Shown here piece by piece: positions 1 through 35,705 of a stretch of 35,705 nucleotides of DNA. The stretch spans positions 112,725 to 148,429 of the forward strand of contig JBJCIZ010001666.1 in NCBI GenBank assembly GCA_051294375.1, read 5' to 3'. Positions within the stretch are counted from its first letter, which is position 1. The number at the start of each line of letters is the position of its first letter. The notes under the pieces are model-generated. The model was not told the origin of the DNA, ran no database searches, and saw nothing but the letters and a program-made list of their open reading frames with translations. A program made the translations under genes and the position numbers. The stretch is from Paraspadella gotoi (taxonomy: Eukaryota; Animalia; Chaetognatha).

Positions 1-705
1 AAAAGTGATACAACTCCAAGTACGTACTTGCATCAAAAGAAGAATTAAAATATAAGAAGTAGAAATTGAGCTTACTGTAAAGAATCAGTTTTAAGTTAAA
101 AATTTGGTCATAGAATTTTAGCTTACCTTTTAAAAATATTTTTCTTTTGAAAATGTAGTTTACCGAGAAAAAAAAATTGTTAAAATTTTTATGAACATTT
201 TAGGTAGATTTTTAAAAGTGTTCGATATTTTTTAATGGAAAACCTCTTACAGATGCCAAGAAAATGATTAAGATACAGTAAATGAGATTTCTACAATTTT
301 AGTTTGAGTGATCCCTGGCCTTAATGAAAGAATTTTTTAAAAATGATTTATATTTTCTTTTATCAACTTTTGACGAGGAATTTAAATCTGCAATTAAAAT
401 TGAGAAAAGCCTATTTTGAAATTTTTTCGATTTTATAGAATAATACTATATATAAAATTAGTCTACGCGAAAATTAAAAACAAAAAAAATTAATTTTTTT
501 ACAAATTAATGTTCACTGAAGGTATGTTGTTCATAATTGACTTTTAGAATTTTTGTATGTAACTTTCACTACGCCTTAGTCTGAAGGGCTTTCAAAATTT
601 TTCTTTACATTTTATTTGGTTATTTTGATATGATACGATCATGGGAACGTGAATTAGTCCATTTTGGTGAAATTTTTATTTAAAGTAAAAAGTAAAAGAG
701 GAGCT

Positions 706-888
706 AAGAGTTTTCAACCGGGAGTCAGATTCAGTAAAAATCTTCATTGGCGAAAATCTTCCAAAGAAGGGGTGGATTTTCCGAAGATTTGGTTGATATT
801 TTCTATATTTATGGTAGGATTTTTTGAAACTTAATATTAACAATATTGCCATCATTCTACCTTGGCCGGTATAAGAATATATTAAAAA
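706..888. repeat. Dispersed repeat fragment, inverted homologue of 8892-9077
   Basis: TAAGAGTTTTCAACCGGGAGTCAGATTCAG...GGTATAAGAATATATTAAAAA aligns with the reverse complement of 8892-9077 (TAAGAGTTTCTAAGCGGTAGTCAGATTCGG...GGTATAAAATATATTAAAAA). Confidence 0.7.
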
Positions 889-919
889 AACCTCTGGCTT
901 TGTTCGTCAGAGCTTAGTC

Positions 920-1185
920 CTATTCATATCCATCTCAATCACACAGTTTCCTACCCACACACAAAATTTCATACCAATCCATCCATCCAATCACGAGTAA
1001 TTGGAGTTTTTTGCTAAGGTGGACGGACGGACAGACAGACGGACATAATTTTTTTGCATAATTTATCATAATTCGATGTTCTGACATGATATAAGTGTGG
1101 GCCCGACAATATTGAGGGGCGGACCGACGGACCGACAAAGTGAATTATAGAGTCGGGATCTGCTGATAAGCAGATCCGACTAAAA
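920..1185 (+). mobile_element. DINE-1/HINE-like non-autonomous Helentron, 3' part
   Basis: (GGAC/AGAC)n microsatellite and terminal palindrome GTCGGGATCTGC-TGATAA-GCAGATCCGAC-TAAAA. The same blocks recur many times in the window. Confidence 0.7.
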
Positions 1186-1269
1186 TGAGTAAGAGGAGTT
1201 TGTGCAGGGGCTTATTCTTTTTCTCTCTTTTCTCCTGCTTCTTCTGCTGCTGCCTTTTGATTTCTTTTT

Positions 1270-1812
1270 TTTTAGTCGGATCTGCTTATCAGCAGATCCC
1301 NNNNNNNNNNNNNNNNNNNNNNNNNNNNNNNNNNNNNNNNNNNNNNNNNNNNNNNNNNNNNNNNNNNNNNNNNNNNNNNNNNNNNNNNNNNNNNNNNNNN
1401 NNNNNNNNNNNNNNNNNNNNNNNNNNNNNNNNNNNNNNNNNNNNNNNNNNNNNNNNNNNNNNCAATATTGTCAGGCACACACTTATATCATGTCAGAACA
1501 TCAAATTATGATTAAATATGCAAAAAAAACGATGTCCGTCCGTCCGTCCGTCCGTCCGTCCGTCCCACCTTAGCAAAAAACTCCAATTACTCGTGATTGG
1601 ATGGATGGATTGGTATGAAATTTTGTGTGTGGGTAGGAAACTGTGTGATTGAGGTGGATATGAAGTTTGAACGCCAATTGCTCATGAGTGGATAGGGCAA
1701 TTGACTTGAAATTTTGTATGATGGTAGGAAAGTGTGTGATTGAGCTGGATATAAAGTTTCGATGGAATAGTGCGAGTGGAAATGAGTTAAAATGGAAAAA
1801 AACAAAAGTCAT
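1270..1812 (-). mobile_element. HINE-like element, tail-to-tail with the previous copy, interrupted by an N-gap
   Basis: TTTAGTCGGATCTGCTTATCAGCAGATCCC terminus, (GTCC)n at ~1534-1565, reverse-complement identity to 935-1110. Confidence 0.7.
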
Positions 1813-3211
1813 ATTTACTTGAAGTATTTTTACTTAAATTTACTCATAATTATTATGTTTATTAAAAATTGGATAGATAAATCGAAATTGAAGTTTGTGT
1901 GTAGTGGAGGATGGTATTTTTAGTAGAAAATAATTCGACGCNNNNNNNNNNNNNNNNNNNNNNNNNNNNNNNNNNNNNNNNNNNNNNNNNNNNNNNNNNN
2001 NNNNNNNNNNNNNNNNNNNNNNNNNNNNNNNNNNNNNNNNNNNNNNNNNNNNNNNNNNNNNNNNNNNNNNNNNNNNNNNNNNNNNNNNNNNNNNNNNNNN
2101 NNNNNNNNNNNNNNNNNNNNNNNNNNNNNNNNNNNNNNNNNNNNNNNNNNNNNNATATAAAAGGGAATTAATTTCAAGTTTCATTTCACATACTCTCTCA
2201 AAAAATAATTTTTATAAGCTAACAATTCTCGATTTAATCAAAAAAAATGTTTGCCATACTCTTTCTTTTTACGGTAAGTCGATGCTCTTTTTAAAATTCA
2301 CGTTATCAAACTTTTTGTAAAACAAAAGCCATATGAAAAATGCATTATGCAGACGATAATAGATATAGAATGCAAAACAATTCAAATATAAAATCATAAC
2401 CGACGAATTCAATTTTTAGAATAATTTTATCTAAATGCACAAATAAGTTGAATTCGAAATGCAATAATTTTTAAACAATTCAAAACGGAAATAAAATATC
2501 ATCAATTTTTTTATGGAAAAAAAACGAAAAAAAACTTTTTCGCGAAATAAGTTTACTGTCACATTGATTATTGATCGTTTCTGATTTAAATATTGCTTCC
2601 TCTAACTGGTGGGCTCTGGGCCTAACTGTGTCTCACGTCTAGTAGAAACCGAAAGGAATGGGAGGAGAGTAAATGTATTTCACAACTGAGGTCTAAACTC
2701 TATCCGAAAAATATAAAATGTCCAAAAAAAGGGAGAGAGAAAGAGGCGGAGAGAGAGAGAGAAGATGGACTGAACCTAAACTTGAACGCGACCCCGAATC
2801 CCCGTGAGGAGGATGAGGAGGGACGAGGAAAAGAGAGAGAAGAGGAGCTGTAGACCCGCGACGTCTACCGGCCTTCGATTCTGGGCTCCTCGTTTGCGTC
2901 AAGATGGCGTCTCGGGCCTTGAATGGCGTGAGACGTCATCGTGCTGGTGCGTAGTGAGAATGCCTAACTGTGCTGAGAGTGTGAGAGGTGGAGAGAGGGG
3001 GGAGTGAGAGAGGATGTCCGGGAGAGGGAGGGGGGAACAATGGTAGGTTGAAAAAAAAAATATATGCATATAACAGTAACTCTAACAATAGTAGTAATAG
3101 AAGCAAGATGACAAATTTTCATTACAGGTGGTGATGATGTGATAGAGTGATTAGAGTTTATTGTTTGTTTATATTGATGATGTTGCNNNNNNNNNNNNNN
3201 NNNNNNNNNNN

Positions 3212-4097
3212 CGCCACCTCTTCTGACCGGCGGACGCCATTTCCCGGGTGGCGCCAATCACGGGACTTCCGGCGACCACGCCCCATTCCGGTGGCGGCCA
3301 ATCCCCAAGCTTACTGGGTTTTTGTTTTAAAAAGCCAAATTCCCCCAACTCCAGTGATGCCCAAAACTTCCGCGACGCCCCCACATTCCGGCACACCCAC
3401 TTTCCGGTGCCGCAAAGTTTCATAGCTAGAAGAAAAATGAGACGCTAAAGCGGCTCCTGCAAAAAATCCAATAAAAACGAAGAAAAGTAAACCAACCCAA
3501 ACTCAAACTAATTGCATGACCAATATATGCCAAGTAAGCTTTTGTCCTGTCTTATATGTCCTTTGTTCTGTTAGCTTTGTACTGTATTACAATTTGTATC
3601 TCTATTTTTTTGCGAGCCGCTTTAGCGTCCTCATTTTCTTCTAGCTATGAAACTTTGGCGGCACCGGAAGTGGGTGTCGCCGGAAGTGGGCGTCGCCGGA
3701 AGTTTGGCATCACTGGAAGTGGGGGATTGGCTTTACCAGAAGCTGGGGATTGGCNNNNNNNNNNNNNNNNNNNNNNNNNNNNNNNNNNNNNNNNNNNNNN
3801 NNNNNNNNNNNNNNNNNNNNNNNNNNNNNNNNNNNNNNNNNNNNNNNNNNNNNNNNNNNNNNNNNNNNNNNNAAGAGGTGGCGGCGCGGAAAGTCGGAAA
3901 TTGGCGCCACCGGAAATGGGCATCGCCGGAAGTCGGGGATTGGCGCCACCGGGAGTGGGCGTCGCCGGAAGTTTGGGATTGGCATCACCGGGAGTGGGCG
4001 TTGCCGGAAATTGGCGTTACCGGAAGTGGGGGGTTGGCGTCACCGGAAGTGGGCGTTGCTGGAAATTGGCGTCGCCGGAAGTGGGGGGGTTGGCGTT
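3212..4097. repeat. GC-rich fold-back minisatellite of 18-30 nt units containing CCGGAAGTGG
   Basis: Units read ACTTCCGG on the left arm (3212-3420) and CCGGAAGT on the right arm (3655-4097). Inner inverted repeat TAGCTAGAAGAAAAATGAGACGCTAAAGCGGCTC (~3423-3456) / GAGCCGCTTTAGCGTCCTCATTTTCTTCTAGCTA (~3614-3647). Two N-gaps in or next to it. Confidence 0.75.
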
Positions 4098-4539
4098 TAT
4101 TTACAAATGGCTAGTTTGCAGCTAATTGTAGCTTAAGCTGTCGTTTATTTACAAACAGTTAGTTTAATAGTTAGAGTCTTCACATAGTCTTAAATATTTA
4201 TTCGTCCCTGAGAGAGGACAAATAGGGACAGACAGCCGGACCAAACAATCNNNNNNNNNNNNNNNNNNNNNNNNNNNNNNNNNNNNNNNNNNNNNNNNNN
4301 NNNNNNNNNNNNNNNNNNNNNNNNNNNNNNNNNNNNNNNNNNNNNNNNNNNNNNNNNNNNNNNNNNNNNNNNNNNNNNNNNNNNNNNNNNNNNNNNNNNN
4401 NNNNNNNNNNNNNNNNNNNNNNNNNNNNNNNNNNNNNNNNNNNNNNNNNNNNNNNNNNNNNNNTTTTTTTTTCTCAAGTAACTATTCTTCCCTCTCTATA
4501 TATTTTTGTTCTATTTTAGTTATTGTTTNNNNNNNNNNC

Positions 4540-5000
4540 GCTAGCATTTTTTTTTTATCGCGTATTTCGCGAGAACTGCACGAGGCAAAGTTACGATGAA
4601 TCATGGCTCGCGTCTGACGTCAGCAGGGGGCGGTTTTCGTAGGCGGAGCACTGGCCAGTTGCTCAGCCTTGGACTGGAAAGAACGCCGCTCCGGTGCGAT
4701 GGAAAAAAAAGAAAATATCCGGGGCGCCAGAGAAGTGCGCGGGCGACTTCCGGTGGGGCGGGGCGTTTCCAGGCGGCGCCGCCGCACTCTCAAAGTCGTC
4801 GGTAGCCGAGGCTCGCACCCATCTGGCTATCTGGTTGCCAACCGACCTTGATTGTTTATGTTTATTAGTTCTCTCATTTCTCAGCCGGCGCTAAAGGGGC
4901 GTTGTCCGCCTCTTTGCGCAACTTTCTCATTGTGCGTCTGTGAACCACGCGACGCGCGGCGCCATCTTCTGGTTCTACTAAATATTCATCGCCTTTTTAT
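4540..5000. promoter_or_regulatory. CpG-rich promoter-like island
   Basis: GC/CpG-rich in an AT-rich background. Contains ACTTCCGG (ETS-like), GGGGCGGGGC (Sp1-like), CGCCATCTT (YY1-like) and TGACGTCA (CRE-like). No transcript evidence. Confidence 0.35.
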
Positions 5001-5056
5001 TTATAACAGACGCTCGTTCATATTTTGGGTATAATTTGAACTCAAGAGATTTGACT

Positions 5057-6400
5057 TTATTCGGCTTTTCTTTTTTGTACAAAATTTCGCCAAATCAAAA
5101 CTTTTTCTCCTATTTGATAATCGACTATGTTATTTAGAATTAAGCTGGGCGTCGTTTCTATATTACGAGCCCGGCATATTTTATGTAATAGGGCCTCAAT
5201 TCTAAAATTTTTCTCTGCCAAATAACTCTCACTCGAGCCCTCTGGCGGTTCCGCCTCGGCGGTTTGAGAGCAAGGTAAGACTGGATCACGCCCATAGAAA
5301 AGTTGGTGGGGTGAAACCAGCAAATCGTTTTCGATTTTTATGGGTGCTATGTTTACCGCCCTTACCACCGATCACCATGTTTTAGTCCAAGGCTGTCCCG
5401 ATGGTTGTAAACGCCGAAACAGGGTAATTAAGGTAGCGTTCACTTTTTCAGACAAGTTCGAATTTTTTTGTGATGGTCTGAAGAAGTTACAAGTAAAGTG
5501 AAACTCTTTTGAAGCGTTTCCATTATGGTATTTGATATTCTCTACCTAGATCTGATTCTATGGTTCTAGGCGTTAGAGAATAACTATTTAATATATCCAT
5601 AATGGCTGTTGTTACTGTCTCTGCCATTTTGTTACGCAATGCTGCCGCAAAAACATAGCGGGAACAAATGTCAACCACTATGAGAGGGAATCTTTTACCT
5701 TCGATCTCTTCCAATTATAATAAGTCAGTATGTAATGTACTCCCAATGGCTGAATCAAAAATTGGGAATTTTCTCCCTTTTGTTAATTTTGCTTTTTGCG
5801 CTAAGGTGCAATTCTGACATTTGTGAAAAACTCTTTCACAAGTCGATTTTAAGTTGACAATGAAATATGTTTTGGCAATTGCACACTTCATCCTCGATGG
5901 GTTAGTGTGAGCTAGGGAGATATGTATGGAGGAAACTATGCGATCAGCGGCTGATGGTGGCACCACGATCGCGAGATATTCAGAGTTATCATCATTGAGA
6001 CCTGAGTAGTATAAGGTCCCGTTAATGACTTTGAGATTTTCTCTAATACTCAAAAGATGGTTAAGGTATTTAGATCTGACTCTTTCCACGTGATTTTCTG
6101 GTTCAATCCCTGTCGTGAGGACCTCAATTACTGCCACTGTGTCACTACAGTTGCTTTGCTCTCTTGGGAGGTCCTCATCTGAGGGAGAAACTTTTTTACA
6201 CTTAGTGATTTCGCCATTGGCGGCCGCCGCTACAGCGCTTCGAATTATGGCGTCGCCTCTGTCAAAATTGACTGGAATCACCTAGCAGACAAGGTTCTCG
6301 GCTTGTTGCTCTTCCATTCTCAGGCACATTACTCAAGCGCACAAGGCCATCCTAACTCCTTCAATACTCAGTGATTTTGGTATTTCGATGTAATTCCTTC
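5057..6400 (-). pseudogene. Degenerate Ty3/Gypsy-like (or Ginger-like) integrase
   Basis: H2C2 zinc domain (IHISLAH...CQNC), DDE core (LHTDL*, IVVDICSRY, IESDLGREY, RPSQKNSNLSEKVNATL in a shifted frame) and SPHQLFYGR. In-frame stop at 5715-5717 and frameshifts near 5523 and 5370. Confidence 0.85.
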
Positions 6401-8891
6401 CTCAGTATCTGCGCCGACCAAAATCCATTCATTGCGTATGCGCCGCCTCAAAACTCGCCTGGTATTATGCTGGCTGAATCATCATCCCCAGGGCGTGATC
6501 TTTTAGTCGGGAATCTGGTTTTTTCAGCTCCCCAGGGCTGATTTTTCAGCTGTTTTATCAGTATTTAAGCTCTGATTGTATATTCTAGTGATTTTGTTTG
6601 TATCAATTAGCTTATCCTCTTTATTGATACAGGGTTGATCAGATATGCTCTATCACCAGAGATTTGAGCTCTTAATAGAGCATGATTGTCAAGCTTTTGA
6701 GTTATTTGCGGTCAGGCAGCCAAAAAGTTTTGGTTCTGTTGACTCTTCCTCAATCTGCTGCTTCTGCTTGTTAGATTTTAACTTCTGCATCAGGCGTTTT
6801 GATTGCCTTGTTCTTTTCTTGGCATATCCTTCTGCACTTTCCCTCTTATCTTTTTGGCCTAATAATGCAACTAAGGGGATTTCGTTCTTTTATGTTGTGA
6901 CAAAGTTGTTGATCACAACAAGGTCATCAGAAGTGTCAGGAGTCCCACTCTTTGTATTAATGTAGCACATTTGTCTACTGCCCTAGTGTTATTAGAGACC
7001 ACATCCTCAACATGGTCAGAGCGATTTTGTCTCTAGAAATGCTTTCAGATAGAGGCTCAACCCTGACAGGCCCGAACCCTCTCTCCTCCCCGGGACCTCT
7101 CTTCCCGCTTCAACGCCTCCTCCTCCCGTCGTCGTCAACCCTCCTCTTCATCGCACGTTCACGGCGCATAGGTCTTGGAGAATCCGGACTTACTCTCTTC
7201 AAACTTCTCCTTCGGGTCTCGCGTCTGGAAAACCTTGCCCTCTCCCTTTTTCTCCCCTTTTTATGTACCCATTGATATCCCTTTTTCTGTTAGTATCTGT
7301 TTCCATTACGCCTATTAGTTACTACCTACTTACCCTCTTTCTTCCTCGATGAGAACGGTAGTTAGAACCTACCTTTAGCTAGATACCCCATCTTCCAGTG
7401 ACGCCCAATCAGGCCTCTCCCCAAGGTAGTAACCTTCCCCAGGATTAAGTTTCCCTGCTCTACCGACTAACTGGGCTAACCGGAAAACCCTCCCAACCCA
7501 CCCTATTTTTTTTTCTTCCATCTTTCCTAATTTTAAAATTTTTTTTCATCCTAATTCTTCTATCTTTCATCGTGCTAAAAAAACAAACTTTTAACTCTAC
7601 CTAATATTTCGCACCAAAAAAATTTTTCTCCTCATCGCGCAAAAACGTTTGAAAAATAAATTTTTTTTCAAATCAACGCCAAGGAAAAGACGAAAAACAA
7701 AGAACCTCACCCATCTAACTAAACCAAACAGTAAGATCACTAACCCACCCTTTTTCTTTTTAGCTAATCCGGGACATTTAGTGTTGTACTGTAACATAGT
7801 GAAATCATAATTTCATTTTTATTGCAATAAAATGTAATGTATTTTCCCTAGTTTTCTTCCTCATTGTTTTACAATTTCCCTTAGTCTCTCTTACTTTATT
7901 TCCATTTCAAACGGAATTGCCCTATTAAATTTCCTTATTGACCATTCCTTTTACTTTATTATTTGTCTCTCTATTTCAAATATATTTTCCTAGTTCATTA
8001 ATTGGCTTCTATTTCAACTTTTTCCTCACTGTTTTTTCTCACCGTCCTACCCCACACATTATTTCAGTTCTAATCTGTACTATTATTGTTTCATTTTAAC
8101 CCACCACTCCTTTTTCATAGTTCCACTATTATACGTCGCACAGTATTTCAATTTCTATCTCCCTTCTCAGTGATTTACTATTTCAACATCTATTTAGATT
8201 CTTATTGCTACACAATTTTACCTCACCATTTAGAATTTTCTTGATTCACTAATTTAACTAACTATTACGATTTTCATTGAATCACTATTTTCATCTCACT
8301 ATTTCAATTTTTATACATTCACTATTTTGATCCACTCTTTCGATTTTTATTGCTTCACAATTTAACACACTATTTTGACTTACACTATTTCACTATCCTA
8401 AACCTTTTTCAATCTATCTCGATCTTTTTTTTCCTAAAAAACGACCATCTGTCTCTTTTTACTTACCCTATCATCCTTCACCACCTCTTCGCTACCTCCC
8501 CCTCTCTCTCATCGATGGTTTCGAATCGCGCATTCTTTTACTAACCCTCCCCTCCTTGACCCGTGAGTCGATCCTCGATCCCAGCGTCTTTTTTTTCGCG
8601 CATTTTCTTCATTTACTCTTCTTCCCGGCCTCCTCTTCCTTCTCTCCTTTACGCTGCACCTCTCTCTCCTCATCCCTTCCTCACTCGAGAAAACAGCTGC
8701 GCAGGGAGGAATGTCCATGCTCTGATCAAAACGACGACCCTCCCACCACCCCTGGCCCCTCACTGGCCCCTCACTCGATGCTCACCCTCTCTCTCTCTCC
8801 CATTTCGACTTCCAAACCCAAAAAAGATCGTTGACCGCTCCCTTCTCTTTCTCTCTGGTAGGAATAAATGTCCCCGCAGAACCCAGATGAA

Positions 8892-9077
8892 TTTTTAATA
8901 TATTTTATACCTCCCGACGTAGAATAACGGGAATATTGTAAATATCAAGTTTCATGTAAATTGGACCACGCGTTTAGGAGAAATCTAAAAAAAACATTCG
9001 AAATTTTCGCCCCTTCGACGGAAGACTTTCTCCATTCAAGATTTTCGCCGAATCTGACTACCGCTTAGAAACTCTTA
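8892..9077. repeat. Dispersed repeat fragment, inverted homologue of 706-888
   Basis: Direct visual alignment to the reverse complement of 706-888. Confidence 0.7.
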
Positions 9078-9647
9078 GAATTCGGATCGCTAGTTCTTTT
9101 TATTAAAACGATCGATCGCCGTTCTTTTTATTTAATCGAGCGGAGAATCGAGTGCTGAATTTTTTTTTTCAAAAGAGAAAGAAAGGAAATAAAGAAAGAA
9201 AGAATCATTTTTTAAATTTAAAGAAAGAAATAAAGAAAAAATAAAGAAAAGAGAGAAAGAGAGAGAGCGAGAGAGAGAGAGCGAGAGAGAGAGAGAGAGA
9301 GAAACAGAACCCGGCTTTCCTTGCGACCACCAAGGTCAACCTCGTTGCGAGGAAACCGCCACCGCCAAATCCCCGCCCTCCGCAAAAAGTTGTGACTTTC
9401 TGGGGGCATAGGCTGGAGGGTGACGTCTTGGAAAAGTTCGCGCGTACTTCAGTCGCGGAGGCGCTGCTGGCCAAGTAAGAGGCAGATAATATGTATTTTA
9501 ATTCGTAAATCCAGATGCGACGGTGAGAGCAACGATGAAGGGAGTGACGCATGAAGCGACGATCAAAGCAGCAAAAGAGAAGATTTTCGCGCGTGAGATG
9601 ATAATCAATTATTGATGTAATAAAAATCTCTCAATCTCTCAATAAGA

Positions 9648-9830
9648 CCTCTCCGCTTGTGGATAACCCCACACTTAGTGTGCCCAGTGGGTCTGGCAGA
9701 TTTTTCCATCAGTTGCCTTGCTTTCAGACTTTCAGACTTCGGTTCCGGCGATAGGCTTGCTACCTATGGTTTAACCGACCAGTAACTCTTTTTGCAAGGA
9801 CTGTTCCGATCAGGGCTAGAACTCGTGATG
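9648..9830 (-). mobile_element. tRNA-like SINE family D, degenerate copy with twister-like core
   Basis: Homologous to 27153-27330 and 27673-27730. B-box-like GAGTTCTAGCCC. P5 CCTTGC/GCAAGG encloses TAA-ACC...CCGGA-ACCGAAGT. Confidence 0.6.
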
Positions 9831-10270
9831 TAAAGTCCAGATAACCATAACTCAGACGCTCTTTTTGTCTCCCAAAGGAGAAAGATATTGACTTTCTTGC
9901 GATCATTCGGATCAGACTCTTCAGACTAATTAAACGTTTGGATATCTTCTGTGCTTCATATCATCAGTGTAAAGTGACCGAGAGGAGAGAAGTAGATAAG
10001 GAAAAGTTGTATCCAACGGGTAGTGATATTACGTCACTACATTTTCGTATTTACTCTGCAATCACTTATGTTCTGTTACTTTTATTGATTATTAGTACTA
10101 TTATTTTATATTGATATTACAGTTGAGCAACTGGAATATCTATATGTTTTGATTATTTTATTAAGGTACCCATTAAATATCAAGACGCCAAGTGGATAAG
10201 AACTATTTATAAACATTACGGCGCCCGCGATCCCGGTCTTCTCCCTCTCCGCATGGTCAAGGAGGGGGTT
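9831..10270. repeat. Unclassified dispersed repeat, direct homologue of 22570-22995
   Basis: Shared blocks TAAAGTCCAGA..ACCATAACTCA, GATTATTTTATTAAGGTACC..ATATCAAGACG and GTCTTCTCCCTCTCCGC.TGGTC.AGGAGG. Confidence 0.7.
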
Positions 10271-10449
10271 CTTTTCAGTGACCACTGGATTCGGAGATTA
10301 AGCGTTAGCCCGGTGCGCTATTATGGCGCTGATGGAAGGAACAATCGTATCTAACGGGTAGTCATATTAAATCACTACCAATCTATCATTTTATCTGAGA
10401 GAGAGAGAGAGAGAGAGAGAGTTAAAATTTAAAAAAAATCGAGTAAAAG

Positions 10450-10593
10450 TGACCTTTGTTTTTTCCATTCAAATTCATTTGCATAATTTATCATAATTCG
10501 ACGTTCTGAAATGATCTAAGTGACTTACTGACAAGAATTTTTGGTGGGACCGACGGATCGACAAAGTGGATTATAAGCAGATCCGACTAAAAA
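10450..10593 (+). mobile_element. HINE-like 3' fragment
   Basis: GCATAATTTATCATAATTCG...GGACCGACGGATCGACAAAGTG...GCAGATCCGACTAAAAA. Confidence 0.7.
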
Positions 10594-10595
10594 TT

Positions 10596-10791
10596 GTCGG
10601 TTTTCCATCACCAACCCAGGAGGTTGCAATATTCGAATACTACTCTATCAAATTAATCTTAATGAAGGGAATATTGCACAGCACCACCTTAAGCATTGGC
10701 TAACGATTAGCATATACTTTAAAATGGTGCTAACCGACGTGGTGACGTTTTTTTTAAAGTGGTTTCGCCATTGACTAAAGCCCTAGTCCAC
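10596..10791 (-). ncRNA. Putative unknown pseudoknotted structured RNA, copy 1 (3' of SGNH gene)
   Basis: Conserved blocks shared with 13055-13195, separated by sequence-unrelated hairpins. Compensatory changes in two long-range helices. Confidence 0.65.
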
Positions 10792-11098
10792 TAATCCATA
10801 AAAAATAATAGAATAGTTATATTAATTTGAAAAGTTAACTGTGCTTCGATTCATTGACTCCCCTGGGCATCAATCATGGAAAATTAAATTCATTCTAATG
10901 TTACTAATACAAGCTGCAAGCCAGAGTAAGTAGCAATAAAATTATTATATCATTGCCGTACTATATTTGTTATTTCGTCTTAAAAAGTGAAGATTATCTT
11001 TTGTTAGCCTTCGAAACCAGAACCTTCTCTCAGATCATATTTCAATTTATTTCATGGACATTTCACCGCATGTGAGATATGCCCATAAGCATAACCCA

Positions 11099-11710
11099 TT
11101 ACATAAAATAAATTTTATAACAATTAATGATTTCATTTACAAGTAACTCATAACCTGCAAAATTGAGATGTAAACCATCAGCTCCAACAAATCTTTTGCC
11201 TCTATAAAATGTCATTGTATTAACTCTAAAAATAGAATCCTCGTGACAGGTACAAGAAAAATTATTTGAATTCAATGCATCAATAACTTTATTTACATCA
11301 TCTATATAATCTTGATGTAAAGACTCTGGAAATCTTGTATATTTATCTTGATTAACTTTTCTTGGGCACAACGGAACATAAATAATTTTCAGCTTTGGAA
11401 ACCTTTTAATCAAGTCACATGAATATTTCCTAATTTTTGTGGATATACGCTCACCAATAACTGTAGGCATGTCGAAGGTTGAATTCACCTCAAAACTTAT
11501 ATCATTTTGAGCTAATGATAATATCAGTAATGTATGTTCGCTTTTTAAATTTTTCCAAATATAACCACTCTCGCCCAATAAATCCGTTATGCAAGCACCA
11601 GAATAAGAATGTAATTCAATTTTTTTCAATTTACAAGACTCGGCAATATATTTAAAATGCATCTTATGTAAGTTTTTAAGCATACTATCAGACAAAACTA
11701 AGGCAGACAT
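11099..11710 (-). CDS. SGNH/GDSL-family hydrolase (esterase), 203 aa
   Basis: Uninterrupted ORF with block I LVLSDSM (catalytic Ser; SDS instead of GDS), block II YSGA, block III LAQNDI and block V DGLHLN (DxxH). Confidence 0.85.
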   Translation of the reverse strand: MSALVLSDSMLKNLHKMHFKYIAESCKLKKIELHSYSGACITDLLGESGYIWKNLKSEHTLLILSLAQNDISFEVNSTFDMPTVIGERISTKIRKYSCDLIKRFPKLKIIYVPLCPRKVNQDKYTRFPESLHQDYIDDVNKVIDALNSNNFSCTCHEDSIFRVNTMTFYRGKRFVGADGLHLNFAGYELLVNEIINCYKIYFM

Positions 11711-11906
11711 GATTTATGGCATTGGTTAATCTAAATGAAAAATAAAAATAAACATTACAGCCAATTCAAACAATAAAATAGAAAAAAAATCATTTTATTC
11801 ATCAAATATAACTTAATAGGGAAGTTGAAAACAAATTCCAATGACAAATATAATTATTTCTTTTTTGTTTTCTCTTTCAAAAAAAAAAAGATTAATTAAT
11901 AAATTG

Positions 11907-12135
11907 TGGCAACACATTCACTTTCGCCACCCGCCTGTGTCCTGCGCAGCCCCGGTGGCGTAAGAGTGAGAATTCTCTCTTCCCAACAAACGGTCTTGGG
12001 TTCGCGCCCCATTGGTGTCAACTAGTAAGCAGAACGAGTCGTCTAACCCACCTGTAGCGGCGGACTGCAGTCTGAGCCGAAGTTCTGAAATTAGTAAATA
12101 ACAGTCGTAGTTTGTCCTGTGGCACTGACTTGAAT
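11907..12135 (+). mobile_element. tRNA-like SINE family B with degenerate twister core (12021-12095)
   Basis: A-box-like GTGGCGTAAGAGTG and B-box-like GGGTTCGCGCCCC. Homologous to 26647-26835. Confidence 0.7.
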
Positions 12136-12836
12136 TGTCGGATCTGCCCACGATCATTAGCGGTAATTAATTATTAATTATTTAATTAATACAAACTAAA
12201 ATAATAATTTAAATAATAAATTAATTAATTTGTTTTTAGGTCTTTCGTCGCTGACCAGGACAAAAGCAACGACGGCGACGACGACAATAATACCGATTAA
12301 ATAATTAATTTATTTATAAATATATTGATTGATTGAATAATTAATTAATAAATAACTAAATAAATTTATTGATTGAATAATCTATTGATTGATTAATTGA
12401 CCAATTAAATAATTATTATTTAATTGACTAATTGATTAATTAACTGATTAATTATTTGATTACATTTGATTTACATTTAATATAAAAGAAAAAGAAGCAT
12501 AATCAATTAGTGAAACCGTTTTTTTGTTTTTTCCATTTAAACTCATTTCCACTCAGACGATTCCATCCAAACTTGATTTCCAGCTTAATCACACACTTTC
12601 CACATACAAAATTTCAAGTCAATCGCCCCATCCACTTATGAGTAATTGGAGTTCAAATAGTGAAATAAATTTTTTTGTTCTTTCTATTTAAACTCATTTC
12701 CACTCTCCTGATTCCATCGAAACTTTATATCCAAGTCAATCGCACGCTTACCTACCCACACACAAAATTTCATTCCGATCCATCCATCCAATCACGAGTA
12801 ATTGTTGTTTTTTGCTAAGGTGGGACGGACGGACAT
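12136..12836 (+). mobile_element. HINE-like element, 5' subTIR to microsatellite, with AT-rich expansion
   Basis: TGTCGGATCTGCCCACGATCATT start, core CATTTAAACTCATTTCCACTC repeats, GGGACGGACGGACA. Confidence 0.6.
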
Positions 12837-12846
12837 TATTATTATG

Positions 12847-12929
12847 AGAATTATCGTGATTTATCGTCTGATTAGCTGATAACCGCTTAATTAATAATTA
12901 TCGTAGCCATTGTTTGCTCAAACTTGTTT
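12847..12929 (-). mobile_element. HINE-like 5' end fragment
   Basis: Reverse complement AACAAGTTTGAGCAAACAAT...CAGCTAATCAG..GATAAATCACGATAATTCT matches 17922-17990. Confidence 0.65.
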
Positions 12930-13054
12930 CATAATTATGAAATAATGATAAAATTATGCATTCCCTCAAAAAAGCCGCGAAAAATATTTTCGGTACTTCT
13001 ATGTTTACATCTCCACATCCAAATAGGCATACAAATTGATAAGTTTGGTCCTGC

Positions 13055-13195
13055 GCCGGTTTTCCACACCAACCACAGGGGGATACAATATATATGTTTA
13101 TATATATTGCATTGTATCAAATCATAGTTGATACAAACCGGCTCGGTGTCGTTTTTTTTAACGTGGTTTCGCCACCAAAGGTAGCCCTAATCCAC
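13055..13195 (-). ncRNA. Putative unknown pseudoknotted structured RNA, copy 2 (3' of transposase gene)
   Basis: See copy 1. G-U pairs in several stems favour the minus strand (same sense as the genes). Confidence 0.65.
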
Positions 13196-13469
13196 ATTAT
13201 AGTAAATAATATCCAAATTTTCGATCCACAAAAAATTTTAATAATTATAAACTGCTTTGGAATGTATAAATAATAATTTAATAATGTTCAGACAACCTCT
13301 TGCGGTTAATAATCTAAACCCATTTAAAATTATAATCACTATTGATATAATACATTGAATACCTTGAATAATTTTCCATTCATAATTTTTATGATATTTT
13401 ACGCTAACTGGCTTAGGGTGGATTTTTAGCAATGGTTGAAGTTTGCCAATCCAAATGGTCAATCAAAAT

Positions 13470-13640
13470 CAAGGGAACACGTAAACAACCTTGTGATTAA
13501 CATTATTTTAATTTGGTCAATTTTTTTAGATTAATAAATCAAATCAATCATCTTCAAGGGAACAAGTAAACTACCTTGAGATTGACTTGAGGTAATTTCA
13601 TCAACCTCAAACAAGGGAACACGTAAACTACCTTGTGATT
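13470..13640. repeat. Three spaced 29-nt hairpin repeats
   Basis: CAAGGGAACA(C/A)GTAAAC(A/T)ACCTTG(T/A)GATT at 13470-13498, 13555-13583 and 13612-13640. Stem CAAGG/CCTTG. Confidence 0.85.
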
Positions 13641-13692
13641 GCATATTTTGAGGTTAAAATTTCAAAATATAGATTGTAGCTATCAATAGCTT

Positions 13693-16600
13693 TTACAGTA
13701 ATATAATATTACCTTTCTTAATCTCATTCAAAAGCTGAATCCTGACTACTCTTTGATTTATTTCAGTAATGAAAACATTTTTCTTTTTTTCAGTGTTTAT
13801 AACATCAACTACTAATCCATTTTCCCAATATTCTTCGCTATCTGTTTTTACTTTTTTTTGAAATTCACAGTTAATCAATTTTTTGGGTTCTTTAAGGTAT
13901 TTTTCATACATAGTTAAGGTTTTCTTTACTTTTTGTTTTCTTAAAGCCATTTCGATCTTTTTCGAAGTACTCGATAATACGAGTCCAGCTGCTTCAGAAA
14001 CATCACTGGTACTAAATGATTGTTCCTCTTCCACATCGAGAGTCTTGAGTAATGGGTTTTCTTGATAAATTTTACTCAAATGATTTAATTTTTCTTCTAA
14101 TGAGTATGTGCGATTCCGTTTAGTTTTACAAAAGACATCTTTGCTACTACAACTGGCATTGCAAACTTTATTCAAAAATTCAATATGTAAATTCAAAGCT
14201 GCAATCTTTTGCTTTGGATCAATAATTACATGTAACTTATCATTTACTTCCTTTTGTACCCACGGAGTTCCATATTTTTGAGTGAATTGGCGAATTATTT
14301 CTAATTTTCTCCTTCCTTGTACTTCCTCACGTTCTAATTGAGAGTCAATCTTTTTTTTTCTTTTTTCTAATAGTTCACTTTGATAATTTTCAAAAATAAT
14401 TTTTTCCTCCTCTCTTCTTTTCTTGAAAGACTTGAGTGCAGTGTCAAGAATTTTCTGCTGTTCTGGTAATGATTTACTATCAAGATAATCCATTGGACGA
14501 TTAGTTATCATCATGACACTTGTCTCTACAGTAGTAGGTTTGGCGGTTGGTTTCTGGTTAATGATATGTCGAGTCAGTCCAAATATTGATTCGCCCCATT
14601 GATTTGTTGTAGGTACGCTGGATGTTTGATCAATAAAATTTGGCTCATCTTGAAGAATATCCATATCTCCACCACTTAAAAAATCTTGTGCTTGAGTAAC
14701 TAAAGTGTACAATAGTGCCCCACTAATCATTTTTGCAATATTTAAAACTTCATTTCGATTAGGATCATCAGTTGGCATAATTTCTAGCATTTTTGTTACT
14801 CTCTCTTTTTCCAAGAATGCATCCGAAAAAGGTGATTGGCCAGCCATCATTTTGGATGCATCTATTTTAATTTCATTGAGGTATTCGTGAAGACATTGCA
14901 AATGAGGAATTAATTCTAAAATATGGACGTTAGTTTTACTGTATCCATCGCCAAAAGCTTTACCATAAAATGATCTCCATAAAGGTGAAATAATCAGAAC
15001 ATCATACAGTGCTATTGCTCTTAGTTGGTTCAGAGTTAGTTGGTCATGGAGGTCGAAGTTAATTGATTGAAATATCCTTACGCTATTCTCATTTTCAAAA
15101 AAATGAACAAGAAGATCTCGATTAATGATTATGCGTGTCGCAGCAGCAAATTCTATACCAGCACGACTGTGCTCAAAATGAACCATATTTTCCAATTTAT
15201 GCTTTTGACAAAATGCTTTAAAAACAGAAGATCTTCTCCATAATTCTTCTCCATGATGTGGAAAACAAACAGATGATATATTCTTTATAATACGCTGAGC
15301 TGAAGGCGTTTCTGATTGATACATATGAGGGTTGTGTTGTTGGCATTCAGCTTCAAATTGAGTCAAGCTTTTTAACATGGAAGTTCCAAAATTACTAATC
15401 AAGTGTAATTTACAATAAAAAGTATTTATTCGACTTAGTTCAGAAAGTTGTTCTTTGTTTAGGTTTTCATTTGCTTTCAGAGTGGGCAATAAGTCCTCTT
15501 TAAATTTCTTTAGCTCATCAGCAAAAGCTCCATTCACCGGAGCCTGATCTGTCATTGTATTGCTAATCTTGCAAATGATTTCTGCAATATCATTTAACTG
15601 TTTACCATCCTCTTTCAATCCATTATCAATAATATCAGTAAAAGTTTCATTAATATATCTTAGCAACGACTTTGCATCTTCATGGGTAATAGAACGGAGT
15701 CCTAAATTAAAAGTATTTGTTCTTGAAATTAATAATTTTAATATAATGTACAATTATATAATGTTTCAAGTTTAATTCAAATTTAGGTATAAATTAAAAT
15801 AAATGTCTAAAATGTACTATACAACTATCAATAGCTGACCAAATTTATATTTTAATGGGAAAATCATTAAACAGAATTAAGCTTTGGAAATCAAATTTAT
15901 GACCCAACCCATTGACATAGATTTGCTGTGATACAAGTATTAGTATTAATATCTATAATATATAAAATTTTATATTGATTCTTACCAATTACATAATGTG
16001 AACCATCAGAAAAATGCAACTGAGTTCCAAGAAAGGTTACATTGTTATGAGTCGCTGAATCCATTGCTAAGGTAATATCTTTTTCAGCTTTAATTTTTTC
16101 ATTTACTTGTGTCATTAATAATGAATGGCATTCGGTCAAAACTCGCGAAATAAACGTTGTTGAAGGTATTCTGCTCATTTCAAAACCAGTTATACGTTTT
16201 AAAACGATATTCATTGCCTGGGGAATCTTTTTTGCTGGAACCCCTTGCTCAAATAAATTCATAACACAAGTACGAATCTCATTTTGATACTTACCATCAG
16301 AGAAAATATGATATTCTTTATCTTGAAGAGAATCAATTATTTGCTCTAAGGCAGTAATTTCTTTATTTCTAATTTTTAATTGTTTTTCAAAATGGTTTTC
16401 TTTTTGCTCTAGCTCTGAGTTTTTCTCCACTATTTTATTTCTTAACAATTTACATAGATATCTTTGCTTTAGAAATTTATTCTGATATTTGGACTTGGCT
16501 TCTTTTTCTTCTTTCAACTTTCTCAAAAGAATGCTTATCGTTTTATCTTTTTGCTTTTGTATACCTTGTTCAATATTCATCCTTTCTTTACCTTTGTTCT

Positions 16601-17522
16601 TTATTTCAGCAATTTTCAAATCTTTCCTGACTTTCATTCTGTAGTGAGCTTGCTTCAAAAACTTATAGGAATTTGAAATTTTTTTTCTTTCTTTCATATT
16701 CTCTTTTAATTGTGTCATCAGCTTAGAATTTTCAGTTAATGGTTTTTCTGAGATACATTGAGAAGAGCTTATAACAGAAGGATCAGATTCCGAACAGATC
16801 TCCATTGGCATAATTATTGGATCTATTAAAAAAAATTTTATTCCATTGTAGCTTTTAATATAGTCATTTTTAGTTGTGCCGCGACTAAGCGCGGAGCAAC
16901 TCTATAACTCACTTTTGGGTTGCTCTATCCTAGTAACGTTAAAAATATTCATTACTTTATCAATTAATTTTATTTGTGGTAAGAAGGTAAAGTACTATTT
17001 AACCTCTAATATTCACATATATCATAATTGTGTCTCCTAATAATTTTTTAAATTTATCAAATGACTCAAAATTCACTTTTTTTATGATACAAAAAGTCAA
17101 AAAAATTGAAACAATTGCTAGCACCTTTTCTTTTTAAAAAAATTGGACAGGGAATAAAGATGATTTACAACGTGCCTGTCAAACATACACAAAAATATGC
17201 GTGATTAGAAAGTGACTGTGGTGCAACACAGTTGAATGTCGGTTCTTATTTTGAATTATTGCAAAGTTTAACTTTCTATACATGTAGATTAGAAAAAAAA
17301 ATTACCATTTATTTCACTCTCCAAAAAAAATGGTGACTGCAGATACACTTCGCGTCTCGTTGTTTTCAATATTTTAACTCTATGCCTCACATATCGTACT
17401 CTTCGAAGAAGTCTGTTATCACATAAATTTGATATATCGAATTTATTTTTTAATTTGTTTAGCATCGAAATTGCATTAAGACCATTAACCAACTCTAATA
17501 TATTTTTTATATTATTTTCCAT
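13693..17522 (-). CDS. hAT-like DDE transposase, 3 exons (17522-17306, 16822-15986, 15701-13693), 1020 aa
   Basis: Two GT-AG phase-1 introns join three ORFs in frame (..SEIN/DPIIMPM.. and ..SHYVI/GLRSI..). Lys/Glu-rich coiled coil, then ITLAMDSAT (D1), NTMTDQAPVN (D2), FYCKLH (CxxH) and VPTTNQWGESIFG (E, hAT-dimerisation-like). No stops or frameshifts. Exact superfamily uncertain. Confidence 0.8.
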
Positions 17523-17921
17523 TTTATACTAATATTTCATGTATCAGATAAAATTCGATCCCAGCACAACATATATATGAAACATATAAAATAAATGCAT
17601 GTCTTTTCCACCGTCGTCGCCTTCGTCGTCACCTCCATCCTCATCTGACTTCATTTTTCAGTCCCACCTAATTCTGTGAATATATAGATAAATATATGGT
17701 CATATATATTTCTAGAGTATAATGTACTCAAAACAGCCTTATCACCCACGCCATTACAATAAGTTTATAATGCCAACAAATACCAAAACAATAATCCGTG
17801 AATTGGGATAAAAAAGCATACTCAGAAATTTCAATGATATTAGCGTAAGTAAATTTTTCATTAAACAAAATGATTGTTTTAAGATAGTTAATGAGACTAC
17901 TATTTTTTTAAGGTTTATTTA

Positions 17922-18556
17922 TAACTAGTTTGAGCAAACAATAATTAATCGGTAATCAGCTAATCAGTTGATAAATCACGATAATTCTTTCAATTTGTGA
18001 TCCTAATTGATCTGAACAGATCGTACCATACAAAATCAGTGGCTGCGCCAATACATGTAAATCGCATGCAAGGGATTAGAGTAAACTTTTACTATGGTAG
18101 AAATAATTACAAATAAAGTACAAATAATTTTTTAACTATTATTTTTTTTTCAACTTGCATCATATTTTCCACTTGCATCATTTTTTTAACTTGCCTAATT
18201 TTTTTCAACTTGCATCTTTTTTTTTATCTAGCTCCATTCTTTTAATTCGCAATCATTTTTTTAACTTTGCTTTTTACATTTAAACTCATTTCCACTCGCA
18301 CGATTCAATCGAAACTTTATATCCAGCTTAATCACACACTTTGTTACAAACACACAAAATTTCATTCCAATCCATATATCAAATTGGAGTTTTTTGCTAA
18401 CGGGGGACGGACATTGTTTTTTTCTTCTTAATTTATCATAATTCGAAGTTCTGATATGATAATAATGATTTACCGACAAAATTTTGGGGTGGGACCGATG
18501 GACCGACAAAGTGAATTATAGATTAGGAATCTGCTGATAAGCAGATCCGACTAAAA
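17922..18556 (+). mobile_element. Near full-length HINE-like element with internal 18-nt minisatellite
   Basis: AGTTTGAGCAAACAAT start, (TTTTTTCAACTTGCATCA)n at ~18145-18220, core, GGACGGACA, terminal ATCTGCTGATAAGCAGATCCGACTAAAAA. Confidence 0.7.
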
Positions 18557-18789
18557 ATGATACCGCCGGCAGCAGAAAAGCTTAATATTCTAGTATTGAA
18601 TTGCGATAATTTTATTTTTATTTCCCATAATATTAGAAGTTTGAAATTTTTTTTTTAATCAAAGCCCCCTTTTTTTGTGCTACTGAATCAGCAGACACTC
18701 GTGCAGAGAGGTGGAAAATTAAAAGAAGGTTTCGATCAACGTTATGGTGTGGCAGCAAGTCTTAAAGTTGCCTCACTGCTGTCCGTCGG

Positions 18790-19000
18790 CCTTGTCTCAG
18801 TGGCTGAATCATTTGTTACAACTGTGCGTCCCGGGTTCAATCCCTGGGTATTCCGGTTCTGGCTTATATATGACGGAGCCGGAATATACATGCCTGTGAC
18901 AGGAGGCGGTCACTGAGGGTCCACAGCCCCTACGCCAATTGATTAGATACCCCGCGCCCCAGGTATCACAGGCATTCCTCCGGTTGCCATAATAGCTCAT
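18790..19000 (+). mobile_element. tRNA-like SINE family E with divergent twister-like core
   Basis: A-box-like GTGGCTGAAT and B-box GGGTTCAATCCC, then GACGG...GCC-TGTGAC..GTCACT-G-AGGG-TCCACAGC-CCCT. Single copy in the window. Confidence 0.5.
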
Positions 19001-19569
19001 TTTTAATTTTTGTTTGCTTTGCGTTTATATGACTCTGGATATTAAAATATATTATTATTAAAAGGATAATTTTATATTTTTTCTAAGCAACTTTTTACTC
19101 CCTTTTTTTTTAATGCAATTAGTTTTTTAAACTTGACGCAGTATTAGCTGGTAGAAATTAACTAGAAATAATGAAAACCATAAAATTAAATTCTGCTATA
19201 AAAAACCTAATACTAATGCTTTATTAACAAGAGAAATTCAAATGTATGTGTTATGTAAATAAATTTTAAAACAAGTTTGAGCAAACAATGTCGGATCTGC
19301 CCACGATTATTAGTAGGGGTAGCCCCACTCAATGGGTGAGTCAAAAATTAAGAATAAGTACATTGCTCAAACGAAAATTTATACATTTTTAAGTATACTT
19401 TCAATGGACAAAAAAATTCTTATATGGTTCTTTACCCAAATAATTAATTTTTGAATAATTATTTATAGATAGGAAAGTTTTAAGAATTTTTAAATTTTAA
19501 TACCAGATTCAGCTAGCTGTCTACACAAAGTCTAATTATTTTTTCAATATTTTTATGATACATGGTGAC

Positions 19570-20512
19570 AATTTTACAAGCGCCGGTAAAAAAACGCTGC
19601 CATTTGCAAACCCATGAAGATTCTTTCAATATTAAATATGAAATTAAGGGTAAAAAATAAAAATATTTTTGTATGCAAATTTTATATGATTCGACTTTGA
19701 TATGCCTTAGCAATGATAGCTGGAAGATAGATTTGAAAATCGTCTCGGATTTTTAAACTCATTGTTTTTAGATTGGATTTTTCTCTCTTACTTTCAGTAA
19801 GTTTTTTGAAGAAATTTTACATAAAATAATAATAATATTATTATCTTCTGAAAGCCCTTGCAAATCTTAAGAGAATGATGTACTTACGAATACTGTAGTA
19901 TAAAATTTAACCGGCCCAGCTTTAATTTAATTAGGATAGTCAAAAACGAGACATCTTTCCAAAAATCAATAGCTGGAGAGTAAATTAAAATTTTTTATCA
20001 AATTGTGATAGGCTATCTTAAATATTTTTTTCTTAGGCTCTTTCATGATACTTATATAAATAATATTTTATATTATAATAATTTAAACGAGTCATATATT
20101 TTTTAAAAAAAAGATTAAAAATTTTAAATAATTTACTTTTAACTTTCTTAATTGAAACGAGGCTGGGCAGCTTAATTTTTATGTTAGAGCTTTTGTAAGT
20201 ATATCATTCTCTTCACAATTTTAAGGGCTTTCAGAGGATATTAATATTGATAATAACTTAATTAATATTTTGTCTTAAAAAAGTGTTAAAAGTTTAAAAA
20301 AAAAAATAATTTAAAAACAGTGAGTTGGAAAATAAAACCCCATTTTAAAAGCCAACTTTCTCCACTCATTGTCAAGGCATATCTTAACTGATCAATATAA
20401 AATTTAAACACATAAATGGTTTTAGTATTTTCTACTCAACTAACTTTTAAAATCAATGAAATAACTACTGGTTTACAAATGGCAGCGTTTTTCTACCGGC
20501 TCTTGTAAAATT
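19570..20512. mobile_element. ~940-bp fold-back/MITE element with long imperfect inverted arms
   Basis: AATTTTACAAGCGCCGGTAAAAAAACGCTGCCATTTGCAAACC / GGTTTACAAATGGCAGCGTTTTTCTACCGGCTCTTGTAAAATT. Inner arms also pair (~19845-19890 vs ~20190-20240). Confidence 0.75.
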
Positions 20513-20545
20513 TATGGTGGACTAAAATCCACCAACCGTTCATCA

Positions 20546-20748
20546 GCGGCCATTGGTGCCGGAGTCAAGTCATTCGCCTCCCAACCCAAAGGTCCGGGGT
20601 TCTAGCCCGGTAGTCGTCTGGCAGTTAAGAGGGATGGGGCGCTTAACCCGCCTGTAACATGGTGTTACAGCCTGATCCGAAGCTCAGGGACTGCTTATAT
20701 TGAACGGTTCTGTCATTAACACATAACAATAATTACTGTCTCTTCAAA
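20546..20748 (+). mobile_element. tRNA-like SINE family A containing a twister core
   Basis: TGGTGCCGGAGTCAAG A-box-like, GGGTTCTAGCCC B-box-like. Second copy at 30418-30561 plus 31170-31228. Confidence 0.75.
20621..20694 (+). ncRNA. Twister ribozyme, type P5 permutation
   Basis: P5 GCAGTT/GACTGC; GATGG; linker GGCGCT; T^AA (20644/20645); CCC; GCC; P3 TGTAACA/TGTTACA; G; P4 CCTGA/TCAGG; L4 TCCGAAGC. Confidence 0.75.
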
Positions 20749-20749
20749 T

Positions 20750-20960
20750 TGTTAGTAATTGGAGTTTTTTCCAAAGGGGAAATGGACACACGGACGGACA
20801 GACAGAAAGACGAACAGTTTTTTTTTGCATAATTTATCATAATTTTATGGTCTAATATGATGTAATTGATTTACTGACAAGATTTAGCAGTGGGACCGAA
20901 GGACTGACAAAGTGGATTATAGATTCGGAATCTGCTGATGAGCAGATCCGAACTAAAAAA
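20750..20960 (+). mobile_element. HINE-like 3' fragment
   Basis: GGACGGACAGACAG microsatellite and TCGGAATCTGCTGATGAGCAGATCCGA terminus. Confidence 0.7.
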
Positions 20961-21734
20961 AGAGATAGAGAGAGACACGTATAATTTTCAGCTCCAGCCG
21001 CTCCAGAGCACAACTTGTTTTTGAACAAATCAGTTAGGCAGGCACTGAAAAAAAAATTGAATTATATGCTAACTTGCATATTACAGTTAGTCATAATATG
21101 AAGGGAATACAAATTAGATCAAACCCTTGAAACAAAGTTTTTCTACTTTCACCGACCGGAACATAGCCGGTTACTTTTCTTTTCGCATATATCATTACCA
21201 TGGTAGGCCGGAACAGGTCTAAAACTAGAAGTTCTCTCAAATAAATAATGGTTAAGTGACTGAGAGAGAATAAGAAAATTGAAAATAATTTTTAAAAATT
21301 ATCTAATTGATAAGCGCACGGAAGCATTTAAAGTTTATTTTATTACTATATAAAGTTTTAAATTTTTTAATTTTTTTAATAGATTCTGATAGAGCTTTAA
21401 AAGTTAGATAAAGGTTATTAATACAACTTTTCAAAATTTTGTTGTTTTATTGATGAAAATTTTAAAAAAGAGAACTAAAAGATATTTAAATTGTTCAATT
21501 TTGGCCCGCCTTATTACAATGGCATGACAAGGAAAAAAAGGAAAGTTTGGTTTAGGTTAGGGGTATTTCGGCAGAAAAAATGATCGACAGGGAAGATCCT
21601 AAACAATGAATTTACAATTTAACTAAAAGTTGATTAAGTAAAAAATTGTTTTTTTCTTTTATCTTTTGTTCTTTATTCTTGATCAGCTCCGGAGAACCTA
21701 AAAAAAGTCATGATAGCATTGACCGTTTCATATA

Positions 21735-22463
21735 CAGTCCTGTGCAAAAAAAAAGAGGCCACCCAAAAAAATTACGCAAATAAATAATGTTAGATTCTTT
21801 CATTATAAAAGATAATATAGGTTAATAATTTCATGGGAAAAAAATTATTGGTATAAATTTTATAAAAATTTGGCCATCCATTTATAAGCAATAAGTTATT
21901 TAACATAACTACTAAACCAAATTATGCAAGCAGACCAAATTATATAAGTTGACCACAATATTCAAGTAGACCGAATTAAACAATTTAACCAAATTATTCA
22001 AGTAGACCAAATTATTCAAGTAGACCAACCAAATTATGCCATATAACCAAATTATACCAATTGAGCAAACTATACTGGTTGACCAAACTATAACAGTTGA
22101 CTAAATTATACAAGTTGACCAAATTATGATAATTGACCAAATATATAAGTTGAGCAAATTATGCCAGTTGACCAAATTATGCCAGTTGACCATATTTTAC
22201 AAATTGACCAAATTATGTTAGTTGATCAAAATATTCTAGTTGACCAAATTTTGTAATTTGACTAAATTATGCAAGTTGGTATTGACGGAGCTACTGGTAT
22301 TATGATTTGTAATGATCTGTTAAGATCACAAATTAAAAATCAGAAAATATTATCATGATTTATCATCGGATTAGCTTATTACTAGTTAATTATCATAAGC
22401 AGATCCGACATTGTTTGCGCAATTTGAAACTTAAGGTTGGCCTATTTTTTTTGCACAGGAGTG
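21735..22463. mobile_element. Tc1/mariner-type non-autonomous element with internal 18-nt minisatellite and HINE fragment
   Basis: TIRs CAGTCCTGTGCAAAAAAAAAGAGGCCA / TGGCCTATTTTTTTTGCACAGGAGTG flanked by TA on both sides. (GTTGACCAAATTATACAA)n at ~21915-22280. Confidence 0.8.
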
Positions 22464-22569
22464 TAATTGCATTCCAACTGATGTTAAAGCGTTAACAAAA
22501 TCTACCATTCCAAAAATATTTATAGCAATAATTCTCTTGTCTCTTTGGAATTTTCAAAAATAGTTTAAG

Positions 22570-22995
22570 TAAAGTCCAGACGACCATAACTCATATGTTC
22601 TTTTTGTCACCCAATTAAGAAAGATCTTGACTTTCCTCTCAGCGTCTCTCTGTCACTATCATTCAGCATTTGACGGAACTCTTCACTTTTTAGACTAATA
22701 AACGTTTGACTTCTGTGCTTTTTATATAATCAGTTTGTCATTATACCTTGAGCTTGATGATTTGTGATTGTGATTTGTGATAATTAGTACTTTTATTAAT
22801 TAGTAGTAGTATTTATTGACCGTCTACTTCAATATCTATATGCTTTGATTATTTTATTAAGGTACCAATTAATATCAAGACGTTTCCGAGCGGCATAAGA
22901 AAGATTTACTATTGACTTTACTACGCCTGCAGTAACGGACTTCAGCACGGTTTCTCTCCCGACGTCTTCTCCCTCTCCGCTTGGTCGAGGAGGTG
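22570..22995. repeat. Unclassified dispersed repeat, homologue of 9831-10270
   Basis: Direct visual alignment of several blocks. Confidence 0.7.
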
Positions 22996-23214
22996 TTTAT
23001 TTTTTTGATAATTAACTTTAAATTAACTTAAAATTTCAAAGAAAAAATGAAAAAAGTTTCTAAGCGCTTGAGAGCCACTGTGATTATATTAAAGGAAATG
23101 TATACCTTTTTTAGGTAAAAATAAAAGACAAGTATTTTTCTAATTAAAAAATAATAAATAATTATAAGTTTAATTAAGTCTTTTTGTATCACTCTAGATT
23201 GAAGTCCCTGTAGT

Positions 23215-23307
23215 TTACCAACAGTTCCTGTGGAGGTGACCGTATCGTCCGCAGCCGTAACATTGCGGAACGCGGCCGCGACCTCGAGAGTTCCCTCCAA
23301 ACAACAT
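23215..23307 (-). CDS. 30-codon CCHC zinc-knuckle reading frame (exon or gag remnant)
   Basis: MLFGGNSRGRGRVPQCYGCGRYGHLHRNCW* = C-x2-C-x4-H-x4-C. GC-rich island preceded by a CAG acceptor-like site. Confidence 0.5.
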   Translation of the reverse strand: MLFGGNSRGRGRVPQCYGCGRYGHLHRNCW

Positions 23308-23433
23308 TCTGATTTATGAAAGATGAAATTTTTATAAAATATTATTCTCAAATTTTAAACAATTAAATACAAATTTTATTAAAATTTAGAATATATATGA
23401 ATATAATATATATATATAATATATATATAATTT

Positions 23434-23629
23434 AGAATATATGATCAATCTAGATGGAATTCCACGTCGATCGGTAACAAATTTATCAATAAGGAAAAAA
23501 GCGATATTCGACCTAGTAAATAGTTGTATCAAAATTTTTAATACAACTATTTACTAGGTCGAATATCGCTTTTTTCCTCGTGGCTCAATATTGATAAATT
23601 GTGGAATTCCATCTAGATTGATCATATTC
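23434..23629. repeat. ~190-bp palindromic (MITE-like) element
   Basis: ATGATCAATCTAGATGGAATTCCAC / GTGGAATTCCATCTAGATTGATCAT outer arms and AAAAAAGCGATATTCGACCTAGTAAATAGTTGTAT perfect inner arms. Confidence 0.8.
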
Positions 23630-23710
23630 TGGTGGTCCTATCACCACAGATAGTTTAAAGCTGTTTCTTTTGCAGCGCCTCAGTGGACTAATGCACCATC
23701 CCTGAGGTTG

Positions 23711-23791
23711 TCATGTAGAAAGTGGGATGGACCGGGTAACCAGCCTGTAGGCTTGGGCCTGCTGCCAGATCTAAAGCTCTGGACTACGTGA
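23711..23791 (+). ncRNA. Twister ribozyme, type P5 permutation (best-preserved copy, family C)
   Basis: P5 TCATGTAG/CTACGTGA; P2 TGG/CCA; GATGG; linker ACCGGG; T^AA (23737/23738); GCC; P3 GTAGGC/GCCTGC; P4 CCAGA/TCTGG; L4 TCTAAAGC. T1 (TA/TG) and T2 (GC/GC) pseudoknots are both pairable. Confidence 0.8.
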
Positions 23792-24609
23792 ACATTTGAA
23801 CATGCTGTCTTGATGTTCCCACGAGGTGAAAAAGTCAAAATTTTAAAAGGTATTTTTCTTATTTTCTAAATCAGATTTCAATTCCTCTCGAAAAGTTGAT
23901 AAAATGAAATATAAATCATTAGAAAAAAAAAATTTCATTAAGAAGGTTAAAATTTGGACAAACTTCTTATTGTTAACCTATAATTAAATTTTAGTATGAA
24001 AATATTTTTTTTTATTTTTAGCTAACTTGATGAAAGAATTTTTTATTAAGACTTATATTTCCTTTTATCAACCTTTTTTGAGGAATTCGAATCTGCTTTC
24101 AAAACTATGAAAATTTTTAAAAATTTTTGACATTTTCTATGTATAAATAAAAGATAATGCAAAAAATTAATAAATTTTAAAAAAAAATTAATACAAGACT
24201 GTTCAAGGTCAATTATTCGAATTTTAATCTGCAACTTTTACTACGCTTTAATGTTGACTCTAAATCACTTTATTTTTTTTTTTCAAATTACCTTTCTGCC
24301 AGTTTTTCATCAAAAATATTGATGGTAATTCCGCGTTGAAATAACATTCTGAAATCGATAATTTAAAAGTAAAAGTAAAGTTAACATTTAATTAATTTAT
24401 ACTGCCATTGACCGTTTGCGAGTGAAACCATAGAAAAGCTTATCATAAAAAAATATAACAAAACTAAATGTGTTAGAAACAGGGTGAGTGGCATTTCAAT
24501 AAATGGTATAAAGCTTTGGACCATCAATTATGAAAGCGTATTTATGTATATTACTTTCAAACTACTAATTTTTAAAAATACTTAATGTTATGGAAACGGA
24601 GAGACATGT

Positions 24610-24790
24610 GTGATGCCCTGGGCGTGATGCGTTTCCGGACAGCCGGTGCTCAGGACTTTTGGACATGCAGTTACCACCTCATGTTACTGGCGTATTTAAG
24701 CCTACACCAAACTTAATCAGCGTGACCGTGAGGGGAATGAACCGGGAACTCATGGTTGGTGAACGAATACTTAGCTGTTCAAGCCAAGCT
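24610..24790 (-). mobile_element. tRNA-like SINE family F with heavily decayed twister-like remnant
   Basis: Minus strand TGGCTTGAACAGCTAAG...CCGGTTCATTCCC head, then AGGCT-TAA-ATAC-GCC-AGTAAC..GTAACT-G-CATG-TCCAAAAGT-CCTG. Confidence 0.45.
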
Positions 24791-25101
24791 ATACTGCAAA
24801 CGAAGACATAATCATGATTTAGTATAATCATAGTAAGAACCGTCATGTTTAACTCGTTGCGCCGTATTGGCCTTCTTTTAAGGATCAATTTCCTGATGAT
24901 GAGTTGATAAAGTATTAAACGTCGGCAGAAAAAGCATATTATGGTCTATTACTTCAATATTCATTTTAAAAAAATGTGATTACATTTACTAGACCCTAAT
25001 TCTCATGATCAATTTACAAATATAGAAGATATGTGCAACCTGCAAATTGTATCTTCCAAGTTTGCCTAATGTTTTTTATTTTTTTATTTATTGAATTATA
25101 T

Positions 25102-25176
25102 CGGACATGTTTCGGCTTAGGTACAAGCCTACATCAGCGCTGATGAAGGCTTGTACCTAAGCCGAAACATATCCGT
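25102..25176. ncRNA. Inverted pair of minimal type I hammerhead motifs (Penelope-like pLTR remnant)
   Basis: Plus arm GCG-CTGATGA-AGGCTT..AAGCC-GAAA-CATATC-CGT. Minus arm ...CTGATGT...GAAACATGTC. One substitution in each arm. Confidence 0.75.
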
Positions 25177-25604
25177 TAATAATAAAATAAATCGTTGTTG
25201 AAACTAATTTCAAACTCTTCTAGTTGTCATTACACAACGAAACGAAAGGATTATATCACAATGAATTATATCATATTTAGTTTCAGGTCATTTTTTCGGT
25301 GACCCACCGACCGACCAGCAACCAAGTGTCATATAAAATACTCTTGGTTCGAAGGAAAAATATTTGTAATTGGCAGGAGGCGGGTGTGTATTGGAAAGTC
25401 CAAATACCTTTAACCACTTGATGACATGCAGTGATAAAACAAAATAAAAAATAATAATAACAAACAACTGGTAAACTCAAAATTTATTTTTTATAATTAT
25501 AAATTACAAACCCACGGCCTCTTCCGCGATAACTGCTTTGACGGCCTCGTTGGCCACATGCAGAGGTCTCTGGTGTTTCCTGTGTACTAATGAGAAGAAG
25601 ATCA

Positions 25605-25664
25605 CAACTTAAAGCGTAAGGTTTTAATCATCAACAACTTAAAGCGTAAGGTTTTAATCATCAA
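25605..25664. repeat. Perfect 30-bp tandem duplication
   Basis: (ACAACTTAAAGCGTAAGGTTTTAATCATCA)x2. Confidence 0.9.
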
Positions 25665-25818
25665 TAAATTATTAAAAATCTGTGTTCTAAATTTTAACAC
25701 TAATGGCTTAACTCAAAGTACTCTGACAAGCATTGGTACAAAAACGAATTTGCAATAGCAAGGGAGCATAATTACTAAAATTTGTAGTAGAATTTAGTCT
25801 CTACAGAAGGTATAACAA

Positions 25819-26085
25819 AACAAGTTTGAGCAAACAATGCCGGATCTGCACACGATCATTAATGGTATGCAGCAGATGAGATAATTAATTAACCAACACA
25901 CAAAATCGTCCTATACACTCCTATAGACAGTAATTGGCGATGAAAGCTAAGTTGGGACGGACAGACGGACGGACATCAGTTGTTTTTTTTCCATAATTTA
26001 TTATAATTCGATGTTCTGACAATATTTAACTGACTTACCGACAAAATTTTGGGATGGGACCGACGAACCGACAAAGTGAATTATA
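25819..26085 (+). mobile_element. Internally deleted HINE-like element
   Basis: AACAAGTTTGAGCAAACAATGCCGGATCTGC start, GGACGGACAGACGGACGGAC, GGACCGACGAACCGACAAAGTGAATTATA. Confidence 0.7.
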
Positions 26086-26646
26086 AATTTGACGTTATGG
26101 ACATAGATAAAAGTAATGAATCCTCCAATTTTAGATTTACTTATCAAATAATTTCACGGTTTCCCGGTGCTGCTTTGACGGAGGACTTGGATCGGACTCG
26201 TCAGTTTTTCTGTGAATTATTACAAATAAATTAATGAGGCTAAATAAATAATTATGAATAAGTTTCTGCTGCATTCTCATTTATTTTGAACATAAGTCAA
26301 AAAGCCCTAGTCCTTTTTAATCTTCTTATGCTTTAATCAACAAAGTGTAGTAATAAAATTCATAAATTGTTTAATTTAGTCCCAAAAGAGCTTTATCTCC
26401 CTGTATAAACGACTTACCATTTATAAATTAATTAAATATGACAAGATGGATATCTTAGTGATAATAATTAAAATGTTTCTAACCGTTTAGGTCGAGCTCC
26501 CAAATGTTCTCTTAAGTCCCTAAAAATAGGAATGATATTAAACATTATATTCGGAGATAAGTAATAGATTCTCTTGGAATAAAAGTTTGTCTTTGGATTT
26601 GTAAAATGCCATATTGAATATCAACATTAAGATAAATTAAACTTTG

Positions 26647-26835
26647 TGGCAACACATTCACTATCGCCAATCGTCTGAGTCTATCGTAAGAGCGAGGATT
26701 TTCTCTTCCCACCAAGCGGGCTGGGGTGCGCTAGTAAGCGGGACGGGACGTCTAAACCACCTGTCGTGGCGGACTACAGTTAGATCCGAAGTTCTGAAAT
26801 AACAGGCGGTAATTTGTCTAGTCGTGTGGCATTAA
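26647..26835 (+). mobile_element. SINE family B copy with twister core (26731-26800)
   Basis: Homologous to 11907-12135. GACGG-GACGTC-TAA-ACC-ACC...TTAGA-TCCGAAGT-TCTGA. Confidence 0.7.
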
Positions 26836-27152
26836 AACTTAATTAACAACCTCAAAGCAACAAAGATTCAAACAAGTAAAAGTGTAAAGTTATATTTTTC
26901 ATTTTTCATCAGTACATCTCATAGCGAGTTACCGTCGATTGTCGGGAAGAGGAGGCAGATCGATGTTGGGAGGAGGCCGAATTGGCGAGGTTTTGCGACA
27001 GGCGTCGCGATTGCTTTGCTGTGATTTATTTTCTTCTTCTCTGTCAACGATAAAATTTTTAATTGTTCTCTAACTATACCAGTTGAGCAATTTTATAATT
27101 GCCTTTGCAGTCTGTGACCGAGAGGAGTGACCGAGAGTGACCGAGAGTATTC

Positions 27153-27330
27153 CTGCCTCTCAGTGAGTGTAGTTAGCCCCCACACTTAATGTGCCTAGTG
27201 GGTCTAGGAGATTATTTCCATCGGTTGCCTTACTTTCCGGAACTGCGGATGCGGCGGTAGGCTTGCTATCGGTGATTTAACCGGACCGTCAAACTGTTCC
27301 GATCAGGGCTAGAACCCGGGACCATTGAGT
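27153..27330 (-). mobile_element. SINE family D copy with twister core (~27227-27294)
   Basis: Minus strand GGGTTCTAGCCC B-box, then GACGG-TCCGGT-TAA-ATC-ACC-GATAG..CTACC-G-CCGCA-TCCGCAGT-TCCGG. Confidence 0.65.
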
Positions 27331-27997
27331 TCAAAGATGAAGCGTTACTATTTTTAAGTAATGAGTAATAATATTTGTCAAAGATGTTTCGGCCCGACTG
27401 ACTCTCTTTTCCTACGTTTAATCGTATGGTTAAATTTAGACTCTTACTTTTTATGGTCAGGTTTTTTGTGGTCAATGAGTTACAACCGCGTTTTTCGAGA
27501 GAGAAAATGAAACCACATTTAGTTTTCGCTTGAACTCTCATTAAATTGTATCTTCACAATATTATTTAAATAAGTAGATAGGGATTTCAATATTTAAAAA
27601 AAGGGGATTTTATTCTAGAGAAAATAGACAATAACAAAAAGGTTGAAGTGACTGAGAGGAGAGAGGGTCGCCATGCCTCTCGGTGAGTGTGGATAGCCCC
27701 CACACTTAGTGTGCCCAGTGGGTCTGGGAGACTAATGCTGAGGGTCTTCGGTATTTTTTCCCCATTCCGTTCCGTTCCCATTCCGTTGAAATCTCCTCTG
27801 GTCGTAGGTTTTATTAAACTTCTTACTGCCTCATCCTTTTGAAAAAGATTATCTTTGGTTTGATTTTCCGCAGACTCTCCTGGTTTTAGGTGCCAGTCTC
27901 TTAAGAGGCGTGCTTTTGAATCCAACCACTACAACCACATTTAAGTAAGTAGACAGAGTTTTCAATATGAAACCAATGTGGATTTTAAGCTCTTATA

Positions 27998-28189
27998 TAA
28001 ATTTTCACTATAGGAATTCTGGGCTAAGTAAGAAAAAACTTTTTTTTACAAATATTTCGGCATATATTTTTATGCCATCATCATGTTATTGCTTTACCAC
28101 TGATGATGGCATAGAAATACCTGCCGAAATATTTGGGAAAAAAAAGTGTTTTTTGTTACTAAGCACAGAATTCCTATAGTGAAAATTTA
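27998..28189. mobile_element. Penelope-like inverted repeat with minimal hammerhead (28097-28136, +)
   Basis: Arms TTCACTATAGGAATTCTG / CAGAATTCCTATAGTGAA. CCA-CTGATGA-TGGCA..TGCC-GAAA-TATT-TGG. Confidence 0.7.
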
Positions 28190-29287
28190 CATTAGATCTT
28201 AATATACTCCCTGTGCTTGTGATGACGTTTAAAGAACAAAGTAGATTTTATTTTCGAGAAAATAGTAATTAACAAACGGAGTGAATAAAATCAGAAAGTC
28301 AATTTATAGAGAGAGTATGGATCTACGACACGGATAAAGTTTACCGACAGACAAAAGCCCGTTCAGAAATTGGCCGGTGCCATCGGTGGCTTGAAAAATG
28401 AGAGAGTTGTATTCTTTTTCTGGCGAATTTTATTTTGGTCACCGATCCGATTCCGGTTCCGGTTTGTAATTGATTTAAATTCAGTACTCATTCAGAAAAT
28501 TAATTATTATATTTTTTATACTTTGTATACAATTTATTATATTTGTATATAAATTTTTGTACTGACGTTGATAGGGCATAACTTGTAAAATTTATTGCCA
28601 AATCAATACAATGCATTTCATAACATTGCGAGTGTAGAAGTACATTTATTATCAATAACACAATATTATTAGACAGAGACATGTTGTTAATCAGAAAGAT
28701 GATGAGAGAACTAAAGGAAGAGAGTAGTTTTTAACTCCAAGCTGACGGTGCCGCACAAACAGCGGCATATGTAGATCGTCTTGAAGGTTCTGGCCGAAAA
28801 GTTGGGCGTCGGGAGTGCCAGCCTGGAAACCCGAGGTGCCGGCCTCAACGTCGGCAGTACCAGTCTCGACATTGAAGGTGTCGGCCTGTACGAAGATGGT
28901 GCAGGTCTGTACGTTGATGGTGCCGTCCTGGACAACGTGGTAGAGTCCTAGAAGGTGGTGGTTTCGGCCTGCAAGGCGTCACTGGAGGAAGAGCCATCTC
29001 AAGATCGCGCCTGACTGCACGTATCGCTGCGATCGCGACTTCAATAAAACAGTGGGCGTCATTGACATTGGTCAAAGATTTTTGTAGAAAGAATTTTCAG
29101 AAGCGTTTTCGCGGTTCATGTTATTATCAATAACACAATGTTATTAGATAGAGAGACATGTTGTTAATCAGCGAGATCATGATTAAACTAAAGGTAGAGA
29201 CCGCGGCATTGACCAAGTAAGAAAGTGAGAGAAAGAGTGATCAGTAGCAAGCTTCCCGAGCGACCACCAAACAGTGGCCAACTGGGG

Positions 29288-30036
29288 TCAAAACCGTGGC
29301 AACGAAAAAGTCGTCGCCACACTAGGAATAATAAAAGCTTGTGTGTAATAATAAACGAGTAATTAAAAGCAACAAATTAAAATATTAAAGAAATGGTATT
29401 TGCAAACCTAGCTTTCTTTGCAGGAAGCGGAGGAAACTCGGACCCTTTAAAATATTTTATAACAATTACTTGCAAAAGAGAAAAGTCAATAAAAATAACG
29501 AATTCAAATTACTCTGTTGGACATAAACTCTCAGAATGGAGAGCAAGAGACGGAAAACCCCGCTCATCAACTCGACTTAAATAGAATTAAACATTGAATG
29601 ATAAAATTATTAATATATTATAGGACTCACTCTTGAGTTTAGAAGTCCACTTGCGACTTTCAGCATCTAGATATCAAGGAAATAATTATATAAATTAATA
29701 AAATTAAATGGAATTGTTTATTTTGCTGACAGACAACGAGTTTTTTTTTCATTTTCACAGAAAAACGTACATGTTTTGGCTACTATGCTAGCCTTCATCC
29801 GCGAAAAATATTAAGTTCATTATTTTGCGCTGATGAAGACTAGCGTATTAGCCGAAACATGTACGTTTTTCTTCTGAAATTAAAAACAAATTTGTTGTCT
29901 GTCAGCAAAACAAACAATTCCATTTAATTAGAATTTCAAACGCAACAAAACGATAAGCTCGAAATAATAACTCAAGTATTGAATATCATATGCATTTCTA
30001 TTTTCAATTACCGCCTTCAGGTGCTCCTGTGGCCAT
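29288..30036 (-). CDS. Candidate small multi-exon ORF of unknown function
   Basis: GC-richer islands bounded by AG/GT (30036-30012, 29666-29631, 29444-29408, 29321-29288) join in frame: MATGAPEGDAESRKWTSKLKRSEFPPLPAKKASVATTFSLPRF*. No homology recognised. Confidence 0.3.
29702..29929. mobile_element. Penelope-like inverted repeat with minimal hammerhead (29827-29866, +)
   Basis: Arms AATTAAATGGAATTGTTT.TTTTGCTGACAGACAAC / GTTGTCTGTCAGCAAAA.AAACAATTCCATTTAATT. GCG-CTGATGA-AGACTA..TAGCC-GAAA-CAT-GTA-CGT. Confidence 0.75.
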
Positions 30037-30417
30037 CTGGAAAACTGAGGAAAAAAATATTATAAACATAATATTATTCTATGATCAAATTAGAATATAT
30101 GTATTTCGAGTTTAATGCGATTGTCGACAAGAATGCCACGGAACGGGTTAAGGATTAAAAGCAGGCTTGGGGTTTTTCAAGGGTCATCACTGAAGATTAT
30201 ATGCTTATAGGCGGGGTTAATATCGAAGGAGACTCAGCCTCACCTAACGTTATCGGGCGATCGCTGCAGAATTTCACAAAATTGTGATTGGTCGAGATTA
30301 TTGAAACCAACTACAAAATGTAAAAATTCGGAGAAAAAATGTAATCAGTTTAGTCATTTTTTATAACTTTAACATAAAAATATCATAAAACATATTTTAC
30401 AAAAGATTCCTAGTTTT

Positions 30418-31228
30418 GGTGCCGGAGGCAAGTCATTCGCCTCCCAACCCAAAGGTCCGGGGTTTTAGCCCGGTGGTCGCCTGGCAGTTAAAGAGGACGG
30501 GGCGCTTAACCCGCCTGTAACACGGTGTTACAGCCTGATCCGAAGCTCAGGGGCTGCATATTAGGGTGGAGTGATGAAAAGATTGAGTGATGGAACAATG
30601 TTATTTGGCTGCCTTTGTATATGTAATAAAAAATAATTAAGCCCTTTTTGCATAACAGTATCATTAATTGAATTTTCTTTTAGTAATATCCTTATAAAAT
30701 CATAAAATTTCAAAATCATATTTTTTTAATTTTAAGAACTGTTTTGGATTCGCCGGAAAAAAACTGAAAAACTTTTGTAAAATATGTTTATGATATTTTT
30801 AGGTTAAAGCTGCAAAAAATGACTAAAACGTTTCATCATATAATAGTTTCTACTACAGAGCGTCAAAAAGGGGAAATTTTAACCTTTTTTTCAATTTTTG
30901 ATACTGAAGGCATTGAAATTATTAATAACATGTTTTATATTTTTTGATCTAATTTTTATGAAGAATCAGAATCTTTAATAAAAATTTTAAAAAAATTCTT
31001 TTGAAAATTTATTATTTTATAAGGATATGACTATAAATATATTGTAATTAATGATACTGTTCCCCAAACAATACAAGCAAAATATTTTTTGTACTCCTTA
31101 ATCATACGATCTCACATCTAAAAATCCTTGTTTGTTCACTCAAATAAAATTTATTATTGCTCCACTCTACTGCTTATATTGAACGGTTCTGTTCACTAAC
31201 TCATAACAATTATCACTGTCTCTTCAAT
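30418..31228 (+). mobile_element. SINE family A copy (twister core 30484-30557) split by a hAT MITE
   Basis: 30418-30561 and 31170-31228 rejoin to match 20555-20748. Confidence 0.8.
30562..31169. mobile_element. hAT-type MITE
   Basis: Termini TAGGGTGGAG / CTCCACTCTA with 8-bp TSD CTGCATAT / CTGCTTAT (1 mismatch). The empty site is visible in the SINE copy at 20691. Confidence 0.8.
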
Positions 31229-31229
31229 A

Positions 31230-32430
31230 GTTTGAAATTTTACGAATATATAAGGATATTACTATAAAGAAAATTCAATTTATGATATTGTTATGCTAAT
31301 TTTTTTTCAAAAAGATATTAATGATTTTTCATTATTTAAAGGCAGAAAAAAAATATTATTCCATTGCTCAATATTTTCATAGCTCCACCCTAAATCCTAA
31401 TGGCCATAACCATTATGAATGGAGCACTCGAGAACAAAAAATTTATTTGAGTCAATTAACAATAATAATTTTATGCGAGATAGTATGATTATTATATATA
31501 AAAAGTATTTTGTTTATTTTGTTTCGGGAACAGAAAAGCAAAATACAATATATTTATAGTAATATCCTTATAAAGTAAAAAAATTTTATAAAATATTTTT
31601 AAAAAATTTTTATGAAAGATTCAGATTTCTTATAAAAAGTTAGACTAAAAATATAAAACATATCAAAAATTCCCATGTCTTCAGTGTCACAATTTTAAAA
31701 AAAAGTTAAAATTCTTTATTTTTTCACTCTCTGTAGTAGAAATTATTATGAAATTGGTACAACCAATATAAAAATTATCCATTCATTTAATAAATAAGCT
31801 ATCTTGCCCCTGACTTTGGATAGGCTTTGGTGGTTTAAGGCCTCCTCTTATATGATAAGACGTTTTTATTATTTTTCGCATCTTTAACATTAAAATATAT
31901 AACATATTTTATAAAAGTTTTTTTTATTTTTTTTTATGAATCTGAATCTGTTAAATTTAAATATTTTAAATTTTTAAAAATTTTACGAATTTATAAGGAT
32001 ATTAATATAAACAAAATACAATTTGCTATATAGTTATATTAAATTTCTTTAATTGCGTATACAGATGCAGCAAAAAATATTGTTAACTCGCTTAATTTTT
32101 TCATTACTCCGCCCTAATAACTTAGCTTTGGTTTTTGTTTTAAAATAACTGGTGGAGCATTGGGGAACATAAATTTTATTTGAGTGAACAAACAATGATA
32201 TTTAGACTTGAGATAGTATGATTTTAATTTAAAGAGTACAAAAAAAAACAGTATCATTAATTTCAATATATTTATAGTCATATCCTTATAAAATAATAAA
32301 TTTTTAAAATAATTGTTATTAAAGATTCTGATTCTTCTTAAAAAGTTAGATCAAAAATCTAAAATATGTTATTAAAAATTTCAATGTCTTCAGCGTCTAA
32401 GATGGAAAAAAAGGTCAAAATTTTCCACAA
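31230..32430. mobile_element. Cluster of fragments of the same hAT MITE family
   Basis: Termini CTCCACCCTAA (~31383-31393), CTCCGCCCTAA (~32107-32117) and GGTGGAGCA (32151). Internal blocks match 30562-31169 in reverse orientation. Confidence 0.65.
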
Positions 32431-32559
32431 TTTCATATATCGCGAAAATGAAGAAAAAGTAATTGTCAAATTGAGAGTATTGTTGATTTTGTCATAAAAG
32501 TAGATTGTCGAAAATGAAGATTTTATTATAGGAAAGTTAAACAACGAGTATATTATTAA

Positions 32560-32752
32560 AGAATATTTTAGGAAAGATGCCATAAAAGGAGAGTTAATAG
32601 TCGCGGTTTATCAGCAGGTTTGCATTTCCTCGTTGAAGGGCAAAAGACAGGCGCTGAAAAAAATATTTGCATTCTAGGGAATTGTTTTTTCCCCATTGTC
32701 GAGCGTTAAGGTGGGCTAGGACTTTAAGAAAGATCAGGGCTTCCTTGCTCCG
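32560..32752. repeat. Unclassified repeat, direct homologue of 35435-35600
   Basis: TAGGAAAGATGC.AT.AA.GGAG, GCATTCTAGGG..TGTTTTTTCCC.AT.GTCGAGCGTT..GGTGGGC.AGG.CTTT.AG.AAGATCAGGGCTTCC shared. Confidence 0.7.
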
Positions 32753-32982
32753 AAAAAAATGTGCGAGATAGCACCCTAAATTATGCTAAAAATAGCAAGA
32801 TTTTTTTACTTTGCTAAATATTATGCTAAATTAACTCATTGCTAATTTAATGCAAAACTGTTATGAGAGTATGAAGAAATTATTATTATTAGAGACCATG
32901 AAAAATCATTTAGACAGATAAGAACAAAAAAATTAAAAAAAGATTTTGAAGAGACATCATATGCACCGGTGAGGTATATTAA

Positions 32983-33162
32983 ATAAGGCAGTTTATTGTG
33001 GGATTTACAAGTCCAGTTTTTAAATTTTTTCTAATATTTCGATTTACATTGATAAATTATTTTTCAAGGCAGTCCAATTGAAAAATGATTTATCAATGTA
33101 AATCGAAATATTGGAAAAAATTTAAAAACTGGACTTGTAAATCCCACAATAAACTGTCTTAT
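32983..33162. repeat. ~180-bp near-perfect palindrome (MITE-like)
   Basis: ATAAGGCAGTTTATTGTGGGATTTACAAGTCCAGTTTTTAAATT... mirrored by ...AATTTAAAAACTGGACTTGTAAATCCCACAATAAACTGTCTTAT. Confidence 0.85.
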
Positions 33163-33228
33163 CTTAAAAAAACCTTAAAAGAATAGTGATCTAGCCAGAC
33201 GAGAGGAGGAAATAAAGAAATATAAAAA

Positions 33229-33372
33229 TTTGATGCGATGATAACCAATAACCAATAATTGATGCGATGATAACCAAATGATTGATGCGATGATAACCAA
33301 ATGATTTATATGATGATAATCATTCATTGATGCAATGATAGTCATTCATTGAAGCGATTAATCATTCATCAT
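33229..33372. repeat. Minisatellite of ~23-nt units
   Basis: (ATTGATGCGATGATAACCAAATG)n, decaying rightwards. Confidence 0.8.
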
Positions 33373-35434
33373 AAATAAAAAAAATGCGTGTATGAGTGAG
33401 AAAGAGAGAGAGAATTCTAACTGTAAGAGATGATTTTTTAATATAATCTTAAATGAGATAAAATTTTTCAATCTCATTTACATATTGCAGTATTAAATTT
33501 AAATGTGTCTATTTTCATTTTGGATTTTAATATTAGTTCTGTTTTATGGTTTTCCAGTAGCTAAAAATAGTCTTTAGCAATGCTAATAATTAACATTGGT
33601 TATAATAATATTTTAACTAATTAATTAATAATAATACTTTGACATTTTATTACTAAAAAGTTAACTTGCTCATATTTAGGGATCCCTTTATTTGTTCAGA
33701 AGTTTAATTATTATTTAGTTTTTATTTTGTTAAAAAAAAATGTTTTGTTAAAGCTTAAGATTAATATCTTTAACAGTTAATTATTAATAGTGTTAAATGT
33801 TTAAGATTAATATAATATAAATTTATAAATAATGTTTTTATTTTTTTATTTTAAGCAAAGCTAATTAATTATATACAAATTAAAGATTTAATTTATATAG
33901 TAAACGAGCATTCTTCACTGATACTAAGTTAAGTTTAGATTTTATCAAATAAAATATTAATAAAATATACTGTTTATACTAAACATCTTAGAATATATTT
34001 ATTAAATCTTAAAAGAATATACCTTTTTATACAAGAGCTGCAGAGCGGAACTCGTTTTTTTAGACGAATCAGAAATGGCAGCGCCTTTTTTTTTTTAGGT
34101 ATTAGTTATAGTTATTGGTTAAAACTTTAAAAATGATACTTAGCAGATAGTTCTAGTTTTTTACGTTTTTTTATGTTTTTATTTATACCGTTGTTGTTTT
34201 TTAATTCTTGAACGTTCTTGAACGTTATTTTTAATAGATTCTTAATTTATAACTTTAAAAATATTTTAATAATTATATTAATATCGTTTTTGTTATTAAT
34301 AAAATAAATATATATAAATATATAATATTAACCTATATATATACAATTTAAAAAAAGACAAAAAAATGTTACAATCGTTTATATTGAAAACCGTTTATAA
34401 TGAAAAATATTTACAATTTTTTTTAATTGGAAGTTGTAAAAATATATATTTTTATTTTTAATAAAATTTAGATATAGCTTCCCATCAAAAAAGTCTTTTA
34501 AAATCACACGTTTCTTATTGATTTAAGTATTTTTATATAAATTTTTTCTTTAATATGATTTACTGTAATATGTAAATTAGATTTTAGTACTTTATATACT
34601 AATTTTTATATTTATAGAATGATAATTTACATGTTGCAGTAAATCATTTAATGCAGAAAAAGAAATTCAAATAAAAAATATTTGATTCCATAAGAAACAT
34701 TATAATTACAAAGATCTTAAAAATGAGAAGCCATATATTAACTTTTAACTTACTATGATCACACCTTTTTAAAAAAATCCATCGTAATTTGTAGTAGTTT
34801 TTATTAAAAAAAAATTGTAAACCCCAGACAAAACTATATAAGAAAAAAGCGTGACGCCGACGACATCACAAATAAGCTGAACCTTTGCTTAAACTTGCCA
34901 AGACGGGCTTTGGCCCATCTGGTGAGATAAAAAAGGATACTTTTTATGAATTGCAACGAGCCATATAAGTCCTGTAAAACAAAGGTCTTTCTTAGCAGTA
35001 TTTTTTAAACAGACCAACCAACCAACTGATGCCATCTACTGTCTGGCACTTGTAAAGTTGCTTCAACATGCTATTAATAGCAAAACAGAACGACAGTATC
35101 TCAGAGGAAAATCGGTATTAACCAAATAATTTGGCTTTATTGTATAATTGCAAGCAAACAATTGTAATGGGAATTAACATGATTGTTGTCAAAGAATTAA
35201 ATAATAATATAAGCAAATAGCATATTTAATACAGATTTATATTGCCGGAGGAAGTGTTTTTTATACTTTGTCCATTGCTGTAGATCGAAAAACTTGCAAT
35301 TGTATAGTCAACATTGAAACAAAATACGAAAATGCGAAAATGAAAATTAGAGCAAAGAGCTTTCATGTGAGATGGAAGCGAGCACAGAAATTATAATTTA
35401 TTAGTTTTGAGTATTTGAATGTTCTTGGAACATT

Positions 35435-35600
35435 ATAGGAAAGATGCTATTAAAGGAGGAGAGATTAATAGTTGGTTGGGTCAACGTCTCGGTTCGTAAG
35501 CAAGGTTGCGACCGACAGGCATTCTAGGGCTCTGTTTTTTCCCATCGTCGAGCGTTTTGGTGGGCGAGGGCTTTGAGGAAGATCAGGGCTTCCCTGTCCC
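35435..35600. repeat. Unclassified repeat, homologue of 32560-32752
   Basis: Direct visual alignment. Confidence 0.7.
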
Positions 35601-35705
35601 ATCCGCCAAAGGTTTTACAATGAGAGGCCGAAAAAATATTCCTGTCCCAAGTCCCAAGTCCCAAGTCCAAAGTTTTATTTGTTTGTTTCCATGGCGCTAT
35701 TATCT

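Follow-up and report, generated by a model that had tools for sequence, protein, structure and literature searches.

Two stretches on the minus strand of the DNA from Paraspadella gotoi analysed here (the window, 35,705 nt in full length) appear, on comparison of their sequences, to be copies of a conserved, doubly pseudoknotted RNA, lying on the sense strand of the neighbouring genes and selected for its structure, a view that the evidence supports. The motif may be a putative self-cleaving ribozyme on a rewired pistol-type scaffold, which would cut the read-through RNA past the poly(A) signal of each gene; we put the probability of this reading at about 40%.

Copy 1 (C1, 13055..13196) is located 497 nt past the stop codon of a transposase gene, and copy 2 (C2, 10596..10792) 307 nt past that of an SGNH hydrolase open reading frame (ORF), both being on the minus strand and 142-197 nt long. 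The 5' domain of C1 (13162..13196; 10792-10758 in C2) is closed by the 5-bp helix P1 (13196-13192 with 13166-13162), which has a counterpart in pistol ribozymes, and contains an extra A, a pseudoknot 5' strand UUAGGG (13190-13185), an inserted hairpin (13185-13171) and GAAA (13170-13167). It is followed by the linker UUAAAAAAAACG (13150..13161; 10757-10746 in C2), which is identical at 12/12 positions and includes UUAAA, a match to the start of pistol J1-2. The 5' strands of helices A and B occupy 13149-13143 and 13142-13136 (together 13136..13149) in C1, and 10745-10740 and 10738-10732 in C2. Next come hairpin 1 (13135-13113), an unpaired purine (13112) and hairpin 2 (13111-13084), which together span 13084..13135 in C1; the C2 hairpins lie at 10731-10680 and 10678-10625. 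The 3' part (13055..13083; 10624-10596 in C2) has the order YCC, YCCUG (the pseudoknot 3' strand, 13080-13076), GGU, A' (13072-13066), GGAA and B' (13061-13055). A preliminary description of this DNA had proposed such a shared order of elements in two minus-strand copies, and every element that it named was recovered in place.

BLASTN between the two neighbourhoods aligned a 5' block (60/79 identical, E 2e-10) and a 3' block (31/36 identical, E 1e-5). In a register set by hand, the core of the two copies is identical at 84/97 bases, the variable parts at 10/25, and the inserted loop at 2/9. When aligned globally, the 100-nt flanks on the upstream and downstream sides scored no better than shuffled sequences (446 and 438 of 500 shuffles scored as well), in agreement with the earlier claim that the flanks are not homologous.

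When C1 and C2 are compared over 44 predicted pairs in seven helices, nine pairs have changed on both sides and three on one side, and none is broken. Four of the nine two-sided changes fall in hairpin 1, the pairing register of which was the analyst's choice, two in hairpin 2, and one each in P1, A and B. Because the helices were derived from the same two sequences, this count is not a significance test, and since our searches yielded no further motif sequence, the covariation rests on two copies. The earlier assertion that A-B-A'-B' forms a pseudoknot with compensatory changes in both helices is nevertheless borne out. A sequence-free descriptor of this pseudoknot matched only the two copies in the window, and gave two matches in total across 10 local shuffles of it. 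A third long-range contact, UAGG(G) with YCCUG, had also been suggested; 5/5 of its predicted pairs can form in either copy, although the inserted hairpin competes for the third G of UAGGG. Likewise, a variable hairpin in the 5' block is indeed present in both copies, but its C2 version has only three pairs. The two sequences of hairpin 1, which had been called unrelated, turned out to share 8/16 basal bases in the chosen register. Hairpin 2, in contrast to the turnover seen in hairpin 1, keeps 15/16 bases at its base between the copies.

The folding z-score of C1 was -4.25 on the minus strand vs -2.91 on the plus strand, and that of the 3' part of C2 was -4.23 vs -4.10; the 5' part of C2 alone was unremarkable (0.30). 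With RNA parameters, the minus-strand energies were -48.2 vs -37.6 and -56.5 vs -48.6 on the plus strand, and with DNA parameters the gap between strands was small (-24.0 vs -21.9 and -24.6 vs -22.9). Nine G.U pairs and the lower folding energy on the minus strand bear out the suggestion that G-U pairs favour the sense strand of the genes.

No Rfam family gave a credible match to the motif. Rfam models gave seven matches at E<=1 over the window, none of them on the motif and none at the gathering score, and five and three matches at E<=10 over the individual copies, all at chance level. The preliminary description had likewise recognised no family, and its view of the motif as a selected, structured, sense-strand RNA outside Rfam is upheld by the pair changes and these scans together. 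The pistol model RF02679 was unlisted at E<=1 over the window and at E<=10 over each copy; a permuted order of blocks would defeat this model. It also found nothing in any of the four genome sets scanned (0/1, 0/4, 0/151 and 0/151), giving no pistol loci for comparison, and no HDV-like comparison loci were obtained either. A literature search, with most subscription papers outside its range, returned no paper describing this motif or reporting a pistol ribozyme from an animal genome, and four motif words had no occurrence in the supplementary file of PMC10085705, which perhaps does not hold that study's alignments.

The likeness to pistol ribozymes (RF02679; env25, PDB 5K7C) was first held to be superficial, yet env25 contains counterparts of P1, of the pseudoknot 5' strand, of the A-rich linker and of the P2/cleavage arm. 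The comparison was made by eye against one sequence, the env25 sequence printed in PMC6101554. Allowing one extra A and an 18-nt insert, C1 agrees with the first 21 bases of env25 at 20/21 positions and C2 at 18/21, and a pattern of this 5' block, chosen post hoc, occurs twice in the window and in none of 200 dinucleotide shuffles. Features shared with pistol, in which the P1 loop forms a pseudoknot with the strand between P2 and P3, include the P1 strands GUGG/CCAC, a loop YUAGGG predicted to pair with a distant YCCU strand, and, after P1, UUAAA in both copies, which corresponds to pistol A19-A20-A21. Furthermore, the base of hairpin 2 reproduces the env25 U-GCAA/UUGC arm (R-U-GCAA/UUGY in the motif), with one unpaired purine before it in both copies, though this 3' pattern is a weaker one (2 seen vs 0.475 expected in the window). 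In the same register, G stands both at purine 38 and at the general base G40. The P3-P2 junction of pistol ribozymes is G-U and conserved in length (PMC6154101); both copies have R-U between hairpins 1 and 2, with the U paired to A, hairpin 1 being equated with P3 by our own mapping only.

The motif is not a member of the pistol class, because its block order is rewired and the catalytic positions R32, G33, C41 and G42, and with them the G33-C41 pair, are not kept, being C, C, G and U in both copies. In pistol ribozymes A32C abolishes cleavage (PMC6154101), and loss of the N7 of G33 alone costs more than 1000-fold (PMC7027511). The motif also differs in the extra A and the 18-nt hairpin-GAAA insert in L1, in the opposite order of P2 and P3, each of which is closed to a hairpin, in the added A/B pseudoknot, in lacking an Rfam match, and in its animal-like transposon context, whereas pistols have been described from Firmicutes, near phage genes (PMC6154101).

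In the rewired scaffold that we propose, the P1 loop UAGG would kiss YCCUG, the A-run would pack on P1 as A19-A21 do in pistol, and hairpins 1 and 2 would stand in for pistol P3 and P2, respectively. Helices A and B would form an H-type pseudoknot (loops of 0-1 and 4-5 nt) in place of the covalent link from G42 to P3, so that the pistol blocks would run X-Z-Y instead of X-Y-Z. The scissile step would be the unpaired purine and U between the hairpins, and the cut, predicted from published pistol data, would fall at 13112/13111 in C1 and 10679/10678 in C2. With G33, R32, C41 and G42 all exchanged for other bases, the RNA would need a cleavage chemistry other than that of pistol. Cleavage of the downstream read-through RNA might help to end transcription and to separate adjacent genes in a compact mobile element. 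The fuller claim, that this is a new ribozyme, a non-circularly permuted descendant of pistol with a different catalytic core that punctuates each gene of an animal DNA transposon, is possible but in our view less likely than not.

The points that speak for a ribozyme are the conserved core with its intact pairs, the env25 matches, the kept base of hairpin 2, purine 38 and G40, the preference for the minus strand, which is the spliced one, and the precedent of permuted hammerheads. Set against them are the loss of four critical pistol positions, the comparison with one pistol sequence, the lack of an Rfam match and of a third motif sequence, and the result of 0/39 at related loci. HDV-like and hammerhead-like modules also fit, so some of the resemblance to pistol may come from seeking patterns in a small vocabulary.

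The transposase gene (13693..16811, minus strand) consists of exons 16811-15986 and 15701-13693, separated by a GT-AG intron (15985-15702), with a further intron upstream (17305-16823). It is transcribed and spliced on the minus strand: the splice joints, found only in sequencing run X7, were read across their junctions. Its product of ~944 aa (counted by hand) has a Hermes/hAT-like fold and carries a Spindlin-like Tudor domain at its C-terminus. The fold aligned with Hermes (8edg) over 274 residues with Z 11.0 and rmsd 4.8, a Z that helical models can reach by common arrangement, and Foldseek returned no match at E<=0.001. The protein has 566 relatives at E<=0.001, and of its conserved D, CxxH and E residues, C93 and H96 are invariant and D48 and E367 nearly so in 66 sequences; the product thus has the residues and the Hermes-like catalytic fold expected of a hAT-like DDE transposase. 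The other ORF (11099..11710, minus strand, 203 aa), preceded by a candidate splice acceptor ending at 11731, encodes an SGNH/GDSL-type hydrolase with the blocks SDS(7), YSGA(36), AQND(67) and DGLH(178). It matched Pfam Lipase_GDSL at E 6e-4, which is under the curated cut-off, and had Atlas neighbours at 0.95-0.96, with GDSL families on 21-46% of members; none of 83 candidate homologues reached E<=0.01, and a viral scan confirmed one relative, for which it returned no locus.

A candidate poly(A) hexamer ATTAAA (13237..13242, minus strand) precedes C1 by 41 nt, with a second ATTAAA at 13282-13277, while the only hexamer before C2 is the weak variant AATATA (10823-10818), 26 nt ahead. Such hexamers are common in AT-rich DNA, and those before C1 and C2 are candidates. 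Over the interval in which sequencing-run coverage was examined (12900-17900), a contig of depth 24.8 from run X7 ends at 13239, depth is 0 in the bin 13067-13233, and a contig of depth 2.3 spans 12900-13033. None of the runs containing this DNA is recorded as RNA; X7, from one study and available as contigs only, is guessed to be of RNA origin and shows splice joints, and these values were not counted as evidence of an end or a cut.

The surroundings are rich in inserted repeats and adjoin a broken Gypsy-like element. An inverted pair (12847-12893/17942-17988) was considered as terminal inverted repeats and rejected, since it belongs to a dispersed repeat that recurs in the window. No hAT-type 8-bp target duplication and no tRNA genes were found, and no ends of the mobile element were found elsewhere.

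A third copy was seen at low depth in run X1; searches for further sequences of the motif recovered none. Exact-pattern scans returned nothing in three scans of viral contigs (0, 0 and 0) or in metagenome contigs (0), and in genome contigs 0 and 4 stretches without Rfam match; 27 stretches from another viral scan were judged on reading to be chance. BLASTN against phages listed 12 records at E 2-6, all with a coverage of 30% or less. An R2 match (the 5' model) in 1/151 prokaryote genomes (E 4.5e-4) proved on reading to lack the motif's blocks. As to related transposase loci, none was confirmed among 155 and 78 candidates in viral contigs, and 39 of 136 were confirmed in metagenomes. These 39 transposases are 23-48% identical, and many of their contigs end before the 3' flank. 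Neither the sequence model R1 nor the pseudoknot descriptor had a hit in the 39 loci (157,075 bases for the descriptor), R2 gave nothing better than E 0.43 in 38 of them (L039 being omitted as a near duplicate of L040), and Rfam models gave nothing in the 20 that were scanned. The proposed tie of the motif to these two gene families finds no support in this sample, where, with many flanks missing, 0/39 transposase loci carry a recognisable copy.

The main alternative, which we regard as possible though less probable than a ribozyme, is a non-catalytic structured RNA: a 3'-end or termination signal, a nuclease-resistant knot guarding RNA that lies downstream or arises by read-through, or a site bound by the transposase or by a protein of the host. 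The position of the copies 41 and 26 nt past candidate hexamers suits it, as does the fact that no known catalytic core is complete. In addition, the motif exceeds the 50-80 nt expected of small ribozymes (PMC10085705), and most structured candidates assayed in the same study failed to cleave, including 10/10 non-hammerhead motifs. Such an element leaves many ribozyme sequence matches unexplained, among them that of the cleavage arm, found where hairpin 2 has its base. ENE elements, for their part, are characterised by a U-rich internal loop, which is absent from the motif.

Both HDV-like and hammerhead-like modules are visible in the motif but incomplete. Compared with HDV, CPEB3 and theta ribozymes, the 3' half shows a nested P1-P2-P3/L3-P1'-GG-AA-P2' order and the 5' half GGGC-hairpin-GCGAA. 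The motif could accordingly be a split, domain-swapped HDV-like ribozyme, derived from two tandem ribozymes that lost complementary parts and cutting at C/G before helix A (13151/13150 and 10747/10746), which we think improbable. Under this reading, in the 3' half, A would be P1, B would be P2, and ACC-UCCUG-GGU would be P3/L3, followed by GG and AA and lacking P4 and the catalytic C; in the 5' half, GGGC-hairpin-GGCGAA would supply J1/4, P4 and J4/2 with C75. GGGC and UGGCGAA occur in both copies, and CCUCCU and a 7-bp helix whose first pair is G.U occur in C2; HDV has CCUCCU, GGGC and UGGCGAA in the roles proposed here (PMC10377752), and CPEB3 has G56-C57-G58-A59-A60 at the corresponding place (PMC4836649). 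The 3' pattern was seen three times vs 0.13 expected, but the 5' pattern is uninformative (7 vs 5.29). Against this reading, the catalytic C that comes first in J4/2 is missing from GG-AA-B', GCGAA being confined to the 5' domain, and GG is not followed by a P4. The G1.U wobble and the U20 of U20.G25 are possible in C2 and absent from C1; P3 of C1 has 2 bp, and L3 is short (5-6 nt). Two hairpins set P2 (B) apart from P3, and three helices would compete for stacking on P3, at odds with the nested double pseudoknot of HDV, in which P2 stacks on P3 and P1.1 on P4. The conserved sequence of hairpin 2 and the A-run would also remain unexplained.

Natural non-circularly permuted hammerheads (type SGC/CSG; PMC10085705) resemble the motif as rewired ribozyme blocks with extra pseudoknots. 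The motif has two stem-GAAA-stem segments, and at one of them A'-G-GAAA-B' can be drawn as the hammerhead GAAA between stems II and III, with its U-A pair and UUH. It differs in that neither copy contains CUGA, let alone the CUGAnGA core strand, and in that the A-B link of 0-1 nt, judging from the hammerhead fold, looks too short to bridge stems II and III at their far ends. A cut of the hammerhead type would fall at 13135/13134 in C1 and 10731/10730 in C2.

Slightly less probable than the HDV-like reading is a decayed relic, in which an ancestral ribozyme was duplicated with the element and lost catalysis, its helices persisting for a time. The catalytic positions of every matching class are absent from the motif, and inserted repeats lie all around, next to the broken Gypsy-like element. 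Yet the replaced positions are identical in both copies, loops near random (2/9) go together with 0/44 broken pairs, and both genes keep open frames.

Very improbable, in our view, is that the motif works at the DNA level, as a folded end of the mobile element or a site for its recombination, or that it is a small dispersed repeat with no relation to the genes. In favour, the motif adjoins a transposase gene, G.T pairs form in DNA too, and no element ends were found elsewhere. Against it, the copies are direct, not inverted, the strand preference is large with RNA parameters and small with DNA parameters, and transposases of the Hermes type work on inverted ends that are double-stranded. In DNA runs, the depth over C1 (171 vs 169 in X1, 16 vs 16 in X5, 406 vs 386-398 in X4) is close to that of local contigs, as against up to 35,141 for a nearby true repeat, so that at 80% likeness C1 is no high-copy repeat.

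The known small ribozymes fall into only about a dozen classes (12 counted in PMC10761166). A pistol scaffold in which the metal-binding and general-acid positions are swapped would represent a novel mode of RNA cutting or else a ribozyme fold in non-catalytic use, and either outcome would be informative on the evolution of RNA folds. If the ribozyme reading is true, we have found no earlier pistol-derived RNA from an animal genome in print, and natural non-circular permutation would extend beyond hammerheads. Mobile elements such as Terminons and Penelope-like elements are ribozyme-punctuated retroelements with hammerheads and GDSL-type cargo genes. The present locus resembles them in having structured RNA motifs between ORFs and a GDSL-type gene, but its neighbouring gene encodes a DDE transposase that folds like Hermes. 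As the ribozymes of animal mobile elements are mostly from retroelements, an example associated with the gene of a DNA transposase would suggest a role in transcription termination or gene separation.

Both copies of the motif were found on the minus strand where the preliminary description had placed them, one at 13196-13055 behind the transposase gene (C1) and the other at 10792-10596 behind the SGNH gene (C2); each is sense to its gene, and they begin 26-41 nt past candidate poly(A) hexamers. From its 5' start, the motif contains P1, a loop with an extra A, YUAGG, a small hairpin and GAAA, followed by a 12-nt A-rich linker with the same letters in both copies, the 5' strands of helices A and B, hairpin 1, a single unpaired purine, hairpin 2, and a 3' part consisting of YCC-YCCUG, GGU, A' (the 3' strand of helix A), GGAA and B' (that of helix B). 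Judging from standard pseudoknot geometry, helices A and B would be compatible with an H-type pseudoknot whose loops measure 0-1 and 4-5 nt, both hairpins being inserted at the junction. In a register set by hand, the copies are identical at 84 of 97 core positions and at 10 of 25 variable ones. The compensatory changes claimed earlier are present, as nine of the 44 predicted pairs are changed on both sides, three on one side and none is broken; this count is a description and not a test, because hairpin 1, which holds four of the nine, has an arbitrary register and the helices themselves come from the same two sequences. Alignments of the flanks scored no better than those of shuffled sequence, in line with their supposed lack of homology. 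A descriptor of the A-B-A'-B' knot, constraining only pairing and G+C, retrieved only C1 and C2 in the window and gave two matches in 10 local shuffles, and models built from the two copies detected no third one in the window. That no known family matches was borne out by an Rfam search, which gave nothing credible. We found no description of the motif in the published literature, where supplements or subscription papers may still contain one, and a word search of a supplementary file of PMC10085705 did not retrieve it. The motif is a real, selected RNA structure without a family.

Exact motif patterns yielded nothing real in viral, metagenome and prokaryote collections, and the motif was absent from all 39 metagenome loci that encode related transposases, loci which are distant and often short. 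One 622-nt contig of the DNA run X1 (record 2; depth 4.5 against a local depth of 169) fits 13130-13196, in the 5' part of the motif, with nine other letters and one gap, and is probably a third copy, carried by a different organism or a rare element.

The window is AT-rich, with spliced genes and numerous dispersed repeats. Downstream of C2 lie broken remains of a Gypsy-like retroelement (about 4900-7300, minus strand) with an integrase zinc-binding domain (Pfam Integrase_H2C2, E 3.4e-7). A dispersed family with GTCC microsatellites (10471-10612, 12523-12835, 18266-18557, 20809-20959 and 25955-26122), one copy of which begins directly after the 3' end of C2, is presumably DINE/Helitron-like. 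GC-rich dispersed repeats on the plus strand (20553-20698, 30416-30561 and 11888-12091) resemble, in our own reading, the heads of tRNA-derived SINEs, and we take them to be SINE-like; ARAGORN predicted no tRNA genes, including at these repeats. Long inverted repeats at 19570-20512, 32983-33162, 29702-29929 and 27982-28205 are probably MITE-like, and two of them have sub-threshold Rfam matches to miRNA precursors.

Three GT-AG joints, all from run X7, which we take to be RNA, show splicing of the transposase gene on the minus strand. Its second coding exon has a confident predicted fold (pLDDT 90.4) that superimposes on the Hermes transposase (Z 11.0, rmsd 4.8, 274 aligned), and a Foldseek search with this model returned no match at E<=0.001. 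There are 566 relatives of the protein at E<=0.001, with 21-39% identity among the 150 matches listed. Named relatives come from Branchiostoma and Mytilus, and we therefore regard the window as animal-like. At the C-terminal end, the predicted structure also contains a Spindlin-like Tudor domain (13696-13910, minus strand; Z 8.3), and several relatives match Pfam Spin-Ssty; on a hAT-like transposase, such a modelled domain could possibly be a histone-mark reader. An alternative GT-AG splice in X7 (15702-16294, minus strand; depth 9 versus 27.5) keeps the frame, counted by hand, and drops 103 codons, among them those of the first catalytic Asp region (AMDSA); the resulting isoform, likely without catalytic activity, recalls the repressor forms of the P element. 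In the 3' UTR (13459-13640, minus strand), three short direct repeats of ~40 nt each could be transposase-binding subterminal motifs. Another X1 contig (record 5; 4161 nt, depth 39.7), with a ~80% match to the conserved transposase stretch 15521-15585, probably represents a related element. An SGNH-type ORF of 203 aa, in which all four block motifs occur, makes up the second gene. An inverted pair flanking the transposase was rejected as element termini, as it belongs to a dispersed repeat. Since no mobile element ends were found, we infer that the two form one element solely from their common motif and orientation.

The pistol comparison is with one sequence, env25, as printed in PMC6101554; our search for natural pistol loci found none. 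Allowing for an extra A and an 18-nt insert, C1 and C2 match the first 21 bases of env25 at 20 and 18 positions, respectively, and this 5' block, a pattern chosen after the fact, occurs twice in the window versus never in 200 shuffles. The env25 cleavage step and P2 (G-U-GCAA with UUGC) recur in the basal part of hairpin 2, the sole hairpin whose sequence is kept (15/16); the cleavage-arm pattern by itself is modest (2 seen versus 0.475 expected). Purine 38 and G40 are both present after the pseudoknot strand. The block order is rewired, and R32, G33, C41 and G42, on which pistol catalysis rests according to PMC6154101 and PMC7027511, are replaced by C, C, G and U; membership of the pistol class was therefore rejected. 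The motif is probably akin to pistol ribozymes in rewired form.

The features established for the motif are a structure kept despite divergence, sense orientation and a place after candidate poly(A) hexamers. A non-catalytic 3'-end or protein-binding element is a possible reading, somewhat less probable than self-cleavage. A split HDV-like ribozyme is unlikely: the 3' half follows the HDV helix order and the 5' half has the GGGC-hairpin-GGCGAA of an HDV sequence in PMC10377752, but the catalytic C would sit in the wrong half, the G1.U wobble is missing from C1, and the 5' pattern turns up often by chance (7 occurrences versus 5.29 expected). The motif also carries two GAAA segments as in the hammerhead core, with no CUGA in C1 or C2. 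Such partial fits to three ribozyme classes are a warning against over-reading any single one; among them, the pistol fit is the best controlled against chance and accounts for the conserved hairpin 2. It is improbable that the motif is a relic. A DNA-level site or repeat is least probable of all, the minus strand folding better than the plus by 8-11 kcal/mol as RNA and about 2 as DNA, and the motif not being high-copy in the DNA runs at 80% likeness. Our preferred reading, with a probability of roughly 0.4, is that the motif would itself cleave RNA at the predicted R-U step, using a pistol-type fold that is rewired and whose chemistry would be altered, and that its target would be read-through RNA.

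Follow-up and report, generated by a model that had tools for sequence, protein, structure and literature searches.

A divergent hAT-fold transposase gene beside an SGNH hydrolase gene and two copies of a predicted structured RNA in Paraspadella gotoi

Two co-oriented genes and a repeated structured motif

The window, by which we mean the whole 35,705-nucleotide stretch analyzed here (positions 112,725 to 148,429 of contig JBJCIZ010001666.1, assembly GCA_051294375.1, from the chaetognath Paraspadella gotoi), holds a transposase gene and a predicted SGNH/GDSL hydrolase gene on the same strand, each followed by a copy of a structured motif (Table 1). The three minus-strand transposase exons translate without a stop into 1020 aa, and contigs from two runs, X9 and X7, skip both introns (the first 483 nt, the second 284 nt), bearing out the spliced protein predicted in the initial annotation; contigs of runs X2 and X5 skip neither. 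These latter contigs represent a second allele, in which the segment skipped near the end of exon 3, if a plain deletion, would introduce a stop at codon 977 (as computed) and remove the Tudor-like tail. Coding differences in X7 number four nonsynonymous versus one synonymous (five sites only), a ratio that, together with the tail-removing allele, fits the expectation for an unselected insertion. In run X2, contig depth over the transposase gene and motif copy 2 is flat and equal to that of unique flank, although depth gives no firm copy number; weak signals in the same run, namely added depth across 13952-15233 and the skipping of 699 nt, may point to additional, deleted copies.

Table 1. Positions of the genes, motif copies, and repeats within the window
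Feature	Position	Strand	Remarks
Structured motif, copy 1	10596..10810	-	z -2.45; abuts high-copy repeat end at 10594
Stand-alone SGNH/GDSL hydrolase ORF (predicted)	11099..11710	-	203 aa
Dispersed repeat	11888..12091		Second copy at 26629-26800
Nested high-copy repeats	12136..12936		GGAC microsatellite, subterminal inverted 11-mer
Structured motif, copy 2	13040..13211	-	z -4.10; crossing helices, A-run, two variable hairpins
Probable 3' terminus of transposon, TAGGG-type end	13414..13440	+	Best non-MITE match to MITE ends
Three 43-bp direct repeats	13459..13643		Probable subterminal repeats
Segment skipped in second allele	13555..13825		Joint in X2 and X5 contigs; intervening letters not known
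Transposase exon 3	13693..15701	-	D403, C448xxH451, R531, W593, E722, C-terminal Tudor-like domain (last ~75 aa)
Transposase exon 2	15986..16822	-	Coiled-coil region; D327, the first catalytic Asp
Transposase exon 1	17306..17522	-	ATG at 17522
High-copy repeat upstream of transposase	17911..18560	+	Expected place of left end; contig depth up several hundredfold

The 203-aa ORF retains every SGNH block in order (S9, G38, N69, D178, and H181), and we predict from its sequence that it encodes an SGNH/GDSL hydrolase, intact, stand-alone, and co-oriented with the transposase as first annotated. An ORF of this length arose in none of 300 shuffles; the protein matches Pfam GDSL with an E value of 6e-4, below the gathering score, matches Atlas GDSL clusters at 0.95-0.96, and returns nothing from the PDB below an E value of 0.04. 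A splice-acceptor-like site lies ~20 nt upstream of the ORF, and the gene has an AATAAA at 11051. The window contains no second SGNH remnant, and a search for relatives accepted none of 83 candidates; one viral stretch passed, without a locus.

The motif, 175-220 nt long, lies 310-500 nt past the stop codon of each gene, in the same orientation and beyond the predicted poly(A) signals. Its two copies are ~72-76% alike, with a local score of 61, where 500 shuffles reached at most 36, although their hairpins are unalignable. Both copies fit a common predicted fold on the genes' strand, composed of crossing helices and two variable hairpins; this structure was derived from the same two copies, for which a pair-count shuffle (119/500) is uninformative at n = 2. 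Energy and G-U asymmetry favor a one-strand RNA over a DNA end. The shared 3' motif stands as real, structured, and unexplained, and we regard it as an unclassified element of predicted RNA-like character. It matches no Rfam family; searching Rfam at E values up to 10 returned six matches, none of them twister, hammerhead, HDV-like, or pistol. As in twister, described in the accessible text of PMC5408937 and PMC8501958, two pairings cross, and there is a stem of 4-5 bp and a junction rich in A; we read the order of these parts as recalling a P5 permutation. The motif is, however, three to four times longer than twister, and it has neither the GC given there for T2 nor the words of the conserved loop L4. 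Self-cleavage is conceivable but, in our estimation, somewhat doubtful. The only two copies found are those in the window; viral contigs, prokaryote genomes, and phages, collections with little animal DNA, yielded none, and eight short word matches in prokaryotes (6-11 bits, without the full block set) were dismissed as chance. Matching at 80% likeness missed copy 1 on copy 2, and any diverged copies in the genome would likewise escape it.

Family membership of the transposase

The 1020-aa protein retains D327, D403, the CxxH pair, W593, and E722, and its DDE triad aligns with family-invariant residues. Across the 41 aligned sequences, D, C, and H (the last two being C448 and H451) are present in all, E in 40, R in 39, and the insertion-domain W593 in 37. 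This family of animal transposases is large (483 clusters) and without a Pfam match, and the window protein, only 20-30% identical to its relatives, sits on a long branch within it; viral contigs contributed no relatives (0 of 63 stretches). Since the window protein's own single-sequence model is poor (pLDDT 37), the fold is known from the relative P0001 only, whose model (pLDDT 87) has Hermes as its top structural match (Foldseek E value of 7e-7; Z score of 15.9, rmsd of 4.5, 347 aligned). The P0001 model reproduces the RNase H-type DDE core of Hermes (PDB 8edg, 6dwz, and 4d1q) and its helical insertion with CxxH and Trp, in keeping with the hAT-like DDE call of the initial annotation.

Seven distinct relatives have enough flank for an assessment of TIRs and TSDs: in two (L001, 1931-9763; L012, 3704-8918) the transposase alone lies between TIRs of the TAGGG type, and the TSD is 7 bp and exact, while the other five gave neither. 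Five coral-type loci have a common sharp TAGGG 5' boundary set in four different flanks. Relatives share TIRs and subterminal repeats with Hermes. At family level, L001 and L012, which also lack SGNH genes, show the outcome that the initial annotation had named as refuting its proposal of an undescribed, TIR-less lineage, and the proposal is not supported. Unlike Hermes and other hATs, the family has a long N-terminal coiled coil and a C-terminal, Spindlin-type Tudor-like tail, the latter recognized by a family profile in which the window's exon 3 is itself 1 of 80 rows. It also differs from classical hATs (Ac/Buster/Tip) in the TSD of its relatives, 7 bp rather than 8 bp, and in having no Pfam BED or hAT dimerization domain, in either the window exons or nine relatives. 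We take hATw to be the 7-bp, TAGGG hAT subgroup of Repbase. In PMC13465017, hATw was found only as a class label; the accessible text of PMC4455052 does have Repbase hAT families annotated with a 7-bp TSD, to which the relatives are likened, by description rather than sequence, in hAT fold and TSD length. We conclude that the window transposase is a divergent, expressed, spliced member of an already known and widespread hAT group.

Two other superfamilies invite comparison. Dada elements, in the accessible text of PMC3706591, likewise have a DDE with C/DxxH and long, intron-bearing genes, but they lack TIRs, target small-RNA (snRNA/tRNA) genes, and have CCCC and CCHC fingers; membership was rejected, as the window has neither a tRNA nor any other Rfam gene, the translation shows neither type of finger, and relatives have TIRs. 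KolobokP (accessible text of PMC9587614) has the composite-like layout of repeats around cargo that had been imagined for this locus, but there the direct repeats, of 450/660 bp, carry TIRs, and the cargo is a His-Me nuclease. KolobokP membership was likewise rejected, the window's motif repeats being ~200 nt, diverged, and TIR-less and the second ORF an SGNH hydrolase; two motifs of the transposase family have no occurrence in the accessible KolobokP supplements, in which gapped alignments can hide a word.

By analogy with established hAT chemistry, and judging from fold and residues, the transposase would act as Hermes does, binding both the terminal and the subterminal repeats, then excising the transposon and joining it to target DNA at a staggered cut. 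The Tudor-like tail, if its Spindlin likeness is a guide, may recognize methylated histones and thereby bias where the element inserts, which makes it possible to test whether chromatin guides a hAT enzyme; full-text searches brought up no relevant paper on a Spindlin-type Tudor tail on a hAT transposase.

Ends of the transposon copy and its surroundings

Between the transposase stop codon and motif copy 2, position 13414 bears the family's terminal word with three repeats on its inner side, and it matches the ends of four MITEs in the window over 9 exact nucleotides (~0.001 expected in 600 nt). The element therefore probably ends here, leaving motif copy 2 ~200 bp outside. The absence of visible TIRs or TSD noted initially holds in part: no TIR pair with TSD encloses the transposase in the window (a scan gave 857 pairs, mostly AT-rich chance matches and none credible), yet a TAGGG-type end and three probable subterminal repeats are visible at 13414. 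No partner end, left TIR, or TSD for this site was found in the window, which leaves the limits of the copy unproven; the left end was probably lost when a repeat inserted later, and a high-copy repeat occupies its expected place.

Two candidates for the left end, at 17670 and 17642, were set aside for poor TSD fit and because a spliced contig, that of X9, continues past both to 17832. The motif's own TAGGG was also discarded as a terminus: it has no partner and no TSD, and the preceding bases are paired inside the motif. In the spliced runs, contigs cross 13414 (X7 to 13239, X9 to 13393), and the MITE with the same end has an 8-bp duplication, as against 7 bp in relatives, both of which count against this site as an end; no loose contig end at 13414 is among those listed.

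Beyond the motif, nothing else is common to the two gene units: in four other flank comparisons, 58 to 368 of 500 shuffles reached the observed scores. The DNA between them is mostly dispersed repeats (885 of 1329 nt), some of which, at 12136..12936, are DINE/HINE-like in anatomy. The supposed tie of the genes into one unit by the motif is not borne out, and they are likely neighbors. Relatives agree: no SGNH gene was found beside the transposase in 41 loci by tblastn or by a block pattern with positive control, nor by Pfam among 49 flank ORFs, and no motif copy in 40 loci, so that neither co-occurs with the transposase across these loci, contrary to a cassette of gene plus structured end. Only five loci in the SGNH search have at least 2 kb of 3' flank, an intron-split SGNH gene would escape it, and the relatives, at 20-30% identity, are not copies of the window element, so that a local cassette is only partly countered. 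SGNH genes on DNA transposons have a precedent in Helitron-borne texim (accessible text of PMC4021074), which likewise stands alone as an SGNH hydrolase in surroundings rich in transposons; the window differs in having no RepHel gene, and no single repeat copy encloses its SGNH ORF.

Competing explanations of the arrangement

With modest confidence, we favor a spliced hAT-fold transposase whose copy has its likely end at 13414. Under this reading, an older, predicted structured RNA is present in two copies that flank a separate SGNH gene, and the transposon likely landed, by chance, ~200 bp from one of them. The motif would most likely work at the RNA level, within transcripts that read through past the poly(A) signals, and there bound the SGNH unit by processing or self-cleavage. 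A same-orientation motif after both genes requires coincidence under chance insertion and counts against it. A more ambitious proposal, which we consider rather unlikely, makes the motif a new multi-pseudoknot RNA class, perhaps able to cleave itself, that serves as punctuation for co-oriented genes of mobile elements in an animal genome and, in its boldest form, delimits cassettes, with transposase and esterase processed, and perhaps moved, as modules. The motif is the larger prize, since animals rarely yield a new class of structured RNA or ribozyme; with two copies known and a predicted structure, it is as yet a lead rather than a finding.

It is improbable that the locus is instead a single element without TIRs, assembled from cassettes of gene plus motif, with the motif as mobilization end and the SGNH unit as an added cassette. 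The common strand and motif spacing, the absence from the window of an enclosing TIR pair or a TSD, X7 transcript contigs that extend to the motif's edge, and a convergent NADAR gene adjoining the transposase of relative L014, which makes cargo possible, all suit such an element, but relatives have ordinary ends without SGNH or motif, a TAGGG end intervenes between transposase gene and motif, the motif copies are too unlike each other for freshly copied ends, and their energy and G-U asymmetry point to RNA. We give equally little credence to domestication, that is, an immobile, expressed host gene that has lost its ends and lies beside a host SGNH gene, the motif being a shared regulatory RNA. 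The open frame, splicing in two runs, flat X2 depth (no firm copy number), and missing left end are consistent with this; against it stand the excess of nonsynonymous differences at only five sites, the tail-removing allele, the full set of catalytic residues, the probable right end with subterminal repeats, and the weak X2 hint of deleted copies. The least probable reading is a Terminon- or Penelope-like array, in which both genes are passengers that a ribozyme fold lets an RT encoded elsewhere copy with introns kept. Terminons have GDSL esterases, captured genes, and a terminal ribozyme fold (accessible text of PMC6431247), and the motif is a sense-strand predicted RNA resembling a double pseudoknot, but Rfam gave it no hammerhead match at E values up to 10, no Penelope-type RT was seen among the window's ORFs, the window has no telomeric repeat array, and DNA transposition better accounts for the TAGGG end and subterminal repeats.

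Gene models and family placement of the transposase

The window is AT-rich, repeat-dense eukaryotic DNA. Eight splice combinations are open from the ATG at 17522, and the best splice signals give a protein of 1020 aa. Both introns are skipped in contigs of two sequencing runs, X9 and X7, and neither in X2 or X5 (four runs compared among 11 listed), which shows that the gene is transcribed and confirms its model; this upholds the uninterrupted long transposase gene of the initial annotation. The SGNH ORF (203 aa) keeps every catalytic block, and none of 300 shuffles produced an ORF of its length.

The transposase has no Pfam match. A word search of 7994 candidates returned a single relative, P0001 (E 2e-19), the core of which, used as a query, retrieved 184 further relatives; a full HMMER search gave 483 family clusters at 50% identity, those members with a name or classification coming from sponges, cnidarians, and molluscs. 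D403, C448, and H451 are invariant across 41 aligned sequences, R531, W593, and E722 are kept in 39, 37, and 40 of them, respectively, and window D327 aligns to the family's first Asp. Modelled alone, the window protein folds poorly; P0001, modelled with an 80-row alignment, reaches a pLDDT of 87, and Hermes ranks first for this model in two structure searches, above ISCth4 and the P element. The proposed hAT-like DDE identity is thus borne out by family-wide catalytic residues and by a fold that is the relative's. In a FastTree tree of the 41 sequences, the window protein is nested within the family on a long branch, so placed, it adds a divergent new member to a known hAT group and would move by Hermes-like cut-and-paste chemistry.

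By profile, the C-terminal region matches Tudor domains of Spindlin (E 1e-18), and the last 75 aa of the window transposase align to the Tudor part of the family profile, a slightly circular comparison; this Tudor-like tail may read histones. Literature searches for SGNH with DDE transposons and for Spin-Ssty with transposons found, as judged from titles and abstracts, nothing on this family, and a search for hAT with Tudor and Spindlin found no paper (Repbase Reports and subscription journals being outside the scope of all three).

A probable transposon end in the window and ends among relatives

A correctly oriented TAGGG end lies at 13414, 280 nt past the transposase stop codon, and three 43-bp repeats sit on its inner side. 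Outside the MITEs, nothing in the window matches four local MITE ends better; the match has 9 exact nt, and 600 nt would be expected to contain about 0.001 such matches. A terminus here, which is probable, would place motif copy 2 outside the element; counting against it, contigs of the spliced runs extend past 13414, and the window MITE sharing this type of end has an 8-bp duplication. Likewise against it, no left end or TSD for the transposase was found within the window. A high-copy repeat begins at about 17911, possibly the former site of the left end, which may have been lost. Two 5' ends of the high-copy repeat family, facing outward around the transposase and motif copy 2, match in inverted orientation (47 nt, 91%), probably by chance in view of the repeat's copy number; by their anatomy, the flanking repeats would be DINE/HINE-like.

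Forty-one loci of relatives were retrieved from 207 candidate stretches (L013 duplicating L012), and five related loci share a sharp TAGGG start within four different flanks. Eight loci, seven of them distinct, had sufficient flank for a TIR/TSD test: L001 has 15-bp TIRs with an exact 7-bp TSD, L012 has imperfect TIRs with an exact 7-bp TSD, and neither feature was found in the remaining five distinct loci. The hAT families of Repbase with a "7-bp TSD" are presumably hATw. One paper describes Repbase as including hAT families so annotated (PMC4455052).

Features of the window and of loci carrying relatives
Feature	Position	Strand	Remark
Transposase gene	17522-13693	-	three exons
SGNH ORF	11710-11099	-	
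Motif copy 1	10596-10810		
Motif copy 2	13040-13211		
Acidic short ORF	17523-17700	-	37 aa; transcribed region 5' of transposase ATG
High-copy repeat 5' ends	12847-12936, 17911-17988		outward facing
Tandem arrays, 18-19 bp	21916-22278, 18144-18267		related, opposite orientation, inside high-copy repeats
MITE	30562-31169		TAGGG-type ends; in SINE-like repeat
Empty copy of that repeat	20553-20698		
TAGGG-type ends near MITE	31392, 32116		
LTR-retrotransposon integrase remnants	5057-6281	-	broken; Pfam Integrase_H2C2, E 3e-7
Hairpin of relatives	L003:3845, L008:2126, L009:12792, L010:3354		
NADAR-domain ORF	L014:3403-4119	-	Pfam E 1e-24; convergent

The structured motif and its relation to the two genes

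That the genes share a 3' motif is confirmed, the similarity between copies (score 61) exceeding the maximum of 36 in 500 shuffles. Folding is better than in shuffles for copy 1 (z -2.45, 2/200) and copy 2 (z -4.10, 0/200), and better on the genes' strand, where G-U pairs are also more numerous. Four long-range helices, with two crossings, are predicted as possible in each copy, and two hairpins have a common position and differing sequence. All 19 countable pairs are paired in both copies, two being changed on both sides and a third double change resting on a one-base gap; coming from two sequences, this pairing support is no more than suggestive. The nearest poly(A) signals (11051 on the SGNH side, 13282 and 13242 on the transposase side) precede the respective copies, and the main X7 contig ends at 13239, in one run and with contigs unable to fix an end; the motif may act at the RNA level. 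Rfam gave no match at gathering level across the window and no ribozyme match at E up to 10. The motif's pairing order recalls permuted twister, but the conserved loop words of twister (PMC5408937, PMC8501958) are missing. No additional copy was found among the relatives' loci or in viral, phage, and prokaryotic collections. Of the features described here, it is the motif that merits follow-up.

We lean toward a hAT insertion that is by chance the neighbor of a motif-flanked SGNH gene. The transposase and SGNH units have only the motif in common, and 885 of the 1329 nt from the SGNH start to motif copy 2 are other repeats, which argues against the single motif-linked unit initially envisaged. 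An element built of gene-plus-end cassettes, with the SGNH unit added, would suit a window without a left end or TSD, but two relatives have TIRs with 7-bp TSDs and no SGNH gene was found beside the relatives: not by tblastn over 190,074 nt, by block pattern (control working), by Pfam in flank ORFs (0/49), or, for the complete L001 element, among the ORFs listed in its 3' part. This absence is moderate evidence because flanks are short (five loci with at least 2 kb downstream). The evidence does not support a TIR-less cassette lineage, and a cassette element is unlikely. We consider a domesticated transposase just as improbable; coding differences in X7 (four nonsynonymous, one synonymous) and an allele skipping 13555-13825, which would remove the Tudor tail, are consistent with an unselected insertion, five sites being few. 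A Terminon-like array is less probable again.

Over 13952-15233, X2 contigs are 1.4-1.9x as deep as the flank and show a 699-nt skip, a hint of additional internally deleted copies. Four relatives carry a separate conserved hairpin of about 45 nt, 64-84 nt past the transposase end, with 12 predicted pairs (one with double changes) and no Rfam match. Element ends were looked for and not found at L014, where the NADAR-domain ORF comes immediately after a family member that is short at its C-terminus and is candidate cargo at most.

Follow-up and report, generated by a model that had tools for sequence, protein, structure and literature searches.

The closest described systems are twister ribozymes in the P5 strand order, the twisters of Perere-3/RTE retroelements, the SINE-like hammerhead repeats of Schistosoma (presumably Sm-alpha), the dimer-dependent minimal hammerheads and the SINE superfamilies that share a central domain. 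Papers are cited below by accession from excerpts, and statements about them extend to those excerpts. The twister active site comprises the U-A of the cut site, a conserved G, the three-pair pseudoknot T1, the pseudoknot T2 and a P3 helix anchored beside T2 (PMC5408937). P2 has 4 bp in twister, and a changed number of pairs is suggested to disrupt the active site; an essentially invariant G-C pair closes loop L4; P1 is dispensable, as a twister lacking it cuts at a near wild-type rate; and the sole twister dimer described in this source is a crystal artefact (PMC5408937). In the Rfam Twister-P5 consensus, P1 is an 8-bp hairpin with a tetraloop and P4 has 4 bp. Twister T-variants lie at the 5′ end of Perere-3/RTE elements (PMC8501958; PMC7761336), truncated twisters are found at RTE 5′ ends (PMC7761336), and the role of most genomic twisters is described as open (PMC8501958).

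In Penelope elements and in axolotl/amphibian retrozymes, hammerheads whose short stem III is palindromic act as dimers when they cut (PMC6765202, PMC7229834). A hammerhead separates the tandem Schistosoma repeats into monomers that carry their promoter at the 3′ end (PMC6765202). The conserved central domains of SINEs are 45-150 bp long; PMC4758252, in its excerpts, assigns them no catalytic function and treats their function as open.

The window, that is the whole 35,705-nucleotide stretch of DNA analysed here, is AT-rich (mostly 22-43% GC), contains many interspersed and inverted repeats and is probably eukaryotic. A twister-type core is present in seven copies of four high-copy repeat families (A, B, C and D), and there is one further, decayed candidate. 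The seven positions had been proposed in a first-pass annotation of the window, and a sequence check confirmed them. The elements are dispersed, in high copy and about 190-235 bp long, and comparison with the systems above identifies them as a predicted new variant both of the twister ribozyme and of the ribozyme-bearing SINE-like repeat. With the Schistosoma repeats (PMC6765202) they share a Pol III-type, SINE-like build and an internal motif of self-cleaving type; in contrast to those tandem hammerhead units, the motif is of twister type and stands whole within a dispersed head-core-tail unit. The Perere-3/RTE twisters occupy the 5′ end of autonomous LINEs, have a 4-bp P2 and define the 5′ junction, whereas the twister-type core here is internal, permuted and placed behind a tRNA-like head; the non-LTR type of retroelement is common to both, and P3 of families A to C resembles that of S. 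mansoni in Table 1 of PMC8501958. A middle domain joined to different heads and tails is also the hallmark of the CORE, V, Deu, Nin, Ceph, MESC and Snail SINEs (PMC4758252), a likeness drawn from their descriptions.

All seven cores align in the order P5, A-A-G-N-G-K, G-A, three T1 bases, six free bases, U-A-A, three P2 bases, R-C, C, P3, G, P4 with an eight-base loop, and P5. In the family C copy, the letters at the predicted cut and at the catalytic-position G are those that the annotation had stated:

23711..23791, plus strand: family C twister-type core, from alignment, pair counts, descriptor and majority letters
23711-23718 with 23784-23791, plus strand: P5
23722-23725, plus strand: 5′ strand of P2, with 23723 bulged in the family form
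23740-23742, plus strand: 3′ strand of P2
G23726 and A23727, plus strand: catalytic-position G and the A after it
23728-23730 with 23771-23773, plus strand: T1
23731-23736, plus strand: hexamer, followed by the predicted cut U23737^A23738
23743-23744 with 23776-23777, plus strand: T2
23746-23763, plus strand: P3
23765-23769 with 23778-23782, plus strand: P4, with L4 at 23770-23777

The cores of the four families have only about 63% column identity, and every active-site feature listed in PMC5408937 is present in them. The U^A of the cut site and the second A after it are the same in 7/7 copies; with the A/G of L4 and the C of T2, they make up a set that is invariant or nearly so in all seven. 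The bulged base, the loops and the hexamer vary among copies. The catalytic-position G is found in 5/7 copies, at least one per family, and the A next to it in 7/7. It has become A in B1 and T in D1. T2 pairs in 14/14 cells, as G-C in three copies and A-U in four, which bears out the covariation between families that had been claimed. For T1, which pairs in 19/21 cells, the claim stands in part: one pair is C-G in some copies and U-A in others, but the TA/TG of copy C is private, and nearly all other family-C depth has C at 23772, giving a Watson-Crick CA/UG. P3 and P4 differ in sequence yet keep pairing, as had been claimed, with compensatory changes in both. P5 has 6-8 bp in A1, A2, B1, C and D1, and one of its strands is deleted in B2 and D2.

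In the seven-copy alignment, pairing is seen in 133 of 154 cells (86.4%), a count that excludes P5, at which the families are out of register; shuffles average 77.7%, and none of 500 is as high. The covariation score is 0.411 versus 0.254 in shuffles, and slid registers of the structure are at most 42% paired. Compensatory or two-sided changes occur in T1, T2, P2, P3, P4 and the hexamer; the pairs with a two-sided change number 8, which is not above shuffles (143/500). Profiles built with one family left out recover that family at 28-32 bits for A, 32-33 for B, 27.8 for C and, most weakly, 10-12 for D, the best scores in 30 shuffled windows per test being 5.1-8.6 bits. A structure-only descriptor, fitted to the 3-nt P2 spacing of these cores, matches A1 and C with no violation, A2 and B2 with one, D2 with three, B1 with five and D1 with more than five; in 12 shuffled windows it finds no site with one violation or fewer, one with two and two with three. 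The shuffle and slid-register controls favour the structure because it was derived from these same sequences. The pair statistics are support and not proof, seven related rows being few, and single-copy folding z-scores are weak (+0.08 to -2.76), single-sequence folding being uninformative. Taken together, the sequence evidence confirms that the repeats carry a conserved, high-copy feature with a putative twister-type core in P5 order, which is not a product of chance.

The cores agree with Twister-P5 (RF02684) in strand order, U^AA, the G-A-N-G-G strand, T1 and T2, the L4 pattern and an optional P3 anchored by a C-G pair. They depart from it at three sites. Three nucleotides separate the AA from the T2 strand in 7/7 copies, and P2 consists of 3 bp and a bulge (15/21 cells paired), in contrast with the 4 bp of the consensus; the bulged base is A, C or U by family, and a G-C pair lies beyond it in 5/7. 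The loop L4 is closed by A-U in 6/7 copies on a 5-bp P4, whereas the consensus has G-C on 4 bp. The position of P1 is taken by a self-complementary 6-nt segment that differs among families and folds no hairpin, unlike the 8-bp consensus hairpin. T2 is also A-U in two families here. What the annotation had read as P2 mismatches in A, B and D is this conserved one-base bulge; the clean 3-bp P2 of copy C is itself private, 23742 being C elsewhere in the family.

The Rfam twister models, which the annotation had put forward, give no match in the window at E up to 1 and none in stretches of C, A2, A1 and B2, including bare cores, at E up to 10. The queries were genomic copies rather than family consensus sequences, and the gathering score of RF02684 is 37.6 bits. 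As a positive control, the same search detects twisters in 9/16 phage loci, with four Twister-P5 matches above the gathering score. The lack of a match is attributed to the departures of P2, the L4 closing pair and P1 from the consensus. These three departures and the absent match are why the core is termed a twister-type variant and kept out of RF02684. Hence the earlier assignment to type-P5 twisters survives for the fold, which is in P5 order by covariation and majority letters, but not for the Rfam match, the P2 length, the closing pair of P4 or P1. The phage matches L025 98-163 (plus strand, 52.2 bits) and L027 98-163 (plus strand, 40.3 bits), both above the gathering score and related to each other, align with a 3-bp P2. 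A short P2 is thus not unique to the predicted SINE cores, as 2/4 control Twister-P5 matches have one.

Contig searches point to many more copies than the window holds. In run X1, 8417 contigs match a 271-base A2 stretch, and summed depth reaches 1.4-4.4 million versus 320-860 for locus-specific contigs; the contig number and this ratio of thousands are not copy counts. Depth is much lower for families B and D than for the other two, in part because their window copies are diverged. The majority letters of B2, C and D2 come from 40 of 108 difference rows, and the hexamer ends of C and D lie outside these rows. In family A, majority letters repair the B box (30465) and the P2 strand (30492-30494); in family C, they repair 23761 (P3), 23772 (loop and T1) and 23788 (P5), and at 23742 they make the P2 strand identical to that of A and B. 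They restore P3 and P4 in B2 (26765 and 26781) and P3 in D2 (27269), and in one X1 contig a D-type 5′ strand retains the catalytic G, forms a U-A pair in P2 and shows the same pattern of bulging. Majority letters mend most broken pairs, so the defects of individual copies are private decay, and a single structure accommodates the family forms.

The elements around the cores are as follows:

20513..20745, plus strand: A1, an apparently full-length family A element
20515-20533, plus strand: A1 leader hairpin, with an arm (20534-20542) complementary to 20701-20709
20546-20618, plus strand: A1 tRNA-like cloverleaf, the core (20621-20694) starting two bases further on
G20633 and U20644^A20645, plus strand: A1 catalytic-position G and predicted cut; tail to about 20745
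20508-20512 and 20746-20750, plus strand: weak 5-bp flanking duplication of A1
30416..30561, plus strand: A2, a 5′-truncated family A copy with head and core (30484-30557)
U30507^A30508, plus strand: A2 predicted cut; private P2 changes at 30492-30494
31170..31227, plus strand: A2 tail, displaced by an insertion
30562-31169: 608-base inverted-repeat insertion in A2, with an 8-bp duplication containing one mismatch
30411-30416 and 31228-31233: 6-bp flanking duplication of the whole A2
11905..12124, plus strand: B1, with leader, tRNA-like head (11948-12020) and core (12021-12095)
12033, plus strand: B1 catalytic-position G changed to A; hexamer broken
11905-11911 and 12118-12124, plus strand: the same 7-mer at both ends of B1
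26645..26831, plus strand: B2, with a leader arm complementary to the tail, a head with deletions and core (26731-26800)
G26742 and U26753^A26754, plus strand: B2 catalytic-position G and predicted cut, with a perfect palindromic hexamer; 3′ strand of P5 deleted
26637-26644 and 26832-26840, plus strand: candidate 8/9-bp flanking duplication of B2, which has the 7-mer at both ends
23630..23710, plus strand: family C 5′ leader hairpin (23632-23647) and shortened tRNA-like head
about 23678-23688, plus strand: A-box-like remnant of the family C head; B box absent from the window copy
9667..9828, minus strand: D1, with B-box remnant, core (9716-9799) and hairpin tail
9784, minus strand: D1 catalytic-position G changed to T
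27130..27331, minus strand: D2, with B-box remnant, core (27227-27294) and hairpin tail ending in 10-mer repeats
G27290 and U27279, minus strand: D2 catalytic-position G and predicted cut; 5′ strand of P5 deleted
27647..27734, minus strand: orphan family D tail, a 5′-truncated copy without core

The order in A1 is leader hairpin, 9-base arm, cloverleaf, core, complement of the arm and short tail; family B shares this plan. The A1 head folds as a cloverleaf with a near-complete acceptor stem and a 5-bp T arm, that of B1 is weaker, and the D heads consist of a B-box remnant only. ARAGORN makes no tRNA call in the window at default settings and no Rfam tRNA match to the heads was found; on relaxed settings, 2 of 20 mostly noisy calls (20546-20618 and 11948-12020) end 0-2 bases before a core. 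The Pol III A/B-box-like heads described in the annotation are therefore upheld by the A1 and B1 cloverleaves and qualified by their weak detectability and the remnants in D. Its remark that the family C copy keeps only an A-box-like head is correct, and a B-box-like segment just before 23700 in other C-like contigs (run X5, 5 contigs) means that the window copy probably lost part of its head.

The A leader is the commonest loose end in three runs (138, 45 and 26 contigs) and the tail is likewise common, so that both belong to the element. The leader of 30-45 bases before the head is longer than usual for internal Pol III promoters. This length suggests that the source loci have a promoter upstream, or else that the templates were tandem or circular; the conserved leader and the 7-mers at the ends of family B likewise hint at a tandem or circular source. 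None of the seven copies is tandem, and the cut site is internal in all of them. Candidate flanking duplications, in AT-rich DNA, accompany 3/7 copies (A2, A1 and B2); A2 is 5′-truncated inside its head, one D tail lacks a core and the D tails terminate in short repeats. Outside the core, alignable sequence is confined to members of the same family, except for a B-box similarity between A and D. In sequence, the elements look like tRNA-SINEs and not tandem retrozymes, and the architecture fits LINE-mobilised SINEs as described in the excerpts of PMC4758252.

The six bases between T1 and the cut site, unnoticed in the annotation, are the best clue to how the domain may work. They are self-complementary in each family, as GGCGCU in A, GACGUC in B2 and a CCGG core in C and D2, with pairing in 18/21 cells and a middle pair that is C-G, G-C or A-U by family. 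In one copy per family (A1, B2, C and D2), the middle and inner pairs are Watson-Crick in 8/8 cases, and the same four copies reach at most 6/8 at 44 other offsets; the count of eight amounts to fewer than eight independent events because the inner C-G is common to all four families and perhaps inherited. Hexamer self-duplexes have energies of -6 to -8 kcal/mol in A1, A2, B2, C and D2; B1 and D1, which lost the catalytic G, also have damaged hexamers. A model blind to the hexamer pairs found the decayed candidate, which has a different perfect palindrome with an inverted inner pair (E 0.25):

31802..31860, minus strand: candidate eighth, decayed core (family E), 8.4 bits, E 0.25, insignificant alone
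31838-31843, minus strand: its palindromic hexamer; P3 missing, T2 and a P5-like stem present
within 31802..31860, minus strand: damaged P2 5′ strand and T1 of the candidate

The same blind model ranked locus L009 first among 15 outside loci, again with a perfect palindrome. L009 49-115 (minus strand) is part of an AT-rich metagenome contig with a microsatellite; T1 and T2 match, and it is possibly a decayed relative in another organism. With poor P3 and P4, no visible head and preselection by pattern, L009 is a hint of a relationship.

In a twister-compatible secondary structure computed without pseudoknots, the swapped dimer of A1, A2 and C is more stable than two monomers by 10-12 kcal/mol, and the gain is only 4 kcal/mol for B1, the hexamer of which is broken. 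A 1-bp P1 hairpin costs about 4 kcal/mol in A. Unconstrained cofolding, to which pseudoknots are inaccessible, prefers other dimers of lower energy. The arrangement parallels the dimer-dependent minimal hammerheads (PMC6765202, PMC7229834), in which a short palindrome likewise replaces the stem beside the cut site and implies a swapped dimer; in contrast, the ribozyme class differs, and tandem arrays and circular RNAs are demonstrated there and not here. Two type-P1 twisters stand head to tail in the phage contigs L026 79-178 (minus strand) and L029 60-159 (plus strand), and similarly in L018; in L026 and L029, six bases lie between the G-A-N-G-G of the first twister and the U^AA of the second, which is the spacing of the SINE cores. 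Such pairs would offer a natural model for the origin of a P5-order core with a self-complementary hexamer.

We give about an even chance to the reading in which these elements form a tRNA-SINE superfamily whose central domain folds like a twister and cuts at U^A mainly as a strand-swapped dimer. Beyond the fold, we infer every step, including transcription, cleavage, the need for a dimer, ligation and a LINE partner. RNA polymerase III would transcribe the element from its A and B boxes, and a single transcript would as a rule remain uncut and be returned to the genome intact. The monomer would cut slowly; it would have no P1 because the inner pairs, two in number, would leave loops of 0 and 2 nt. 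Where two units met, either within one tandem or read-through transcript or because the RNA was concentrated, their hexamers would form a 6-bp duplex. As in double hammerheads, one unit would then supply the 5′ strand of an active site and its partner the U^AA strand. Every active site would be swapped in this way because the P1 partners, the base after T1 and the base before the cut-site U, would lie on different molecules. Cutting would resolve multimers or limit abundant RNA. That it would cut the head from the tail, as the annotation proposed, is too simple: P5, P2 and, in A and B2, the long-range arm would hold the products together. An RtcB-type ligase could rejoin them, and a LINE-type enzyme would copy the uncut or rejoined RNA from the tail.

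Also at odds with simple head-from-tail cleavage, copies starting at the cut site show no excess, and ends do not pile up among the loose-end rows listed. Summed contig depth, a poor measure, changes little across the cut in X1 and X5 and falls 3′ of it in X9. With no tandem copy in the window, no copy that begins at the cut and no increase in depth 3′ of it, whole RNA appears to be what integrates, which fits a ribozyme that is slow as a monomer, silent, or subject to repair of its nick. Joints near the cut site (9/15 of those listed end at 30499-30513) were rejected as cleavage footprints because private A2 changes at 30480-30498 could produce them.

If dimer gating is correct, the principle of the double hammerhead would hold for a second ribozyme class too, and the middle part that these probable retroposons have in common would gain a catalytic job. 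The differing P2 length and L4 closing pair, together with the absence of tandem units among the seven copies, speak against this reading. The near wild-type rate of a twister without P1 (PMC5408937) also argues against a need for dimers, as the monomer may cut. Such a P1-less ribozyme, active as a monomer like the engineered mini-twister, would nick each transcript, and the palindrome would be secondary; the outcome would be release of the tRNA-like 5′ piece, or a paired, nicked RNA that is religated or jumped by reverse transcriptase. The 3-bp P2 of the phage matches L025 and L027 shows that a short P2 is natural, and P5 with the 9-bp arm would clamp the products. Efficient cutting should nevertheless give many copies from A+1, whereas depth is similar or lower 3′ of the cut, and a different self-complementary hexamer in each family is left unexplained. 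We regard monomer cutting as rather unlikely.

A twister descendant that no longer cuts, with the double pseudoknot kept as a structural or protein-binding module for stability, nuclease block, partner recognition or dimerisation, is unlikely as well. It would account for the absent Rfam match even of bare cores, for the two differing consensus features and for the integration of whole, uncut elements. A ribozyme behind an RNA-derived head has, moreover, been argued to cause 5′ truncation (Kojima 2018, PMC5786205, excerpt). Against a silent fold, each of the four families retains the catalytic G and A+1 despite the low column identity, and the departures are compensatory, with the A-U closing pair in 6/7 copies and the G-C beyond the bulge in 5/7. 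The SINE-like superfamily appears to have a twister-type fold as its central domain, at a position argued to be harmful in the same source.

A more speculative and distinctly doubtful extension of the dimer is that an obligate-dimer twister serves as an RNA recombination device, since the swapped dimer pairs each head with the tail of the other molecule. Once both strands were cut and the 6-bp duplex had come apart, head X would stay joined to tail Y with ligatable ends; ligation would yield a recombinant RNA, or a circle from a tandem transcript, and the family-specific palindromes would act as self-recognition codes. If true, this would supply a catalytic function for a SINE central domain and a means of exchanging modules at the RNA level.

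Very unlikely is a non-autonomous rolling-circle DNA transposon of Helentron/HINE type on the other strand, in which the tRNA-twister cassette would be cargo, the arms would be subterminal inverted repeats and the leader hairpin would be the 3′ stem-loop. On its minus strand, A1 does have an arm followed directly by the hairpin and a T-rich end, a layout that we take to resemble HINE anatomy; 5-9-bp duplications at the flanks, truncation at the 5′ end, where the tRNA part lies, repeat-ended D tails and termini that are not common to the families, as the target of a transposase would be, speak against it. That the core is a second decayed tRNA unit of a dimeric SINE, with P5 as acceptor stem, P4 as T arm and a chance likeness to twister, is highly improbable, because the cloverleaves forced on A2 (30464-30559) and A1 (20620-20696) require very low ARAGORN thresholds and come from sets of 20 and 131 mostly noisy calls, the loop is 8 nt long with an A-U closing pair and not the 7 nt of a T loop, the descriptor control in shuffled windows argues against chance, and the two-sided changes in both pseudoknots would have no explanation in a tRNA, so that T1/T2 covariation largely refutes it.

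Full-text literature searches, judged mostly by the entries they return, point to neither a twister within tRNA-SINEs nor a natural dimer-dependent twister; Dfam, Repbase, SINEBase, the original twister lists or the supplements of PMC8501958 could hold the families. Pattern scans with the 3-nt P2 give no match in viral contigs (five with a looser spacer, none with stems), one match without stems in prokaryote genomes and nine in metagenomes, eight of which have neither stems nor palindrome, the ninth being the doubtful relative L009; exact patterns would miss relatives with other P2 letters. A blastn search with A1 finds no match in phages, and the second-organism run X10 has 0 contigs on the core stretches, which may be a filter effect. 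Because Rfam does not detect this variant, comparable elements may go unrecognised in other genomes.

Other features of the window include MITE-like inverted-repeat elements at 30562-31169, 23439-23628, 27982-28205, 32983-33162 and 29702-29929, one of which splits A2 with its 8-bp duplication and another of which abuts the 5′ end of copy C. Rfam microRNA matches in the window were rejected as spurious products of inverted-repeat elements. At the ARAGORN threshold of 90, the only tRNA-like call is 28843-28920 (plus strand). Two long adjacent reading frames of about 686 and 334 aa at 13693-16901 (minus strand) match no significant Pfam family; the longer has one 1143-aa homologue with 26% identity over its length, and the pair possibly encodes an unclassified transposase. 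A 204-aa frame at 11099-11713 (minus strand) has a weak GDSL/SGNH esterase match (E 6e-4, below cut-off), and 5057-6281 (minus strand) is a broken LTR-retroelement integrase region (Integrase_H2C2, E 3e-7). A GACA/GACG microsatellite element, which presumably resembles Helentron-associated interspersed elements, recurs at 923-1186, 12521-12845, 18266-18557, 20796-20958 and 25955-26122. Tandem arrays comprise an 18-bp array at 21900-22303 and a GC-rich 16/23-bp array at 3639-4098.
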